This document shows positions 1-64,000 of a DNA stretch of 64,000 bases, one piece after another. The position numbers and the translations under genes were made by a program. The notes below the pieces were generated by a model. That model searched no databases and had not been told where the DNA came from. It worked only from the letters and a program-made list of their open reading frames with translations. This DNA comes from Candidatus Krumholzibacteriota bacterium. Its GTDB lineage: Bacteria; Krumholzibacteriota; Krumholzibacteriia; JAJRXK01. Location of the stretch: the NCBI GenBank assembly GCA_963764625.1, contig CAVXTH010000008.1, forward strand, positions 96,001-160,000, written 5' to 3'. The stretch's first letter is position 1; each line of letters opens with the position of its first letter.

Positions 1-664
1 TGGACTCCCAGATGTAGGCCGGGCCTTCCGCCTCGCCGGCGTGCGCGGTGAGACCCAGGCCGGCTTGTCCGGCGATCTCGTACGCTTTGTGGAAAAGGTG
101 CGGTGCGTTGCCTTTTTCCGCACCGGCGATGTCGAAACCGATCACGCCGCAGCGATCGTGCAGATGCTGGGCGTCTCCGGCCGCGCCGCGGGCCAGGATT
201 TTGGCGATGTGCGGGCCGTGGTGGCGCATGGCGATGACGATGAGTCCGGTTTGAATTCCAAAGTCCTTCTCGGCGTGGTTCAGGGCCGAGAGCACCGCGC
301 GGATGGATTGGCGAATCGTGAGCCCGCCGTAGATGTGGATGATCGGCGAGTAGCGCAGCTCGAGGGTCTTTACTCCGTTCTTGGCCGCCTCGGCGCAGAT
401 GGTAGCGGTGACCTGGGTGATGTTCTCGTAGAATTGGGTGATCCACATCGGGTAGTGAAACTTGTCGAGATAGCTCAGCAGCGAGCCCTCTTCCTCGGGC
501 TGCAGGACCAGAAGCTTTCTCATCTCGCGCAGGCTGTCCACCGGGTTGAGTCCGTAGCGCTTCATGATGCGCCAGGTCACGGCCGCCGGAATCGAACCGT
601 CGACGTGTTGGTGGAGCTCGGTCTTCGCAAGCTTGCGTATGGACGCGGGGATCGTAGGGTTCAT
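1..664 (-). CDS. add: Adenosine/adenine deaminase family protein; 3' end runs off the window
   Basis: Not in the ORF track. Hand translation from ATG at 664: MNPTIPASIRKLAKTELHQHVDGSIP...TLELRYSP...GVIGFDIAGAE...LTAHAGE, matching the ELHxHxDG and HAGE metal-binding motifs of the ADA family. Confidence 0.88.
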   Translation of the reverse strand, partial: MNPTIPASIRKLAKTELHQHVDGSIPAAVTWRIMKRYGLNPVDSLREMRKLLVLQPEEEGSLLSYLDKFHYPMWITQFYENITQVTATICAEAAKNGVKTLELRYSPIIHIYGGLTIRQSIRAVLSALNHAEKDFGIQTGLIVIAMRHHGPHIAKILARGAAGDAQHLHDRCGVIGFDIAGAEKGNAPHLFHKAYEIAGQAGLGLTAHAGEAEGPAYIWES

Positions 665-862
665 GGGGTCTCCTTGGACTGCGGAAGCGTCTTCTCCGCG
701 GGGTCTCTCTCTTCGTTCTTGTTGGGCAGTAGTCTAAGCCCGTGCCGCGAGGGCGCCAATGGGGGATCGACCTCGGCACCCTTCGTGCTAGGATGGGTTT
801 GGAGGCGTTCCCGCATGCATGCATTGATGAACAGGATTCTCTCTGCAGCTCGTGGAGGGCGA

Positions 863-1897
863 ATGCTTCCCAGGATCATGGCCTTCGCCGCGCTGATTCT
901 CGGCGCCACGAGCGCCTTCAGCACCCTCAGTACACCCCGCGCCTTTGCCACGACCTGGCATGTCGAGAAGGATGGCAGCGGGGATTTCACGGTCATTCAG
1001 GATGCGCTGAACAGCTGTGCATCGGGAGATACGGTGCTCGTGGGTCCAGGGCGCTACACGGAACATGCGCCCTTCGACTTCGGGGCGCTCACCGAGGATA
1101 CCTACGTGGTGGTGGATACACCCAACCTCACGCTTCGGGGAACGGACAGGGATGCGGTGATTGTAGGGCCCGAGGTATTTACTAAGATCAACTCGCGGGA
1201 ACCGAACGGGATTGCTACGTCTCTCCAAGCTGCTAGTCCGAAGATAGAGAATCTCACGGTGGAAAATGTAGTGGATGGAGTCACCATCGAGGTTGCGGCA
1301 GATGCCACAGACTGCATTCTACGCAATTGTGAGGACGGATTCATCATTGGCTCAAGTGCGAATCACACCTTCACTCGGTGCGAGGTCTACGATAGCCCGG
1401 GCTGAAGCATGGCCTGCTACCTCCAGTTTCAGTTTGGCACGGACGGCACAATCCAGAGCAACACCTTCGAGGCCGGGAACATTAATGTTTTCGACTCCAG
1501 TGCCAATCTCATCAGCAATGATATTGGACCTAGTCCAGTCGTGAATCTCCAATTCAGTGGAATCGCACTGACTGCAACCCGAAACATCTTCCGCGGAGCT
1601 GGAGATGCTACGGTCTTCTTAAGTGGAAATTCTGTAGAAATGCATGACAACCATATTCTCAACAATGGGGGATATACGGTGCGGATCAACAACTACGACA
1701 GCCCCAACTACACCCTCCACCTGACCAACAACTGGTGGGGTACAGCAGACTCCACCCAGATCGCCGCCTGGATTCGAGACGTGCACGACGACCCCAAGTT
1801 CAACATCGAGGTGAAGTTCGTGCCCTTCGCGGATCAGCCGCTGCCGGCTCGCTCCGCCAGCTTCGGCCAACTGAAGGCGCGGTTCGGCGGGTACTAG
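863..1897 (+). pseudogene. Secreted right-handed beta-helix (pectin-lyase-fold) protein interrupted by one in-frame TGA at 1403-1405
   Basis: GGAGGG RBS before ATG 863; signal peptide; VEKDGSGDFTVIQDAL...GDTVLVGPGRY N-terminus typical of beta-helix proteins. ORF 1409..1897 is in the same frame after TGA-AGC, contains NNWWG and ends SASFGQLKARFGGY. Confidence 0.7.
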
Positions 1898-2103
1898 CTC
1901 GAGCCACGGCGTGCGCCAACTCGTTCGTACGTCCGCGCAGGTTTCTACCCGGCCATCAAAGTTTTTTGGGAAACTGATGTGGCCGGGTAGACAAATCCGC
2001 GCGCGATCGTATGCCCCCGTGTACGGAAGTACATATATGGTCTTTTGTGCCCGGGTAGACGGAGGCCCTCGCCTCATCGGCTTCGATGACAACGACTTGA
2101 AAT

Positions 2104-2760
2104 TTATAGCCGGCTATAAAATCGTCCGCGGTGATTTCTCCGCCCGGACAGACAAATCTGTCTCCGAACGAGTGTCCCTGGGTACCCTGATTTGGATTCG
2201 CCCTCCGTGCCTCGCCTCTGGTTGGCCGCCTTCAACGCGCCCCAGCTCCTGGATGCCACGCCGATCACATTGCAGGTGAAGGTGAAGTCCTCGTACCCCG
2301 TGAAGTCGAAGAGGGCAAACGCGCAGTTTGTGAGGTCCGATCCGTAGCCTGTTTCGAGCAGACTCAAGGGAAGAGGGGTGGGCAGGGGCACGCACTCCGT
2401 GGATTGCGGAGTCGTGGCACCGGAGATGTACGTGGGGCCCGCTTCAGCCCCACCGGCATAGAAGCACTCTCGGGTTCCAACGCGAACGTCACCTGGGTCC
2501 AACCCAAAATTCAGACCGCTGGAGGGATAGTAGGTGAATGACTTGAAACCCAAGCCGGTCTCGTGGGAGAGAGAAAGGTTGTATTCGTGGCCAAAGAGTT
2601 GGGTGAGCCCGGTCGCGATGACATAGAGTTCGAGCGAGGGGAGAGCGCCGTGCTCCGGGTCGGGATGGCCCCATTCCCTGAGATACGACCGATACATCAA
2701 AATAAATCGATGAATTTTGTTCGTACGCATATTTGCTGGATATCCACTACTTTTTGCCAT
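2104..2760 (-). pseudogene. Probable remnant of a secreted protein with an SWGALKA motif; no signal peptide, and the ORF reads on past the motif
   Basis: The middle of the ORF looks protein-like (ELYVIATGLTQLFGHEY...FTFTCNVIGVASRSWGALKA). The N-terminus overlaps the cus promoter region and looks non-coding. Confidence 0.4.
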
Positions 2761-2776
2761 GGTTGCTGGATATCCA
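2733..2776 (+). promoter_or_regulatory. Tandem enhancer-like sites TTGCTGGATATCCA x2 (2733-2746, 2763-2776)
   Basis: Exact 14-bp direct repeat with 30-bp period and internal palindrome TGGATATCCA, about 80-120 bp upstream of a -24/-12 element. Confidence 0.65.
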
Positions 2777-2854
2777 ACGGATTGAGCCGCGGTCCGCGGT
2801 GCGGTAAAACGTCTAACTCCTTACCACACAACAAGGTTCTGTACTTCTTGCGGA

Positions 2855-2871
2855 CTGGCGCCTCTAATGCC
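2855..2871 (+). promoter_or_regulatory. Putative sigma54 -24/-12 promoter of the cus-like operon
   Basis: CTGGCGCCTCTAATGCC has GG-N10-GC and resembles TGGCAC-N5-TTGC; it lies ~37 bp before ATG 2908. Confidence 0.6.
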
Positions 2872-2907
2872 TCAAACCCGATATTCCCTCCAACCCTGGA
2901 AGCTTCC

Positions 2908-4386
2908 ATGAACTCCGTCCCGATCCCAAGCCGCCCTCCGTGCCGCTCAGGCCCGCCGCGAGCTCTTCGCGCCGCCCTTCTCGCCCTTGCGTGGGGGGTC
3001 CTGGTCTTTCGGGTTGGGCCCGCGAGAGCGGACGAACCGGCGGAACGCCCCCAGACCTGGGAAGCTGATGCCGCGTCCGCCCCGACGGCGCAGCTGCCCG
3101 CCGACCCCCACCTGAAGGACTTCCTCCACCTGGCCGCTTTGAACAATCCCGGTCTGGCCGCGCGCTACGAGAACTGGAGGGCGCAACTGAGCCTGGTGGC
3201 CAAGGCCGGCGGCTGGCCCGACCCCGTCCTCAGCTATGGCTACTATTTGCAGTCGGTGGAGACGGCGGTCGGCCCGCAAGAGCAGCGCCTGGCTCTCACC
3301 CAGGCCATTCCCTGGTTCGGCAAACTTTCCGCCCGAAAAGACGCCGCGGCGCAGAGAGCCAAAGAAGCCCAGGCCATGCTTCGCGCGGCGCAACTCGAAC
3401 TCTTCGCCCGCGTCGCCCAGGCCTACTACGAGTACGCCTACCTCGCGTCGGCCACCGCGGTCACCGAGGAGAACCTGGAACTCATGCGCTACCAGGAGAG
3501 TGTGATGCGCTCACGCTACCAGACCGACTCCGCCTCGTATGCGAACGTCATCAAGGCGCAAGTGGAACTCGGAGTGCTCGAAGACCATCTGCTCACCCTG
3601 AACGATCGCCGCAAACCGCTTGCGTCCCGGCTCAACCAGACGCTCGGGCGCGCCGCCGACGCGCAGCTTCCCTGGCCAGTCCCGCTGGAGCAACCCATTT
3701 TCTCTTTTCCCGCGGGCGATGAATTACGGCGCGAGCTTTTGGCCAACAGTCCTCAGCTGAATGCCATTGACCATCGTCTCGACGCGATTTCTAAGAGCAT
3801 TTCGGCCGCCAAGCGCGACGGCTACCCCGACTTCACGGTGGGGGTGCAGACGATTTTGACCGGCACTTCCGAGCTGACCAGCTTTCCCGGACAGGGGAAA
3901 GACGCCTGGATCGCAACCCTGGCCGTGAAGCTCCCGCTATGGCGCGGGAAATACTCGGGGGAAGTGAACGCCCAGCGCGCGCGCCAACGACAGACCGAGC
4001 ACGAACGGAAGGACCGCGAGCTGACGCTGCTCGCGCAGGTCGATGAAACCCTATTCCAGCTACACGACGCCGAGCGCAAGATCGATCTCTACGGGAAGAG
4101 CCTGGTGCCCAAAGCCAAGCAGGCGTTGGAGGCCAGCACCACCGGATTCCAAACCGGCAAGCTCAGCTACCTCGATTACATCGACGCCCAACGAACTCTG
4201 CTGCAGTTCGAGCTGGAGCACGCGCGCGCCGAGGCGGACCGCGGAGAACGGGTGGTTCAGCTCGCCGCGCTCATCGGAACCTCCCTCGACGAAAGCGGGC
4301 CAGCAACGGCAAGCGAATCGCAGCCGAACGGCGGGAACCAGGGAGAGAGAACTCGTGATCTGGATACTGGAGGAGATTCCCAATGA
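2908..4386 (+). CDS. TolC/CusC-family outer-membrane efflux protein
   Basis: Signal-like N-terminus, OEP repeats (PDPVLSYG; LPLWRGK; DYIDAQR), first gene of an RND operon. Confidence 0.9.
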   Translation: MNSVPIPSRPPCRSGPPRALRAALLALAWGVLVFRVGPARADEPAERPQTWEADAASAPTAQLPADPHLKDFLHLAALNNPGLAARYENWRAQLSLVAKAGGWPDPVLSYGYYLQSVETAVGPQEQRLALTQAIPWFGKLSARKDAAAQRAKEAQAMLRAAQLELFARVAQAYYEYAYLASATAVTEENLELMRYQESVMRSRYQTDSASYANVIKAQVELGVLEDHLLTLNDRRKPLASRLNQTLGRAADAQLPWPVPLEQPIFSFPAGDELRRELLANSPQLNAIDHRLDAISKSISAAKRDGYPDFTVGVQTILTGTSELTSFPGQGKDAWIATLAVKLPLWRGKYSGEVNAQRARQRQTEHERKDRELTLLAQVDETLFQLHDAERKIDLYGKSLVPKAKQALEASTTGFQTGKLSYLDYIDAQRTLLQFELEHARAEADRGERVVQLAALIGTSLDESGPATASESQPNGGNQGERTRDLDTGGDSQ

Positions 4387-5927
4387 CGCGCCGCACTGAC
4401 GTCTTGATCGTCCTCGGACTGGCGATTTTGGTGGCGGGCTTTCTGACCGGCCAACTCTTCAACGACCATGGCGCCAGCGATAGGTCAGCAGCCCAGGAGC
4501 ACGCAGCCCAAGAGAACTCGGCCGACGATGCTTCCGTCCAAGGGGCTAGCTCTCAAGTGACCTTGTGGACCTGCTCCATGCATCCGCAAATCAAACTGCC
4601 GCATCCAGGCAAGTGTCCGATTTGCGGGATGGACCTCATTCCCCTGAAAACCGAGTCAAGTGAATCCGGTGCGTCGCATCAGACGAATGCGGGAGCGAAC
4701 TCTGCGACTCTGACTCTCTCCAAGGATGCGGTCGCCCTGGCCGAAATCGAAACCGCCCCTGTCGCCCGCGGTAATGCGGGAAAAAGCGTTCGCCTGGTGG
4801 GCAAGATCGACTTCGACGAGACCAAGTTGAAGACCATCTCGGCCTGGGTGCCCGGCCGCCTTGATCGACTCTACGTCGACTACACCGGCATCCGCGTGCA
4901 CAAGGGTGATCACATGGTCTCGATCTACAGCCCCGAGCTGGTGAGCACCCAGGAGGAACTCATCCAGGCCTTCACGCACAGAACGCAACTGCAGGGCAGC
5001 TCGGTCGGACTCTTGAAGAGTACCGCCAAGGAAACGGTGAGCGCGGCGCGCGAGAAGCTGCGGCTCTACGGCCTCACGGAAAAGCAGATCGCGGAAATCG
5101 AACAAAGGGGACATGCCGAGGACCACGTGACTATCTACGCTCCCTCGGACGGGGTGGTGGTGAAGAAGAGCGCGATGCAGGGCGACTACGTGAAGACCGG
5201 TCAGATCATTTATGAGATCGCCGATCTCAGCCAACTCTGGGTCAAACTGGACGCCTACGAGAGCGATCTGGTGTGGATTCGCTACGGTCAAGACGTCGAG
5301 TTCACCGCCGAGGCATATCCGGGGAGGAAATTCAAAGGGCGCATTTCCTTCATCGCGCCTGTACTCGACCCCAAGACCCGCACCGCCAAGGTGCGGGTGA
5401 ACGTCAAGAACGAGGATGCGCTGCTCAAGCCGGGCGTCTTTGTGCACGCGGTCGTACGCAGCACCATCGCCGCGCAGGGCCGCGTGATGGACGCGCAACT
5501 CGCGGGCAAGTGGATCTGCCCCATGCATCCCGACGTGGTGAAAGACAAGCCGGGCACCTGCGACATCTGCGGCATGACTCTGGTGACCGCGAAGAGCCTC
5601 GGGTACGCCGTGGCAGCCAAAGACGAGGAACCCCCTCTCCTCATTCCCGCATCAGCCCCCCTCATCACCGGCAAGCGCGCGGTGGTGTACGTTCGGATTC
5701 CCGGAGACGAGCCGCGCTTCGAAGGACGCGAAGTGGTGCTGGGCCCGCGCGCCGGGGACCAATATATCGTCAACCAAGGGCTGCGCGAAGGAGAGCTCGT
5801 CGTGGTGAACGGCGCGTTCAAGATCGACAGCGCCATGCAGATTCAGGCCAAACCCTCGATGATGTCGCCTTCCGGTGAAGGCGCTGCCCCCATGTCCATG
5901 CCCATGCCGAAGGACGGTGGCCAGTGA
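4383..5927 (+). CDS. cusB: CusB-like RND periplasmic adaptor with two heavy-metal-binding domains
   Basis: Two C-x-MHP...C-x-ICGM motifs, membrane-fusion-protein core, ATGA overlap with the upstream gene. Confidence 0.9.
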   Translation: MTRRTDVLIVLGLAILVAGFLTGQLFNDHGASDRSAAQEHAAQENSADDASVQGASSQVTLWTCSMHPQIKLPHPGKCPICGMDLIPLKTESSESGASHQTNAGANSATLTLSKDAVALAEIETAPVARGNAGKSVRLVGKIDFDETKLKTISAWVPGRLDRLYVDYTGIRVHKGDHMVSIYSPELVSTQEELIQAFTHRTQLQGSSVGLLKSTAKETVSAAREKLRLYGLTEKQIAEIEQRGHAEDHVTIYAPSDGVVVKKSAMQGDYVKTGQIIYEIADLSQLWVKLDAYESDLVWIRYGQDVEFTAEAYPGRKFKGRISFIAPVLDPKTRTAKVRVNVKNEDALLKPGVFVHAVVRSTIAAQGRVMDAQLAGKWICPMHPDVVKDKPGTCDICGMTLVTAKSLGYAVAAKDEEPPLLIPASAPLITGKRAVVYVRIPGDEPRFEGREVVLGPRAGDQYIVNQGLREGELVVVNGAFKIDSAMQIQAKPSMMSPSGEGAAPMSMPMPKDGGQ

Positions 5928-8900
5928 ACCTGACCGATCGCGTCATCCGTTTTTGCATGGACAACAAGCTGGTGGTCGTGCTCGCCCTCCTCGCGGTCAT
6001 CGCCTGGGGGGTCATGGTAGCTCCCTTCCCCTGGAACACACACGGCTTGCCCCGCGATCCAGTACCCGTCGACGCCATTCCGGACATCGGCGAGAACCAA
6101 CAAATCGTGTTCACCGCCTGGCCGGGACGCAGCCCGCAGGACGTCGAGGATCAAATCGGCTATCCCCTCACCGTTTCGCTTCTGGGCATCCCGGGAGTGA
6201 AGACGGTTCGCAGCTACTCCATGTTTGGCTTTTCGACCATCTACGTGATCTTCAAGGAAAACGTCGAGTTCTACTGGTCGCGTTCCCGCCTGCTGGAAAA
6301 GCTCAGCAGTCTTCCCGCGGGAACTCTGCCCCAGGGAGTGCAGCCCGCCCTGGGACCGGACGCGACGGCTCTGGGACAGGTCTACTGGTACACCCTGGAG
6401 GGACGTGACCCGCAGGGGAACCCGGCCGGCGGTTGGAATCTCGACGAGTTGCGTTCGATTCAGGATTGGTACGTACGCTACGCCCTGCAGGGGGTGGACG
6501 GAGTTTCGGAGGTCGCTTCGGTAGGCGGTTTCGTAAAGGAGTACCAGATCGACGTCGACCCCGACGCCATGCGCGCCTACGGAGTCACTCTCGACCAGGT
6601 GTTTCAGTCGGTGCGCATGTCGAACGTGGACGTGGGGGCGCGCACCATCGAAGTGAACAAGGTGGAGTACGTCATCCGCGGAATCGGCTTCATCAAGAAC
6701 TTGGGAGACATCGAGAAATCCGTCGTCACCGAAGTGAACAACACTCCGGTCACCATCAAGGACATCGCCACCGTGAGTTTGGGGCCGGCGTTGCGGCGCG
6801 GCGCACTGGACAAGGGCGGCGCGGAAGCGGTGGGCGGGGTGGTCGTGGTCCGCTACGGCGAAAATCCCCTGGCCACCATCGATCGCCTCAAGAAGAAGAT
6901 CGCGGAGATCTCCCCCGGACTTCCCTCCAAGACTCTCCCGGACGGCACCGTCTCGAAGGTTACGATCGTTCCCTTCTACGACCGCACCGGGCTTATCCAC
7001 GAAACCCTCGGCACGCTCGAAGAGGCGCTGATCCTGGAAATCCTCGTCACCATCATGGTGATCATCTTCATGGTGAGGCACCTGAGGACGAGCCTGTTGG
7101 TCTCGGGCCTCTTGCCGGTGGCGGTGCTCATGGCCTTCATCGCCATGAAGCTCTTCCACGTCGATGCCAACGTGGTGGCGCTGTCGGGCATCGCGATCGC
7201 GATCGGCACCATGGTGGACATGGGCGTGATTCTGAGCGAGAACATGCTACGGCATCTGGCCGAAGCACACGCCGACGAAAACAAAAAGGAAATCATCTTC
7301 GGCGCCGCGAGCGAAGTGGGAGGAGCGGTGGTAACCGCGGTCGCCACCACCGTGGTGAGCTTTCTGCCCGTCTTCACCATGACCGCGGCCGAGGGCAAGC
7401 TCTTCAAGCCTCTGGCCTACACCAAGACCTTTGCGCTCATCGCCGCGCTCATTGTATCTCTGACCCTCATGCCGGCCTTCGCCCACATGCTCCTGGGCTG
7501 GCGCGTCAAGTTCCGCGGCCCCCGGAGACCGCGCGTGCCCTGGAAATTTCCCGCGCGACTTCGAGAGCGCCTGGTGGCTTCTTCGAGCTGGATCGTATTC
7601 GTGTTGGTCGGACTTCTTCTGACATCCACCTGGTTGCCCTTGGGGCCCGCGAAGGGATTCGCGCGCAATGCCATCTTCCTTTTCGCCATCATTCTCGGTC
7701 TGCTCTTTGTCTTTTCGTTCTTCATCCGCGCCTACGGACGCATCCTGCGTTGGTGTCTTGGGCACAAACTGATTTTCCTCAGCCTTCCCTTAGTTCTGAT
7801 GGTGCTGGGATGGCAGGTGTGGCATGGGCTGGGCAAGGAGTTCATGCCCGATCTGGATGAAGGCAGTTTTCTCTACATGCCCACCACCATGCCGCACGCC
7901 TCGATCGGCGAATCTCTCGACGTCATCGCCAAGCTCGACATGGCGATTGATTCGATCCCCGAGGTGGAGTCGGTTGTGGGCAAGATCGGTCGCGCCGATA
8001 CTCCACTCGATCCCGCGCCCATCTCCATGGTCGAAGCGGTGGTGAACTATCTTCCCGAATATCGCGTCGATCCAAACGGACATCGCCTGCGCTTCAAGTA
8101 CCGCAAGGGCGCATTCGTGCGCGACGATGCGGGCGAGCTCATCCCCGACTCGCACGGGCGTCCCTACCGCCAGTGGCGCGACACCATTCACTCCTCCGAT
8201 GACATCTGGAAGGAGATCGTCAAGATCGCTCAGATCCCCGGCACCACCTCGGCGCCCAAGCTGCAGCCGATCGCGGCGCGCATCGTCATGCTCCAGAGCG
8301 GCATGCGCGCGCCCATGGGAATCAAGGTGAAGGGCCCCGACCTTCAGACCATCGAAGACTTCGGCCTGAAGCTCGAGAGCATCCTCAAGACGGTACCCTC
8401 GGTGCAGCCCTCGGCCGTGTTCGCCGACCGCATCGTGGGCAAACCCTATTTGGAGATCGAGATCGACCGCGACGCCATCGCCCGCTACGGTCTGCACGTC
8501 AAAGATGTCCAGAACGTGATCGAAGTCGCGATCGGGGGGAAACGTATCACCACCACGGTGGAAGGGCGCGAACGCTATCCGGTGCGCGTGCGCTACCAGC
8601 GCGAGCTGCGCGACAGCATTGAAAGCCTGGGCGGCATTCTCGTTCCCTCACCCCAGGGAGCGCAGATCCCCCTCATTCAGCTGGCGAAAATCCGTTACGT
8701 GCGCGGCCCCCAGGTAATCAAGAGCGAGGACACCTTCCTCGTGGGCTACGTGCTCTTCGACAAGAAGCCGGGCCATGCCGAAGTGGAAGTGGTGGATGAC
8801 GCGCGCAAGACAATCCAACAGAAGATCGACTCCGGTGAGCTCGTGCTTCCCAAGGGAGTGAGCTACTCCTTCGCCGGAAGCTACGAAAACCAGGTGCGTA

Positions 8901-9502
8901 GCGAGAAGCGCCTGAAAGTGGTGCTCCCCCTGGCACTCTTTCTCATCTTCCTCATCCTCTATTTCCAGTTCCGCTCGGTCTCGACCACTCTGATGGTCTT
9001 CTCGGGAATCTTCGTGGCCTGGGCCGGAGGATTCCTCATGATCGGACTCTATGGACAGTCCTGGTTTTTGAACTTCTCGGTCTTCGGAACCAATCTGCGC
9101 GACCTTTTCCAGGTGCATCCCATCAATCTAAGCGTGGCCATTTGGGTGGGCTTCATCGCGCTCTTCGGCATCGCCAGCGACAACGGAGTGGTGGTCGCGG
9201 TCTACTTGCAGCAGTCCTTCCGCCAGCACCGCCCAAAGACGGTGGCTGAAATCCGCGAGGCCACCGTGATCGCGGGGACCCGCCGCATCCGTCCCTGCCT
9301 CATGACCACTGCCACCACCGTGCTAGCGCTCTTGCCCGTTCTGAGCTCTACCGGCCGGGGAAGTGACATCATGGTTCCCATGGCCATTCCCTCCTTCGGT
9401 GGTATGGTCTTGGCGCTCATCACCCAATTCATCGTACCTGTGTTGTATTGCTGGAAAGCCGAGTTAGGGCAGAAGTTCACGCGCGCAGAGGAAGTGGCAT
9501 GA
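5924..9502 (+). CDS. cusA: CusA/CzcA-family heavy-metal RND permease
   Basis: [33 protein letters not shown] and [12 protein letters not shown] motifs; 1192 aa. Confidence 0.93.
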
Positions 9503-11856
9503 GCGAGCCATCCGTAGAGACGATGAAGGATCCCGTATGCGGGATGACGGTGAGCCCGAGCCCGGACAACCCCCATTCGGTGTACGAGGGACAACGCTTC
9601 GAATTCTGTTGCGGCGGTTGCAAGAAGCGTTTCGACGAGGACCCCAAGAAATACTTGCTACCGCGCGCGGCGGCAGAGCCCAACTCGGCGAAACCGGACC
9701 GGGCGCAGTCGAAGGCCGCGCCGCCCTCTTCGGCCAAGAAATACACCTGTCCCATGCACCCGGAAGTCGTGAGCAACAAGCCGGGGGCCTGTCCCAAGTG
9801 CGGGATGGCGCTGGAGCCGGTGGAGGTCAGCGAAGAGGAAGACGATTCCAGCCGCGCGGAATACGAGGACATGAGGCGGCGCTTCTGGATAGCGGCGGTT
9901 CTCAGTCTACCGGTCCTTCTGAGTGCGATGGCCGGAGGCTTTGTTTCCAACGCGTTCGGAGGGTTCCTTTCGGAGCGGGTGCGCGTCTTTCTGGAGTTCG
10001 GGTTGAGCGCTCCGGTCGTGCTCTACTGCGGCTGGCCTCTTTTAGTGCGCGCCTGGAACTCGGTCGTCCATTTCTCTTTGAACATGTTCACCCTTATCGG
10101 GTTGGGGGTGGTCGTTTCCTGGAGCTACAGCGTGGTGGCCATGAGCCTCCCCGGTCGCTTTCCCGCCTCGTTCATGAGCGAGGGCGGGACGGTTCCGGTG
10201 TACTTCGAGGCAGCCGCGGTGATCACCACTCTGGTCTTGCTCGGACAAATGCTCGAGCTGCGCGCGCGCAGCCACACCGGGGCCGCCATTCGCAGTCTCT
10301 TGGGGCTCGCCCCCAAAACGGCTCACCGGATTTTGCCCGGCGGAGATGAAGAGGAGGTGCCCCTGGACCGAATCGAGGTGGGAGATCGACTGCGCGTGCA
10401 CCCCGGGGAAAAGATTCCACTCGATGGAAGCGTCGAAGAGGGCAAGAGCTCCGTGGACGAGAGCATGGTCACGGGCGAGCCCATGCCGGTGGAAAAGGGT
10501 CCAGACGATTTCGTCATCGGGGCTACTTTGAACACCACCGGGGCCATGATCATCCGCGCGGAGAAAGTGGGCAGCGAAACCCTCCTTGCCCAGATCGTAC
10601 AGATGGTGGCCGCCGCCCAACGCAGCCGCGCCCCCATTCAGCGCGTCGCTGACCAAGTGGCTAGGTATTTCGTGCCGAGCGTCATCCTGGCCGCGATCGT
10701 GACCTTCGCCGTTTGGGCCGCGGTCGGCCCCGAACCCAGAATGGTCTATGCGCTCGTGAACGCCGTGGCAGTTCTCATCATCGCCTGCCCCTGCGCGCTG
10801 GGACTGGCCACTCCCATGTCGATCATGGTCGCAACGGGAAAGGGCGCCTCGGTGGGTGTTCTCTTCAAGAACGCCGAGGCGATCGAACATCTTCGCAAGG
10901 TCGACACTCTGGTGGTGGACAAGACGGGAACGCTCACCGAAGGCAAGCCACGTCTGGTGGAGATTCAGCCTCAGCCCCGAATCTCCGAAGAAAACCTCCT
11001 GAGGCTGGCCGCAAGCGTAGAGCAAAACAGCGAACATCCTCTGGCGCGGGCCGTGCTCGATGCCGCGCGTGAACGCCATCTCACCTTCGCGGCGGTCGAG
11101 GACTTTCAGAGCCATACTGGCCGCGGGGTGAGCGCGATGGTCGACGGCATGTATCTGGTCCTGGGCAACGAGGGGCTCCTAAAGGAACTGGGGACGAGTG
11201 ACATGCGGGCTGACGTGGGAGTCGACGAGCTGCGTGCTCGCGGGCAGACCGTCATGCTCGTGGCCATCGATCGGGCGTTCGCGGGACTGTTGGTCGTGGC
11301 CGACCCGATCAAGGAAGGCACGGCGGAGACGATTCGGGAGCTGCGGGAAAGCGGGATGCGGATCGTCATGCTGACCGGCGACAATCCGGTGACCGCACGC
11401 GCCGTGGCCTCCAAACTCGGAATCACCGATCTCGAGGCGGGGGTACTTCCCGATCGTAAAGCCGAAGTGGTGCGCGAGTTCCAGGCGAAGCGGGCGGTCG
11501 TGGCCATGGCCGGAGACGGAATCAACGACGCTCCGGCGCTGGCGCAAGCTGACGTGGGCATCGCCATGGGAACCGGCACCGACGTGGCCATGGAGAGCGC
11601 CGCCATCACTCTGGTCAAAGGCGATCTGAGCGCCATCCTGCGGGCACGCCGTCTGAGCGAGCTCACCATGAGTAACATCCGCCAGAATCTCTTCTTTGCC
11701 TTCGCCTACAACTCTCTGGGCATCCCTTTGGCGGCCGGGGTTCTCTACCCCGTTTTCGGGCTGCTTCTCAATCCCATGATCGCGGCCGCCGCCATGAGCT
11801 TCAGCTCCGTGTCTGTGATCACAAACGCTCTACGCCTTCGAGGTCAGGACCTCTGA
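9499..11856 (+). CDS. copA: Cu(I)-type P1B-1 ATPase with N-terminal YHS and CPMHP domains
   Basis: DPVCGM...FCC (YHS), CPMHP, TGE, CPC, DKTGT, SEHP, GDGIND, YN and MSFSS motifs. Confidence 0.93.
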
Positions 11857-11897
11857 TCGTTTTCCCGGATGAATTTCGCCCTGGCCGAAATTAATCT

Positions 11898-11926
11898 GTA
11901 ACTCTGGGGCCGCACCGGCTTCTCAT
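11898..11926 (+). promoter_or_regulatory. Putative ECF sigma promoter (autoregulatory)
   Basis: GTAAC-N19-CTCAT, the same layout as at 14754-14782; the AAC -35 core is typical of ECF promoters. Confidence 0.55.
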
Positions 11927-11988
11927 TGTCAAAGCCCGCTCGCCGGGCTCACAGGACAAGCGGCATGGTGGTCATGGCGGAGGCGGTA

Positions 11989-12588
11989 ATGAGGCAGAGC
12001 GACGAACAAATCGTCGATGCCGTATGCGGTGGAGACACCGAGGCCTTTCGCTTTTTGGTGGGGCGTCATCAGGACACCGTCTACGGCATGCTGCTCCGCC
12101 TTGTCAGTGATTCCGAGTGCGCGCGTGATTTAGCCCAGGAGACTTTCGTGCGGGCCTATCGATCACTCGGCGGATTCAGAGGCGATTCGCGTTTCAGCAC
12201 CTGGCTGGTACAGATCGCCATCCACGCGGCACGAGATCACCAACGGAGCAAGGGCCGTTCGAAGGTCATCTCCCTGAGCGAGCTGGAGGAACGGCGCAAT
12301 CCAGAGGCAGCGATCCGAGAGACGAGGAGCGCCTTCGACCCCATGCTACAGCTCGAAGAACGTGAACTCTCTCAACGCCTCCAGGAAGGCCTGAAGCGAC
12401 TGCCCGAGGGATATCGAGAGGTCTTCGTGATGAGGCATATGGAAGAGATGAGTTACGAGGATATTTCCACCCTGACCGGCAACAGCGTGGGCTCGCTCAA
12501 GGTACGTTCCCACCGAGCGCGCAAACTTCTGCGGGAATACCTGCGGGATGACCCCAAACCGGGATCCCGCTCGGTTTCGAGTTCTTGA
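11989..12588 (+). CDS. ECF (sigma-70 family) RNA polymerase sigma factor
   Basis: GGAGG RBS; region 2 (DLAQETFVRAY...FSTWL) and region 4 (LPEGYREVF...SYEDI...GSLKVRSHRAR). Confidence 0.92.
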   Translation: MRQSDEQIVDAVCGGDTEAFRFLVGRHQDTVYGMLLRLVSDSECARDLAQETFVRAYRSLGGFRGDSRFSTWLVQIAIHAARDHQRSKGRSKVISLSELEERRNPEAAIRETRSAFDPMLQLEERELSQRLQEGLKRLPEGYREVFVMRHMEEMSYEDISTLTGNSVGSLKVRSHRARKLLREYLRDDPKPGSRSVSSS

Positions 12589-12609
12589 GCCGAAGTGAAA
12601 AGAGGAGGA

Positions 12610-13359
12610 ATGAGCATGGACACCCTTCTGGCCCGCTACCTCGACGGGGAGCTCGACGATGAAGAGGCCCGCGTCTTTCTTCAACGGCTCGAAACCGATC
12701 CCCATCTCGCGGCGGAGTTGCGCGACTACGAGAGAATTCTCGCCAGCGCCCAACTCTTGCGCGAGGTGAACGCACCTTCCGGTTTCACACAGAGCGTGAT
12801 GGAGCGCGTCGCAGAGGAGGCTCCCCCGCGCCGCAGTGTATCTTTGAGCCCCGGCCGGGCAGCCCGCCCGCGAGCGAAGGGGTGGGCGTGGCGTCCAGCA
12901 TTAGCCATGGCCGCGGTCCTTCTCGTGGCATTCGTCCTGGGCCGCATGACCGTGGGGTCATCGAACTTTGAGATCGACGGCGTAAATTCTCCTCCGCAGC
13001 TCTCTCAGCTCCGGTCCACCCTAAACGTGGGACAACCCCGGACGGAAACGGCGTCGCTCGTCGCCGCGGGGGGCGCTTCGGCTTCGCGCGACTTTCGCAT
13101 CGTGCGCTTGATCTACTCCCCACAACGCGAGGATCTCGAGTCGGTCTCCGTGGCCGGCAGTTTCAACGGCTGGAATGCGCATAGCCTTCCCCTGAAGAAG
13201 ACCGGCGGGGTATGGACGACGACGCTGGTGCTTCCTCCGGGAGCCTACGAATACATGTTCATCGAGAATGGAAATCACTGGGTTACCGATCCGCTGGCTC
13301 CTTACACCCGGGATGACGGTTTCGGAAATCGCAATGCCGTGCTCGAGCTGGGAGCCTGA
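12610..13359 (+). CDS. Membrane-anchored anti-sigma factor with C-terminal CBM48/AMPK-type glycogen-binding domain
   Basis: ASD-like YLDGEL...E N-terminus, one TM helix, C-terminal VSVAGSFNGW...GVW...LPPGAYEYMFIENGNHWVTDP...DDGFGNRNAVL. Confidence 0.82.
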   Translation: MSMDTLLARYLDGELDDEEARVFLQRLETDPHLAAELRDYERILASAQLLREVNAPSGFTQSVMERVAEEAPPRRSVSLSPGRAARPRAKGWAWRPALAMAAVLLVAFVLGRMTVGSSNFEIDGVNSPPQLSQLRSTLNVGQPRTETASLVAAGGASASRDFRIVRLIYSPQREDLESVSVAGSFNGWNAHSLPLKKTGGVWTTTLVLPPGAYEYMFIENGNHWVTDPLAPYTRDDGFGNRNAVLELGA

Positions 13360-13402
13360 GCCGTTGCGATCAGCAAGAACTCAATTCTGGGGGAGCGAAG
13401 AC

Positions 13403-14734
13403 GTGAAGGGAAGTTTGTTCCGGTTGTCTTGGAATCCGAATTCTGGGGCGCGGCATCGTGGAGCCGGCTCCCGCGCGGCCAGGGCGGGCTCGTTTCTCGC
13501 CGCGTGCGTGCTCCTTTTCGGTGCCGCGCCCACTATGGCGCAGAGTCCCTGGATCCTCTCTCCATCCCTTTCGATCTCGGGAGGGCACGAGAGCAATCTC
13601 CTGCTCGACCCGGCGGGAGCGGCCGTGGTGGTTCCCGGCGGGTCCTTTCTCGAGTTCTCCCCCGGCTTCGAACTTGCGCGCCGGTTATCGCAGAAACTCG
13701 AGCTACGGGTGGGCACGCGGATTTCGGCCGAGCGCTTTTTCAACGACGAAGATCGCACCCTCTACGGCCACGTGGCCTGGGGAGATCTTTTCGTCTCGCT
13801 GTCCACGCGTACCCGCATGCGGTTCTCCCTCTCGGGCGATTACTTCAACGACACGCAGCAGAGCGCGCTGCGGCGTTGGGGGGGCGGGGGAGAGCTCGGC
13901 ATCGACTATCGGACCCGGCGCTTTCGGCTGGAGGGGTTCGTGGGAGGGCGAGGTGTCTCGTATCCACGCGCGGACGCTCTCAACGAAGCCGGTCAGCTCA
14001 CGAGCTACCGCGAGGACCGCTGGAACCTGGGAGCGGCCGCTTCGATCGCCCCCAGCGCTCGTCTTCTCCTACGCGCCTCACTGGTGGCACGTCGTACGGA
14101 TTCCGTGGATCCTCAATACGACGGGGGCGCGCTCCTCAGCGATCTCGCCCTGCGCTTCACCCCACAGCACCGTGTCTTTCTCGATCTCCACTATGGGCGC
14201 CAGAGCCGGGACTTTGATCACCGCCTCCCCTCTTTCGACAGTGATCTCTATACACAGTGGGGAGTGGGGATGAGCTTCGAACTGAATCCGGGCGCCTCGC
14301 TGCGCCTACGCTGGTCGCAAGGCACCTACTCCGACCCGGAAGGGAACGAGCAAGATACCGACCGCCTCGAGCTCTCGTTGAGACTGGGGCCTTCGATCTT
14401 CGGAGCTCGTCTGCGTCCCGCGCTTCCTATGGCTTTGGACTTCAGTGCTGGAGACTCTCCGGGGCCGAAGCAGGGGGCCGAGGGAACCGTATTCCGTCTT
14501 CACGCCCCGGCCGCGGCGACCGTTGAGCTGATGGGTGATTTCAATGGATGGCAACGCGGCCGGGCGACGCTTGAGCCGCAGGACAACGGCTGGTGGCAAG
14601 TGACCCTGAGGATTCCACCGGGGCGCTATCAATATCTCTACATGGTCGACGGCAAAGCCCTGACCCCGCCCGAATCCCTGATTACGGTAGAAGATGGTTT
14701 TGGGGGTCGGAACGGGCTTTTGGAGGTCCGCTAG
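13403..14734 (+). CDS. Probable outer-membrane beta-barrel protein with C-terminal CBM48-type domain
   Basis: Signal peptide, amphipathic beta-strand pattern, C-terminal VELMGDFNGW...GWW...PPGRYQYLYMVDG...EDGFGGRNGLL. Start (GTG 13403) is uncertain. Confidence 0.75.
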   Translation: MKGSLFRLSWNPNSGARHRGAGSRAARAGSFLAACVLLFGAAPTMAQSPWILSPSLSISGGHESNLLLDPAGAAVVVPGGSFLEFSPGFELARRLSQKLELRVGTRISAERFFNDEDRTLYGHVAWGDLFVSLSTRTRMRFSLSGDYFNDTQQSALRRWGGGGELGIDYRTRRFRLEGFVGGRGVSYPRADALNEAGQLTSYREDRWNLGAAASIAPSARLLLRASLVARRTDSVDPQYDGGALLSDLALRFTPQHRVFLDLHYGRQSRDFDHRLPSFDSDLYTQWGVGMSFELNPGASLRLRWSQGTYSDPEGNEQDTDRLELSLRLGPSIFGARLRPALPMALDFSAGDSPGPKQGAEGTVFRLHAPAAATVELMGDFNGWQRGRATLEPQDNGWWQVTLRIPPGRYQYLYMVDGKALTPPESLITVEDGFGGRNGLLEVR

Positions 14735-14753
14735 GAACTCGTCCATTTTTCTC

Positions 14754-14782
14754 GTAACCTGCGCGGCCCACTCTCGTCTCAT
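14754..14782 (+). promoter_or_regulatory. Second putative ECF promoter
   Basis: GTAAC-N19-CTCAT with CGTC in the -10 region, ~60 bp before ATG 14844. Confidence 0.6.
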
Positions 14783-14843
14783 GGTCTGAACGCGGCGAAC
14801 CGGGAGCCCACGGATTCGCCTGTACCAGGAAAGGAACTCCGTC

Positions 14844-15941
14844 ATGAGAATCCGACTTCAGGCAACACTGAGTCTGGCGCTCTTCACTCTGCTGGTGCTC
14901 GCGAGCAGCCCAGCCTGGGCGCAGTCGCCCGGCGATCAACTTCAGACCCGCGACAAGATCCAGGACAAGATCCAGGATCCGCTGCAGACCCGCGATCAGC
15001 TCTACTCCCACTATATGGATCGGGTAAACGAGTATGATTCCACCAGCGATCAACAGCGCGATCGCCTGCGCCAGAACCTGAAGGACTGCCTGGTCCTCGA
15101 TCTTCCGCAGGATCAGCTCGACACTCTCTTTCCCGTACAGCGGGCCCGCTATTCGACGCAGGCTCAGTTGAAGATGCAGAACGCGGTGCTGGCACTTGCA
15201 CGCGAGGGAATGCCGACCGATCTGCTCTGCGGAAAAATCGCCGAGGGCACCATGAAGAATGCCCCCGAGTCCGCGCTCGAAGGCGCAGTTGCCCGCATGG
15301 AGGGCTTCACCAAGCACGCTCATCAGTATTTGAACCAAGCGCGTCAGGAGGGCTTCGAGGGGGCGGGTGATTTTCAGATCCAGCGCCAATTGGAGCGTGG
15401 AGTCGCGCTGAACATGTGGCGTGGTCTGCAAGAGGGTGAGCTGGACCAACTGCGGGACCGGGCCAAAGATCGTCTGCGTGACGGCTCTTGCAGTCTCGTC
15501 GACCTGGCGGCTGCCAGTGAAACCGCTACCGAACTCAAGGAACTGGGTGTGTCCTCTGATCGCGCCCTGGGTCTCTGTGGCGACGCGCTGCAACAAGGCT
15601 ACCGCGGTCAGGAAATGCGGCAGATCGGCCACATGTTCATGGCGGCCCATATGAACGGCGAGAACGACGAACAGCTGTGTGATGCGCTGCAGATGCGTAT
15701 CCGCCAACGCGAGCAGTTAGGCCAGATGATGGAGTACATGCAGGGCCAGGGCTGGATGGGTCCCGAGCAGATGGGACACGACTACGGCGGCGGCAGCCCG
15801 GTAGATGAAGTGATGGGCGGTGGACACCACGGAGACGGCATGAACGGCGATGGTTCCGGTGGCGGTATGGGAGGCGACGGCTCTGGTGGTGGTAGCGGCG
15901 GTGGAATGGGCGGCGGTGGAATGGGCGGCAGCGGCGGCTGA
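14844..15941 (+). CDS. Secreted alpha-helical Q/R/D-rich hypothetical protein with Gly/Met/His tail
   Basis: AGGA RBS, signal peptide ending AWA, 12-bp tandem repeat (DKIQDKIQD), RDRLRDGSC motif, Gly-rich C-terminus. Confidence 0.8.
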   Translation: MRIRLQATLSLALFTLLVLASSPAWAQSPGDQLQTRDKIQDKIQDPLQTRDQLYSHYMDRVNEYDSTSDQQRDRLRQNLKDCLVLDLPQDQLDTLFPVQRARYSTQAQLKMQNAVLALAREGMPTDLLCGKIAEGTMKNAPESALEGAVARMEGFTKHAHQYLNQARQEGFEGAGDFQIQRQLERGVALNMWRGLQEGELDQLRDRAKDRLRDGSCSLVDLAAASETATELKELGVSSDRALGLCGDALQQGYRGQEMRQIGHMFMAAHMNGENDEQLCDALQMRIRQREQLGQMMEYMQGQGWMGPEQMGHDYGGGSPVDEVMGGGHHGDGMNGDGSGGGMGGDGSGGGSGGGMGGGGMGGSGG

Positions 15942-15970
15942 GCCCGGGCTTTCCCTTGCGAATGCATGAA

Positions 15971-15993
15971 GCCGGCCCCATAGCGGGGCCGGC
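15971..15993. terminator. Hairpin between convergent genes
   Basis: GCCGGCCCC-ATAGC-GGGGCCGGC, a perfect 9-bp stem. Confidence 0.65.
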
Positions 15994-16067
15994 CTTCTCA
16001 TTGTTGGGAGCCCTCCACCGGCTGCGTCAGCGGCAGAACATCTCTCGGCCGTGGCGCGGAAGGCTCA

Positions 16068-16694
16068 CTACATCGAGCCTTTGTCTTTCGATCCCAGCAC
16101 ACACACCTGCTTGCCGCAACTCAGCATCTTGGTTCCCAAATACGGGTTCTTCGTATCGCCCTTCTTCTGAATCCAATCCGCTTTTGCCATCGGACAGTTC
16201 ATGACGACCCAGGTGGGGGCCGTGGGGGAATTCTCATAATTCATCTGAGCCAAGGGAACGAACTCTGCGCTCAGACCATTGAAGGCGCTTCTGGCCTGCT
16301 TGAGATCGAGATCCTTGGAACTCAGGGTCTCCAACGCTTTCCGCATCATCATGCTCGCGCTTTCCTTGGCCGTCTTGCCCTCGGCCTCGTGGTGTGCATC
16401 CATCATCTTGCCATGGGCCTCTTCCGCGCCTTCGTGACCCATCATCTTCCCCTGCATGGATTTCATACTTCCGTCATCCATCATCTTCATCATGTCGGCA
16501 TGCTGATCCATGAATTCGAGCATCTCCGTCGCATGCTCTTGGATGCCTTCGGTGGAATCCTCCGACAGTGTTTTTGCCATGGCCGCATAGTGAGCCACTG
16601 CCGCCGATGTCGAGACGCCTCCTTCATGAGCCAGTGCGAACACCGGCAAGAGAATGATCATGATCGCCAGAAGTGCGATTCTTTTGATACTCAT
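16068..16694 (-). CDS. DUF3347-like secreted metal-associated protein with Met/His-rich insert
   Basis: Signal peptide; CPMAKADWIQ...KNPYLGTKMLSCG signature; HADMMKMM...GKMMDAHH insert. Confidence 0.8.
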   Translation of the reverse strand: MSIKRIALLAIMIILLPVFALAHEGGVSTSAAVAHYAAMAKTLSEDSTEGIQEHATEMLEFMDQHADMMKMMDDGSMKSMQGKMMGHEGAEEAHGKMMDAHHEAEGKTAKESASMMMRKALETLSSKDLDLKQARSAFNGLSAEFVPLAQMNYENSPTAPTWVVMNCPMAKADWIQKKGDTKNPYLGTKMLSCGKQVCVLGSKDKGSM

Positions 16695-16776
16695 GGTAAA
16701 TGCTCCTTCCAATCGTTCCTGCGGCTTCGTAGCCGTCTCTGGGGAATCTTCTCGAACGGGGCGCTGCCCCCGAAAA

Positions 16777-17907
16777 CTAGTCGTCCGCTTCGCCTGAAGC
16801 GGGAGTCGCGCGCAACTCGAAGAGCTCGAGGATGCCTTTTCCCTCGCAAACGAGTCCGGTCTTGCCTACGACATTCGTGGCCGACCTGTGACCGTGGAGG
16901 ATGGTCAAGCCGTCCACGTATCCCATCAGGTGCTTGCCGGCGGCGGATGCGGCGATCTCGCTTCGATCCTGAGGCCAGCTCACCTGCTTGCGATCCAGGA
17001 CTTTGGCCTCACCGTCCGCGACGGACTCCAGGACGGCGCTTCCCCTCTCCGCCAGAGTCACGGACTCATAGGAAGTCGGCGCGCGATAGTGATGAACGAG
17101 TCCCAGCGTTCCTTCGAACCCCGAAGGGTCGACGTCGAGACTCACCACCACGTCTCCCATCTCCTCGGGAAACAGGAGATAGACGCGGCCTGAGATGGTC
17201 AGCTGCAGTCCCTCGGTTTGGCCGGCGATCCTCTCCGCGTGGATCGAAGCATCGGGAGAGGCCTTCACGATTTGAAGCGCTTCTGGTAGCAAGCTCGGGT
17301 CGCTTTCCGTCGGCTTCCACACCACCACGCCTTCCGCATTGGGCTGGAGGGAGGGCTCGGCTGTCGCCGCTTCCGGTGCACTCGGAGTCTGACCTTTCTC
17401 CGACACGCCCTGGTTCGCGGGCGCGGCGACCGCCTTCACCGCCACACCGTAGGTGTAGACCAGACCTCCTCCGCGATCCGCCGTCGCCAGCAGGAGCCAA
17501 AATCCGAAGAGGGCCATCACGAGCAGAAATCCGCGCAGGACACGTCTGCTGACGGGGCTGATTTTCCCGCGGAGCGGCTCGAAGAACCCACGTAGCACGG
17601 CAAGCACCGCGAAGGCCCAGACGGTGCGGAGCGCCATGTCGCTGTGCGCCGCGATCGCCTCCTGGATTTTCGGCGACATCACACCCAGCGAGTTCGCCGC
17701 GCTCCTGCCGCTGAACCAGGTGACCACGGCCGCGGCCGCTGCGAAGAAGTAGAGGGTGACAGCGGCGGTATCGAGCCAGCTGCGGCGCCGCCAGGCAACC
17801 GCCAGCACTTCGGCCGCGAGGGCCAGACAGAAGAGAACGATGGGAAAGTGCAGGACTGCGGGGTGGAGGTTGGGCAAGTTGGAAGCGCCGAGTACTCTCT
17901 GCAGCAT
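16777..17907 (-). CDS. DUF2231-type membrane domain fused to a C-terminal beta-sandwich domain
   Basis: LHPAVLHFPI, AH and GGGLVYTYGV motifs, four TM helices, then a soluble beta-rich domain. Confidence 0.75.
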   Translation of the reverse strand: MLQRVLGASNLPNLHPAVLHFPIVLFCLALAAEVLAVAWRRRSWLDTAAVTLYFFAAAAAVVTWFSGRSAANSLGVMSPKIQEAIAAHSDMALRTVWAFAVLAVLRGFFEPLRGKISPVSRRVLRGFLLVMALFGFWLLLATADRGGGLVYTYGVAVKAVAAPANQGVSEKGQTPSAPEAATAEPSLQPNAEGVVVWKPTESDPSLLPEALQIVKASPDASIHAERIAGQTEGLQLTISGRVYLLFPEEMGDVVVSLDVDPSGFEGTLGLVHHYRAPTSYESVTLAERGSAVLESVADGEAKVLDRKQVSWPQDRSEIAASAAGKHLMGYVDGLTILHGHRSATNVVGKTGLVCEGKGILELFELRATPASGEADD

Positions 17908-18094
17908 GGCTCTTTCTCCCCGGGCAACGGCGTCGAGCGGTGCACGAAGAGCGGAGCATGGAAGGACCATGCCCCGTTCGCTCTGCGATCCGCCCTCGAA
18001 GACGGTCTCGACGGAAAACGTTGCCACTGCGCCAGTTCCGCACCGCGAACAAGTGTTGAACCCCTGCGGCTCCAAGGAGTTCCAGGAGGGAGAC

Positions 18095-18161
18095 GTGTTG
18101 CAAATCCAGCACCGCCAGTTCGTAACTGGTTGATATCACGCAAACCTGGCGACTACGTAGC
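18095..18161 (+). promoter_or_regulatory. Enhancer palindrome, IHF site and weak -24/-12 element upstream of the DUF302 gene
   Basis: GTGTTG-CAAATC-CAGCAC at 18095-18112. On the minus strand 18123-18135 reads TATCAACCAGTTA, a perfect WATCAANNNNTTR. TGGCGACTACGTAGC (GG-N10-GC) at 18147-18161. Confidence 0.55.
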
Positions 18162-18231
18162 CGGCTTGCCGCGCCATGGCGCCGCCTTAGATTGAGCGGC
18201 AGCGCACCTTCCCTCAGCAGGAGACCCTATC

Positions 18232-18627
18232 GTGAACCCTTCCTATGGCATCACCCGTGAGCTTCCCGACACCGACTTCGCACAGGCAGTGGAGAGAGTC
18301 ACCGCCGCCCTCAAGAAGGAGGGCTTCGGCGTGCTCACCGAGATCGACGTGCAGGCCACCCTCAAGAAGAAGCTCGACGTGGACTTCCCACAGTACCTCA
18401 TCCTCGGCGCCTGCAACCCTCCCTTCGCCCACCAGGCCCTGCTGGCAGAGCCGGGAATCGGCTTGCTCTTGCCCTGCAACGTGATCGTGGCCGCGCGCGC
18501 GGAGGGGGGCACCACGGTCTCCGCCATCGATCCCGTCATGGCCTTCAAGATCGTGAACCGGGAGGGCATGGAGGAGCTGGCGGGGCAGGTGCGTACGAGC
18601 CTTCAGGCGGTCATCGACAGCTTGTAG
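18232..18627 (+). CDS. DUF302 domain protein
   Basis: GFGVLTEIDV...YLILGACNP...GLLLPCNV signature; GGAG RBS. Confidence 0.9.
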   Translation: MNPSYGITRELPDTDFAQAVERVTAALKKEGFGVLTEIDVQATLKKKLDVDFPQYLILGACNPPFAHQALLAEPGIGLLLPCNVIVAARAEGGTTVSAIDPVMAFKIVNREGMEELAGQVRTSLQAVIDSL

Positions 18628-18702
18628 CGGCAAATTGAGGGAAGATCCGGTAGGATCGTACTTGGTAATTTACCGATTAGTAGATTTGTATCTATATATA
18701 AT

Positions 18703-20097
18703 TCAATAAGTTAGTCCTTGATGCTCGTGTTTTTCCAGGCGGTAGTTGAGGGTATTGCGGGTGATCCCCAAATAGCGCGCGGTCGCGCTGCGGTTTCCCT
18801 GGCACTTCTTGAGCGCGCGTTGGATGAGTTCCTTTTCCACCGCGGTGAGATCGAGTCCGCCTTCGGGGAGCGAGAGGCCGAACGCGTGGAGGGCTCTCCA
18901 GTGCGAATACCGGCAGGGAAGATCTTCGGGTCCGAGCGGACCCTCGGGGTGCAGCGCCAGCGCCCTCTCCATCACGTTCTCGAGCTCGCGGACGTTCCCT
19001 GGCCAGTCGTGGGCTTGCAGGAGTCGCTCCGCCTCGGAGCTGACCGAAGGGGTGGGCTGGTCGTTCGCGGCGGCGATCCGCGCCGCGAAGTGACGCGCCA
19101 GGGGCAGGATGTCGTCGCGGCGCGCGCGCAGGGGAGGCAGGGTCAAGGTGACCACCGCGAGCCGGTAATACAGGTCCTCGCGGAAACTGCCGTCGGCTAC
19201 CATCGCCTCGAGATCGCGATGCGTGGCCGCGATCACCCGCACATCCACTTTCACCGGCGCGTCCGCTCCCAGCGGATCGACTTCCCGCTCCTGCAACGCC
19301 CGCAGCAATTTCACCTGAACTTCGGGCCGCAATTCACCGATCTCGTCCAGAAAGAGGGTGCCGCCTCCGGCCAACTCGAACTTGCCCTTGCGATCGCGCT
19401 CCGCCCCGGTGAATGCGCCCTTGCGATACCCAAAGAGCTCGCTGTCGATGAGCGTTTCGGGCAGAGAGCCGGCGCCCACCGCCACGAAGGGACCCTCCCG
19501 ACGCTCGCTGGCGTGGTGGATGGCCCGCGCCAATACTTCCTTGCCCGTGCCGCTCTCGCCCAACAGCAGGAGCGTGGTGGTGCGCGGAGCCACCTGTGCC
19601 GCCTGACGCAGGACCTCGTCCATGGCCTGGCTGGAAGCCACCATGTTCTCCAGGCGCAGGCGATCGCCCGCGAGCTCGCGCAGGCGCCGGTTCTCCTTTA
19701 GCAATTCGCTCAGGCGCAGCGACTTGTCCACCGAGAGTCGCAGCGTTTCGTGCTCGAAGGGCTTCAGGAGATAGTCGTGGGCACCGGCGCGCATGGCCGC
19801 GACGGCGTCCTCCACGCTGCCGTGCGCGGTGATCACGATCACTCCCAGCTGCGGCCAACGCTCCTTGAGACGCCGCAAGAGGCTGAGGCCATCCATGCCC
19901 GGCATGCGCACGTCCGTGATGAGAACTTGCGGGAAAGAAGAGGAAGGGAGTCCACGCTCCGCCGCCTCCAGGGCCCGAAAGGCTTCCTCGGCCGAAGCAA
20001 GAGGGGTCACCGAGAACCCTGCCTGGCCGAGGTGATACGAACTCACCCGACGCAGACTCTCGTCGTCGTCGACCAGGAATATGCGGGCGGTAGACAT
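18703..20097 (-). CDS. Sigma54-dependent response regulator (NtrC/ZraR type: REC-AAA+-HTH)
   Basis: LVDDD and [10 protein letters not shown] receiver, [28 protein letters not shown], Fis-type HTH. Confidence 0.93.
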
Positions 20098-20252
20098 GAC
20101 CGGGGTAGAATCCTCCGCCCAGCGGAGATGGTCAAGTCCCCCAACCCAAAGTCCCCGCGGTTCCCTCACGGTGCCGGTCCATGGGAATGGGAGTAATTTG
20201 TAAGCATGTGGATTCAGCCCAGACGCCGCGAAGAACCCGGAGCGGAGAGACC

Positions 20253-21152
20253 ATGAACGACAAGAACGCAAGAGGTGGTTGCTGTGGGGGAGCGTCCCCC
20301 GATGCGGCCCGCCCGTCGAATTACCTGCCCGAAACCGAAGTCGAGATCCGCGCCCAGGTGAGCGAAGCCTATGCCCGTGCCGTCGAACTCTCACGCCAGG
20401 GAGGCGGCAGCTGTTGTGGCAACGCCGCTCCCTTGGGCGTGGCCTCCCAGACCGCGGGCTACACCCCCGACGAAATGACCGAGTTTCAGAGCGCGTCCCA
20501 ATCCTCTTTCGGCTGCGGCAATCCCCTCGCGTTCGCCGCACTGAAAGAAGGTCAGACCGTGGTCGACCTGGGAAGCGGCGCCGGCTTCGATCTCCTCATC
20601 GCCAGCAAGAAAGTGGGCGAGAAGGGACACGTGATCGGGGTGGACATGACCGACGCCATGCTCGAAGTCGCGCGCGAGAACCTTCTCCGGGCCAAGGCGA
20701 ACAACGTCGAGCTGCGGAAGGGTACGATCGAGGAACTCCCGCTGGACGACGCTTCGGTGGACTGGGTCATTTCCAACTGCGTGATCAATCTCTCGCCCGA
20801 GAAGAACAAGGTCTTTCGCGAAATCGCCCGCGTGCTTCGCCCTGGTGGACGCTTCTCGGTGAGTGACATCGTAGCGGAAAATCTTCCCGCCGATTTGCTG
20901 GCACAGGCCGCGGCCTACTCCGCCTGTATCGGCGGAGCGATCTCCGAAACCGAATACCTCGCTGGTCTTGAAGCGGCCGGACTTCGAGACCTGACCGTGA
21001 GCGAGCGAAACGTCTACGACGAAGCGCAGCTGCGCGGCATGGTCGGCAATGACCTGGAGGCGCTCGGAGTTCCCCGCGAGCTGCTGGACTCTCAGCTGAA
21101 GCACGCGGCGGGCAAAGTGTGGAGCGCGAAGATCAGCGGCCGTAAACCCTGA
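20253..21152 (+). CDS. arsM: Arsenite S-adenosylmethionine methyltransferase
   Basis: Conserved Cys motifs SFGCGNP, SNCVINL, SACIGGA; DLGSGAG SAM site; N-terminal CC pairs. Confidence 0.85.
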   Translation: MNDKNARGGCCGGASPDAARPSNYLPETEVEIRAQVSEAYARAVELSRQGGGSCCGNAAPLGVASQTAGYTPDEMTEFQSASQSSFGCGNPLAFAALKEGQTVVDLGSGAGFDLLIASKKVGEKGHVIGVDMTDAMLEVARENLLRAKANNVELRKGTIEELPLDDASVDWVISNCVINLSPEKNKVFREIARVLRPGGRFSVSDIVAENLPADLLAQAAAYSACIGGAISETEYLAGLEAAGLRDLTVSERNVYDEAQLRGMVGNDLEALGVPRELLDSQLKHAAGKVWSAKISGRKP

Positions 21153-22397
21153 TCAACGAGCCCCCGCGGTCGCATGCGCTTTCATCAGGGCCTGATCGAG
21201 ATCGTCGATGAGGTCCTGCGCGTCCTCCACTCCCACGGACAGCCGTATGCAGCCCGGGTGAATCCCCACCGCCTCGCGCTCTTCTTCGGTGAGCTGGATG
21301 TGCGATGAATTGAAGGGCATGCTGATCAGAGTCTCGACTCCACCCAGGCTCGTCGCCTCTCTTGCCACCCTCGTTTCGTGACAGACCTCGAGTCCGGTCT
21401 CGTCACCACCCTCCACGAAGAAAGTGACCATCCCTCCGGCCATCTTCGCCAGATCGCGACTGGTGCGCTCGTAGTTGGGATGACTCTGCAGGAGTGGATG
21501 GATGACATTGCTCACGTGCGGATGTCCTTCGAGGAAACGCGCGATCTTTAACGCGTTCTCGTGGTGCGCTCGCATGCGCAGATGAAGCGTCTTCAGCCCT
21601 CGCTCGAGCAAGAATGCGGCGTGCGGATCGAGGGAGCCCCCCAGATAGATCATGCGGCCCCAGACTTCATCCACGAGCTGCTTGCTTCCCGCGACCACGC
21701 CGGCACAGAGGTCGCTGTGCCCATTGAGGTACTTGGTGGCCGAGTGAATCACCAGATCGGCGCCCAAGGACAGAGGCCGGATGCCGATGGGGGTGAGGAA
21801 AGTCGCGTCGATCACGAGCTTCAAGCCGTGCCGCTTGGCGATGGCCGCCAGCCCCTTGACGTCCGCATACTTGAGAAGTGGATTCGTCAGGGCCTCGAAA
21901 TAGAGCACCTTGGTCTTGGGCGTGATGGCGGCTTCAACGGCCCCAAGGTCTTCGAGATTCACGTAGCTCGCCTCGAGACCCCACTTGGGAAAATGATTGA
22001 TGAGCAGGCCCGAGGTACCGCCGTAGATGTCGTGCGTGGTCACCATGTGGTCGCCCGACTTCATCAGACTCAGTAGCGTGGTAGAGATGGCCGCCATGCC
22101 CGAAGAAAAGAGGAGACCACTCTCTGCGCCCTCCAGCGCGGCAATCTTTTGCTGCACCGACCACTGGCTGGGATTGCCGTAACGTGTATAGAGGAGGTGA
22201 TCACGCTGCTGGCCAATGCGCATGGCTTCGTAGGTTTCGGCCGTGAAATGGAAAGTGGAAGTCTGATAGATCGGCGTACCGACAGCGCCGGTGTGCGGAT
22301 CGTCTTGCGTGCCGGCCTGGACGCAGAGAGTCGCGGGCGCGAAGCGCGGGCCAGGTTGATCGTTGGAATGCGTGCTCTCGGTGCTGTCGGATGCCAT
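21153..22397 (-). CDS. PLP-dependent trans-sulfuration enzyme (cystathionine gamma-synthase/lyase, methionine gamma-lyase family)
   Basis: YTRYGNP, FSSGMAAI, HSATKYLNGHSD (PLP lysine), SLGGVETL, IRLSVGVE. Confidence 0.9.
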   Translation of the reverse strand: MASDSTESTHSNDQPGPRFAPATLCVQAGTQDDPHTGAVGTPIYQTSTFHFTAETYEAMRIGQQRDHLLYTRYGNPSQWSVQQKIAALEGAESGLLFSSGMAAISTTLLSLMKSGDHMVTTHDIYGGTSGLLINHFPKWGLEASYVNLEDLGAVEAAITPKTKVLYFEALTNPLLKYADVKGLAAIAKRHGLKLVIDATFLTPIGIRPLSLGADLVIHSATKYLNGHSDLCAGVVAGSKQLVDEVWGRMIYLGGSLDPHAAFLLERGLKTLHLRMRAHHENALKIARFLEGHPHVSNVIHPLLQSHPNYERTSRDLAKMAGGMVTFFVEGGDETGLEVCHETRVAREATSLGGVETLISMPFNSSHIQLTEEEREAVGIHPGCIRLSVGVEDAQDLIDDLDQALMKAHATAGAR

Positions 22398-22478
22398 CGT
22401 GCTCTCCCGGGGTTATGAGGAATCTCTCAGCAACGATAGAAAACGGGGGGAGCGGATTCCAGGAATTTGGAATGAGGG

Positions 22479-23633
22479 CTAGAATCCGGCCGGTTCTTCC
22501 TTGGAAAGTAGTGGAAGTTTCAAGATGAAGCGTGCGCCGCCCTCAGGTGCGTCGTCCACTTCGATGCTCCCCTTGTGAAGCTCTATCGCCTGATACACCA
22601 CGGCCAATCCCAGGCCGGTGCCCTTCTCCTTCGTGCTCACGAAGGGCTCGAAGAGATGCGCGCGCAGCTCGGGCGCGATGCCCGGACCGGCGTCCTCGAC
22701 CACCAGCACCACCGCGCCGGCGGCAGTCTCCACCGGCGAATCCCCGGCGCGCCCCAGAGTCGAGCTTTGCGGCGGCGCTTCGGGTCGGGTCGTAAAGCGC
22801 AGTATGCCACCCTCCGGCATGGCCTCGATGGAGTTGAGGGCCAGATTGAGAACCACCTGACGCATGCGCGAGGAGTCCATGCGAGTGAACGGCAGCTGAT
22901 CGGCCAAACCGGTTTCGATCCTCACCCCGTGCCGCTGCGCCTGCCGCTCCACGAGTTGCACCACCCCCTTGACCACCGCGTTCAGGTCGTCCTGGGCCCA
23001 GGAGGGGCTGGGGGGTTTGGCGTAGTTCAAGAATTGCCCCGTGAGCTCCTCCAGGCGCTGAAGCTCCTTGTGGACGATTTCCACGAATTCCTGCCTCGGA
23101 TCGCCCTCATCTATGTCCCTGGTCAGGATGGGCAAGCTCCCCTTGAGGCTCGCCAGGGGGTTTCTGATCTCGTGGGCCAGAGACGCGGAGAGCTGGCCCA
23201 TCGCGGCCAATCGCTCCGCCTCCTTCGTCCGCTCGAAGCTGGCCGCCAATCGTTCGTAGGCGATCCTCGACTCCTCTCGCTTGCGGCGCAGTTCACCGGC
23301 CAGACTTCCCGTCACCAAACCGATCACGTTGAACATGATGATTTCCAGGTATTGATTCCCGCCGGCCATGCCACCCCACTGGAAGAGCACGTGGGGAAGG
23401 TAGAGAAGCGTCGCCGCGAGCGCGGTCAACACTCCTCCCTTCAATCCGTAATGAAACGCGCCCAGCACGATGGGAACGTAGTAGAGACGTCGCCAGACAT
23501 CGTGCAGTGCGTGATAGGAGTGCGCCCGCGGAGTTCCGTAGTGCAGCGCCGACACCAACAACAGAGCAAACGCCACGAGAAGGATGGGAGTGCGTGACAA
23601 AGAGGCGCTTTCGCGCGGTGGTCTGGAGTCCAT
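22479..23633 (-). CDS. Membrane sensor histidine kinase (NtrB/ZraS-like transmitter)
   Basis: Four TM segments with a His-rich loop; AHEIRNPL H-box; N, G1, F and G2 boxes. Confidence 0.92.
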   Translation of the reverse strand: MDSRPPRESASLSRTPILLVAFALLLVSALHYGTPRAHSYHALHDVWRRLYYVPIVLGAFHYGLKGGVLTALAATLLYLPHVLFQWGGMAGGNQYLEIIMFNVIGLVTGSLAGELRRKREESRIAYERLAASFERTKEAERLAAMGQLSASLAHEIRNPLASLKGSLPILTRDIDEGDPRQEFVEIVHKELQRLEELTGQFLNYAKPPSPSWAQDDLNAVVKGVVQLVERQAQRHGVRIETGLADQLPFTRMDSSRMRQVVLNLALNSIEAMPEGGILRFTTRPEAPPQSSTLGRAGDSPVETAAGAVVLVVEDAGPGIAPELRAHLFEPFVSTKEKGTGLGLAVVYQAIELHKGSIEVDDAPEGGARFILKLPLLSKEEPAGF

Positions 23634-23990
23634 GTGCAGAGCTTAGATCCCCCGGGTCTGGGCGACAAGAGAGAGCACCGTCCTTATATTACACCGGGTG
23701 GAATCGCTCGATCCGGCGCCTGGTTTCGCCGCCGCTCTCATTGCCTCGAATCGGCGGCAAATCCGCTACTATCGCGGGGGAAACGGGGCGATTCCGCCCC
23801 ACGATTTCTCGTGCTTTCCTTCTTTCCCCAAGAATTTTCTGGCGGAGGCGAAACTTCGTGCATGGATTGTGGACGCTCCCTTGACTTGCGCCCCCTGAAT
23901 GGTTCAAGCTTTTCAAGAGGGGAAGTCCCCTCTCACCTAAATTCGTTTCTTCGCGAAGCCCCCCTGTTCCTCTTTCCAAGTCACGGTTGT

Positions 23991-25535
23991 ATGACTCCAC
24001 GCCAACGGCAGGACCATTTGCTCGCTCAATGGATGCTACGCATCATGGGCGGAGGCGTTCTCTTTTCCGTGGCGATGCTCGGGCTGTTGTCTTCGTGTGG
24101 AACGCAGGCCGCCCAGCCGGGTCATGACGAACCCGATCCCAGTATCGCGGTGAGCGAGCCGATGGTCGATCGAGACCTCGACGCCATTCGCGCGTCGGGG
24201 GTACTGCGCATTCTCACCCGCAACAACAGCAGCTCGTATCTCATTCTGCGCGGTGAGGAGCTGGGCTTCGAATACGAATTGGCCAGCGATCTGGCCAAGG
24301 AGCTGGACGTGAAGCTCGAGGTCGTCGTGGCCGACAGCCAGAGCAGCATGCTCAGTATGCTCAACCGAGGCCTGGGCGATCTCGTCGCCGCTCCCATCGT
24401 GCCCACCGAGTCGCTGCGCAAGGCCGCCTCGTTCAGCCGCCCCTACAACGAGATCCAGCCGGTTCTGGTGGTCCCCCACGACTACCTTCACTTCTACCGC
24501 AGTGAGAAGGACCTCCAGGGCCGCGTGGTCGCCGTCCAGCGCTATTCCAACGAGCAGGAGCTTCTGACCCAGCTCCGCGTGCGCGGAATCGACGTGGGAA
24601 TCGTCTATCTCCCGCCCGATGTCTCGACCGAGGACATCCTGGACATGGTGGCCGACGGAACCTACGGCGCCGCCATCGCGAGCAGCCGGGTGGCCCGTGC
24701 CGCCATGACCGTGCGTCCCGAACTCTCGATCGCGTTTGCGCTGGGCGAGATGCAGAGCGTGAGTTGGGCCACGCGTTCGAACAGTCCCCAACTTCTCGCG
24801 GCTGTCAACCGGTTCCTCTCGCGCAACTATTCCATCAAGGAGAGCGGTGAGGTCGCTGGTTCGAAGTTGTACAACATTCTCGTCGACAAATACTTCAAGG
24901 ACGAGCGACAGATTTTGCGTCGCGCCGAGAATCCGTTTCACGTGGCACGCACCGGCAGAATTTCTCCTTACGACGACCTTCTCCAGACGGCGGCGGATGA
25001 ACACGAGCTCGACTGGCGACTTCTGGCCAGCGTGTGTTTTCAAGAGAGTCATTTCGATCCGAACCGCACTTCGTGGGCGGGCGCGGTCGGCCTCATGCAA
25101 GTCATGCCGGCCGCTCACGGTGTTTCCGCCGACAGTCTGAAGATTCCCGAGGTGAACCTCGACATCGGCGCAGCATTTCTGCGTAAACTCTACGACCTGT
25201 ACAGCTACCTGCCTGAACGCCAGCGGCTGAAGTTCACCCTTGCTGCCTACAACGCCGGAATGGGACACGTGGACGACGCCCGCATCCTCTCGGTCATGCG
25301 AGAGAAGGATCCCAACCAATGGGAGGGGTCGGTCGAAGAGAGCTTGCTGCTGCTACGCAAGCCCGAGTATCATCGCCAGGTGCGCTACGGGTATGTCCGT
25401 GGCAGCGAGACCGTGGCGTACGTCCGGCAGGTTTTGCGGCGCTACCAACTCTTCAAAGACCTGACGAGACGCGAGGTAGCCCGCCGAAACGTCAATTCCC
25501 GGCCGGCGGAGACCGTCGTTTCCTCCATGCGCTGA
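23991..25535 (+). CDS. MltF-like lytic transglycosylase (SBP family 3 plus SLT domain), probable lipoprotein
   Basis: GFEYELA, QESHF, GAVGLMQ, AAYNAG, GSETVAYV motifs; LLSSC lipobox-like. Start uncertain. Confidence 0.85.
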   Translation: MTPRQRQDHLLAQWMLRIMGGGVLFSVAMLGLLSSCGTQAAQPGHDEPDPSIAVSEPMVDRDLDAIRASGVLRILTRNNSSSYLILRGEELGFEYELASDLAKELDVKLEVVVADSQSSMLSMLNRGLGDLVAAPIVPTESLRKAASFSRPYNEIQPVLVVPHDYLHFYRSEKDLQGRVVAVQRYSNEQELLTQLRVRGIDVGIVYLPPDVSTEDILDMVADGTYGAAIASSRVARAAMTVRPELSIAFALGEMQSVSWATRSNSPQLLAAVNRFLSRNYSIKESGEVAGSKLYNILVDKYFKDERQILRRAENPFHVARTGRISPYDDLLQTAADEHELDWRLLASVCFQESHFDPNRTSWAGAVGLMQVMPAAHGVSADSLKIPEVNLDIGAAFLRKLYDLYSYLPERQRLKFTLAAYNAGMGHVDDARILSVMREKDPNQWEGSVEESLLLLRKPEYHRQVRYGYVRGSETVAYVRQVLRRYQLFKDLTRREVARRNVNSRPAETVVSSMR

Positions 25536-25588
25536 GTTCCCCGGCGGCTGTTAGCTTCCCTCGGTTCCCCAGATCGAATCGCGAGCCC

Positions 25589-28357
<2,769 letters not shown>

Positions 28358-31018
28358 TCAGGCGCCGGCAGCCCCTTCGTCCTGCTTGTTCGCTTCCCGG
28401 AGGAAAATCTCCGCTTCAATTTCCTCGCGTAGAGGATGCGCGTGAAGTTGCATTGAGATCGTTCGCGCTCGTTCGAGCCCGGCCAGCGCCTCTTTGGGTC
28501 GCTCACCTTGAGCCAGGGCCCGAGCCAGTCCCAAGAGACCTCGCGCTTCCTCCAGCGGCAGCTTCAACTCGCTAAATCCCCGTACCGCTTTTCGAAAATG
28601 CTGGGACGCCTCCGCTGCGCGTCCGGCGTGGAACGACTGTTCCGCCAGGACGTAGGCCAGGGTCGCGCCGCACTCCGCGTTCTCGCCCGCCCGATACATC
28701 GTCGAGACCGCGTCCACGCAGCGTGCGAGTTGCAGAAGGTCGCCTTGCGCGGCGAAGAACCTGGCCGCGGCACAGATCCCCGGCACCAGATCGTGCCGGT
28801 CCTCGGATTTCTGCCACAGGCCCAGCATGCGCCGGTAATTTTCCGCCGTGTCGGGCAAGCTGCCCTCGTGCTCGAAGTGCACCGCCAATCCCCAAAAGTC
28901 GAGTAGCTCCACCAGCACCGCGTGGTGACGGCGAGCGTAACGCAAACTCTCTTTCAGATGGGCCCGCGCGGCGACGCTTCCGCGGTGCGCCGCGACCAAG
29001 CCCAGAACCCCCTCGAAGATGCCGCGAAAGCGTTCGGCGTGGAGGGGATCGCGCAGGGCGGCGCGATCGAGGTCTGAGGCTTCCTCCCATTCGCCCAGCC
29101 GGAAGAGAACCCAGGAGAGGCGACCCGAGCACAATTGCGCCGTGCCCGGCATCTGACGCCGTTCGCATTCTTCCATCGCCACGCGGTAGAGAGACTTGGC
29201 CCGGGAGTACTCCGAAGCATACTCCGCCACGGTCGCCAGCCGGTGACTTGCCTCGCAAATGGCCTGATCGCTTTCGCGCTCCCGGGCCGCGGCAAGCGCG
29301 GCTTCGAGTTTGGACTGTCCTCGCTTCCAATCGCCCTGCATCGCGAGCACCTGTCCCCGCAGAAGCTCGGCCCGTATCTTCTGGAGCCACGCGGCGGGGG
29401 AGGAGGCGCAGGCAAGCGCGCGCGACGCGGCCGATTCCGCTTCCTTTTGCCGCAGGCACGCGATGAGATAGGTCGCCATGGAAAGGAATTCCTCGGCCGC
29501 CTCGAGCTCTTCGCCCGCCGCGAGGAAGGACTCGGCCGCGCTCTCCCGCGTCGAGAGCGCGCGTTCGTGCAATCCCTGTTCGTATTCGATTTCCGAGAGT
29601 GTGCGCAACACGCGCGCGCGTCGTTCCGGTTGGCGGTGGAGACGGCGCGCGTTCGCCACCTCGCGCAGCGCCCGTGCCGCGTCTTTGAGGTGTCCGCTCT
29701 CGCGGGCGCAGTGACTGAGCTGCTGGAGAACGTCCAGGCGATGCTCCTCTTCCACCTCCTCCGGCCACAGCTCGAGCGCCTGGTTACCCCAATCCATGGC
29801 ATCGTGGTAGGCACGCAGGTTACATGCGGCCTGCGCCGCCTCGATGAAGGTGCGCCGGGCCTGGGCGGTTTGCCCCGAGGCCAAGAGATGAATGGCCAAA
29901 AATTCCGGTTCCGCCTGGCGCGACTGCAAAACTTCCGCGTAACGCTTGTGAAGCAAGCGCGCTCGCGACCAGGAGATCTGGCTGAAGATCGCCTCGCGGG
30001 TGAGGGAATGGCGGAGAGTGACGATCCCCGGTGCCGTTTCGAGCAAAAGCCCCGCCTCGAAGAGCTCGCCGCTCCCCTCGGAACTTCCCGCTACCGCAAA
30101 CACGAGTTCGAGCTCGCGGTTCTCGCCCACCACCGCGGCGGCCTCGAGGAGTTCGCGTGCCGCGACGGAAAGTCGATCGAGCCCGCTGAGAATGGCGTCT
30201 TGCAGATTCCCCAGACGAAACGAGGACGGTTCGGAAACCAGAACGAGTTCGTCCCTCTCTTCACGAAGTCGGCCGCTCTGGTGCAGAGCGTGAGAGATCT
30301 CCTCCAGATGAAGAGGGATTCCATGACTGCTCTGCAGGAGCAAGTTCAAAAGTTCGGAAGAGGGAGGAGCCCCGAGTTTCCTGCGAACGATTTCCGACGC
30401 ATCCTTCGCGCCCAGTGGTTTCAAGGTGATCTCCTGCAGCTGGTCCGTTCCGCGCAATTCATCTCTCAGACCCCGTAGCGGGTGTTCGCCGCGAACCTCC
30501 TGCTCGCGGTAGGTGGCCAAAAAGAGAATCGATTCGCCGCGCAGAATGGGGGTCACGGCCCGCAACATCTCCACGCTCGCGTGATCGGCCCAGTGTAGGT
30601 CGTCGAGAAAAACGCACATGGGGTACTTGTGCGAGAGGAGTCGCAGAACCTCCGAGACCGCTTCGACGAGATGCGCGAATTCGAATTCCTCGGGGGCTGG
30701 TCCCCGCTCGGGCAGCAGCACGTTGAGATAGCGGGCCGCGGGAAGCTGGCTGATTTCCGGATCGCTCAGACGGGAGAGCGCCTGCCGCAAGAGAGTCCGG
30801 AAGAGTCCGTAAGAGGGGGCGCAGTCTTCCCTCGCGCGCGCGATCAGGGGAGCGAGATCGCCGTGTCCCAGGAACTGCTCTGCGAGAAGGGTGGCGCCCA
30901 TTCCCGCCTCGCCGCAGAGCAAAACGACGCCTCCGCCGCCGGACAGCGCATCGGCGGCGGCGGATTCCAAGCTGGCGCGCTCACGATGGCGGCCGAGGAT
31001 TTCGGGCACTTCGGACAT
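28358..31018 (-). CDS. STAND/MalT-like AAA domain plus TPR repeats, with degenerate Walker A and no evident effector domain
   Basis: ILGRHRE, GEAGMGAT, FLDDLHWAD, GIPL, RHSL motifs followed by helical TPR-like repeats. Confidence 0.8.
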   Translation of the reverse strand: MSEVPEILGRHRERASLESAAADALSGGGGVVLLCGEAGMGATLLAEQFLGHGDLAPLIARAREDCAPSYGLFRTLLRQALSRLSDPEISQLPAARYLNVLLPERGPAPEEFEFAHLVEAVSEVLRLLSHKYPMCVFLDDLHWADHASVEMLRAVTPILRGESILFLATYREQEVRGEHPLRGLRDELRGTDQLQEITLKPLGAKDASEIVRRKLGAPPSSELLNLLLQSSHGIPLHLEEISHALHQSGRLREERDELVLVSEPSSFRLGNLQDAILSGLDRLSVAARELLEAAAVVGENRELELVFAVAGSSEGSGELFEAGLLLETAPGIVTLRHSLTREAIFSQISWSRARLLHKRYAEVLQSRQAEPEFLAIHLLASGQTAQARRTFIEAAQAACNLRAYHDAMDWGNQALELWPEEVEEEHRLDVLQQLSHCARESGHLKDAARALREVANARRLHRQPERRARVLRTLSEIEYEQGLHERALSTRESAAESFLAAGEELEAAEEFLSMATYLIACLRQKEAESAASRALACASSPAAWLQKIRAELLRGQVLAMQGDWKRGQSKLEAALAAARERESDQAICEASHRLATVAEYASEYSRAKSLYRVAMEECERRQMPGTAQLCSGRLSWVLFRLGEWEEASDLDRAALRDPLHAERFRGIFEGVLGLVAAHRGSVAARAHLKESLRYARRHHAVLVELLDFWGLAVHFEHEGSLPDTAENYRRMLGLWQKSEDRHDLVPGICAAARFFAAQGDLLQLARCVDAVSTMYRAGENAECGATLAYVLAEQSFHAGRAAEASQHFRKAVRGFSELKLPLEEARGLLGLARALAQGERPKEALAGLERARTISMQLHAHPLREEIEAEIFLREANKQDEGAAGA

Positions 31019-31104
31019 GGGCGTGTCCTGGAACGAGAGACCTCTTCATAATTTACTGCGCTTGAGGAAAATGCGATACGGAGGAAGAAGGTGAGACCGG
31101 TCCC

Positions 31105-31758
31105 CTACTTGATGAAACCCTCGATGTAGGGCCGCAAACCGTTGAGAATGAACTGTACCGCAATAACGGTCAGCAGGAGTCCCATGAGCTTTTCGACGAT
31201 TTTGATGCCCGTGTGCCCCACGCGGCGCAGCACCAGATCGGCCCCGATGAGAATTCCCCCCGTAAGCAGGAGAATCAACACGGTGGCGGCTGCGACCACT
31301 CCCTTGCTTAGGAGACTGTGGCCGCCCTCGGCACAGAGCACCATGACGGTGGTGATCGATCCGGGGCCGGCGATCAGAGGGACGGCAAGGGGAGTGATCG
31401 AAGGATCGTCTTCCTCGTGCAGGCCGCCTTCGATGTGATCGCGACTCGCGGCCGCGCCGATGCCGGTGCGCCAGCGCCGCTCTCGTGACTGCAACATGTC
31501 CAGCCCGATGCCGAAGAAGATCACCCCTCCCGCGATACGAAACGCGCCGAGGGTGATCCCGAACACCGCCAGCAGGCTTTGACCGATCAAAATGAAGACG
31601 AGAAGAACCAAGAAAGCGGTGAGGAGGGCCTTGCGTAACACGTGCTTCCGCGCCCGTTCGTCCATGCGCGCGGTGAGCCCGCTGAAGAAAGGAATGCAGC
31701 CAGGGGGGTCGATGACCGCAAAAAGCGAGCTGAATGCGAGTACGGCAAAGGCAAACAT
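31105..31758 (-). CDS. MarC family membrane protein
   Basis: IDPPG, FRIAGG, PLAVPLIAGPGSI, KLMGLLL motifs. Confidence 0.9.
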   Translation of the reverse strand: MFAFAVLAFSSLFAVIDPPGCIPFFSGLTARMDERARKHVLRKALLTAFLVLLVFILIGQSLLAVFGITLGAFRIAGGVIFFGIGLDMLQSRERRWRTGIGAAASRDHIEGGLHEEDDPSITPLAVPLIAGPGSITTVMVLCAEGGHSLLSKGVVAAATVLILLLTGGILIGADLVLRRVGHTGIKIVEKLMGLLLTVIAVQFILNGLRPYIEGFIK

Positions 31759-31927
31759 GCCGTGATCATGGTCGCCGACGGCCTTCGGTCAAGGCCATTC
31801 TTTCGGCCCGGGAGTGTGGAACTGACGCATGAGAATGGGTAGTATCTTTTTGGATCTCTCCCCCGTAGGGAGAGCTTGACCACCTGTCTTATTTCCCTTC
31901 GCCGCGGGCGGCGACCGCCCAGTCTCT

Positions 31928-33226
31928 TTGGATCTACTCGCGAAGCTCACCCGCGTCGAAAGGAAGGAGCTGGGCAACGTCCTGCTCGCGGCAGCGCTCT
32001 TCTTCTTCCTCTTGTGCAGCTACTACATCCTGCGTCCCCTGCGTGAAGAGATGGGCATCGCCGGGGGCACGCGTAATCTTCCCTGGTTGTTCCAGATCAC
32101 TCTCGTGGCAACCCTCTTGGCCACGCCTCTCTTCGGCTGGATGACGCGTCGCTTCAAGAGCCGCACTTTCCTGGTCTACAGCTACCGCTTCTTCGGCGCG
32201 AACCTGCTTCTCTTCCTCGTCCTTCTCAAGGCGCTTCCTTCGAGCGCGAACATCGTTCTCGGCCGCGTCTTCTACGTGTGGATCAGTGTCTTCAACATGT
32301 TTCTGGTTTCGTTGTTTTGGGCCTTCATGGCCGAGGGCTTTGGATTGGACCAAAGCAAGCGAGTTTTCGGGGTGATCGCGGTGGGAGGGAGCCTGGGCGC
32401 AACCATCGGGGCGGGACTGACCGCGTTCTTGGTCGAATACGTGGGAAGAGTGAATCTCATCCTCTTGTCGGTGGCACTTCTGGAAGTGGCAGTGCGAATC
32501 GTGGGAATCCTGCGCCGGCGTCTCGATCTGAAGCAAAGAGAAGAGAGCGTCGAGCTTTCCCAAGCGCCCGCATCTACCTCAAGGACCCCGCGAGCCGCGA
32601 CGATCGCGCCGCGTCCTTCCCTCTGGGAAGGACTTCTTTTGGTTTTGCATTCACGCTACCTTCTCGCCATCGCGATCTTTCTTTTCTGTTACAGCTTCGC
32701 CTCCACCATTCTCTACTTCGAGCAGGCGAATATCGTGGCGCACGCCGTCGCCGATCGTGCCGCGCGCGCCGCCCTCTTCGCGCGCATCGACTTCTGGGTG
32801 AATCTCATCACTGTTGTCTTGCAGATTTTTGTCACCGGCCAGATCATGAGCCGGCTGGGCGTCGGTTGGGCACTGATTCTCGTGCCGCTACTTTCCGCGG
32901 TGGGATTCTTTGTGCTCGGGTTGCGTCCGGTCTTGACCGTGCTCGTGGTCTTTCAGGTCTCTCGCCGCGCGGGAAACTACGCGATCATGCGTCCGGCCCG
33001 AGAAACTCTCTTCACCATCCTGGGGTTGGCCGAGAAATACAAAGCCAAGAGTTTCCTCGATACTTTCGTCTACCGCGGAGGTGACGCCACGGCCTCCGCG
33101 CTATTCGGCGTCCTGAGTGGGTTGGGCATGAGTCTCTCTGCCCTCGCGTTCGCGGCGGTTCCCCTGACCTTGTTCTGGGGGATTGTGGGGCGCTATCTGG
33201 GTCTCAAACAAAAGGAGCTGGCATGA
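31928..33226 (+). CDS. NTP/NDP exchanger-like (TLC/Npt-related) MFS transporter
   Basis: SYYILRPLRE, FYVWISVFN, RPARETLF...KYKAKSFLDTFVYRGGD; about 12 TM helices. Confidence 0.82.
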   Translation: MDLLAKLTRVERKELGNVLLAAALFFFLLCSYYILRPLREEMGIAGGTRNLPWLFQITLVATLLATPLFGWMTRRFKSRTFLVYSYRFFGANLLLFLVLLKALPSSANIVLGRVFYVWISVFNMFLVSLFWAFMAEGFGLDQSKRVFGVIAVGGSLGATIGAGLTAFLVEYVGRVNLILLSVALLEVAVRIVGILRRRLDLKQREESVELSQAPASTSRTPRAATIAPRPSLWEGLLLVLHSRYLLAIAIFLFCYSFASTILYFEQANIVAHAVADRAARAALFARIDFWVNLITVVLQIFVTGQIMSRLGVGWALILVPLLSAVGFFVLGLRPVLTVLVVFQVSRRAGNYAIMRPARETLFTILGLAEKYKAKSFLDTFVYRGGDATASALFGVLSGLGMSLSALAFAAVPLTLFWGIVGRYLGLKQKELA

Positions 33227-34362
33227 GTCTCGATCGTCGCGATTTTCTCAAAGGCGCTCTCACCGGCGGCGTGCTCGCCGCGGGCGCTTCCATGGGGCTT
33301 GCGTGTCTTCGGCCCACCGCGGCGCGAGCCCACTACACACCGGCCGACAAAAAGCTGAGGATTCTCATCCTGGGAGGCACCGCGTTTTTGGGTCCCGCGG
33401 TAGTGTACGCGGCCCGGCGGCGTGGCCACGAAATCACGCTCTTCAACCGCGGCAAGACCAACGCCAATCTCTTTCCCGATCTCGAGACTCTCATCGGTGA
33501 TCGCGACGGTAAGCTCGACCCCCTGAAGGGGAGGGACTGGGACGCGGTGGTGGACACCTCGGGCTACTTTCCCCGGCTGGTGAAGGACTCCGCGCGACTG
33601 CTGGCTGATCACGTGCAACAGTACGCGTTCATCTCTTCGATTTCGGTGTACTCGCGCTTCGACGAACCCGGCATCGACGAGGACTTCCCCGTGGGCACCG
33701 TTGACGATCCCACCATCGAGAAGATCACCGAAGGGAGCTACGGCCCACTCAAGGCTCTGTGCGAACAGGAAGCCGAGAAGGCGCTGCCCGGGCGCGTGAC
33801 GAACATCCGTCCCGGCCTCATCGTGGGGCCCCGCGACCGCAGCGACCGCTTCACTTACTGGCCGGTGCGCGTGGGCAAGGGCGGTGAAGTCTTGGCGCCA
33901 AACTCGCCCAAGGACGGCATCCAAATCATGGACGTGAACGATCTGGGCGAGTGGATCGTCTACTGCCTCGAGAACAAGGTCGTCGGCGTGTACAACGCGG
34001 TCTCGCCCGCGGGCTGGCTCGACATCGGTGGTCTTTTGGACACCTGCAAGCGTGTGTCGGGAAGCGACGCGTCGTTCACCTGGGTCTCGAGCAAGTTTCT
34101 GGACGAACACGAAGTGCAGGGTTGGGCGGAGATGACCTGCTGGATGCCCCCCGAAGGGGAGTACTCCGGTTTCGGCAAAGTGAGCGTCGACCGTGCGGTT
34201 GCCCACGGCCTGGCCTTCCGTCCCATCTCCGAAACGGTCCGGACCACGCTCGACTGGTGGAAGGCCCTGCCGGAGGATCGGCGCGAGAAGATGCGCGCCG
34301 GGCTTGCCGCGGAGAAGGAAGAGAAGGTGCTGGCCGCCTGGCACGAGATCCAGAAAGGGTGA
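33223..34362 (+). CDS. Tat-exported NAD(P)-dependent epimerase/isoflavone-reductase-like atypical SDR
   Basis: DRRDFLK twin-arginine signal, ILGGTAFLG Rossmann motif, YGPLK, RPGLIVGP. Confidence 0.87.
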   Translation: MSLDRRDFLKGALTGGVLAAGASMGLACLRPTAARAHYTPADKKLRILILGGTAFLGPAVVYAARRRGHEITLFNRGKTNANLFPDLETLIGDRDGKLDPLKGRDWDAVVDTSGYFPRLVKDSARLLADHVQQYAFISSISVYSRFDEPGIDEDFPVGTVDDPTIEKITEGSYGPLKALCEQEAEKALPGRVTNIRPGLIVGPRDRSDRFTYWPVRVGKGGEVLAPNSPKDGIQIMDVNDLGEWIVYCLENKVVGVYNAVSPAGWLDIGGLLDTCKRVSGSDASFTWVSSKFLDEHEVQGWAEMTCWMPPEGEYSGFGKVSVDRAVAHGLAFRPISETVRTTLDWWKALPEDRREKMRAGLAAEKEEKVLAAWHEIQKG

Positions 34363-35276
34363 TCCAGACGACCTTCCTGAATCTCTTCGGCAAGAACCTT
34401 CTTCCTATTTTTCTCATCGCGGGGATCGGTTGGATCCTCGCGACAAAGAAGGGGGTCTCTGCCAAGCCCTTGAGCCAGGTGGGATTCCACGTCTTCTCGC
34501 CCTGCCTCATCTTCACCCTCATCACCGAAAGCGCGATCTCTCCCCACGACTTTCTGCGCCTAAGCGGCTTTGCGCTTCTGACCTACGGCGTGACTGCCAG
34601 CCTCGCACTTCTGGTCGCCCAAAGGCTCCGGCTCTCCCGCTCGCTCAAGGCGGCCATCTTCCTGTGCGTTCTGTTGCCCAATTCCGGCAGCTTCGGAATG
34701 GCGGCTAGCCTCTTTTCCTTCGGCCGGGAAGCCGAGGCGCGCGCCGGGTTGATCTTCGTGACCATGTCCATCCTGGGCTACTCATTGGGCGTGGTGGTCG
34801 CGTCGATGGGGAAGGCAACCGTCGGCACCGCGGTGCGCAAGCTCACGAGCGTGCCCGCGGTCTGGGCGGTGCCCCTGGCCTTTCTGGTGCGCGGCATGGG
34901 AGTCGACCTGCCGGCTGCGCTGCAGCGAACGGTGGATCTTCTGGCCCAGGCCACCATCCCGGTGTTCCTGGTGATCCTGGGCATGCAGCTGCGACGCGCC
35001 AGTCCACGTCACCATCCCTACGCGCTGTGTACCGCGGTGGTGTTCCGCCTGGTGGGCGGCGCCGCGGTCGGGTTGGTGATGGCCCAGCTCTTCCACCTGC
35101 AGGGCGCCAACTACCAGGCCGGCGTCCTGGAAATGGCGATGCCATCGGCGGTCTTGAACACGATTCTCGCCACCGAATACGACGTCGAACCGTCCTTCGT
35201 GGCCACTGTGGTGTTCTGCACCATGCTGGGGAGTCCTCTGACCCTCACTCCTTTGCTCCACCTGTTGGGGGCTTGA
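34359..35276 (+). CDS. AEC (auxin efflux carrier) family transporter
   Basis: GTGA overlap with upstream stop; PNSGSFG, LGMQL, AMPSAV motifs; about 10 TM helices. Confidence 0.85.
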   Translation: MIQTTFLNLFGKNLLPIFLIAGIGWILATKKGVSAKPLSQVGFHVFSPCLIFTLITESAISPHDFLRLSGFALLTYGVTASLALLVAQRLRLSRSLKAAIFLCVLLPNSGSFGMAASLFSFGREAEARAGLIFVTMSILGYSLGVVVASMGKATVGTAVRKLTSVPAVWAVPLAFLVRGMGVDLPAALQRTVDLLAQATIPVFLVILGMQLRRASPRHHPYALCTAVVFRLVGGAAVGLVMAQLFHLQGANYQAGVLEMAMPSAVLNTILATEYDVEPSFVATVVFCTMLGSPLTLTPLLHLLGA

Positions 35277-38200
35277 GCGAGAGCGGTGCTTGTTGAGGGA
35301 AGAGGGTCAGGCCCGAGGCCTCCACGTCCGATTTGAACTGCGCCACGTCCTTCTGAAAGAACTGGTTGAAATCTTCCAGGACCGGACGCGTGTCCTCCTC
35401 AGCCAAGTTCAGGTACTGAAGCGCGGCCTGGGTCGGCTTCTGCCAGGTCGGCCCCAACAGCCAGCGCGCGCGGTCCATGCGGCGGGAAGGCCATTCTCCG
35501 CCCACGTACCCCTTGGGATTCCGTGGCCCGCGCAAGCGCTCGTCCAGATCTTTGAGGCCCTTCTGCAGAGTCTCGGTTTCTTTCTTCAGGGCGTCCCAGC
35601 CGGTGGAATCGACATTCGCGTCACCCATCTCCTCGGCCTTCTCTTTCGCCTCCGCCTTGGCGGCCTTGATCTTGGCCAGCACGAACTCGCAGTCCTTGTC
35701 GGCGGCCAGAATGCGCTTGATCGCCTTGGCGATGGTTTCCTGCAGAAGGCCCAGGCGCTGTTGAGTCGACCACGCCTCCTGGCGATCTTCCTGGCTGATG
35801 GTGATCCGCGGGTCCGGCAGGACTCTCACCGTCTGCGTGGCCTCGGCTTTCTTGTAGTGCACCGTGATCTGGTAGGTACCGGGAATCACCTGCGGACCAC
35901 CGCCGTATCCGGACTCCTCCTCTTCCTCGTCGCTCTTACCGGGAATCTTCTGGAAAGCGTCGCTGTCCAGGCCCCAGACCACCCGGTTGACCCCTTGCTT
36001 CAGTTCGCGTTCGAACTCGCGGACTTTGGCCCCCTGTTCGTCGCGTACGGTCACTTTTAGTTTTTCCGGCTTTGCCTTCTCGGATCCAGTGGAATCTCCC
36101 GGGTCCTCTTCTTCATAAGAGCGGTTGGCCCGCTTTTCCATCTGGCGCTCTTTCTCAATCTTCTCATCCGGGTAAGGCAGCTCGTCGTCGTTCACCGCCA
36201 CCGTCATCAGGGCTCCGCGGGGACGAGACTTGCCTCGGAATTCTCCGTCGCCTGGAAAACGCGATGCACCGGCCTGCTTGACCTGGTACTCGATCGCGTC
36301 GGGGATCGGAAAGAGGTGGAGGGGTTCCTGCAGGATCGATTCGTTCAGCGTGCGCAGCGGACGAATGTCGTCGATCACATAGGCCGAACGGCCGTGGGTT
36401 CCCACTACCAGATCGCCCGCGCGTGCCTGGATCGCCAGGCCCATGACCGAAACGGTGGGGACGCCGTGCGTCCACTTCATCCAGTGTCCGCCGCCGTTCA
36501 CACTGAAGTAGAGGCCGAACTCGGTGCCCAGAAACAGAAGGTCGGGATCGACCGGATCCTGCACGATGCTCAGGCAATATCCCCAGACCTCGTCGGTGGC
36601 CAAGTTCCTCCAGTGCTTGCCGTAGTCCTCCACTCTGAACACGTAGGGAGTCCAGTTGCCCCGCCGGTGATCCTCGAACACCACGAAGCAGGTAGAGGGA
36701 TCGTGCGGGGAAGCGAAGATCGAGGGAATCCAGGTATTGTCGGGGACTCCTTTCGCGTGGCTCTCCAGGCTCTCCCAGTGGCCTCCGCCGTCGCGGGTGA
36801 GTTGAAGCCGGCCGTCGTCGGTTCCGACCCAGATGACGCCCTGCTTCAGCGGGCTAGGGGCGATGGCCACGATCGTGGTGAAGTTCTCCGCTCCGGTCAC
36901 ATCCGGGGTCAGGCCTCCGCTCTGGTTCTGATCCTGCCACTGCGGGTTGTTGGTCGTGAGGTCGGGGGAGATGACCGTCCAGTGGTCACCGCGGTCGGTG
37001 CTCTGGTGCAGATACTGGCTTCCCAGGTAAATCGTGTCGTCTTGGAAGGGATCGAGGGCGAAGCCCGCATTCCAGTTGAACCGCAGCTTTTCGCCAGAAG
37101 GCGGGGCGGGACGGATGCTCTTGCGCTCTCCGGTGTGGAGATTCCAGCGAATGAGATAGCCCTCTTGGCTCATCGCATAACCGATCATCGAGTCAAGTGG
37201 ATACGGCCGCGTGTCGAAGCCGTCTCCGTAACCGACTTCCTCCCAGTGGTAGTTCCGAATGCCTCCGTTCTCCCACACCGTCGCGGGTCCGCGCCATGAG
37301 CCGTTGTCTTGCATGCCGCCGTAAACGTGGTAGGGCTGATCGTCGTCGACCGCGATGTGATAGTACTGAGCCAGGGGGAGGTTGCTCACGAAGCGCCAGC
37401 TCTTCCCCCGGTCTTGGCTGAGGTACACGCCGCCGTCGTTACCGAGAATCAACCGGCGCGGATCGATGGGGTCGATCCACATGGCATGGTGGTCGGGATG
37501 GGCCTTGCCCCAGCTCACGAGAATCTTGAAGCTCTTGCCCGAATCCATGCTCACGCTCACCTGCGACCAGAGACTGTACACCCGATTGGGCCAGGCGGGA
37601 TCGACGTGGATTTCGCTGAAATAGAACGGACGGTTGCCGATATTTTCGTCCTTCCCCACCGTCTTGAAGGAATGTCCTGAGTCCTGGCTGCGCAGTAGCA
37701 CGTTCTCCTTGGCTTCGATGAGTGCGTAGAGGATCTGTGGATCGCTGGGCGAAAATGCCATGGCGATGCGACCCAGTTCACCCTCGGGAAGCCCGTCCTC
37801 GGAACTCAGCTGCTCCCAGCTGTCGCCCGCATCGTAGCTCACGAAAAGACCGGAGCCGCTTCCGCCGCTCTGGAAGAACCAGGGCCAGCGGCGGTATTCC
37901 CACAACGCGGCGAAGAGTTTGTTGGGGTTGGAAGGATCCATCACCAGCTCGGTGCAGCCGGTGCGATCGTTGGCGCTGAGGATCTTCTTCCAACTCTTCC
38001 CGCCATCTAGCGTGCGGTAGAGGCCGCGGTCGCCGCCATCGCTCCAGGCTGGACCCAGGCACGCCACGTACACACGGTCGGGATCACGCGGATCGATGAC
38101 GATGCGACGGATGTGTTCGCTCTTGTCCAATCCCAGATGGTGCCAGGTGCGTCCTCCATCGAGGCTCTTGTAGATTCCATTTCCGCCCGAAGCGCTATTA

Positions 38201-38559
38201 CGCGGGTTGGATTCGCCGGTGCCGACCCACACCACATCGGGATTGCCCGGCTCGAGCGCGATTGCGCCGATGGAGGCGACTGCCTGCTCGTCGAAGAGCG
38301 GCTCGAAATTCAGCCCCCCATTGACGGACTTCCACAGCCCTCCGGTCGCGGTTCCCAGGTAGATGATGTTCTCGTCCCCGGGCACACCCGCGATGGCCAC
38401 GATTCGACCCGACATTCCGGCCGGTCCGATGGAGCGGGCCTTCATGCCCGCCAAGAGACCGGGATCGAGTTTCGCTTGGCTCGCGCCGGCGGTAAGCACG
38501 GCGAGCAGGAACAGCATTGACGGCAAGAAGCGCCGAAGCACTTTGGCGTTGCAGATCAT
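35245..38559 (-). CDS. Secreted VPS10/sortilin-like BNR-repeat beta-propeller protein (putative glycosyl hydrolase)
   Basis: Signal peptide, RSIGPAGMSGR, repeated SxDGGxxW Asp-boxes, GGMQDNGSW. Confidence 0.88.
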   Translation of the reverse strand: MICNAKVLRRFLPSMLFLLAVLTAGASQAKLDPGLLAGMKARSIGPAGMSGRIVAIAGVPGDENIIYLGTATGGLWKSVNGGLNFEPLFDEQAVASIGAIALEPGNPDVVWVGTGESNPRNSASGGNGIYKSLDGGRTWHHLGLDKSEHIRRIVIDPRDPDRVYVACLGPAWSDGGDRGLYRTLDGGKSWKKILSANDRTGCTELVMDPSNPNKLFAALWEYRRWPWFFQSGGSGSGLFVSYDAGDSWEQLSSEDGLPEGELGRIAMAFSPSDPQILYALIEAKENVLLRSQDSGHSFKTVGKDENIGNRPFYFSEIHVDPAWPNRVYSLWSQVSVSMDSGKSFKILVSWGKAHPDHHAMWIDPIDPRRLILGNDGGVYLSQDRGKSWRFVSNLPLAQYYHIAVDDDQPYHVYGGMQDNGSWRGPATVWENGGIRNYHWEEVGYGDGFDTRPYPLDSMIGYAMSQEGYLIRWNLHTGERKSIRPAPPSGEKLRFNWNAGFALDPFQDDTIYLGSQYLHQSTDRGDHWTVISPDLTTNNPQWQDQNQSGGLTPDVTGAENFTTIVAIAPSPLKQGVIWVGTDDGRLQLTRDGGGHWESLESHAKGVPDNTWIPSIFASPHDPSTCFVVFEDHRRGNWTPYVFRVEDYGKHWRNLATDEVWGYCLSIVQDPVDPDLLFLGTEFGLYFSVNGGGHWMKWTHGVPTVSVMGLAIQARAGDLVVGTHGRSAYVIDDIRPLRTLNESILQEPLHLFPIPDAIEYQVKQAGASRFPGDGEFRGKSRPRGALMTVAVNDDELPYPDEKIEKERQMEKRANRSYEEEDPGDSTGSEKAKPEKLKVTVRDEQGAKVREFERELKQGVNRVVWGLDSDAFQKIPGKSDEEEEESGYGGGPQVIPGTYQITVHYKKAEATQTVRVLPDPRITISQEDRQEAWSTQQRLGLLQETIAKAIKRILAADKDCEFVLAKIKAAKAEAKEKAEEMGDANVDSTGWDALKKETETLQKGLKDLDERLRGPRNPKGYVGGEWPSRRMDRARWLLGPTWQKPTQAALQYLNLAEEDTRPVLEDFNQFFQKDVAQFKSDVEASGLTLFPQQAPLSLKPPTGGAKE

Positions 38560-38652
38560 AGGGTCCTCCACGGTGCGGTGGGAGGGAAGACGCGGGGAAA
38601 AGACCGGGAGGTCTATGAAACCTCATTTTGGCTCCGAGATCCAGCGCGGGAT

Positions 38653-38680
38653 GGCGCGCCGCGCGGCGGCACGGCGCGCC
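38653..38680. other. GC hairpin between the two VPS10 genes
   Basis: GGCGCGCCG...CGGCGCGCC inverted repeat without a U-tract. Confidence 0.35.
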
Positions 38681-38714
38681 CCTTGCCTCTCGCGCCAGGC
38701 CGGCGCGGAGTTGC

Positions 38715-41700
38715 TCAGCCCTGATAGTCGGGCACTCTCCCCGGAGTCCACGGCGCGCCCAGAGCCTCGAGTTTGGCCTCGAACGCGGGCAAGGCCGAAT
38801 TCAAGAGCTCCTTGAGCTCGGGAAGCACCTCGCCCTTGAATTGATCGCGCGCAATGGCAAAGCTCTGCCGCTGGTTCTGTGTGGGAGCGGAGGAGTTGTT
38901 CCACCCCCAGGTAGCGCGATCCATTCTCTCCACCAAGCCCGGGGTGGTGGCCTCGCTGCGCGAGGAAATCGTGTGGTCCCCGTTCATGACGGTGCCAAGG
39001 CGCCGCACGCGGGATTCTATGCCGTCGAGCTCGTCGACGAGCCCGCTGCCGGCGGAGGGAGTATCGTGGAGAGCGACCCGCAGATGATCGATACGATCCT
39101 GCGCCTCCTTCAGCGAGCGTCGCGCTCCCAGAACCGCGCGCCGCAGTTCCGCCGTTTGCTTGCGAAACTGCAGAGATTGCGCTCGATCCTTCGCGGGGAG
39201 CTTCGCCAGGTTCAAGGGCTCGACCTGAAACGGCATTTCTTCGCTCAAGCTCGTCGTTTCACCGCGCACGCGCGCCATGAGTTGAACGGTGTACGAACCG
39301 GGCAGTACCGGCGGCCCCGACGGCTGAGGGGTCCAGGGATCGGGGGCTTCCCAATCTTTGGTGCTGGAAGGATCCGGAGCAGGCAGCCGCAGATCCCAGG
39401 CGGTGCGGTGGATGCCCTTCTCGATCTCGCCTGGAACGCGGCGCACGATGCTTCCGTCGCCATCCCGCACCACCAAGACGACTTGCGGAGAGAGCTCCTC
39501 GTCTTCCTTGCGTAGCTCGTCCCACGACGGGTAGGGGTTGTCTCCCCCTTCCTTCTCGATCTTCTTTTCCTTCTCCCGGCGCTCGTCGCGGAGGCTCTTG
39601 AAACCGTCCTTCAAGTAATAGGTAAACACGGCGCCAAAGGGAGGATTCTTCGCCACGAAAAACGCATCGCCCAAGCTCGCCTTGTCACCTCCCCCCAGAG
39701 GAGTTGCGGGGTGATAGAGTTCCGCCTTCTTCACTGAAAAGAGCACCGCCTCATGGTCCAGGGCTTCCTTGCTCACCGTGCGCAGCGGACTGTAGTCGTC
39801 GAGCACGTAGAATCCACGGCCCATCGTTCCCACCACCAGGTCGTTCTCGCGGCGTTGGATCTTGAGATCGCGGCACGCGATGGTGGGGATTCCTCCCTCG
39901 AGTTGTACCCAATGCTCACCCCCGTCCACCGTGAAGAAGACGCCGAACTCGGTGCCGACGAAGAGCAGATTGGGGTCGACCTGGTCTTCGGCGATGGCGT
40001 ACACGCTGCCGCGCGCGGGGAGATCGCCGGAGATGCTCTTCCAGCCCTTCCCCCGATTCGTGCTCCTGAGAACATAAGGTTTGAAGTCGCCGCGCTTATG
40101 GTTGTCGAAGGAAGCGTACACCGTGCTCGCGTCGTGGGAGGAGGCGACGATGTACGAGACGTAGCTCATTTCGGGCACGCCCGAGAAGCTGCCTTGCCGG
40201 CTCCAGTTCTGTCCCCCGTCCTCGCTCACCTGGATCAGTCCGTCATCGGTTCCGACGTAGAGCAAACCCTCTTGCAGAGGAGACTCATCCAGACTGACGA
40301 TGGTCCCGTAGAACGAAGTAGAGTTGTTCTTGGCAACCGCGTCGACGCTCCACACACGACCCACCACCGGAAGAGTGTTCCGGTCGAGCTGGCGCGTCAG
40401 ATCTCCGCTCACTCTCACCCAGCTGTCTCCCCGGTCGTCGCTTCTGAAGAGCTTGTTGGCTCCGTAGTACAGACGATGGGGGTCGTGGGGACTGATCAAG
40501 AGGGCCGACGACCAGTTCCACTTGAGCACTTCGCCCTTTTCCGGCTGGGGTTGGATGTCTTGCACCTCGCCGCTACTTCGGTCGTAGCGGGCCAGATTTC
40601 CGTACTGCCACTGGGAGTAGACGATGTCGGGATCTTCCGGATCGACCGCCGGCCCGAAGCCGTCGCCGCCCAGCGTGATGTACCAATCGTAGTTGTGGAT
40701 ACCGCTAGCGCTGTTGGTGCGCGTCGGGCCCCCGATGGTGTTGTTGTCTTGGGTGCCGCCGTACACGTGGTAGAAGGGGGAATCGTTGTCCAGGGCGATC
40801 TTGTAGAATTGGGTGACGGGAAGATTCGCGCGGAACATCCAGGTGTCGGCGCGATCCCAGGTCTCGTAGAGACCACCGTCGCATCCCACGCGCATGTGAT
40901 CGGTGTCGTTGGGATCGATCCACAAAACGTGATTGTCGACGTGCTTGAACTTGCCCGGCACGCGGGAGAAAGTCGCGCCGCCGTCCTCACTCACTTTCAG
41001 AAAGGTGTCCATGCTGTAGACGCGATCCGGGTCCTTCGGATCAGCCACCAGCTCGTTGTAGTACTGGGGACTGGTGGACATGGTCGGCGACATCTTCTTC
41101 CAGGTTGCGCCGGCGTCGGTGCTGCGGAAGACCCCGCCCTTGTCGTCCTGCGCCTCGATGATCGCGTAGACGATGTCGGGGTTGGCCGGTGAGATCGCGA
41201 GCCCGATCCGGCCCTTGTCGACCTCGGGAATGCCGTTCTTCAACTCCTCCCAATTCTGCCCTCCGTCGGTGGATTTGTAGATGCCGCTTCCCGGTCCGCC
41301 GTCCAGGAGCACCCAGACGTGCCGGCGCCGCTGATAGGTGGTCGCGTAGATGACGTCCGGGTTGCGGGGGTCGAGATAAACTTCGTTGACCCCGGTGTCT
41401 GCGTCGATGTCCAGAATCTTCTCCCAGCTCTCGCCGCCGTCCTCGGTGCGGTACAGGCCGCGCTCACCGCCGCTCCGCCAGAGCGGTCCCTGAGCCGCGA
41501 CGAGAACCACGTCGCTGTTGCGAGGATCGACCGCGATCATTCCGATGTGTTCACTCTCCTTCAAGCCCATGTTCTTGAAGTTCTGCCCGCCGTCGGTCGA
41601 TTTGTACACCCCGTCCCCGTAGGCCACCGAGCGCTGTGAGTTGTTCTCTCCGGTTCCCACCCACACCACGTGGGAATTGTTGGGATCGAGGGTGACGCAG

Positions 41701-42041
41701 CCGATGCTGTACGAGCCATACTTGTCGAACACGGGCTCGAAGGTCGTTCCGTCGTTCTCGGTCTTCCACACGTTTCCCGAACAAACTGCGACGAAGTAGC
41801 GCTTGGGATTGTTCGGATCGACGGCCAGGTCTCCGACTCGCCCGCTGGTGAGAGCCGGGCCCAGAGCGCGAAAGGAGAGACCTTTGAAGGTATCCTTGCT
41901 CATGCCTCCCTTGTCCTTGGCCTCTTCGCTCTTCTGCGATCCCTCGCGTTCAAAGCGCGGTTTCACCGCGTGCGATGGCTGGGCCCAAACGAGGCCGAAT
42001 GCCAGACCCACGACGGCCATGATCCACGGAATGCGTCTCAT
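38715..42041 (-). CDS. Second secreted VPS10/sortilin-like BNR-repeat protein
   Basis: Signal peptide, RALGPALTSGRV, multiple STDGG Asp-boxes, GGTQDNN. Confidence 0.88.
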   Translation of the reverse strand: MRRIPWIMAVVGLAFGLVWAQPSHAVKPRFEREGSQKSEEAKDKGGMSKDTFKGLSFRALGPALTSGRVGDLAVDPNNPKRYFVAVCSGNVWKTENDGTTFEPVFDKYGSYSIGCVTLDPNNSHVVWVGTGENNSQRSVAYGDGVYKSTDGGQNFKNMGLKESEHIGMIAVDPRNSDVVLVAAQGPLWRSGGERGLYRTEDGGESWEKILDIDADTGVNEVYLDPRNPDVIYATTYQRRRHVWVLLDGGPGSGIYKSTDGGQNWEELKNGIPEVDKGRIGLAISPANPDIVYAIIEAQDDKGGVFRSTDAGATWKKMSPTMSTSPQYYNELVADPKDPDRVYSMDTFLKVSEDGGATFSRVPGKFKHVDNHVLWIDPNDTDHMRVGCDGGLYETWDRADTWMFRANLPVTQFYKIALDNDSPFYHVYGGTQDNNTIGGPTRTNSASGIHNYDWYITLGGDGFGPAVDPEDPDIVYSQWQYGNLARYDRSSGEVQDIQPQPEKGEVLKWNWSSALLISPHDPHRLYYGANKLFRSDDRGDSWVRVSGDLTRQLDRNTLPVVGRVWSVDAVAKNNSTSFYGTIVSLDESPLQEGLLYVGTDDGLIQVSEDGGQNWSRQGSFSGVPEMSYVSYIVASSHDASTVYASFDNHKRGDFKPYVLRSTNRGKGWKSISGDLPARGSVYAIAEDQVDPNLLFVGTEFGVFFTVDGGEHWVQLEGGIPTIACRDLKIQRRENDLVVGTMGRGFYVLDDYSPLRTVSKEALDHEAVLFSVKKAELYHPATPLGGGDKASLGDAFFVAKNPPFGAVFTYYLKDGFKSLRDERREKEKKIEKEGGDNPYPSWDELRKEDEELSPQVVLVVRDGDGSIVRRVPGEIEKGIHRTAWDLRLPAPDPSSTKDWEAPDPWTPQPSGPPVLPGSYTVQLMARVRGETTSLSEEMPFQVEPLNLAKLPAKDRAQSLQFRKQTAELRRAVLGARRSLKEAQDRIDHLRVALHDTPSAGSGLVDELDGIESRVRRLGTVMNGDHTISSRSEATTPGLVERMDRATWGWNNSSAPTQNQRQSFAIARDQFKGEVLPELKELLNSALPAFEAKLEALGAPWTPGRVPDYQG

Positions 42042-42107
42042 CGGAACTCTCCTCACTTCGATTCGCCAGACGGCGCCGGGTGCTTCCTTGGGGAGGAAAC
42101 AACGGCT

Positions 42108-42521
42108 CTATTCTTCGTGAAACCCCATCACCACCAGGGCACAGCTTCCATCGCCGATGACTCCCAGGCCCGCTTTCTTGCCGCTACGGATCGCCTCTTC
42201 GCTTTCAGCGCCTGGCTGCATCCATACGTAGCTCACGCCCAGCTTCGCGGCTTCCAGAACGATTTTCTCCGTGATCGCGGGAGGGGTGATGATTGAAATG
42301 CCGCGCGGGGTCAGGGGAAGGCTCGCGAGATCGGGATAGGCTTTCAGGCCTTCCACTTCCTCTGCTTTGGGATTGATGGGATAGACTTCGCGTCCCGTCT
42401 GTTGATACGCGCGCAGCACTTTGTTCCCGTACTTGCTTCGATCGGTCGAGGCGCCGACCACCGCGTACGGGCCTTCCTCCAAGTACTCCTCGATCAGCTC
42501 TCGGGTGCTCTTCTCGCTCAT
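42108..42521 (-). CDS. CoA-binding protein (YccU-like)
   Basis: AVVGAS...KYG, YPINP, VWMQPGAE motifs. Confidence 0.88.
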   Translation of the reverse strand: MSEKSTRELIEEYLEEGPYAVVGASTDRSKYGNKVLRAYQQTGREVYPINPKAEEVEGLKAYPDLASLPLTPRGISIITPPAITEKIVLEAAKLGVSYVWMQPGAESEEAIRSGKKAGLGVIGDGSCALVVMGFHEE

Positions 42522-42633
42522 GGGTCCCGCCTCTCCGCACGCTTTGCCGCATGCTTGGTGGTCGATTGCCGCTGAGTAGGATACACTCAGCTTTGGATCC
42601 ACGCGAGAAAGATCAGGCGAGGAGAGGGATACA

Positions 42634-43371
42634 GTGAGCGAGAAGGGCTATTGGTACGGGATTCAGGGCGTGCGGCACGGTCCGGTTCCCTTTCAAGAGA
42701 TCCAGCGGCTCGTGCAAATCGGGACAGCTTCATTCCACCGACTACATATGGAATGAAGAGCACCAGATTTGGACGCGCGTCATGGATTTCCCGAAAGCCC
42801 TGGACCCCCCACCCCCACAGGGCAGAGGTCTCACCGCCCGAGGTTATCCGTGCACGATGGGGACGCACACGACTCAACCTGGGAGGGCCAGGAGACCGAG
42901 GAGTTCGAAGCGCCCGTGGAATACGCGGGACTCTGGATTCGCTTCGGCGCCTTCATCATCGATGCCTTCGCGATGGGGTTCTTGGGGATGATCTGGTTCT
43001 TCATCGCGTTGGCGCTCGGCCTGCTCGACAACTACATGGCGCTGGCCGACACGGCCGAGCACCTGAACCTTCACGAAATCTGGTCCTCGCTCCCCTGGAT
43101 CTACTACGCGGTCACCACCTTCATTGCCTGGCTCTACGAGGCCCTGTTTCTCTCTTCGAGCTGGGAGGCGACGCTGGGAAAGCGCGCCATGGGCATCCGC
43201 GTGGTCGATTCAGAGGGCGAGCGCTGCAGTTTTGCCCGCGCCAGCCTTCGCTTTGCCATCAAGGACTTCGTTTCCGGCTGGTTTCTGTTCGGCTATCTGC
43301 TGGTGCTGGTCAACGAGAAAAAGCAAGCCCTGCACGACATGGTGGCCGGCACTTACTGCGAAAAACTCTGA
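42634..43371 (+). CDS. GYF_2 (DUF4339) plus RDD family membrane protein with two apparent frameshifts
   Basis: From GTG 42634: MSEKGYWYGIQGVRHGPVPFQEIQRLVQIG; shift at GGG 42721-23 to QLHSTDYIWNEEHQIW...FP; shift back in the C-runs at 42805-16 to the RDD domain (YAGLWIRFGAFIID, TLGK, QALHD). Confidence 0.75.
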
Positions 43372-43392
43372 GGCGAACCCTGGGGACGCGAA

Positions 43393-43418
43393 GGAGGGCG
43401 GCCCTGAAGCCGCCCTCC
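43393..43418. terminator. Hairpin between convergent RDD and degP genes
   Basis: GGAGGGCGGC-CCTGAA-GCCGCCCTCC, a 10-bp stem. Confidence 0.65.
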
Positions 43419-43460
43419 CGTCATTTTGCCAGCAGTGGTGAACCGAACTCCTCCGCTCTT

Positions 43461-44957
43461 TCACTTGTCCTGCGGTTCGAGAGCGACGTAGAGGGTCTGT
43501 TGGCCGCGCTGTACCAGCAGCACCACCGGCCGCTTCGCATCGTCCTTGCGCTGCTTGGCGACGGCTTTCACCAACTGGTCCACATTGCTTACCGGCTGCC
43601 GGTCGACCTGGAGGATCACGTCACCCTGCTGGATCCCCGCGCGCGCGGCCGGACTCCTGCGGCTCCACCCCGACCACGGTCGGGCCGGTGGTGTCCATGG
43701 GAAGTCTCAGTTGCTGCAAAAGCATCGGGGTGGCATCGTGCAGATGCAGTCCGTCGAGGATCGAATTTTGGTTGTCGGGACCGGGAGAGGTCACTCCCTC
43801 GGCTAGCTCCTCGTCGCTGGGCCGGGTTCCCAGAGTCACCGTGATGTCCTTGTTCTTGCCGTCCCGATTGATGGTGAGGGTCACCTTGGTCTTGGGCGGG
43901 GTATGCCCGATCTCGGTACGCAACTTCTCCATGGACTTCACCGGCTTGCCGTCAAGAGCCACGACGACGTCACCGGTCTTGAGCCCCGCGTCCGCGGCCG
44001 CGCTTCCGGCGACAACCGAAGTGACCGCCGCTCCGTGGGTGCCTTCATCGAGCCCGAGTCCGCGGGCCAGATTCTTGTTCACGTCCTGCAGGCTAACTCC
44101 CAGGTATCCGCGCACCACTTTGCCGTGCTCGCGCAGATTGTCCATCACGACCGACGCGAGGTTGACGGGGATTGCGAAGCCGATGCCCTGGCTGCCTCCG
44201 CTGCGGCTGAGGATGGCGGAGTTGATTCCCACCAGTTCTCCGCGCAGGTTCACCAACGCCCCGCCGGAGTTGCCGGGATTGATCGCGGCATCGGTCTGAA
44301 TGAAGTCTTCGTAGTCGGCCATGCCGATGCCGCGGTTCTTGGCGCTCACGATTCCCATCGTCACCGTCTCACCCACGCCAAATGGGTCACCGATCGCCAA
44401 CACGACCTCTCCCACTCTCAATTTCTCGCTGTCGCCCAGAGTAATCGGGGCGAGGCCTTTCTTGTCTACTTTCAACAGGGCCAGATCACTGGCCTTGTCG
44501 GTGCCAATGACTTTCGCTTCGAGATCATCGCCGTCTTGCGTGTGCACGCGAATTTCGTCGGCGCCATCTACCACGTGGTTGTTCGTGAGAATGTAGCCGT
44601 CGGGACTCACGATCACGCCCGAGCCCAAGCTCTTGGATTCCTGCTGCTGTGGTTGGCCGTTACCCGGGACGCCGAAGAAGCGGCGGAAGAACGGATCGTC
44701 TTCGAAGGGGCTCTGTAATTGACGCTGCGGGTGGTGAAGACGTTCACCACGCTCGGGGTTACCAGTGCCGCCACATCCGCGGTGTTGCGCAGCGGACCCA
44801 GCGCTTCTTGCGCGTGAGCATCGGTGGCGACCAGGGGATTGTCCGCGGGGCGCAGATTCCGTCCGATCAAAACTCCCGCGCTGAGAATTGCGACTGCGAA
44901 GAGTAAGAGGCTGAAAAGCCTGAGTTTGTGGGGAGCCGTTTCCCTGAGATTCAACAT
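43461..44957 (-). CDS. degP: DegP/DegQ (HtrA) serine protease with two PDZ domains and two apparent frameshifts
   Basis: TNNHV, DLAL and INPGNSGG catalytic triad. The N-terminus joins across ~44707-44715 (PFEDDPFFRRFFG); the second PDZ continues across ~43656 (SPAARAGIQQGDVI...EPQDK*). Confidence 0.85.
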
Positions 44958-45150
44958 GGGGTTTCCACCTTTCCGTCTCGATTTCAAGCTCACGGATTCA
45001 ACGAACTCAACAGGAAATGAGTTCCCGTTTTCTCTCGCTTTTTGCCTCGAGTCATCGATCGAAGGTTCGGCAAGAAACGAAAAAACCGGCCCCCATTCGG
45101 CGACCGGTTTCTCTTTGAGCTCGAACGCGACTGGGGGATTTACCCCAGGG

Positions 45151-45903
45151 TTAGACCCCGGCGGTCGCGGGAATCCAGCCGAAATGACGCAGACCGTCGA
45201 GAACTCCGGCGGGGCCGTCGGCCTTGGCCACGTAGACGTTGTGAAAGCGCGTCGCCTCTTTGATCATCTCTTCGGGACCGTGCGGGAAGCAGACGCCACG
45301 CCAACCGCGACCGAAAAGAGAAACGTCTCCCAAGCTCTCGCCATAGGCCAGGACGTTCATCGGGTTGTGGTTTTCTTCCACGACCCAACGACCCAGCGAG
45401 GATCCCTTGTCCACGCCGTAGGGCAGGACGTCCACCCGATTGTTCCGCCGCAGCACCAGGTGACAGCCAATCGAATCCGCTCCCTTCACCAGTGCTTCGT
45501 GCGCCTCTTCGTTCTCGTAGTGAACTGCCTGGCGGCAGGGAGAATCGTCGTCCAGAAGGTCGGCGCCTTCGATGGCATCGACGATCCGACTCACTGCCGT
45601 TTTGCCGGGCCACAGCTGAATGATGTTGCGTTGCAGCGTATCGATGGTGCCGCTTCCGTCACCCTTCAGCGCGGTGGTTCCGCTGTCGGAGAAGAAGACG
45701 TCGGGAACCGGTAGCTCGGCCTTGGCGGCCAGACCGATCAGTCCTTCTGCCGTGTCATGGCTCGTGTACACGAGGTGAAGTTGCTCGCGCGAGCCATCGA
45801 GGAGGTCGAGGAGTTCTTGTTTGGATGCGGCATCGGCTTGAAGGAAGGTCTCGTCGAGATCGATCGCCAAGACGAGGGGACGAGTCAGTTCGAGTGTAGC
45901 CAT
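45151..45903 (-). CDS. HAD superfamily IIB (sucrose-phosphatase-like) hydrolase
   Basis: IDLDETF motif I, DVLPYGVDKG, YGESLGD. Confidence 0.8.
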   Translation of the reverse strand: MATLELTRPLVLAIDLDETFLQADAASKQELLDLLDGSREQLHLVYTSHDTAEGLIGLAAKAELPVPDVFFSDSGTTALKGDGSGTIDTLQRNIIQLWPGKTAVSRIVDAIEGADLLDDDSPCRQAVHYENEEAHEALVKGADSIGCHLVLRRNNRVDVLPYGVDKGSSLGRWVVEENHNPMNVLAYGESLGDVSLFGRGWRGVCFPHGPEEMIKEATRFHNVYVAKADGPAGVLDGLRHFGWIPATAGV

Positions 45904-46083
45904 GGGATTCCTTGGATTCAGATTTTCTCGTTGTGAACCGGGCGAACCGCGAGGGAAAACGGTTGCGCATGAAGGCGGCCTCAAAGGCCACAAACCGGCT
46001 TGGAAGTGTAGGCTGACGGGCGTCCAGATGCAAGTTCGGGCCGCCCCAGCCCCTGCGGGCTGCCCCTGGGGGGCTCGCCTCGC

Positions 46084-47202
46084 TCAGCTCTCGTCGCGCA
46101 TGGCCTTCCAGCGCTGAATCCAGGCATCCCGGTTCTTCACCACGAACGCCCGGTCATAGTGCATGCCCCCGCTGCCGGTCTTCAAATCGGGCAGAGAGTG
46201 GTCCAGATAGCCCGGGAGGTCGATATCGGTGCGCAGGGGCACGCGGTGCCCCACTTCCACCTGGATCTTGGCCGCTTCTCTTCCGGTGAGAAAATCGAGG
46301 AAGCGCTGGCATGCCTCGAGATCGGTCGCGCCGGCCAGAATGCTGGCCGCTCCGACCTCGTATCCGGTTTCCCGGGGAATCGTCAGCTTCACCGGCAGGC
46401 GCTCGCTCTCGATGCGACGCAGCACATCGTGGGCCCAGGCTACGCCGAGGTCCATGGTGCCGGCCGCCACGCGGGAGATGGGCACGCTCGAGCGATCCTC
46501 CCAATGGACTTCGTTCTCGTCGAGCAGCTTCAGATACTCCCAGGATTTTTCGATCTCGTCCTGACGCTGGAGCTGGGTGGCGAGAAACACCAGGCCACCT
46601 CCGGATTTATCCGGCGCGGGAATGGAGACGCGGTTCTTGAAGCGCGGCTGGATCAGGGTGAGCCAATCCGGCGCGTGGGCCTGCAGCTCGGGAAGGGGCC
46701 GGTACACCAGCCCCAAAAGCCCCAGGTACATAGGTGTCCAGCGTCCCTCGGGGTCGTCGTAGAGGGTGGTGCGCCGGGAATCGGGGCGAATCTGGTGCGG
46801 GGCCAGGAGTTGCTTCTGCGCTAACTCTTCGTGGATTTCCACCGTTCCCCCCAACAGAACGTCGGGGTGGAGCCGTCCCTGGAGAATGAGGCCGGCCGTG
46901 GTCTGGGTTCCCCCCGCGAAGGGGTCCACGTCGCAGAGGATGCCGGTGCGCCGGGTGAAGGCTTCGGTCAAGGCCTGGGTGGTGGGTTGGTCGAAAACGC
47001 TCACGATGCGAATTCGGCGCGGGCGCGCCGACATGCGCGGGCCCAGGAGCGCCGGGGGCACCACCGCCAGCGCCAGCGTCACCACGAAGGCGAAGGTCAG
47101 AAGCGGGGGCGAGGACCGCCGCCGCACGAAGACGAGAGTTCCCAGAAGGCCGAGCGCGACTCCGAGCAGCAGCTCCAGAGCGAGCAGAGCGGAAGGTCCC
47201 AC
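46084..47202 (-). CDS. Fe(III)/AfuA-like solute-binding protein with N-terminal membrane helices
   Basis: PDVLLGG, PDKSGGG, WAHD, TGYEVGA motifs; two hydrophobic N-terminal segments. Confidence 0.75.
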   Translation of the reverse strand: MGPSALLALELLLGVALGLLGTLVFVRRRSSPPLLTFAFVVTLALAVVPPALLGPRMSARPRRIRIVSVFDQPTTQALTEAFTRRTGILCDVDPFAGGTQTTAGLILQGRLHPDVLLGGTVEIHEELAQKQLLAPHQIRPDSRRTTLYDDPEGRWTPMYLGLLGLVYRPLPELQAHAPDWLTLIQPRFKNRVSIPAPDKSGGGLVFLATQLQRQDEIEKSWEYLKLLDENEVHWEDRSSVPISRVAAGTMDLGVAWAHDVLRRIESERLPVKLTIPRETGYEVGAASILAGATDLEACQRFLDFLTGREAAKIQVEVGHRVPLRTDIDLPGYLDHSLPDLKTGSGGMHYDRAFVVKNRDAWIQRWKAMRDES

Positions 47203-47293
47203 CTCGACGGCCTCCTTGGGTGAAAACGGGCAGCCACGAACCGCGCCAGCTTAGGGCCCAGCCGGGCTTCGAGCAAGTGCACGCGCGCGTCCG

Positions 47294-47812
47294 CTACAGA
47301 TAGCGCTCCCGGATGATGCGGCGGTGATGGGACTCGTGCCCGGCGAGGATCCAGGGGATGGCGGCCACCTCGAACTCGCCTCCGCTCGCGACCCCCCGCC
47401 GCTGCCAGGCCGCCTCGGGCAGGCCCCGCCAGAAACGCAGGTGGCCCCCTCGCATCCATTGAAATTCCTCGATGAGTTCGGCGAGAGTGCGCAATTCGGG
47501 TTGGCTATGCGCCGCGTAGGCATCCTGATCGAAGCCGGGCAGAGGGGCGCGCTCGCCGCGGGCAAAGCACAGGGCCCTCGTAACGAAAATTCTCTCGGTG
47601 TCCATGAGGTGCACCAGGATTTCCTTGATGCTCCATTTTCCCGCCTGGTAGCGGTGCCGGGCCTGCTCCTCGTCGAGACCGCGCAAAAGAGCCTTGGTCT
47701 CGGTCCACGCCACCGCCAGGGTCATCACGATATCGCCGTCGGGGACCTCGGCGAGATACCGGAGGTAGGCGTCGGGAAGATCGCCGGCAAGCGGCCGCTT
47801 CGAAGTGCTCAT
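47294..47812 (-). CDS. DinB/YfiT-family protein
   Basis: YQAGKWSIKEILVHLMDTER...GFDQD...GHESHH. Confidence 0.88.
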   Translation of the reverse strand: MSTSKRPLAGDLPDAYLRYLAEVPDGDIVMTLAVAWTETKALLRGLDEEQARHRYQAGKWSIKEILVHLMDTERIFVTRALCFARGERAPLPGFDQDAYAAHSQPELRTLAELIEEFQWMRGGHLRFWRGLPEAAWQRRGVASGGEFEVAAIPWILAGHESHHRRIIRERYL

Positions 47813-49008
47813 GGTTCTGGATCCCAAGCCGGTTGGGGGCCCACCGCGCGCCGCAGACTCCTCCAGAGGGCGAGTGCCTTCGAGCTCACGGTCTGCGCGG
47901 CGCCCTTGCCCGCCTCCGCGGTGAACTTCACCAGGTTGAGGGACTGCACCACCGACTTGTTGAGCTCCTCCATGAAGAGCGCGGCCGAATCGCTGACCAG
48001 ATGAAAGGTCCGGCGGATGATACCCCGCTTGGTTCGTCCATCCCAAGCCCGAAACGAGCGGCACCGTTCCTGGGCCAGATAACCCACCTTCATCGTCATG
48101 AGTCCGTTGATGGTTCCATCCAGAACTGGACCCACCAGCGCGCCCAAGAGAGGAATGGTTCGGCCACCCTCGCCGAGCTTGCGCAGGAGGCTTCCCCCCA
48201 TGTCGCTGATCTGCTCGAGCACACTGGAGAGCAGAATGGCGGAGGAGACATCGCGCAGAATGAGCCAGGTGCCATAGAGTCCGGGTCGCCCGTAGTAGAG
48301 CCGCGCCAGCGAAGCCACCAGGTTGACTTGACGCCAGAGCACGAGAAACGCATCGAGCGTGCCGTTGGGTGAGAGGGCGGTCATCGATCCGATGGCCAAG
48401 GCCTCCCTATGGATGAGGGTTTCGGCGCGGCGGTCGAGCGGCGTGAGCAGGGGCAGCACCTCGTCGCGCTCCAGGCGGGTGATGCGCGCGGAAAGCTGGC
48501 GGACGTCTTGTTGCTGCCGCGCCTCGCGCCGCAAGGCGGCGACCGCGACGAGGGTGGCTTGCAGCTCCGGCTGCTTCGAAGCCAGCACCGGGTTCTGCTC
48601 CTGGGCCTTCAGGTAGCGCTCGAGGTAGAGGAGCTGGCGGCGCGCGTGGTCCGCGGTGCGCTCGGGCGCCGCGGGCATCCGGGGCGGAGCCACCACGCGG
48701 GGGAGACGAAAGACGCCCCACAGGGGACGGACAACCAGCCAACCCAAAAGGCCCGCGAAGACGAGCGCTCCCAAAAGGCCCAACCACGGGTGAATGTCCG
48801 CGAGCATGCGGTAGACCGAGGCGATCTGGGCCAGAACCAGGAGAGCCCCGCCCACGAGCAACAGGCGCAATCCCCATCGAAGACGCCGGAGCGCGGCGCG
48901 AACCACGCCGACAAACTCCCAGCCGGGTTCGCTACGATCCGCCGCGGAATCGGCCGGCAAACCGGGGTGGCGGAGATCTGTTTCTTGGATGCTCTTCTTC
49001 TGAGACAT
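47809..49008 (-). CDS. YcjF/DUF697-family membrane protein
   Basis: TALSPNGTLDA...LARLYYGRPG...DGTINGLMT; N-terminal TM pair. Confidence 0.78.
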   Translation of the reverse strand: MSQKKSIQETDLRHPGLPADSAADRSEPGWEFVGVVRAALRRLRWGLRLLLVGGALLVLAQIASVYRMLADIHPWLGLLGALVFAGLLGWLVVRPLWGVFRLPRVVAPPRMPAAPERTADHARRQLLYLERYLKAQEQNPVLASKQPELQATLVAVAALRREARQQQDVRQLSARITRLERDEVLPLLTPLDRRAETLIHREALAIGSMTALSPNGTLDAFLVLWRQVNLVASLARLYYGRPGLYGTWLILRDVSSAILLSSVLEQISDMGGSLLRKLGEGGRTIPLLGALVGPVLDGTINGLMTMKVGYLAQERCRSFRAWDGRTKRGIIRRTFHLVSDSAALFMEELNKSVVQSLNLVKFTAEAGKGAAQTVSSKALALWRSLRRAVGPQPAWDPEP

Positions 49009-49111
49009 ACTATTCACCTTGGCGGGGTCCTTCGAAACGAGTGTTTGAATTGAAGCCGTCGCGGCGCCATTCTCGAGTCCACCGCCCCACTTCAGAACAG
49101 GGAGCAGTTTC

Positions 49112-50397
<1,286 letters not shown>

Positions 50398-50401
<4 letters not shown>

Positions 50402-51633
50402 AGTCGAGTGTGCGTGGCGGGGTGCTTGACGACAGCGCGGGCGAAACCGCCATACTTCATGAGCTCCTCCAACCGGCAGGACCACACCAACTCGTCGCCG
50501 TACACGGTGAGATCGGGGCACGAATCACACATGTTCATTTCCCCCTGATCCAGCACGTCGATGGGTTGAATGATCATGACCGACTGCAGGCGGACCCGGT
50601 TCTTCCAGCGCCACGGGCGTAGCGCCCACCCCGAGAACGCCTTTCGCATGCCGGCGTCGAAGATGGAGGCAATCGCGCTGATGGAGCGCCCCTTGGCCAG
50701 GCTGGAGGGCGGCTCGTAGGCGAGCCAACGGCCCTTGCGAAAGTGATGCAGATTCTGGGCGAGCTCGGCAAAGCGCGGCCCCGCGTAGCCCAGCACTTCG
50801 CTCCCGTTTACCGCGTAGGTCGTCAGGAGCCACTTGAGCGAATCGAAATCGTGGGTGCCGTTCAGATAGGCGCTGGGCGCAAAGTCCGGCATGCCTTTGC
50901 GGATCTCCGCCACCACGTCGCGCGAAGAAATGTCCAGGCGCTTTCCCCCGGTGGGGCGGCTGTAGATCAACTCGTTCATGTCGATCTTCTCGGCGCCCAC
51001 GTAGTAGTCGAACTCGTCGTGCCGGCCGCACGCGGCCTGGCGGTAGCAGATGAAGACCATGACATGCACCCGGTCCGCGTGCTGCTGCGCCCACCTTACC
51101 ATCTCGGGTGCGTAGTGCAGCGTGTCCTCATACACGGTGGAATTGAACGCCACGGAGATGTCGCCGGCGCGCGCCGTCCTCTCGGCGAGTTCCAACCTCA
51201 GAGCGTTGAGTTCCAGTTCATTCTTGCCCATCCACCCGGGGCGCTTCTGTCCGCTGTCCACGTGGAAAGTGAATCCGGCGACGCCGGCGCGTGCGAGTCC
51301 TTCGAGCATTTCGTCACTGAGCCCCAGGCCGTTGGTGTTGACCACCGGCTTCCAGCCTCGCTCTTTGACCATGGCCACGATGTCCACGATCTGGGGATGG
51401 ACCAGCGGATCACCCCCGGCGATGGAGACTCCGTCGAAGTTCCTCTGCCGCGCGAAGACGTCGAGTTCATGGGAGATCTCGGCGAGGGACTTGTGCGAGT
51501 TCTTCTCGTTTTTTCGATAACAGCCTTCGCAGTAGAGATTGCAGGCGGAAGTGACCTCCAGCCAGGCGATGGAGTTGTCCGCCGTGCTCCAGGGCAGGCG
51601 ATAGAGCGAACGAGCGTTTGGATTCACGGGCAT
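50398..51633 (-). CDS. Radical SAM protein with C-terminal MCDSCPD...SCRLEE cysteine cluster
   Basis: CNLYCEGC, AGGDPLVHP, NTNG motifs. Confidence 0.85.
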
Positions 51634-51732
51634 GGGACCGTCCTTTTTGAGGGTTATCGGGTAGTGTTACTCTTGTACTTGAGGGTCCGCAACGCGGAAC
51701 GGCCCCGGCGAGCGGATGCGCCCCGAGGGGGG

Positions 51733-53136
51733 CTAGAACTGGAAGTAGATGAAGGGGCTGTTGCCAAAGGGGGCGTAGAGGAGAATGGCGATGAGCATTC
51801 CCACCACCACACCCCACATGAGCGGCTGCTTGAAGTCGATGATGAGTTCGCGGTCGTCCCGCAGAACCACCGCCAAGTGCAGGGCCGCCCCGAGCGCGAT
51901 GACCACCATGGCCTGCACGTAGTACCACTCGATGCCTCGCGAGTTCACGAAAGCGAGTTTTTGCAGGTAGGTCCACGCAGTGGTGAAGTCCTGGGAGCGG
52001 AAGAACACCCAGGTCACCAACACGAAGACGTAGGTCGCGGCCCACGAGAGAATCTTGCGCGGAAGACCGGGCGCGGGCGCGTTCTCCCCGCGCAGCGTCA
52101 GGTACAACTTGTGAACCGCCAGGGCCACCCCGTGCAGGCCGCCCCACACCACGAAATTCCATGAAGCTCCGTGCCACAGACCACCCAAAAGCATGGTGAG
52201 CATGAGGTTCACGTAGGTGCGCGCGCGACCCTTCCGGTTTCCTCCCAGGGAGATGTACAGATAGTCGCGCAACCATCCGCTGAGGGTGATGTGCCAGCGC
52301 CGCCAGAATTCAGTGACGTTCAGGCTGCGATAGGGATGCCGGAAGTTCACCGGCAACTCGAAGCCCATCATCCGGCCCACGCCGATGGCCATGTCACTGT
52401 AGCCCGAGAAGTCGTAGTAGATCTGGAAGGCGTAGGCGATGACGGCCATCCACGCGGTTCCCGACGAATAGGCTGCGGGGTGAGCGAACACCGGATCGAC
52501 GAAGGTGGCGAGGGTGTCGGCAAATAACACCTTCTTGGTGAACCCGCGCAGAAAGATGTCCAGGCCGGCCTGGATGTTCGACTTGCGCAGAGGATGCACA
52601 AACGCGAGCTGCGGCAAGAACTCAGCGCCCCGAACGATGGGCCCCGCCACCAACTGCGGGAAGAACGAGACGAAGAGCGCGAAGTCGCGGAAGTTGTGGG
52701 TGGCCGGAAGCTTCCTGCGATACACGTCGATGGAATAGCTCATCGTCTGGAAGGTGAAGAACGAAACCCCCACCGGCAGGATGATGTTGAGGTGCGGGAG
52801 GGTTACCCCCACCGCGCCGAACAGCGGCCTGAAATTTCCCAGGAAAAAGTTCGCGTACTTGAAAACGCTCAGAATGCCGAGGTTCGCAACCAAGCTCACC
52901 ACGAGCCATCGCTTACGCGCACCCTGGGTCGAGCTGCGCTCCATGAAGCGTCCCGCCGCGTAGTCGATGATGGTCGATACGAGAATGAGGAAGCAGAAGC
53001 GCCAATCCCACCAGCCGTAGAAGACGTAGCTCGCCACCAGGAGAAGGTTGCGGCGACCCTCTTCCCTGCGCAGCAAACCCAGACCCAAGAGGACCAGAGC
53101 CAAAAAGACAAAGAACTCGATCGAGGAAAAGATCAT
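51733..53136 (-). CDS. MBOAT O-acyltransferase (AlgI/PatA-like)
   Basis: PVGVSFFTFQ, FFPQLVAGPI, DFSGYSD, FWRRWHITL, GLWHGA. Confidence 0.93.
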   Translation of the reverse strand: MIFSSIEFFVFLALVLLGLGLLRREEGRRNLLLVASYVFYGWWDWRFCFLILVSTIIDYAAGRFMERSSTQGARKRWLVVSLVANLGILSVFKYANFFLGNFRPLFGAVGVTLPHLNIILPVGVSFFTFQTMSYSIDVYRRKLPATHNFRDFALFVSFFPQLVAGPIVRGAEFLPQLAFVHPLRKSNIQAGLDIFLRGFTKKVLFADTLATFVDPVFAHPAAYSSGTAWMAVIAYAFQIYYDFSGYSDMAIGVGRMMGFELPVNFRHPYRSLNVTEFWRRWHITLSGWLRDYLYISLGGNRKGRARTYVNLMLTMLLGGLWHGASWNFVVWGGLHGVALAVHKLYLTLRGENAPAPGLPRKILSWAATYVFVLVTWVFFRSQDFTTAWTYLQKLAFVNSRGIEWYYVQAMVVIALGAALHLAVVLRDDRELIIDFKQPLMWGVVVGMLIAILLYAPFGNSPFIYFQF

Positions 53137-54190
53137 GGGAGATGTTTCCTCAGCTCGGCCGCCAACAACTCCCCCACCACGCGATGGCCTCGTGCGTTCA
53201 TGTGGCCCTTTCCCATCTCACTGTTCTGGAATCCGTGACACGGTTGCCCGTGCAGGCGGTACTCCTTCAGCAGCGCATCGGTGGGATCGATGAGCGTGGC
53301 CCCGCAGCTTGCGGCGAACTGGCGGTATACCTCGCGGTGCTGTGGGGTGTAGAGCTGACCCCCGTTCTTGGAATAGTCGATCCGCGGGATGTAGAGATAG
53401 ACGATGTCGGGATACAGACGAGACATTCGCTGGTGCAGGTATGTCAGCATGTCCACCGCGTCGGCCGGAAAGCTCGTGTCGAAACTCTCGGCCGCCTGCG
53501 CCGGCGGCGGGGAGAAGTGTTTGGCGAGCCGGTCTCGCTCCAGACGAGTCAATACGTCCGTCCGCCTCTCGACGAGGGTGAAGAGGGCGGAGAGGTGCTT
53601 CGCCTCGGCTCCCCAACGGTAAATCCTGTCGGCGGGTGGCGACTTTCTTGGGGATGACGAGTTGGTATCCGTCGTCCGTCCGGCGGAGATGGATCTCCCA
53701 TTCGCGCGTGAACTCCTGTAGATCGAGGTCGTTGAGCTGGATGATCAGAACATCGGGGTCGAATTCGGGTGCGCGCAGCTTGACGAAGGCGGCGATATCC
53801 GGTGGCCCCCAGCCCGAGCGCCCCGCGTTGCACACTTCCAGCCCGTCGACCTCGGACTCGGCGATGCTGCCAAAGTTCTGGTCCGGATACACTTGCATCG
53901 CCTCGGTGAAGGAGTCTCCCACCATCAGGGCCCGCAGCCGCGGCTTTTGGGGCAAAGGATCCGCGTCGTTGAAGCCGTAGCAGATTCATACGGGCTCTGC
54001 TGTAGCCCTCGGAGCTGAAGACCTGGCGCGAATAGGGGCGTTGAAAGTACTCGAACTGCGGATCGGGCTCGGTGGTCGAAGGGGTGGCAATCCATGAGCG
54101 CAGAACGAACTCCATGGCAAGCAGCACGAAGACGACCGCGCCGAAGCCGGCCAAAACCCGCTTGAAATGGGATAGGGACGGTGTGGTCAT
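53133..54190 (-). CDS. Membrane-anchored SGNH/GDSL-like protein (MBOAT partner) with two apparent frameshifts
   Basis: TM anchor, GDSFTE, NAGRSG, LND and GHMNARGH blocks lie in three frames, with junctions at ~53985 and ~53645. Confidence 0.75.
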
Positions 54191-54278
54191 GAGGGGAAAA
54201 AGTATAGCACAGCGCATTCCAGCCACGCGAGAGTGGGAGAGGCGCGCGGCGACTTTACTTTCTTGAGCGCCGGCGGAC

Positions 54279-55706
54279 TCAGCCACCGTGCCCGAGGAGC
54301 TTCTTCAGGGTCTCCACCAACTTGCCGCGCTCCAAGGAGAACTGTCCGGGGCGCTGCTGCACCCACTCGGTCCGGTCATCCATCGAGTCCGCCGCGCGCG
54401 CGCCTTCCTCGAGATCCTTGATCGTTACCTTTTCTTCCTTCAGCTCATCCTCACCCAGGATGATGGCGTAGGGAATCCGCCAGAACGACGCGTACTTGAG
54501 CTGGTCTCCGAGGCGCGCCTTGGGGTTGAGGTAGATCTCCGCATTGAACCCCGCCTCGCGGAGCTCGCGCACCAGGCCCTGGTAGGTGAGGAGGAGCTTA
54601 CGGTCTATGATGGTGACGAGAACTTCGGTCGCGGTGCCGTCGGGGCTCCTCTTCTCGAGCTGATCGAGCGCGGCCAGCAGCCGGTCGATTCCGATCGAGG
54701 CCCCCACGCCGGGCAACTGTTCTCCACTGAAGCGGGAAACGAGTTCGTCGTAGCGCCCGCCGCCCATGATCGAGCCGTAGTCGGGAAGCTCGTCGAGCGT
54801 GGCCTCGAAGATGGGCCCGGTGTAGTAGTCCATGCCGCGCGCCAGTTTGGGCGAGAAGCGCACCTGGTCCGCGCACCCCATAACCTGGAGGTGCGCCCGC
54901 AATTCGTCGATCTCGCGCAGCGCGGTCTCGGCGCCCTTCGCCGAGGACAAAAAGGCCTTCGACTTGGCCACCAGACCGTCGTCGGTCGCATCTTGCAGCT
55001 GCAGGAAGTTGCTCAGAGCGTCGATCTGCGAATCCGGGAGGCCGAGCCCGGGGATGGGCGCGCCCGATTCCGGATCTGTCCGGCCCGGCCCCAATTCGTC
55101 CCGCACACCCTCGGCGCCAATCTTATCTTCCTTGTCGATGATGCGGATGACGCTGGCGGCGCGGCTTGGCTGAACCTCGGCCAGCCTGAGCGCGGCGTTG
55201 AGCACGCCGCGGTGGTTCCAGCGAATCGTGTGCGCGGGCACCCCCAGCGCACGCAGCACCTGACTCATCGCGCCCAGAATCTCCGCGTCGGCCAGCATGG
55301 AGCGACTTCCCACCGTATCGATGTCGAACTGCAGGAACTCGCGAAACCGCCCGGCGCCCGGTTTGTCCACGCGGAACACGGGACCCACCTGATAGCGCTT
55401 GAAGGGGCGGCGCAGTTCGGGGTGCGAGGCCACGAAACGCGCCAAAGGAACGGTGAGATCGAAGCGCAGGCCCAGCTCCGCGTCTTCCTCTTCGTGTCTC
55501 CAGCTGAAAATGCGCTGGGAGGTTTCGCCCGCCTTGGCGCCGACGAGCACTTCCCTGGTCTCGATGATGGGGGTCTCCAGAGGCTGAAAGCCAAAGAGTT
55601 CGAAAACACCCTGAATGGTCTCGATCATCCGCTGACGGCGCCGAATCGGTGATCCGACGAGATCACGCATCCCCTTGGCGAGTTTGGCTTCGATGCGCTT
55701 GGCCAT
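54279..55706 (-). CDS. hisS: Histidyl-tRNA synthetase, divergent (alphaproteobacterial-like) type
   Basis: KGMRD, LRFDLTVP, FRVDKPGAGRFREFLQFDID, ARGMDYYTG, GGGRYD, anticodon-binding domain. Confidence 0.95.
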   Translation of the reverse strand: MAKRIEAKLAKGMRDLVGSPIRRRQRMIETIQGVFELFGFQPLETPIIETREVLVGAKAGETSQRIFSWRHEEEDAELGLRFDLTVPLARFVASHPELRRPFKRYQVGPVFRVDKPGAGRFREFLQFDIDTVGSRSMLADAEILGAMSQVLRALGVPAHTIRWNHRGVLNAALRLAEVQPSRAASVIRIIDKEDKIGAEGVRDELGPGRTDPESGAPIPGLGLPDSQIDALSNFLQLQDATDDGLVAKSKAFLSSAKGAETALREIDELRAHLQVMGCADQVRFSPKLARGMDYYTGPIFEATLDELPDYGSIMGGGRYDELVSRFSGEQLPGVGASIGIDRLLAALDQLEKRSPDGTATEVLVTIIDRKLLLTYQGLVRELREAGFNAEIYLNPKARLGDQLKYASFWRIPYAIILGEDELKEEKVTIKDLEEGARAADSMDDRTEWVQQRPGQFSLERGKLVETLKKLLGHGG

Positions 55707-55747
55707 GAGCTAGAGTCTCGGGCCTTCTGAGGCAGAGGAAGGAGGCA

Positions 55748-55824
55748 TGGTACTGGCGGGTGGATTCGAACCACCGACCCCCAGATCCACAATCTGGTGC
55801 TCTAACCAACTGAGCTACGCCAGC
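55748..55824 (-). tRNA. tRNA-His(GUG), CCA encoded, no encoded G-1, A73
   Basis: GCTGGCG TA GCTC AGTTGGTTA GAGC A CCAGA TT GTG GA TCTGG GGGTC GGTGG TTCGAAT CCACC CGCCAGT A CCA folds into a full cloverleaf. Confidence 0.96.
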
Positions 55825-55836
55825 ACGCGGGGGTCT

Positions 55837-55866
55837 AAGCTAATCGCGGGCCGTTGGCAGTGTCAA
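55837..55866 (-). promoter_or_regulatory. Sigma70 promoter for tRNA-His-hisS
   Basis: TTGACA-N18-TAGCTT ending 12 bp before tRNA position +1. Confidence 0.7.
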
Positions 55867-56004
55867 GGAAGCCACTGCGGGAAACCCCGCTATTTCGATC
55901 CGAATCGAGGTCTGCGGATTGTCTTGGACCCCCGCAGGGGTCCGACTATCTTCTTGGGCGCAAATCGCTGCTGCTATTTTTCCTTTAACCGGGACGGAAT
56001 CTTC

Positions 56005-57162
56005 ATGTTGACCGCCTTCGTTCCCAGGGAAACACACCCTGGCGAGACCCGGGTGGCGGCGACCCCGGACACCGTGGCACGGCTCATCAAGGCCGGATTC
56101 GCGGTGTCGGTGCAAGCCCAAGCCGGGGAGGGTGCCTATATCAGCGACGACGCCTACCGGAAGGCCGGGGCCACGGTCGTGGCCGACGCGCCCACGGGCT
56201 ATGGGGCCGCCGACTTGGTGCTCAAATATCATCCGCCGCAACCCACCGAAGTGGAGCAGATGAAGCAGGGCACCCTGCTCATCTCCTTCCTCTATCCCAC
56301 CCGCAATCTGGATCTCGTGCGCGCGCTCGCGGCCAAGCAGATGAGCTGTCTGGCCATGGACTGCATGCCGCGGATCACGCGCGCCCAGAAAATGGACGCG
56401 CTCAGCTCGCAGGCCAACATCTCCGGCTACAAGGCCGTGATCATGGCCGCGAACCACCTGCCTAAGATCTTCCCCATGATGACGACCCCGGCCGGCACCA
56501 TCAAACCGGCCCACGTGGTCATCCTGGGAGCGGGGGTGGCGGGCCTGCAGGCGGTCGCCACCGCGAAGCGCCTGGGCGCCATCGTCGAGGTGAGTGACGT
56601 GCGGCCGGCGGTGAAGGAACAGGTCGAAAGCCTGGGCGGCAAGTACATCGAAGTTCCCCCCGACGAGAACGCGGACGCGGTCGAGGACAAGGACGGCTAC
56701 GCGAAAGAGCAGAGCGCCGAATTCCTCGCCCGTCAGCGCGAGCTGGTGAAGGCGCGAATCGAGCAAGCGGACGTGGTCATCACCACCGCCGCCATTCCCG
56801 GCAAGCCGGCCCCCAAGCTGGTCACGGCCGAGATGGTGGAGAACATGCGCGTGGGTTCGGTCGTCGTCGACCTGGCGGTCGAGACCGGCGGAAACTGCGA
56901 ACTGAGCGTTCCCGGGGAGACGGTGGTAAAGCACGGCGTGACTCTGGTGGGAATGAAGAACGTTCCCGGGTTGGTCCCGGTCAACTCCTCGGAAATGTAC
57001 GCCAAGAACATTCTGAACCTCATCACCGACATGACGGATCGCGAGGGGAACTTCCGCGTCGATCTCGAGGATGCCGCCGTCGGCGGATGCACCGTCATCC
57101 ACGAGGGCAAGATCGTCCACTCCGCCACCGCCGAGGCGATGGGCGGGAAGGGAGAACAGTAG
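56005..57162 (+). CDS. pntA: NAD(P) transhydrogenase alpha subunit, domain I
   Basis: ETRVAATP, PRITRAQKMDALSSQ, GAGVAGL, GGNCE. Confidence 0.95.
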   Translation: MLTAFVPRETHPGETRVAATPDTVARLIKAGFAVSVQAQAGEGAYISDDAYRKAGATVVADAPTGYGAADLVLKYHPPQPTEVEQMKQGTLLISFLYPTRNLDLVRALAAKQMSCLAMDCMPRITRAQKMDALSSQANISGYKAVIMAANHLPKIFPMMTTPAGTIKPAHVVILGAGVAGLQAVATAKRLGAIVEVSDVRPAVKEQVESLGGKYIEVPPDENADAVEDKDGYAKEQSAEFLARQRELVKARIEQADVVITTAAIPGKPAPKLVTAEMVENMRVGSVVVDLAVETGGNCELSVPGETVVKHGVTLVGMKNVPGLVPVNSSEMYAKNILNLITDMTDREGNFRVDLEDAAVGGCTVIHEGKIVHSATAEAMGGKGEQ

Positions 57163-57164
57163 CC

Positions 57165-57446
57165 ATGTCACCATTCATGATGGGGCTCACGGTTTTCGTG
57201 CTAGCCATTTTCTTGGGCGTCGAACTCATCACGAAAGTGCCGCCGACCCTACACACTCCGCTCATGTCGGGTGCGAATGCCATTTCCGGCATCACGATCG
57301 TCGGCGCGCTCTACTGCGCGCAAACCGGGCGCGTGAGCACGGCCAACATTCTCGGTTTCGTGGCCATCACCGTGGCCATGATCAACGTGGTGGGTGGCTT
57401 CATGGTCACCGACCGCATGTTGCAGATGTTCAAGAGGAAGGGGTAA
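57165..57446 (+). CDS. pntA: NAD(P) transhydrogenase alpha subunit, membrane part (split alpha2)
   Basis: VPPTLHTPLMSGANAISG, INVVGGFMVTDRML. Confidence 0.95.
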   Translation: MSPFMMGLTVFVLAIFLGVELITKVPPTLHTPLMSGANAISGITIVGALYCAQTGRVSTANILGFVAITVAMINVVGGFMVTDRMLQMFKRKG

Positions 57447-57449
57447 TCG

Positions 57450-58904
57450 ATGTTGAGCAACCTCATTCCTCTGGGATACCTGTTATCCACCGCGTTCTTC
57501 ATCTTCGGGATCAAGCGCCTTTCGAAAGTGCGGACGGCTCGTCACGGAAATCAGCTCGCCGGCTTCGGAATGTTCCTCGCCATCGTGCTGACCGTGCTCG
57601 ACATCAACCTGAAGGCCGGCCAACCCGTCGACTACCGCTACATGATCGCGGGCGTGATTTTGGGAAGCCTGTTGGGGGCCGTCGCGTCGATCCGAGTGCA
57701 GATGACCCAGATGCCCGAGATGGTGGCCGTGTTCAACGGCTTCGGCGGAATGGCCTCGGCCCTGGTCGGACTGAGCGTGGTGTGGCGCGCGGTGCACAGC
57801 ACCATGGCCATGCCCGGTCACACCGGCACTCTGGAGGTTCATCGTATCCTGGGCGGCATGGACGTGGCGGTATCCACCGTCCTCTCCTTGTTGGTCGGTG
57901 CCGTCACTCTGACCGGAAGTCTGGTGGCCTACGCCAAGCTGGCGGGCAAGATGACCGGCAATCCCATCATGGTGCCTGGCAGGCACATCCTGAACGGGGT
58001 TCTCTTTGCCTTCGCGCTGGCGGTCGCGGGCATGCTCGCTTTCGGCAGCTACTCGGGATTCGTCGTTCTCGGTCTCTGCCTCGCCGTGTTGGCCGCCTCG
58101 CTCATCCTGGGGGTCATGGCGGTCATTCCCATCGGTGGCGCGGACATGCCGGTCGTCATCTCGCTGCTCAATTCCTATTCGGGAATCGCGGCGGCCATGA
58201 CCGGATTCGTGCTCCGGAACAACTTGCTCATCGTCTCGGGCTCCTTGGTCGGCGCCTCGGGGATCATCCTCTCGGAGATCATGTGCAAGGCCATGAACCG
58301 CAGCCTCGGCAACGTGCTCGTCGGCGGATTCGGGGGCGACGCCTCGACTGGCAGCAGCGAGGGCTACACGAACATCACGCAGTCCTCGCCGGAAGAGATG
58401 GCGATGATTCTCGAGGATGCCGAATCGGTGGTCTTCGTGCCCGGCTACGGGCTGGCGGTCGCCCAGGCGCAGCACGTCACCAAGGAACTCGCGGGGCTCC
58501 TGGAGAAACACGGCACCAAGGTATCCTATGCCATCCACCCGGTGGCGGGGCGCATGCCCGGACACATGAACGTGCTCCTGGCGGAAGCGGACGTGCCCTA
58601 CGAGCAACTCATCGAGATGGACGACATCAACCCCGAGTTCAAAACCACCGACGTGGCCATCATCTTGGGCGCGAACGACGTGGTGAATCCGGCCGCGATC
58701 AACGATCCCAACAGCCCCATCGCGGGAATGCCGATCCTCAACGTCTACGAGGCTCGCACCGTGTTCATCATCAAGCGTTCGCTGTCGCCCGGGTTCGCGG
58801 GCATCCGCAACGAGCTTTTCGACTACGACAACGCGATCATGGTGTTCGGGGACGCGAAGAAGGTTCTCACCGAAGTCGTCAACGAGGTGAAGGAATCCTT
58901 CTGA
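57450..58904 (+). CDS. pntB: NAD(P) transhydrogenase beta subunit
   Basis: MTQMPEMVA, PIGGADMP, HPVAGRMPGHMNVLL. Confidence 0.96.
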   Translation: MLSNLIPLGYLLSTAFFIFGIKRLSKVRTARHGNQLAGFGMFLAIVLTVLDINLKAGQPVDYRYMIAGVILGSLLGAVASIRVQMTQMPEMVAVFNGFGGMASALVGLSVVWRAVHSTMAMPGHTGTLEVHRILGGMDVAVSTVLSLLVGAVTLTGSLVAYAKLAGKMTGNPIMVPGRHILNGVLFAFALAVAGMLAFGSYSGFVVLGLCLAVLAASLILGVMAVIPIGGADMPVVISLLNSYSGIAAAMTGFVLRNNLLIVSGSLVGASGIILSEIMCKAMNRSLGNVLVGGFGGDASTGSSEGYTNITQSSPEEMAMILEDAESVVFVPGYGLAVAQAQHVTKELAGLLEKHGTKVSYAIHPVAGRMPGHMNVLLAEADVPYEQLIEMDDINPEFKTTDVAIILGANDVVNPAAINDPNSPIAGMPILNVYEARTVFIIKRSLSPGFAGIRNELFDYDNAIMVFGDAKKVLTEVVNEVKESF

Positions 58905-58952
58905 GATCAGACCGGATCAAAGGCGGCTGAGAGTTTCGCCGTCGATGGAATG

Positions 58953-58984
58953 AACGCCCTCCGGCTCTGGCGGGGGGCGTTTTC
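58953..58984. terminator. Intrinsic terminator after pntB, probably bidirectional
   Basis: GAACGCCCTCCG...CGGGGGGCGTTTTC hairpin followed by T residues. Confidence 0.6.
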
Positions 58985-60221
58985 ATTCGGGCTCGACCCA
59001 ATACAGCCGGTGCACGACCACCGGTTCGGCCAGGACCCTGAGGGTAGGACTCAGCTCGGTGATGTCCACCAGGCGCCCCGATTCGGTCTGAACCCGCAGC
59101 CCTTTGCGCCCCTCCTCAGGAGAGTAGGGACGATAGGGAACGTCGGCCGCGCGATCGACCCACACCGCGCAGCTCGGATCCAGGCCGTCCGTCGTCGCGC
59201 GTTCCTTCTGGCGCTCGAACTCGTCCTTTAGCGCCTCGCTGCCCCGGTCGGAGGAGAGGGCGCGCAGCGGTCGGCGGAAGCGCAGGGCCCTGGCCAGCGC
59301 CCGCACCGTCGCATCCTCGTGGTTCACCAGAGCATCCAGGTCGACGAGAAAGTGCGCGTCGGTCAGGGTGAGATAGCGCTGAAGCGAAATCGTTTTCTCG
59401 TGCAGGATATGCATCACCCGGCACTCGGCGGGCGTGGCGTCGGGCCCCAGGAGTTGCAAGCGCCGACACAGCCCGCGGAACGCGGTCTCGAACCCGCGCC
59501 CGGTCTTGTGCAGATAGACGTTCTGGAACATGTGGTAGCGCCCGATGAGATACTGCTCGACCGCGCTCCGTCCCTGCTCCACCACCAAAACCGCCTTGCG
59601 GTCGCGGCTGGGCACCATGGCCCGGATCAACCAATCGCGGTCGATCGAACCGTAGTGCGTGCCGGTGTGCAGGGAATCGCGCCGAAGGTAATCCATCCGG
59701 TCACAGTCGAGCGCGCTGGATACGAGATCGCACAACCAGATGAACCCACTCTCTTGAACCGCACCGCAGAGCAGTTGGTGCACGCGGTCCTTGGTTCCCG
59801 GGAGAATCTCCTCGAGCCGCGCGGGCACGCTGGGCCCCTGGGTCACCAGCTCGCGGGTCCATTCTTCGTGTTTGCGCTGGACGACGGCTTCGAAGGTGTG
59901 GCTGAAGGGGCCGTGCCCCAGGTCGTGCAGCAGACAGGCCAGCGCGGTGGCGATGAACCATTCCGGAGGGATTTCGGCGCCGGCCGCAAGCAACTGGCGC
60001 ATCGTGCGCTGGCAGCCCTGGAAGGCCCCGAGACTGTGCGCAAAGCGCGTATGGGTGGCGCCGGGATAGACCAGTTCGGTGAACCCGAGTTGTTTTACCT
60101 GGCGCAGGCGCTGCAGTTCGGGGCTGTCGATCAGTTCTCGCACCGCCCCGGCCGGAACTCCGGGAAGACGGTCCAGGTCGATGAGCCCCTCGACCGGGTC
60201 CTTGATCTTGGTCGTGGCCAT
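58983..60221 (-). CDS. HD-domain phosphohydrolase (dNTPase/SAMHD1-like family)
   Basis: QRLRQVKQLG, HTRFAHSLG, HDLGHGPFSH, DCDRMDYL. Confidence 0.9.
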   Translation of the reverse strand: MATTKIKDPVEGLIDLDRLPGVPAGAVRELIDSPELQRLRQVKQLGFTELVYPGATHTRFAHSLGAFQGCQRTMRQLLAAGAEIPPEWFIATALACLLHDLGHGPFSHTFEAVVQRKHEEWTRELVTQGPSVPARLEEILPGTKDRVHQLLCGAVQESGFIWLCDLVSSALDCDRMDYLRRDSLHTGTHYGSIDRDWLIRAMVPSRDRKAVLVVEQGRSAVEQYLIGRYHMFQNVYLHKTGRGFETAFRGLCRRLQLLGPDATPAECRVMHILHEKTISLQRYLTLTDAHFLVDLDALVNHEDATVRALARALRFRRPLRALSSDRGSEALKDEFERQKERATTDGLDPSCAVWVDRAADVPYRPYSPEEGRKGLRVQTESGRLVDITELSPTLRVLAEPVVVHRLYWVEPE

Positions 60222-60313
60222 TCTTCCCCCCCTTTTAGCCGGGTGGAGACTAGCGCCTTGGGGTGGGCGGAGGCTACCGTGGATGCGAAGATCTCTGCTA
60301 GAGTACAGCCGCC

Positions 60314-61213
60314 ATGAACCCCTCCGGCTCCGTGAGCATCACCCAAGTCTCTGAGCTTCTCGCTCTGACCGAGTCCGATCGGCGCTGGGGATGTGAGATC
60401 CTGGATCTCCGCTCCGGGGGGCGCGCCGCCTCCTGCCATCTGCCGGGCAGCGCCTCCTTGCCCCTGGGCCCCGGGCAGGATTTCGCCTCCGCTCTGCCGG
60501 CCCACATGCTCGCCCCGGCGGGCTCCTCCCTGATCGTCCTGGACGAGACGGCGGCGCGGGCGCGCGCGGCGGCCGAGCACCTGGCGGGTCGAGGCTATCG
60601 GGCCCGGTGGTTCGCCGGAGAGCTCGAGGGGCTCCCCTGGCAGCCCGGCCCCAGTTCAGGGGCGCTTTGGAGCCCCGACCCCTTTCTGGCCGACCACCTC
60701 TCGCTCCTCCCCGAGCCGGTCGAGGGCCGGGTGGCCGATTGGGGCGCGGGAAACGGACGCAATGCGGTCTTTCTGGCCTCCCAGGGCTATCGGGTCCACT
60801 GCTATGACCGCCTGCCGGACACCCTGGCCCTGGCCCGGGACCGCGCCCGGCGCCATGGGCTGAAAGAATTCGTCACGACACATCAAGAAATGTTGGGACA
60901 TGACTCCAAGTTCCACGAGGCGCCCTTCGCGGCGATCCTGATGATCCGATTCCATGAAAAATCTTTGATGGAAGGGCTGCGGGCGTGGCTGCGGCCGGGG
61001 GGAGTGGTGCTCGTGCATACCTATGCGCAGGCACCCCGTCTCGAGGAGGGAGTCCGGGGGCCCCGGCGGGCCCGGTATCACCTCACTGTGAAGGAGGCGG
61101 AGCGCCTGTTCCCCGCGAGGGAGTGGACCTTCCTGGAGCGCTCGGGCGCCTTGGAGCGGCCGGACGAGCCCATGATCGCCTTCGTGGCGCGCCCGCGCGG
61201 CTCGGAAGGCTAG
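60314..61213 (+). CDS. Rhodanese-like domain fused to a TehB-like class I SAM methyltransferase
   Basis: ILDLR...HLPGS rhodanese start; DWGAGNGRNAVFLASQGY and LRPGG methyltransferase motifs. Confidence 0.75.
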   Translation: MNPSGSVSITQVSELLALTESDRRWGCEILDLRSGGRAASCHLPGSASLPLGPGQDFASALPAHMLAPAGSSLIVLDETAARARAAAEHLAGRGYRARWFAGELEGLPWQPGPSSGALWSPDPFLADHLSLLPEPVEGRVADWGAGNGRNAVFLASQGYRVHCYDRLPDTLALARDRARRHGLKEFVTTHQEMLGHDSKFHEAPFAAILMIRFHEKSLMEGLRAWLRPGGVVLVHTYAQAPRLEEGVRGPRRARYHLTVKEAERLFPAREWTFLERSGALERPDEPMIAFVARPRGSEG

Positions 61214-61219
61214 GGCCGT

Positions 61220-63697
61220 CTAGCTCTCGTCGGCCTCGTCTTCGTCGTTCTCCAGCTCCGAACTCGTGGCGACCGGCGCCACCGTCGCCACCGCGTCCTC
61301 TTCGTCCAGATTGATGAGGCGTACGCCCTGGGTGTTGCGTCCCATGCTGGAGATGCTGTCCATCGCCATCTTGATCACGATTCCGTTGCGGGTGATCACC
61401 ATGAGACTCTCTTCCTCCCGCGCGAGCTGCACGCCGACCAAAGGACCGTTGCGGCGGGTGATGTTCATCGTGATGATTCCCTTTCCGCCCCGGCCCTGCG
61501 GCCGGTACTCGTCCAACGGCGTCCTCTTTCCGTAACCGTTCTCGGTCACCGAGAGCACGCTCACCTCCTCGGCGGGATCGGTCACGATCATTCCCACCAC
61601 GCGATCGTCCCCGGAGGAGAGCTCGATGCCCTTCACGCCGCGAGCCGTGCGCCCCATGGGCCGCACGTCGTTCTCGTCGAAGCGGATCGACTTCCCCGAC
61701 CTGAGGGCCAGAATGACGTGATTCGTCCCGTCGGTGAGGGCCGCATCCATGAGGCGGTCCCCCTCGACGATGTCGATGGCGCGGATGCCCGAACGGCGGA
61801 TGTTGGAGAACTGATCGAGGGAGGTCCGTTTCACCAGACCCGCCTCGGTCACGAAGAGCACATAGTGGTCTTCGTCGAATTCACCCGGCACCGGTACGAT
61901 GGCACGCACGATCTCGTCTTTTTCCAGGAGTAGCAGATTGACGATCGCCTTCCCCTTGGCGGCGCGTCCGGCCTGGGGAATCTGGTGCACTTTCAACCAG
62001 TGGCAGCGGCCGCTGCTGGTGAACACGAGAAGGTACTGGTGGGTGTTGGCCACGAAGAGATGCTCGACCCAGTCCTCGTCCTTGAGGGTCGCTCCCGTCA
62101 CGCCGCGGCCGCCGCGACCCTGCAACCGATAGGTGTCCACCGGAAGCCTCTTGACGTACTGGCCGTGGCTGATCGTCACGACCATGTCTTCCTCCGGAAT
62201 GAGATCCTCGAGAGAAAGGTCTCCCTCGACGTCGACGATCTCGGTGCGCCTCTCGTCTCCGAATTTCTCCCGCAGATCCAGGAGCTCGTCCTTGATGATC
62301 GAGAGCTGCATGCTCCGGCTGGCGAGAATGCTGCGCAGCCGTTCGATTTCTTGAATGAGCTCGAAATACTCCTTCTCGATCTTGTCGCGCTCGAGCCCGG
62401 TCAATCTCTGCAGGCGCAGATCCAGAATGGCCTGGGCTTGGATCTCGCTCAGCTCGAATCGCTCCATGAGACGGTTGCGCGCGGTAGAGGGGTCCGGGCT
62501 CTTCTTGATGAGTTCGACCACTTCGTCGATGTTCTCCAGGGCGATCCGATAGCCTTCGAGAATGTGCGCGCGCGCCTCCGCTTTCCGTAGCTCGAACTCG
62601 GTGCGGCGCACCACGACCTCTTCGCGAAACTTCAGATACTCCACCATCATGTCTTTGAGGCTCAGAAGTCTCGGCTGCGTGCCGACCAGGGCGATGTTGT
62701 TGACGCCGAAGGTGGACTGCATGTTCGTGTGCTTGAAGAGCTGGTTCAGCACGACTTCGCGGTGCGCATCTTTCTTGAGCTGAATGACGATACGCATTCC
62801 CTTGCGATCGCTCTCGTCGGCCAGATCGGCGATTCCCTCGATGAGCCCGCCGCGCACGTGCTGCGCGATCTTCTGGATCAACTCCGACTTGTTCACGAAG
62901 TAGGGAATCTCGGTGACGATGATGGCTTCGCGTCCGTTCTTGAGTTCCTCGGTCTCGCACCGCGCGCGCATCACGATGCGCCCGCGGCCGGTCGCGATGT
63001 AATCGACGATTCCCTGGCGGCCGTGGATGATTCCGCCGGTGGGAAAATCGGGTCCCTTGACGAACTCCAAGAGCTCGATGTCATCCAGCTCGGGATCCTC
63101 GAGCAGAGCCCCGAGACCGTCGATGATCTCCCGCAGGTTGTGGGGCGGGCAGTTGGTCGCCATGCCGACCGCGATCCCGGTGCTTCCGTTCACCAGGAGA
63201 TTGGGAATGGCGCTGGGAAGAACCGAGGGCATTTCCCGCGAGCCATCGTAGTTGGGAACGAAGTCGACGGTTTCCTTGTCGAGGTCGCGCAGGATTTCCA
63301 TGGCGAAGGGGGCGAGCCGCGCCTCGGTGTATCGTTCGGCGGCGGGGCTGTCGCCGTCGACCGAACCGAAGTTGCCCTGGCCATCCACCAGCGGATATCT
63401 CAGGGAAAAGTCTTGCGCCATGCGCACCAGGGTGTCGTAGACGGCGGCCGTACCGTGGGGGTGATAGTTACCCGTGGTGTCACCGGTGATCTTCGCGCTC
63501 TTGCGATAGGGCCGGCCCGGCGAGAGGTTGAGATCGTTCATCGCGGTGAGGACCCGGCGATGCACCGGTTTGAGACCATCGCGAACGTCCGGCAGCGCGC
63601 GGGATATGATCACGGACATCGAATAGTCCAGATACGCGGACTTCATTTTGATTTCGATGTTTACCGTCTTGATGCGATCTTGCGATTCTTCCGCCAT
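61220..63697 (-). CDS. gyrA: DNA gyrase subunit A
   Basis: [23 protein letters not shown] (catalytic Tyr), GyrA-box QGRGGRG, beta-pinwheel repeats. Confidence 0.97.
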
Positions 63698-63709
63698 TCT
63701 CTGCTCCTG

Positions 63710-64000
63710 CTAGATATCCAGCTGCTCGAGGTCGACCGAGGAGGCGTTATCTTCGATGAACTTCCGCCGCGGCTCGACGAGTTCTCCCATGAGCATGGTG
63801 AAGACCCGATCGGCCTCCTGCTCGTGGAATTCGTCATCGCCCAGGTACACGCGCGTGAGCGTTCTCGTTTCGGGATTCATCGTGGTTTCCCAGAGCTGCT
63901 CCGGATTCATCTCACCCAGGCCCTTGTAGCGCTGCACGTAGACCCCCTTGCTCCCTCCCAGCAGCTCGATGAATTTGTCGCGCTCGGCCTCGGTGTGCGC
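63710..64000 (-). CDS. gyrB: DNA gyrase subunit B, C-terminal end (partial)
   Basis: [19 protein letters not shown]...[13 protein letters not shown], directly upstream of gyrA. Confidence 0.95.

Follow-up and report, generated by a model that had tools for sequence, protein, structure and literature searches.

The G-1 residue of tRNA-His is among the most conserved identity marks in biology, and the G-1/tRNA-His character has also been used for the phylogenetic placement of SAR11. The locus described here raises the question of how a bacterium that does not appear to be an alphaproteobacterium came to carry a tRNA-His gene without this residue, directly upstream of a divergent gene for histidyl-tRNA synthetase (HisRS). 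It lies in a 64-kb stretch of DNA, which we call the window, and had been singled out in an earlier inspection of the letters alone (the sequence-only reading), which took the two genes for an alphaproteobacterial-type pair in what might be a second bacterial lineage, perhaps transferred as one linked unit.

In the canonical system (E. coli; T. thermophilus complex 4RDX) a templated G-1:C73 is kept via RNase P and is read by HisRS, and the Gly123/Gln123 position of the motif-2 loop holds the Gln that reads this pair in the canonical enzyme (PMC3937112). According to Yuan et al. 2011 (PMC3064791), the Caulobacter crescentus HisRS selects its tRNA by the anticodon, U72 and A73, with U72 as a major determinant (91-fold loss on change); the alphaproteobacterial G-1-less tRNA-His begins at +1, an insert in the anticodon-binding domain is the likely anticodon reader, and the G-1-less and canonical pairs do not cross-charge.

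Structure of the tRNA-His/hisS locus

The features of the locus all lie on the minus strand and are given here in reading order, with the basis of each call in brackets.

55861..55866, minus strand: -35-like hexamer TTGACA of the putative cassette promoter (sequence reading; invariant in 10 of 10 family loci)
55838..55843, minus strand: -10-like hexamer TTAGCT, 17-nt spacer from the -35 hexamer (sequence reading; weak match to TATAAT)
55748..55824, minus strand: tRNA-His(GTG), G-1-less type (ARAGORN, sequence reading, Rfam)
55707..55747, minus strand: tRNA-hisS spacer, 41 nt (sequence reading)
54279..55706, minus strand: hisS, 475 aa, divergent HisRS of the G-1-independent type (TIGR00442)
55341..55373, minus strand: motif-2 loop RVDKPGAGRFR, residues 112-122, with Gly for the canonical Gln (alignment)
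55038..55094, minus strand: insertion-domain insert LGPGRTDPESGAPIPGLGL, residues 205-223 (alignment)
54345..54401, minus strand: anticodon-binding-domain insert ARAADSMDDRTEWVQQRPG, residues 436-454 (alignment)
54207..54228, minus strand: terminator-like hairpin with T-run, 3' of the hisS stop (terminator scan)

The tRNA-His(GTG) gene is the single tRNA found by ARAGORN in the window and scores 73.1 bits against the Rfam tRNA model. Read on the minus strand, its acceptor stem consists of the 5' strand GCTGGCG and the 3' strand CGCCAGT, which form the pairs G1-U72 and C2-G71. A73 is the discriminator base and the CCA end is part of the gene; a templated G-1 is absent, the base at -1 (55825) being T. 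The stem, the T at -1, G1-U72 and A73 had been described in the same terms by the sequence-only reading and were confirmed. The D-loop, AGTTGGTTA, is 9 nt long with U20a present and is identical to the tRNA-His D-loops of Sinorhizobium and Methylobacterium. This gene is the only tRNA-His among the 48 tRNA genes of the window's genome, and C73 occurs in none of its 45 tRNAs with an encoded CCA, so that we do not regard the G-1-less tRNA-His as a chance feature.

The TTGACA hexamer, which had been proposed as a promoter shared by both genes, is present and kept in all ten family loci, and the -10-like site reads TTAGCT, TTAGTT or TTTACT at the same place across them; however, a sigma-70 consensus scan called no site at the cassette, as a result of the weak -10 hexamer. 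This conservation suggests that the two hexamers may act as the cassette promoter. No terminator-like site was found in the 41-nt spacer between the tRNA and hisS.

The hisS gene starts with an ATG at 55706, 41 nt past the CCA of the tRNA-His. Its product scores 366.7 bits against TIGR00442 (cut-off 286.75), and it is the sole hisS above this cut-off in the window's genome. The motif-2 loop and the insert LGPGRTDPESGAPIPGLGL were found as first described; the loop is RVDKPGAGRFR in the window, RNEKPGPGRFRQF in Alphaproteobacteria and RYDRPQAGRYRQF in the canonical enzymes of the same phylum, for which RPQAGR was observed in 19/19 loci. In the alignment, the LGPGRTDPESGAPIPGLGL region is present in alphaproteobacterial HisRS and in every other aligned enzyme of the G-1-less type, and its counterpart is absent from the HisRS of Bacteroides finegoldii, while canonical HisRS has a different insertion domain there. 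The insert ARAADSMDDRTEWVQQRPG is common to the Cereibacter and Sinorhizobium enzymes and missing in canonical and Bacteroides HisRS, and an 8-residue insert past the first histidine-binding motif is missing in the window HisRS and found in Alphaproteobacteria, in genome G029 of the same phylum and in one Planctomycetota row. Searched against the PDB, the window HisRS matched 6nhi, 3net and human HARS at E 6e-66 to 4e-57 and canonical bacterial enzymes far more weakly, at E 1e-28 to 1e-31.

The host genome and its histidine machinery

The window GyrA shares 93% identity with a protein that carries the label Candidatus Krumholzibacteria, no alphaproteobacterial name occurs among its 120 best matches, and the relatives of the HisRS at 87% identity carry the same Krumholzibacteria label. 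These results support a Krumholzibacteria-like host; that it lies outside the Alphaproteobacteria had been supposed by the sequence-only reading. The window's genome, which is 96% complete, contains a type-A RNase P RNA (301 bits) and gave no match to Thg1 (PF04446), a search in which the positive control, Methanosarcina, was detected. With a HisRS query, no second hisS-like match turned up in any of the family's ten genomes, and the hisS family model, applied to three genomes (G000, G005 and G006), found no second hisS there; thus the genome checks proposed at the outset, for an extra tRNA-His, a second hisS and Thg1, yielded none of the three. The window pair has none of the four canonical traits (templated G-1, C73, G1-C72 and the motif-2 Gln), all of which were found in the sampled rest of the phylum.

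Distribution within the phylum and beyond

A HisRS of the G-1-less type was found in 14 of the 208 genomes of the GTDB phylum, comprising the window's whole family (10/10; 9/9 of f1 plus the window's own genome) and four scattered genomes (1/12 in f6, 2/43 in f4 and 1/13 in f8), with 0/130 in the other five families. The gene immediately upstream of hisS in each of the 14 is a tRNA-His with G1-U72 and A73. Among the phylum's other genomes, 62 sampled loci gave 59 tRNA-His genes (58 genomes, one gene being counted twice), and all 59 were canonical, with G-1, C72 and C73, and had a pyrimidine at -2. In both tRNA-His types of the phylum, the inferred RNase P site follows a pyrimidine, with the exception of 1/14 G-1-less genes. 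These searches used IUPAC patterns, one of which matched in only 117 of the 208 genomes, after a tRNA-His covariance model had been dropped as unspecific (other tRNAs scored about 80 bits). The cassette of one scattered genome, G204, sits on a 6.2-kb contig; the bin is 84% complete, and the contig may not belong to it.

The same pair was found in Acidobacteriota, Planctomycetota, Bacteroidota, Ignavibacteriota, Hydrogenedentota, Zixibacteria and Nitrospirota, often as the same linked cassette. All 68 G-1-less tRNA-His genes examined have U72, and A73 is present in 52 of the 54 from these other phyla, with G73 in the remaining two. What had been put forward as a second lineage is therefore one among a larger number, spread over at least eight phyla. 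Among the main texts of openly accessible papers that our literature search covered, bacterial reports of a G-1-less tRNA-His/HisRS pair concern Alphaproteobacteria only.

Comparison with known systems

The closest known system, described in Yuan et al. 2011 (PMC3064791) and Amrine et al. 2014 (PMC3937112), occurs in the RRCH clade of Alphaproteobacteria, with Caulobacter crescentus as an example. The tRNAs agree in the lack of a templated G-1, in G1-U72, C2-G71 and A73 and in the 9-nt D-loop; the enzymes agree in KPG for RPQ, in a GxGRxDxESG insert and in the anticodon-binding-domain insert; and in both cases the pair is the cell's sole histidine system. Judged by sequence, the description as an alphaproteobacterial-type pair thus holds, with all the tRNA hallmarks of Yuan et al. 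2011 (PMC3064791), the identical D-loop, Gly for Gln and two inserts. The window pair differs, however, in its Krumholzibacteria-like host and in a HisRS that is about 40% identical to the alphaproteobacterial enzymes, belongs to another subclade and is without the 8-residue insert. In addition, the tRNA and hisS of the window form one putative operon, whereas no tRNA was found within 3 kb of hisS in 4/4 alphaproteobacterial loci, two of which (Cereibacter and Ruegeria, the annotated ones) have hisS followed by hisZ.

With the canonical system the window pair has in common the enzyme family (TIGR00442), the anticodon and the catalytic motifs, but it is without G-1 and C73, has U72 instead of C72, and has the loop Gln replaced. 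[quoted passage not shown] Thg1-dependent addition of G-1, as in eukaryotes and some archaea, differs by an enzyme that was not found in the 96%-complete genome.

Phylogeny and probable horizontal origin

The HisRS tree is an unrooted quick search with SH-aLRT support only, on a set of 57 rows that omits the Bacteroides finegoldii HisRS, which had been tried as a closer outgroup and had an end branch of 3.2 and an unreliable placement. The window HisRS falls in the same large clade as the alphaproteobacterial enzymes, and in this unrooted tree the clade is split from canonical HisRS with 100% SH-aLRT. The phylogeny suggested by the sequence-only reading therefore sets the enzyme apart from the canonical ones, as anticipated, but leaves it outside the subclade of 19-24 rows that holds the Alphaproteobacteria. 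No donor can be named, because the clade of the family's HisRS joins the tree by a long branch (0.93-0.98 changes per column) and has no resolved sister. A nesting of Alphaproteobacteria within the cassette-type HisRS was considered and dropped, since a constrained tree holding Alphaproteobacteria with the canonical outgroup was not rejected by the AU test (9.7 lnL above the free quick tree, p-AU 0.774).

The AU test rejected a tree in which the 11 HisRS rows of the phylum that the analysis included form one clade (lnL 517.7 lower, p 1.2e-5); this group was defined by taxonomy but tested after the tree had been inspected. The phylum's G-1-less tRNAs share 86.5-94.6% identity with the G-1-less tRNAs of other phyla, compared with 71.6-78.4% with the canonical tRNA-His found within the phylum. 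Together, the rejection of a single HisRS clade and the closeness of the tRNAs to those of other phyla argue for a horizontal origin.

One genus of the phylum, g18, gives a view of the replacement itself. In two of its genomes, G046 and G047, the canonical hisS is intact (434 and 430 bits) and a canonical tRNA-His is present, while G029 has the cassette together with a decayed canonical hisS relic, lacking motif 2 and both histidine-binding motifs, at a site syntenic with the intact hisS of its congeners; a canonical tRNA-His beside the conserved tRNA-Lys was not found in G029. In this one genus, the canonical hisS thus appears to have been caught decaying after the arrival of the cassette. 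Ten ORFs scanned beside the G029 cassette, 4/10 of which had Pfam matches, showed no integrase or transposase domain, and no canonical hisS relic was found in G057, G058, G204, G005 or G006. The linkage in 14/14 genomes and the displacement in G029 support the suggestion, made at the outset, of transfer as one linked unit.

Proposed explanation and alternatives

We propose, with a probability of about 0.8, that the locus is a self-contained operon and the cell's only histidine-charging system, of the G-1-independent kind, and that it was acquired horizontally by the ancestor of the window's family, with tRNA and enzyme arriving together and replacing the canonical G-1/C73 pair. The order would be promoter, tRNA-His, hisS and terminator, with both genes co-transcribed, and RNase P would cut at the normal +1, after U-1, leaving an ordinary 7-bp acceptor stem without G-1. 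The HisRS would have lost the Gln that reads G-1:C73, gained the insert in its anticodon-binding domain, and would choose its tRNA by the GUG anticodon, U72 and A73, as in Caulobacter crescentus; the predicted mature 5' end and charging rules are carried over from the system of that roughly 40%-identical enzyme. An incoming cassette could coexist with the resident pair until the latter decays, since neither system charges the tRNA of the other (Yuan et al. 2011, PMC3064791).

It is improbable, in our estimate, that the mature tRNA-His instead carries a -1 residue, either a U-1 whose pairing with A73 shifts RNase P by one base, as is the case for G-1:C73 in canonical bacteria, or a G added later by some other enzyme, and that HisRS reads an 8-bp stem. 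T at -1 is able to pair with A73 and is found in 13/14 genes of the phylum and 36/54 of the other phyla, against 15/48 across the tRNAs of the window's genome, but RNase P usually prefers a U immediately 5' of its cut, which counts against a retained residue. Moreover, the base is G, C or A in 18/54 of the genes from other phyla (T or C in 41/54) and G in one family member, and since its identity varies in this way it is unlikely to be required; Thg1 was not found, and the motif-2 loop is without the Gln that reads the -1:73 pair. The tRNA-His genes of Sinorhizobium and Methylobacterium also have T at -1, and the alphaproteobacterial tRNA starts at +1 (PMC3064791).

A history without transfer, in which the resident pair co-evolved in place and converged with Alphaproteobacteria, or in which the pair is ancestral in the phylum and the canonical one came later, is distinctly improbable. 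The long stem of the family's HisRS without a resolved sister would fit it, and in-place adaptation of the tRNA has been proposed for Alphaproteobacteria by Ardell and Andersson, as far as their work is represented by its citation in PMC3064791. However, the window HisRS shares 27-28% identity with the phylum's canonical enzymes and 43-47% with those of its own type in other phyla, branches of about 5 changes per column lie between the two types, and it has three inserts or loop changes in common with the HisRS of distant phyla. Over its body (positions 8-65), the tRNA shares 93.2% identity with G-1-less tRNAs of Acidobacteriota, against 83.1% with the nearest canonical tRNA of its own phylum, in which the G-1-less type is absent from 194 of the 208 genomes. 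The cassette might also be foreign DNA that entered the bin through an error of binning or assembly. This would be in keeping with every genome being a metagenome bin and with the short contig of G204, but we give this a negligible probability: the window's contig of 216,583 bases also bears the Krumholzibacteria-like gyrA, the cassette is present in all ten family genomes, none of them with a second hisS-like match, its flanks in G029 are syntenic with G047, and G057 is one contig of 4.1 Mb.

Beyond the acquisition of the operon by the window's family, we see a slightly better than even chance that it represents an orthogonal "identity cassette", a mobile two-gene operon that has repeatedly supplanted the canonical G-1/C73 system across eight or more phyla, with the alphaproteobacterial system as one offshoot and possibly a recipient. 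If this is true, the use of the alphaproteobacterial pair as a unique, once-arisen synapomorphy would be undercut.

Significance

Both a Krumholzibacteria-like family and many other phyla show the sequence hallmarks of the same rule set, which reopens the question of the origin of the alphaproteobacterial system and provides genetic-code engineering with a wide choice of natural orthogonal HisRS/tRNA pairs. Spread of the cassette would show in concrete terms how horizontal transfer may swap a tRNA identity rule, an event thought to be hard.

Organization of the cassette and identity of the host

Features of the window used in this analysis
55861-55866, minus strand: TTGACA hexamer 5' of tRNA-His, followed by a 17-nt spacer and TTAGCT
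55748-55824, minus strand: tRNA-His(GTG) (ARAGORN; Rfam tRNA model, 73.1 bits)
54279-55706, minus strand: hisS, 475 aa (ORF; TIGR00442, 366.7 bits, cut-off 286.75 bits)
HisRS residues 112-122: motif-2 loop RVDKPGAGRFR, read from the protein
HisRS residues 205-223: insert named by the sequence-only reading
54207-54228, minus strand: terminator-like hairpin 3' of hisS
61223-63697, minus strand: gyrA

The only tRNA identified by ARAGORN in the 64-kb window is tRNA-His(GTG), which on the minus strand has T at -1, the acceptor stem GCTGGCG ... CGCCAGT (G1-U72, C2-G71), A73, an encoded CCA and a 9-nt D-loop, AGTTGGTTA. The hisS ATG is at 55706, leaving a gap of 41 nt from the CCA. The absence of G-1, the G1-U72 pair, A73 and the genomic T at -1 had all been described by the sequence-only reading, as had the hisS 41 bp downstream and the loop and insert of its product, and each agrees with what we read from the gene and the protein. 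The promoter proposed at the TTGACA hexamer fared less evenly: the hexamer is present and is unchanged at 10/10 loci of the window's family (f1), but a consensus scan of the window called no promoter at TTGACA/TTAGCT. There is no terminator-like site between tRNA-His and hisS. Elsewhere, next to an MBOAT-like gene (51733-53136), the minus strand has two overlapping ORFs, 53218-53955 and 53133-53552, each in its own frame; going by the ORF list alone, the two resemble a single acyl-esterase-like gene (53133-53955) broken by a frameshift.

The window GyrA shares 93% identity with a protein that carries the label Candidatus Krumholzibacteria, and the organism names among its 120 best matches are Candidatus Krumholzibacteria (twice) or plain "bacterium". 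HisRS relatives at 87% identity are also labelled Candidatus Krumholzibacteria, the HisRS of G058, a genome of family f4 in the same phylum, is labelled Krumholzibacteriota, and G029 (family f6) carries the submitter label Candidatus Latescibacteria yet belongs to the same GTDB class as the window's genome. The labels of the GyrA and HisRS relatives therefore place the host outside Alphaproteobacteria, as had been supposed.

The sequence-only reading had also proposed searching the genome for a further tRNA-His, a second hisS and Thg1. The assembly (3.57 Mb, 9 contigs, 96% complete) contains one tRNA-His among 48 tRNA genes and one hisS above the TIGR00442 cut-off, the two other matches being one 659-aa frame of another synthetase, and no Thg1 was found in this 96%-complete genome. 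C73 occurs in 0/45 tRNAs with an encoded CCA. The pair is the only histidine system of this cell.

Distribution within the phylum

The window HisRS was used as query (E <= 1e-60) against the 208 genomes of the phylum, and an enzyme of this type was found in 14 of them: all 10 genomes of f1, G029 (one of three in its genus), G057 and G058 (2/43 in f4) and G204 (1/13 in f8), with 0/130 in the remaining five families. Elsewhere in the phylum the HisRS is canonical, with approximately 30% identity to the window enzyme, and its loop is RPQAGR at 19/19 loci. In all 14 carriers hisS is immediately preceded by a tRNA-His that has G1-U72 and A73. Of 62 loci examined in non-carriers, three were without tRNA-His and the others gave 59 genes from 58 genomes (one gene was fetched twice), every one of which has G-1, G1-C72 and C73; thus enzyme type and tRNA type covary completely within this sample. 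GyrA identity declines gradually with distance, from 86 to 64%, while HisRS identity goes from 64% within f1 to about 30% beyond it. Within f1, the HisRS of G005 (L015:808-2334) has an extra Gly/Ala-rich insert, about 31 residues long, ahead of the first histidine-binding motif and is matched by the family model in two pieces.

Comparison with Alphaproteobacteria and other phyla

A tblastn search of plasmid and chromid records returned hisS of Cereibacter, Ruegeria, Sinorhizobium, Methylobacterium, Paracoccus and others, 50-55% identical to the G029 enzyme. The window HisRS is 40% identical to those of Cereibacter and Sinorhizobium, 34% to that of Bacteroides finegoldii and 27-28% to canonical HisRS from the host phylum. 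The derived features that it shares with the alphaproteobacterial enzymes are K-P-G in place of R-P-Q in the motif-2 loop, with loss of the Gln, the GxGRxDxESG insert and an insert in the anticodon-binding domain that is the proposed anticodon reader (Yuan et al., PMC3064791). The tRNA-His of Sinorhizobium and Methylobacterium has the same T(-1), G1-U72, A73 and D-loop as the window gene, and the description of an alphaproteobacterial-type pair is borne out by the loop, the two inserts and these tRNA features. The systems also differ: an 8-residue third insert of the alphaproteobacterial enzymes, present also in G029 and a Planctomycetota sequence, is missing from the window enzyme, and hisS has no tRNA gene within 3 kb at 4/4 alphaproteobacterial loci, unlike the linked pair in the window. 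At the two annotated loci, those of Cereibacter and Ruegeria, the gene after hisS is hisZ.

A wider scan, in which each GTDB species was represented by one genome, gave at least 598 stretches, of which at least 593 were confirmed. The best 80 of these at least 593 loci, at 39-49% identity, carry the labels Acidobacteriota (Thermoanaerobaculia, Vicinamibacteria, Bryobacterales, Blastocatellia, Holophagales), Planctomycetota, Bacteroidota, Ignavibacteriota, Hydrogenedentota, Zixibacteria and Nitrospirales; the records of G057 and G204 account for two of them. The sequence-only reading was correct that the pair occurs in a lineage outside Alphaproteobacteria, but this lineage is one of many rather than a second one. 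Among the same best 80, tRNA-His lies 1-361 nt 5' of hisS on the same strand in 43, on the opposite strand in one and downstream in one; 35 show no adjacent tRNA-His, four of them with < 250 nt of upstream sequence, and whole-genome searches for 10 of the 35 located a U72/A73 tRNA-His elsewhere in 10/10. The 54 tRNA-His genes from other phyla have U72 in 54, A73 in 52 (G73 in two) and G1 in 52.

Several loci depart from this pattern. The cassette tRNA-His of L148 and L209 (Acidobacteriota) has G73 and keeps G1-U72. In a Bryobacterales genome (G209; hisS in L191) the tRNA-His (L232) has A1-U72 and A73 and the HisRS loop, RADKPQPGR, retains Gln; this could be an intermediate or a variant rule set. 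A Planctomycetaceae tRNA-His (L250, genome G215) apparently begins with T facing U72, and this U1-U72 mismatch could be a bin error or a true variant. In Thermoanaerobaculia (L176:2064-2390), two tandem tRNA-His genes lacking G-1 and differing by one anticodon-stem base pair precede hisS.

Phylogeny and probable horizontal transfer

Quick maximum-likelihood HisRS trees were built with 106 and 57 rows; 12/19 canonical rows (every third was kept), two duplicates and 9/80 loci missed by the hisS motif filter were left out of the former. Very long branches with 100% SH-aLRT separate the canonical enzymes from the new type. Family f1 forms one clade (100%) with a long stem and without a resolved sister, while Alphaproteobacteria (98-99%) fall in a subclade (95-100%) with Planctomycetota, Blastocatellia, "Lernaella" and G029. 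The phylogeny proposed in the sequence-only reading therefore sets the window enzyme apart from canonical HisRS but in a different subclade from the alphaproteobacterial one. G057 and G058 cluster with a Zixibacteria row and G204 lies within Acidobacteriota. A single clade for the phylum's 11 rows was rejected by the AU test (p 1.2e-5, 57-row set), and therefore at least three acquisitions took place in the phylum: f1, G029, and G057 with G058. G204, on a 6.2-kb contig, is possibly a fourth. Constraining Alphaproteobacteria with the outgroup was not rejected (p 0.774) and gave a higher score than the unconstrained quick tree; because this leaves the root position free, we make no claim on donor or recipient.

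Against their counterparts in other phyla, the phylum's five distinct tRNA-His lacking G-1 show 86.5-94.6% identity, and against the phylum's own canonical tRNA-His 71.6-78.4%; for the body of the window tRNA (positions 8-65) the values are 93.2% and 83.1%. This similarity is supporting evidence rather than proof, because these molecules are short and could be under like constraints from a shared enzyme.

G029 is displacement of the canonical system caught in progress. In its congeners G046 and G047 the canonical hisS is intact (434 and 430 bits) and a canonical tRNA-His lies within a tRNA cluster, whereas G029 carries the cassette, at the right end of approximately 9 kb that breaks up a stretch contiguous in G047. 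At the syntenic position of the G047 hisS, flanked by aspS and a conserved upstream gene, G029 holds a hisS relic with DNA flanks 77-78% identical to those of G047; similarity persists in the relic's C-terminal anticodon-binding domain, but motif 2 has been deleted and both histidine-binding motifs have been destroyed. The relic is an open 479-codon frame (L268:517-1953; G047 counterpart L266:1483-2775) and may be a fresh pseudogene or an anticodon-binding domain kept for another use. No canonical tRNA-His is left next to the conserved tRNA-Lys(CTT) in G029. The 10 neighbouring ORFs scanned contain no integrase or transposase domains, and no canonical hisS relics were found in G057, G058, G204, G005 or G006 (the last two from f1). 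That tRNA and enzyme moved together, as one linked unit, is supported by the 14/14 linkage, the G029 case and the tRNA similarity.

Proposed mechanism

We propose that tRNA-His and hisS would be co-transcribed and that RNase P, whose type A RNA is present in the genome (301 bits), would cut the tRNA at +1. A pyrimidine lies directly 5' of the inferred cut in both tRNA types, at -2 in 59/59 canonical genes and at -1 in most of the others (T in 13/14 in the phylum; T or C in 41/54 in other phyla), which fits cleavage at +1. The main alternative is a mature tRNA-His that retains U-1 paired with A73; the variability of the -1 base among these genes and the alphaproteobacterial precedent both make it less likely. 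In C. crescentus G-1 brings no gain, U72C causes a 91-fold loss, anticodon changes cause 91- to 1000-fold losses and there is no cross-charging with E. coli (PMC3064791). By extension from that organism, the window HisRS would recognize its tRNA by the anticodon together with U72 and A73, and the pair would be orthogonal to canonical tRNA-His/HisRS. In the window's genome, G1-U72 is also found in tRNA-Lys(CTT) and in both tRNA-Glu genes, and A73 in tRNA-Lys(CTT) and tRNA-Glu(TTC). U72 and A73 are therefore insufficient to mark tRNA-His, and we predict that the window HisRS must read the anticodon.

In the available sections of PMC3245924, PMC9976931, PMC3937112, PMC5389517 and PMC5370408 a bacterial system without G-1 is described only for Alphaproteobacteria or their phages, and those of PMC5388404 and PMC11580382 contain nothing on one. 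We found no literature on such a pair in other bacterial phyla; supplements and subscription journals were outside the scope of this search, and a prior description is possible. The recognition logic was already known; what is new here is the clade, the operon linkage and the repeated transfer.
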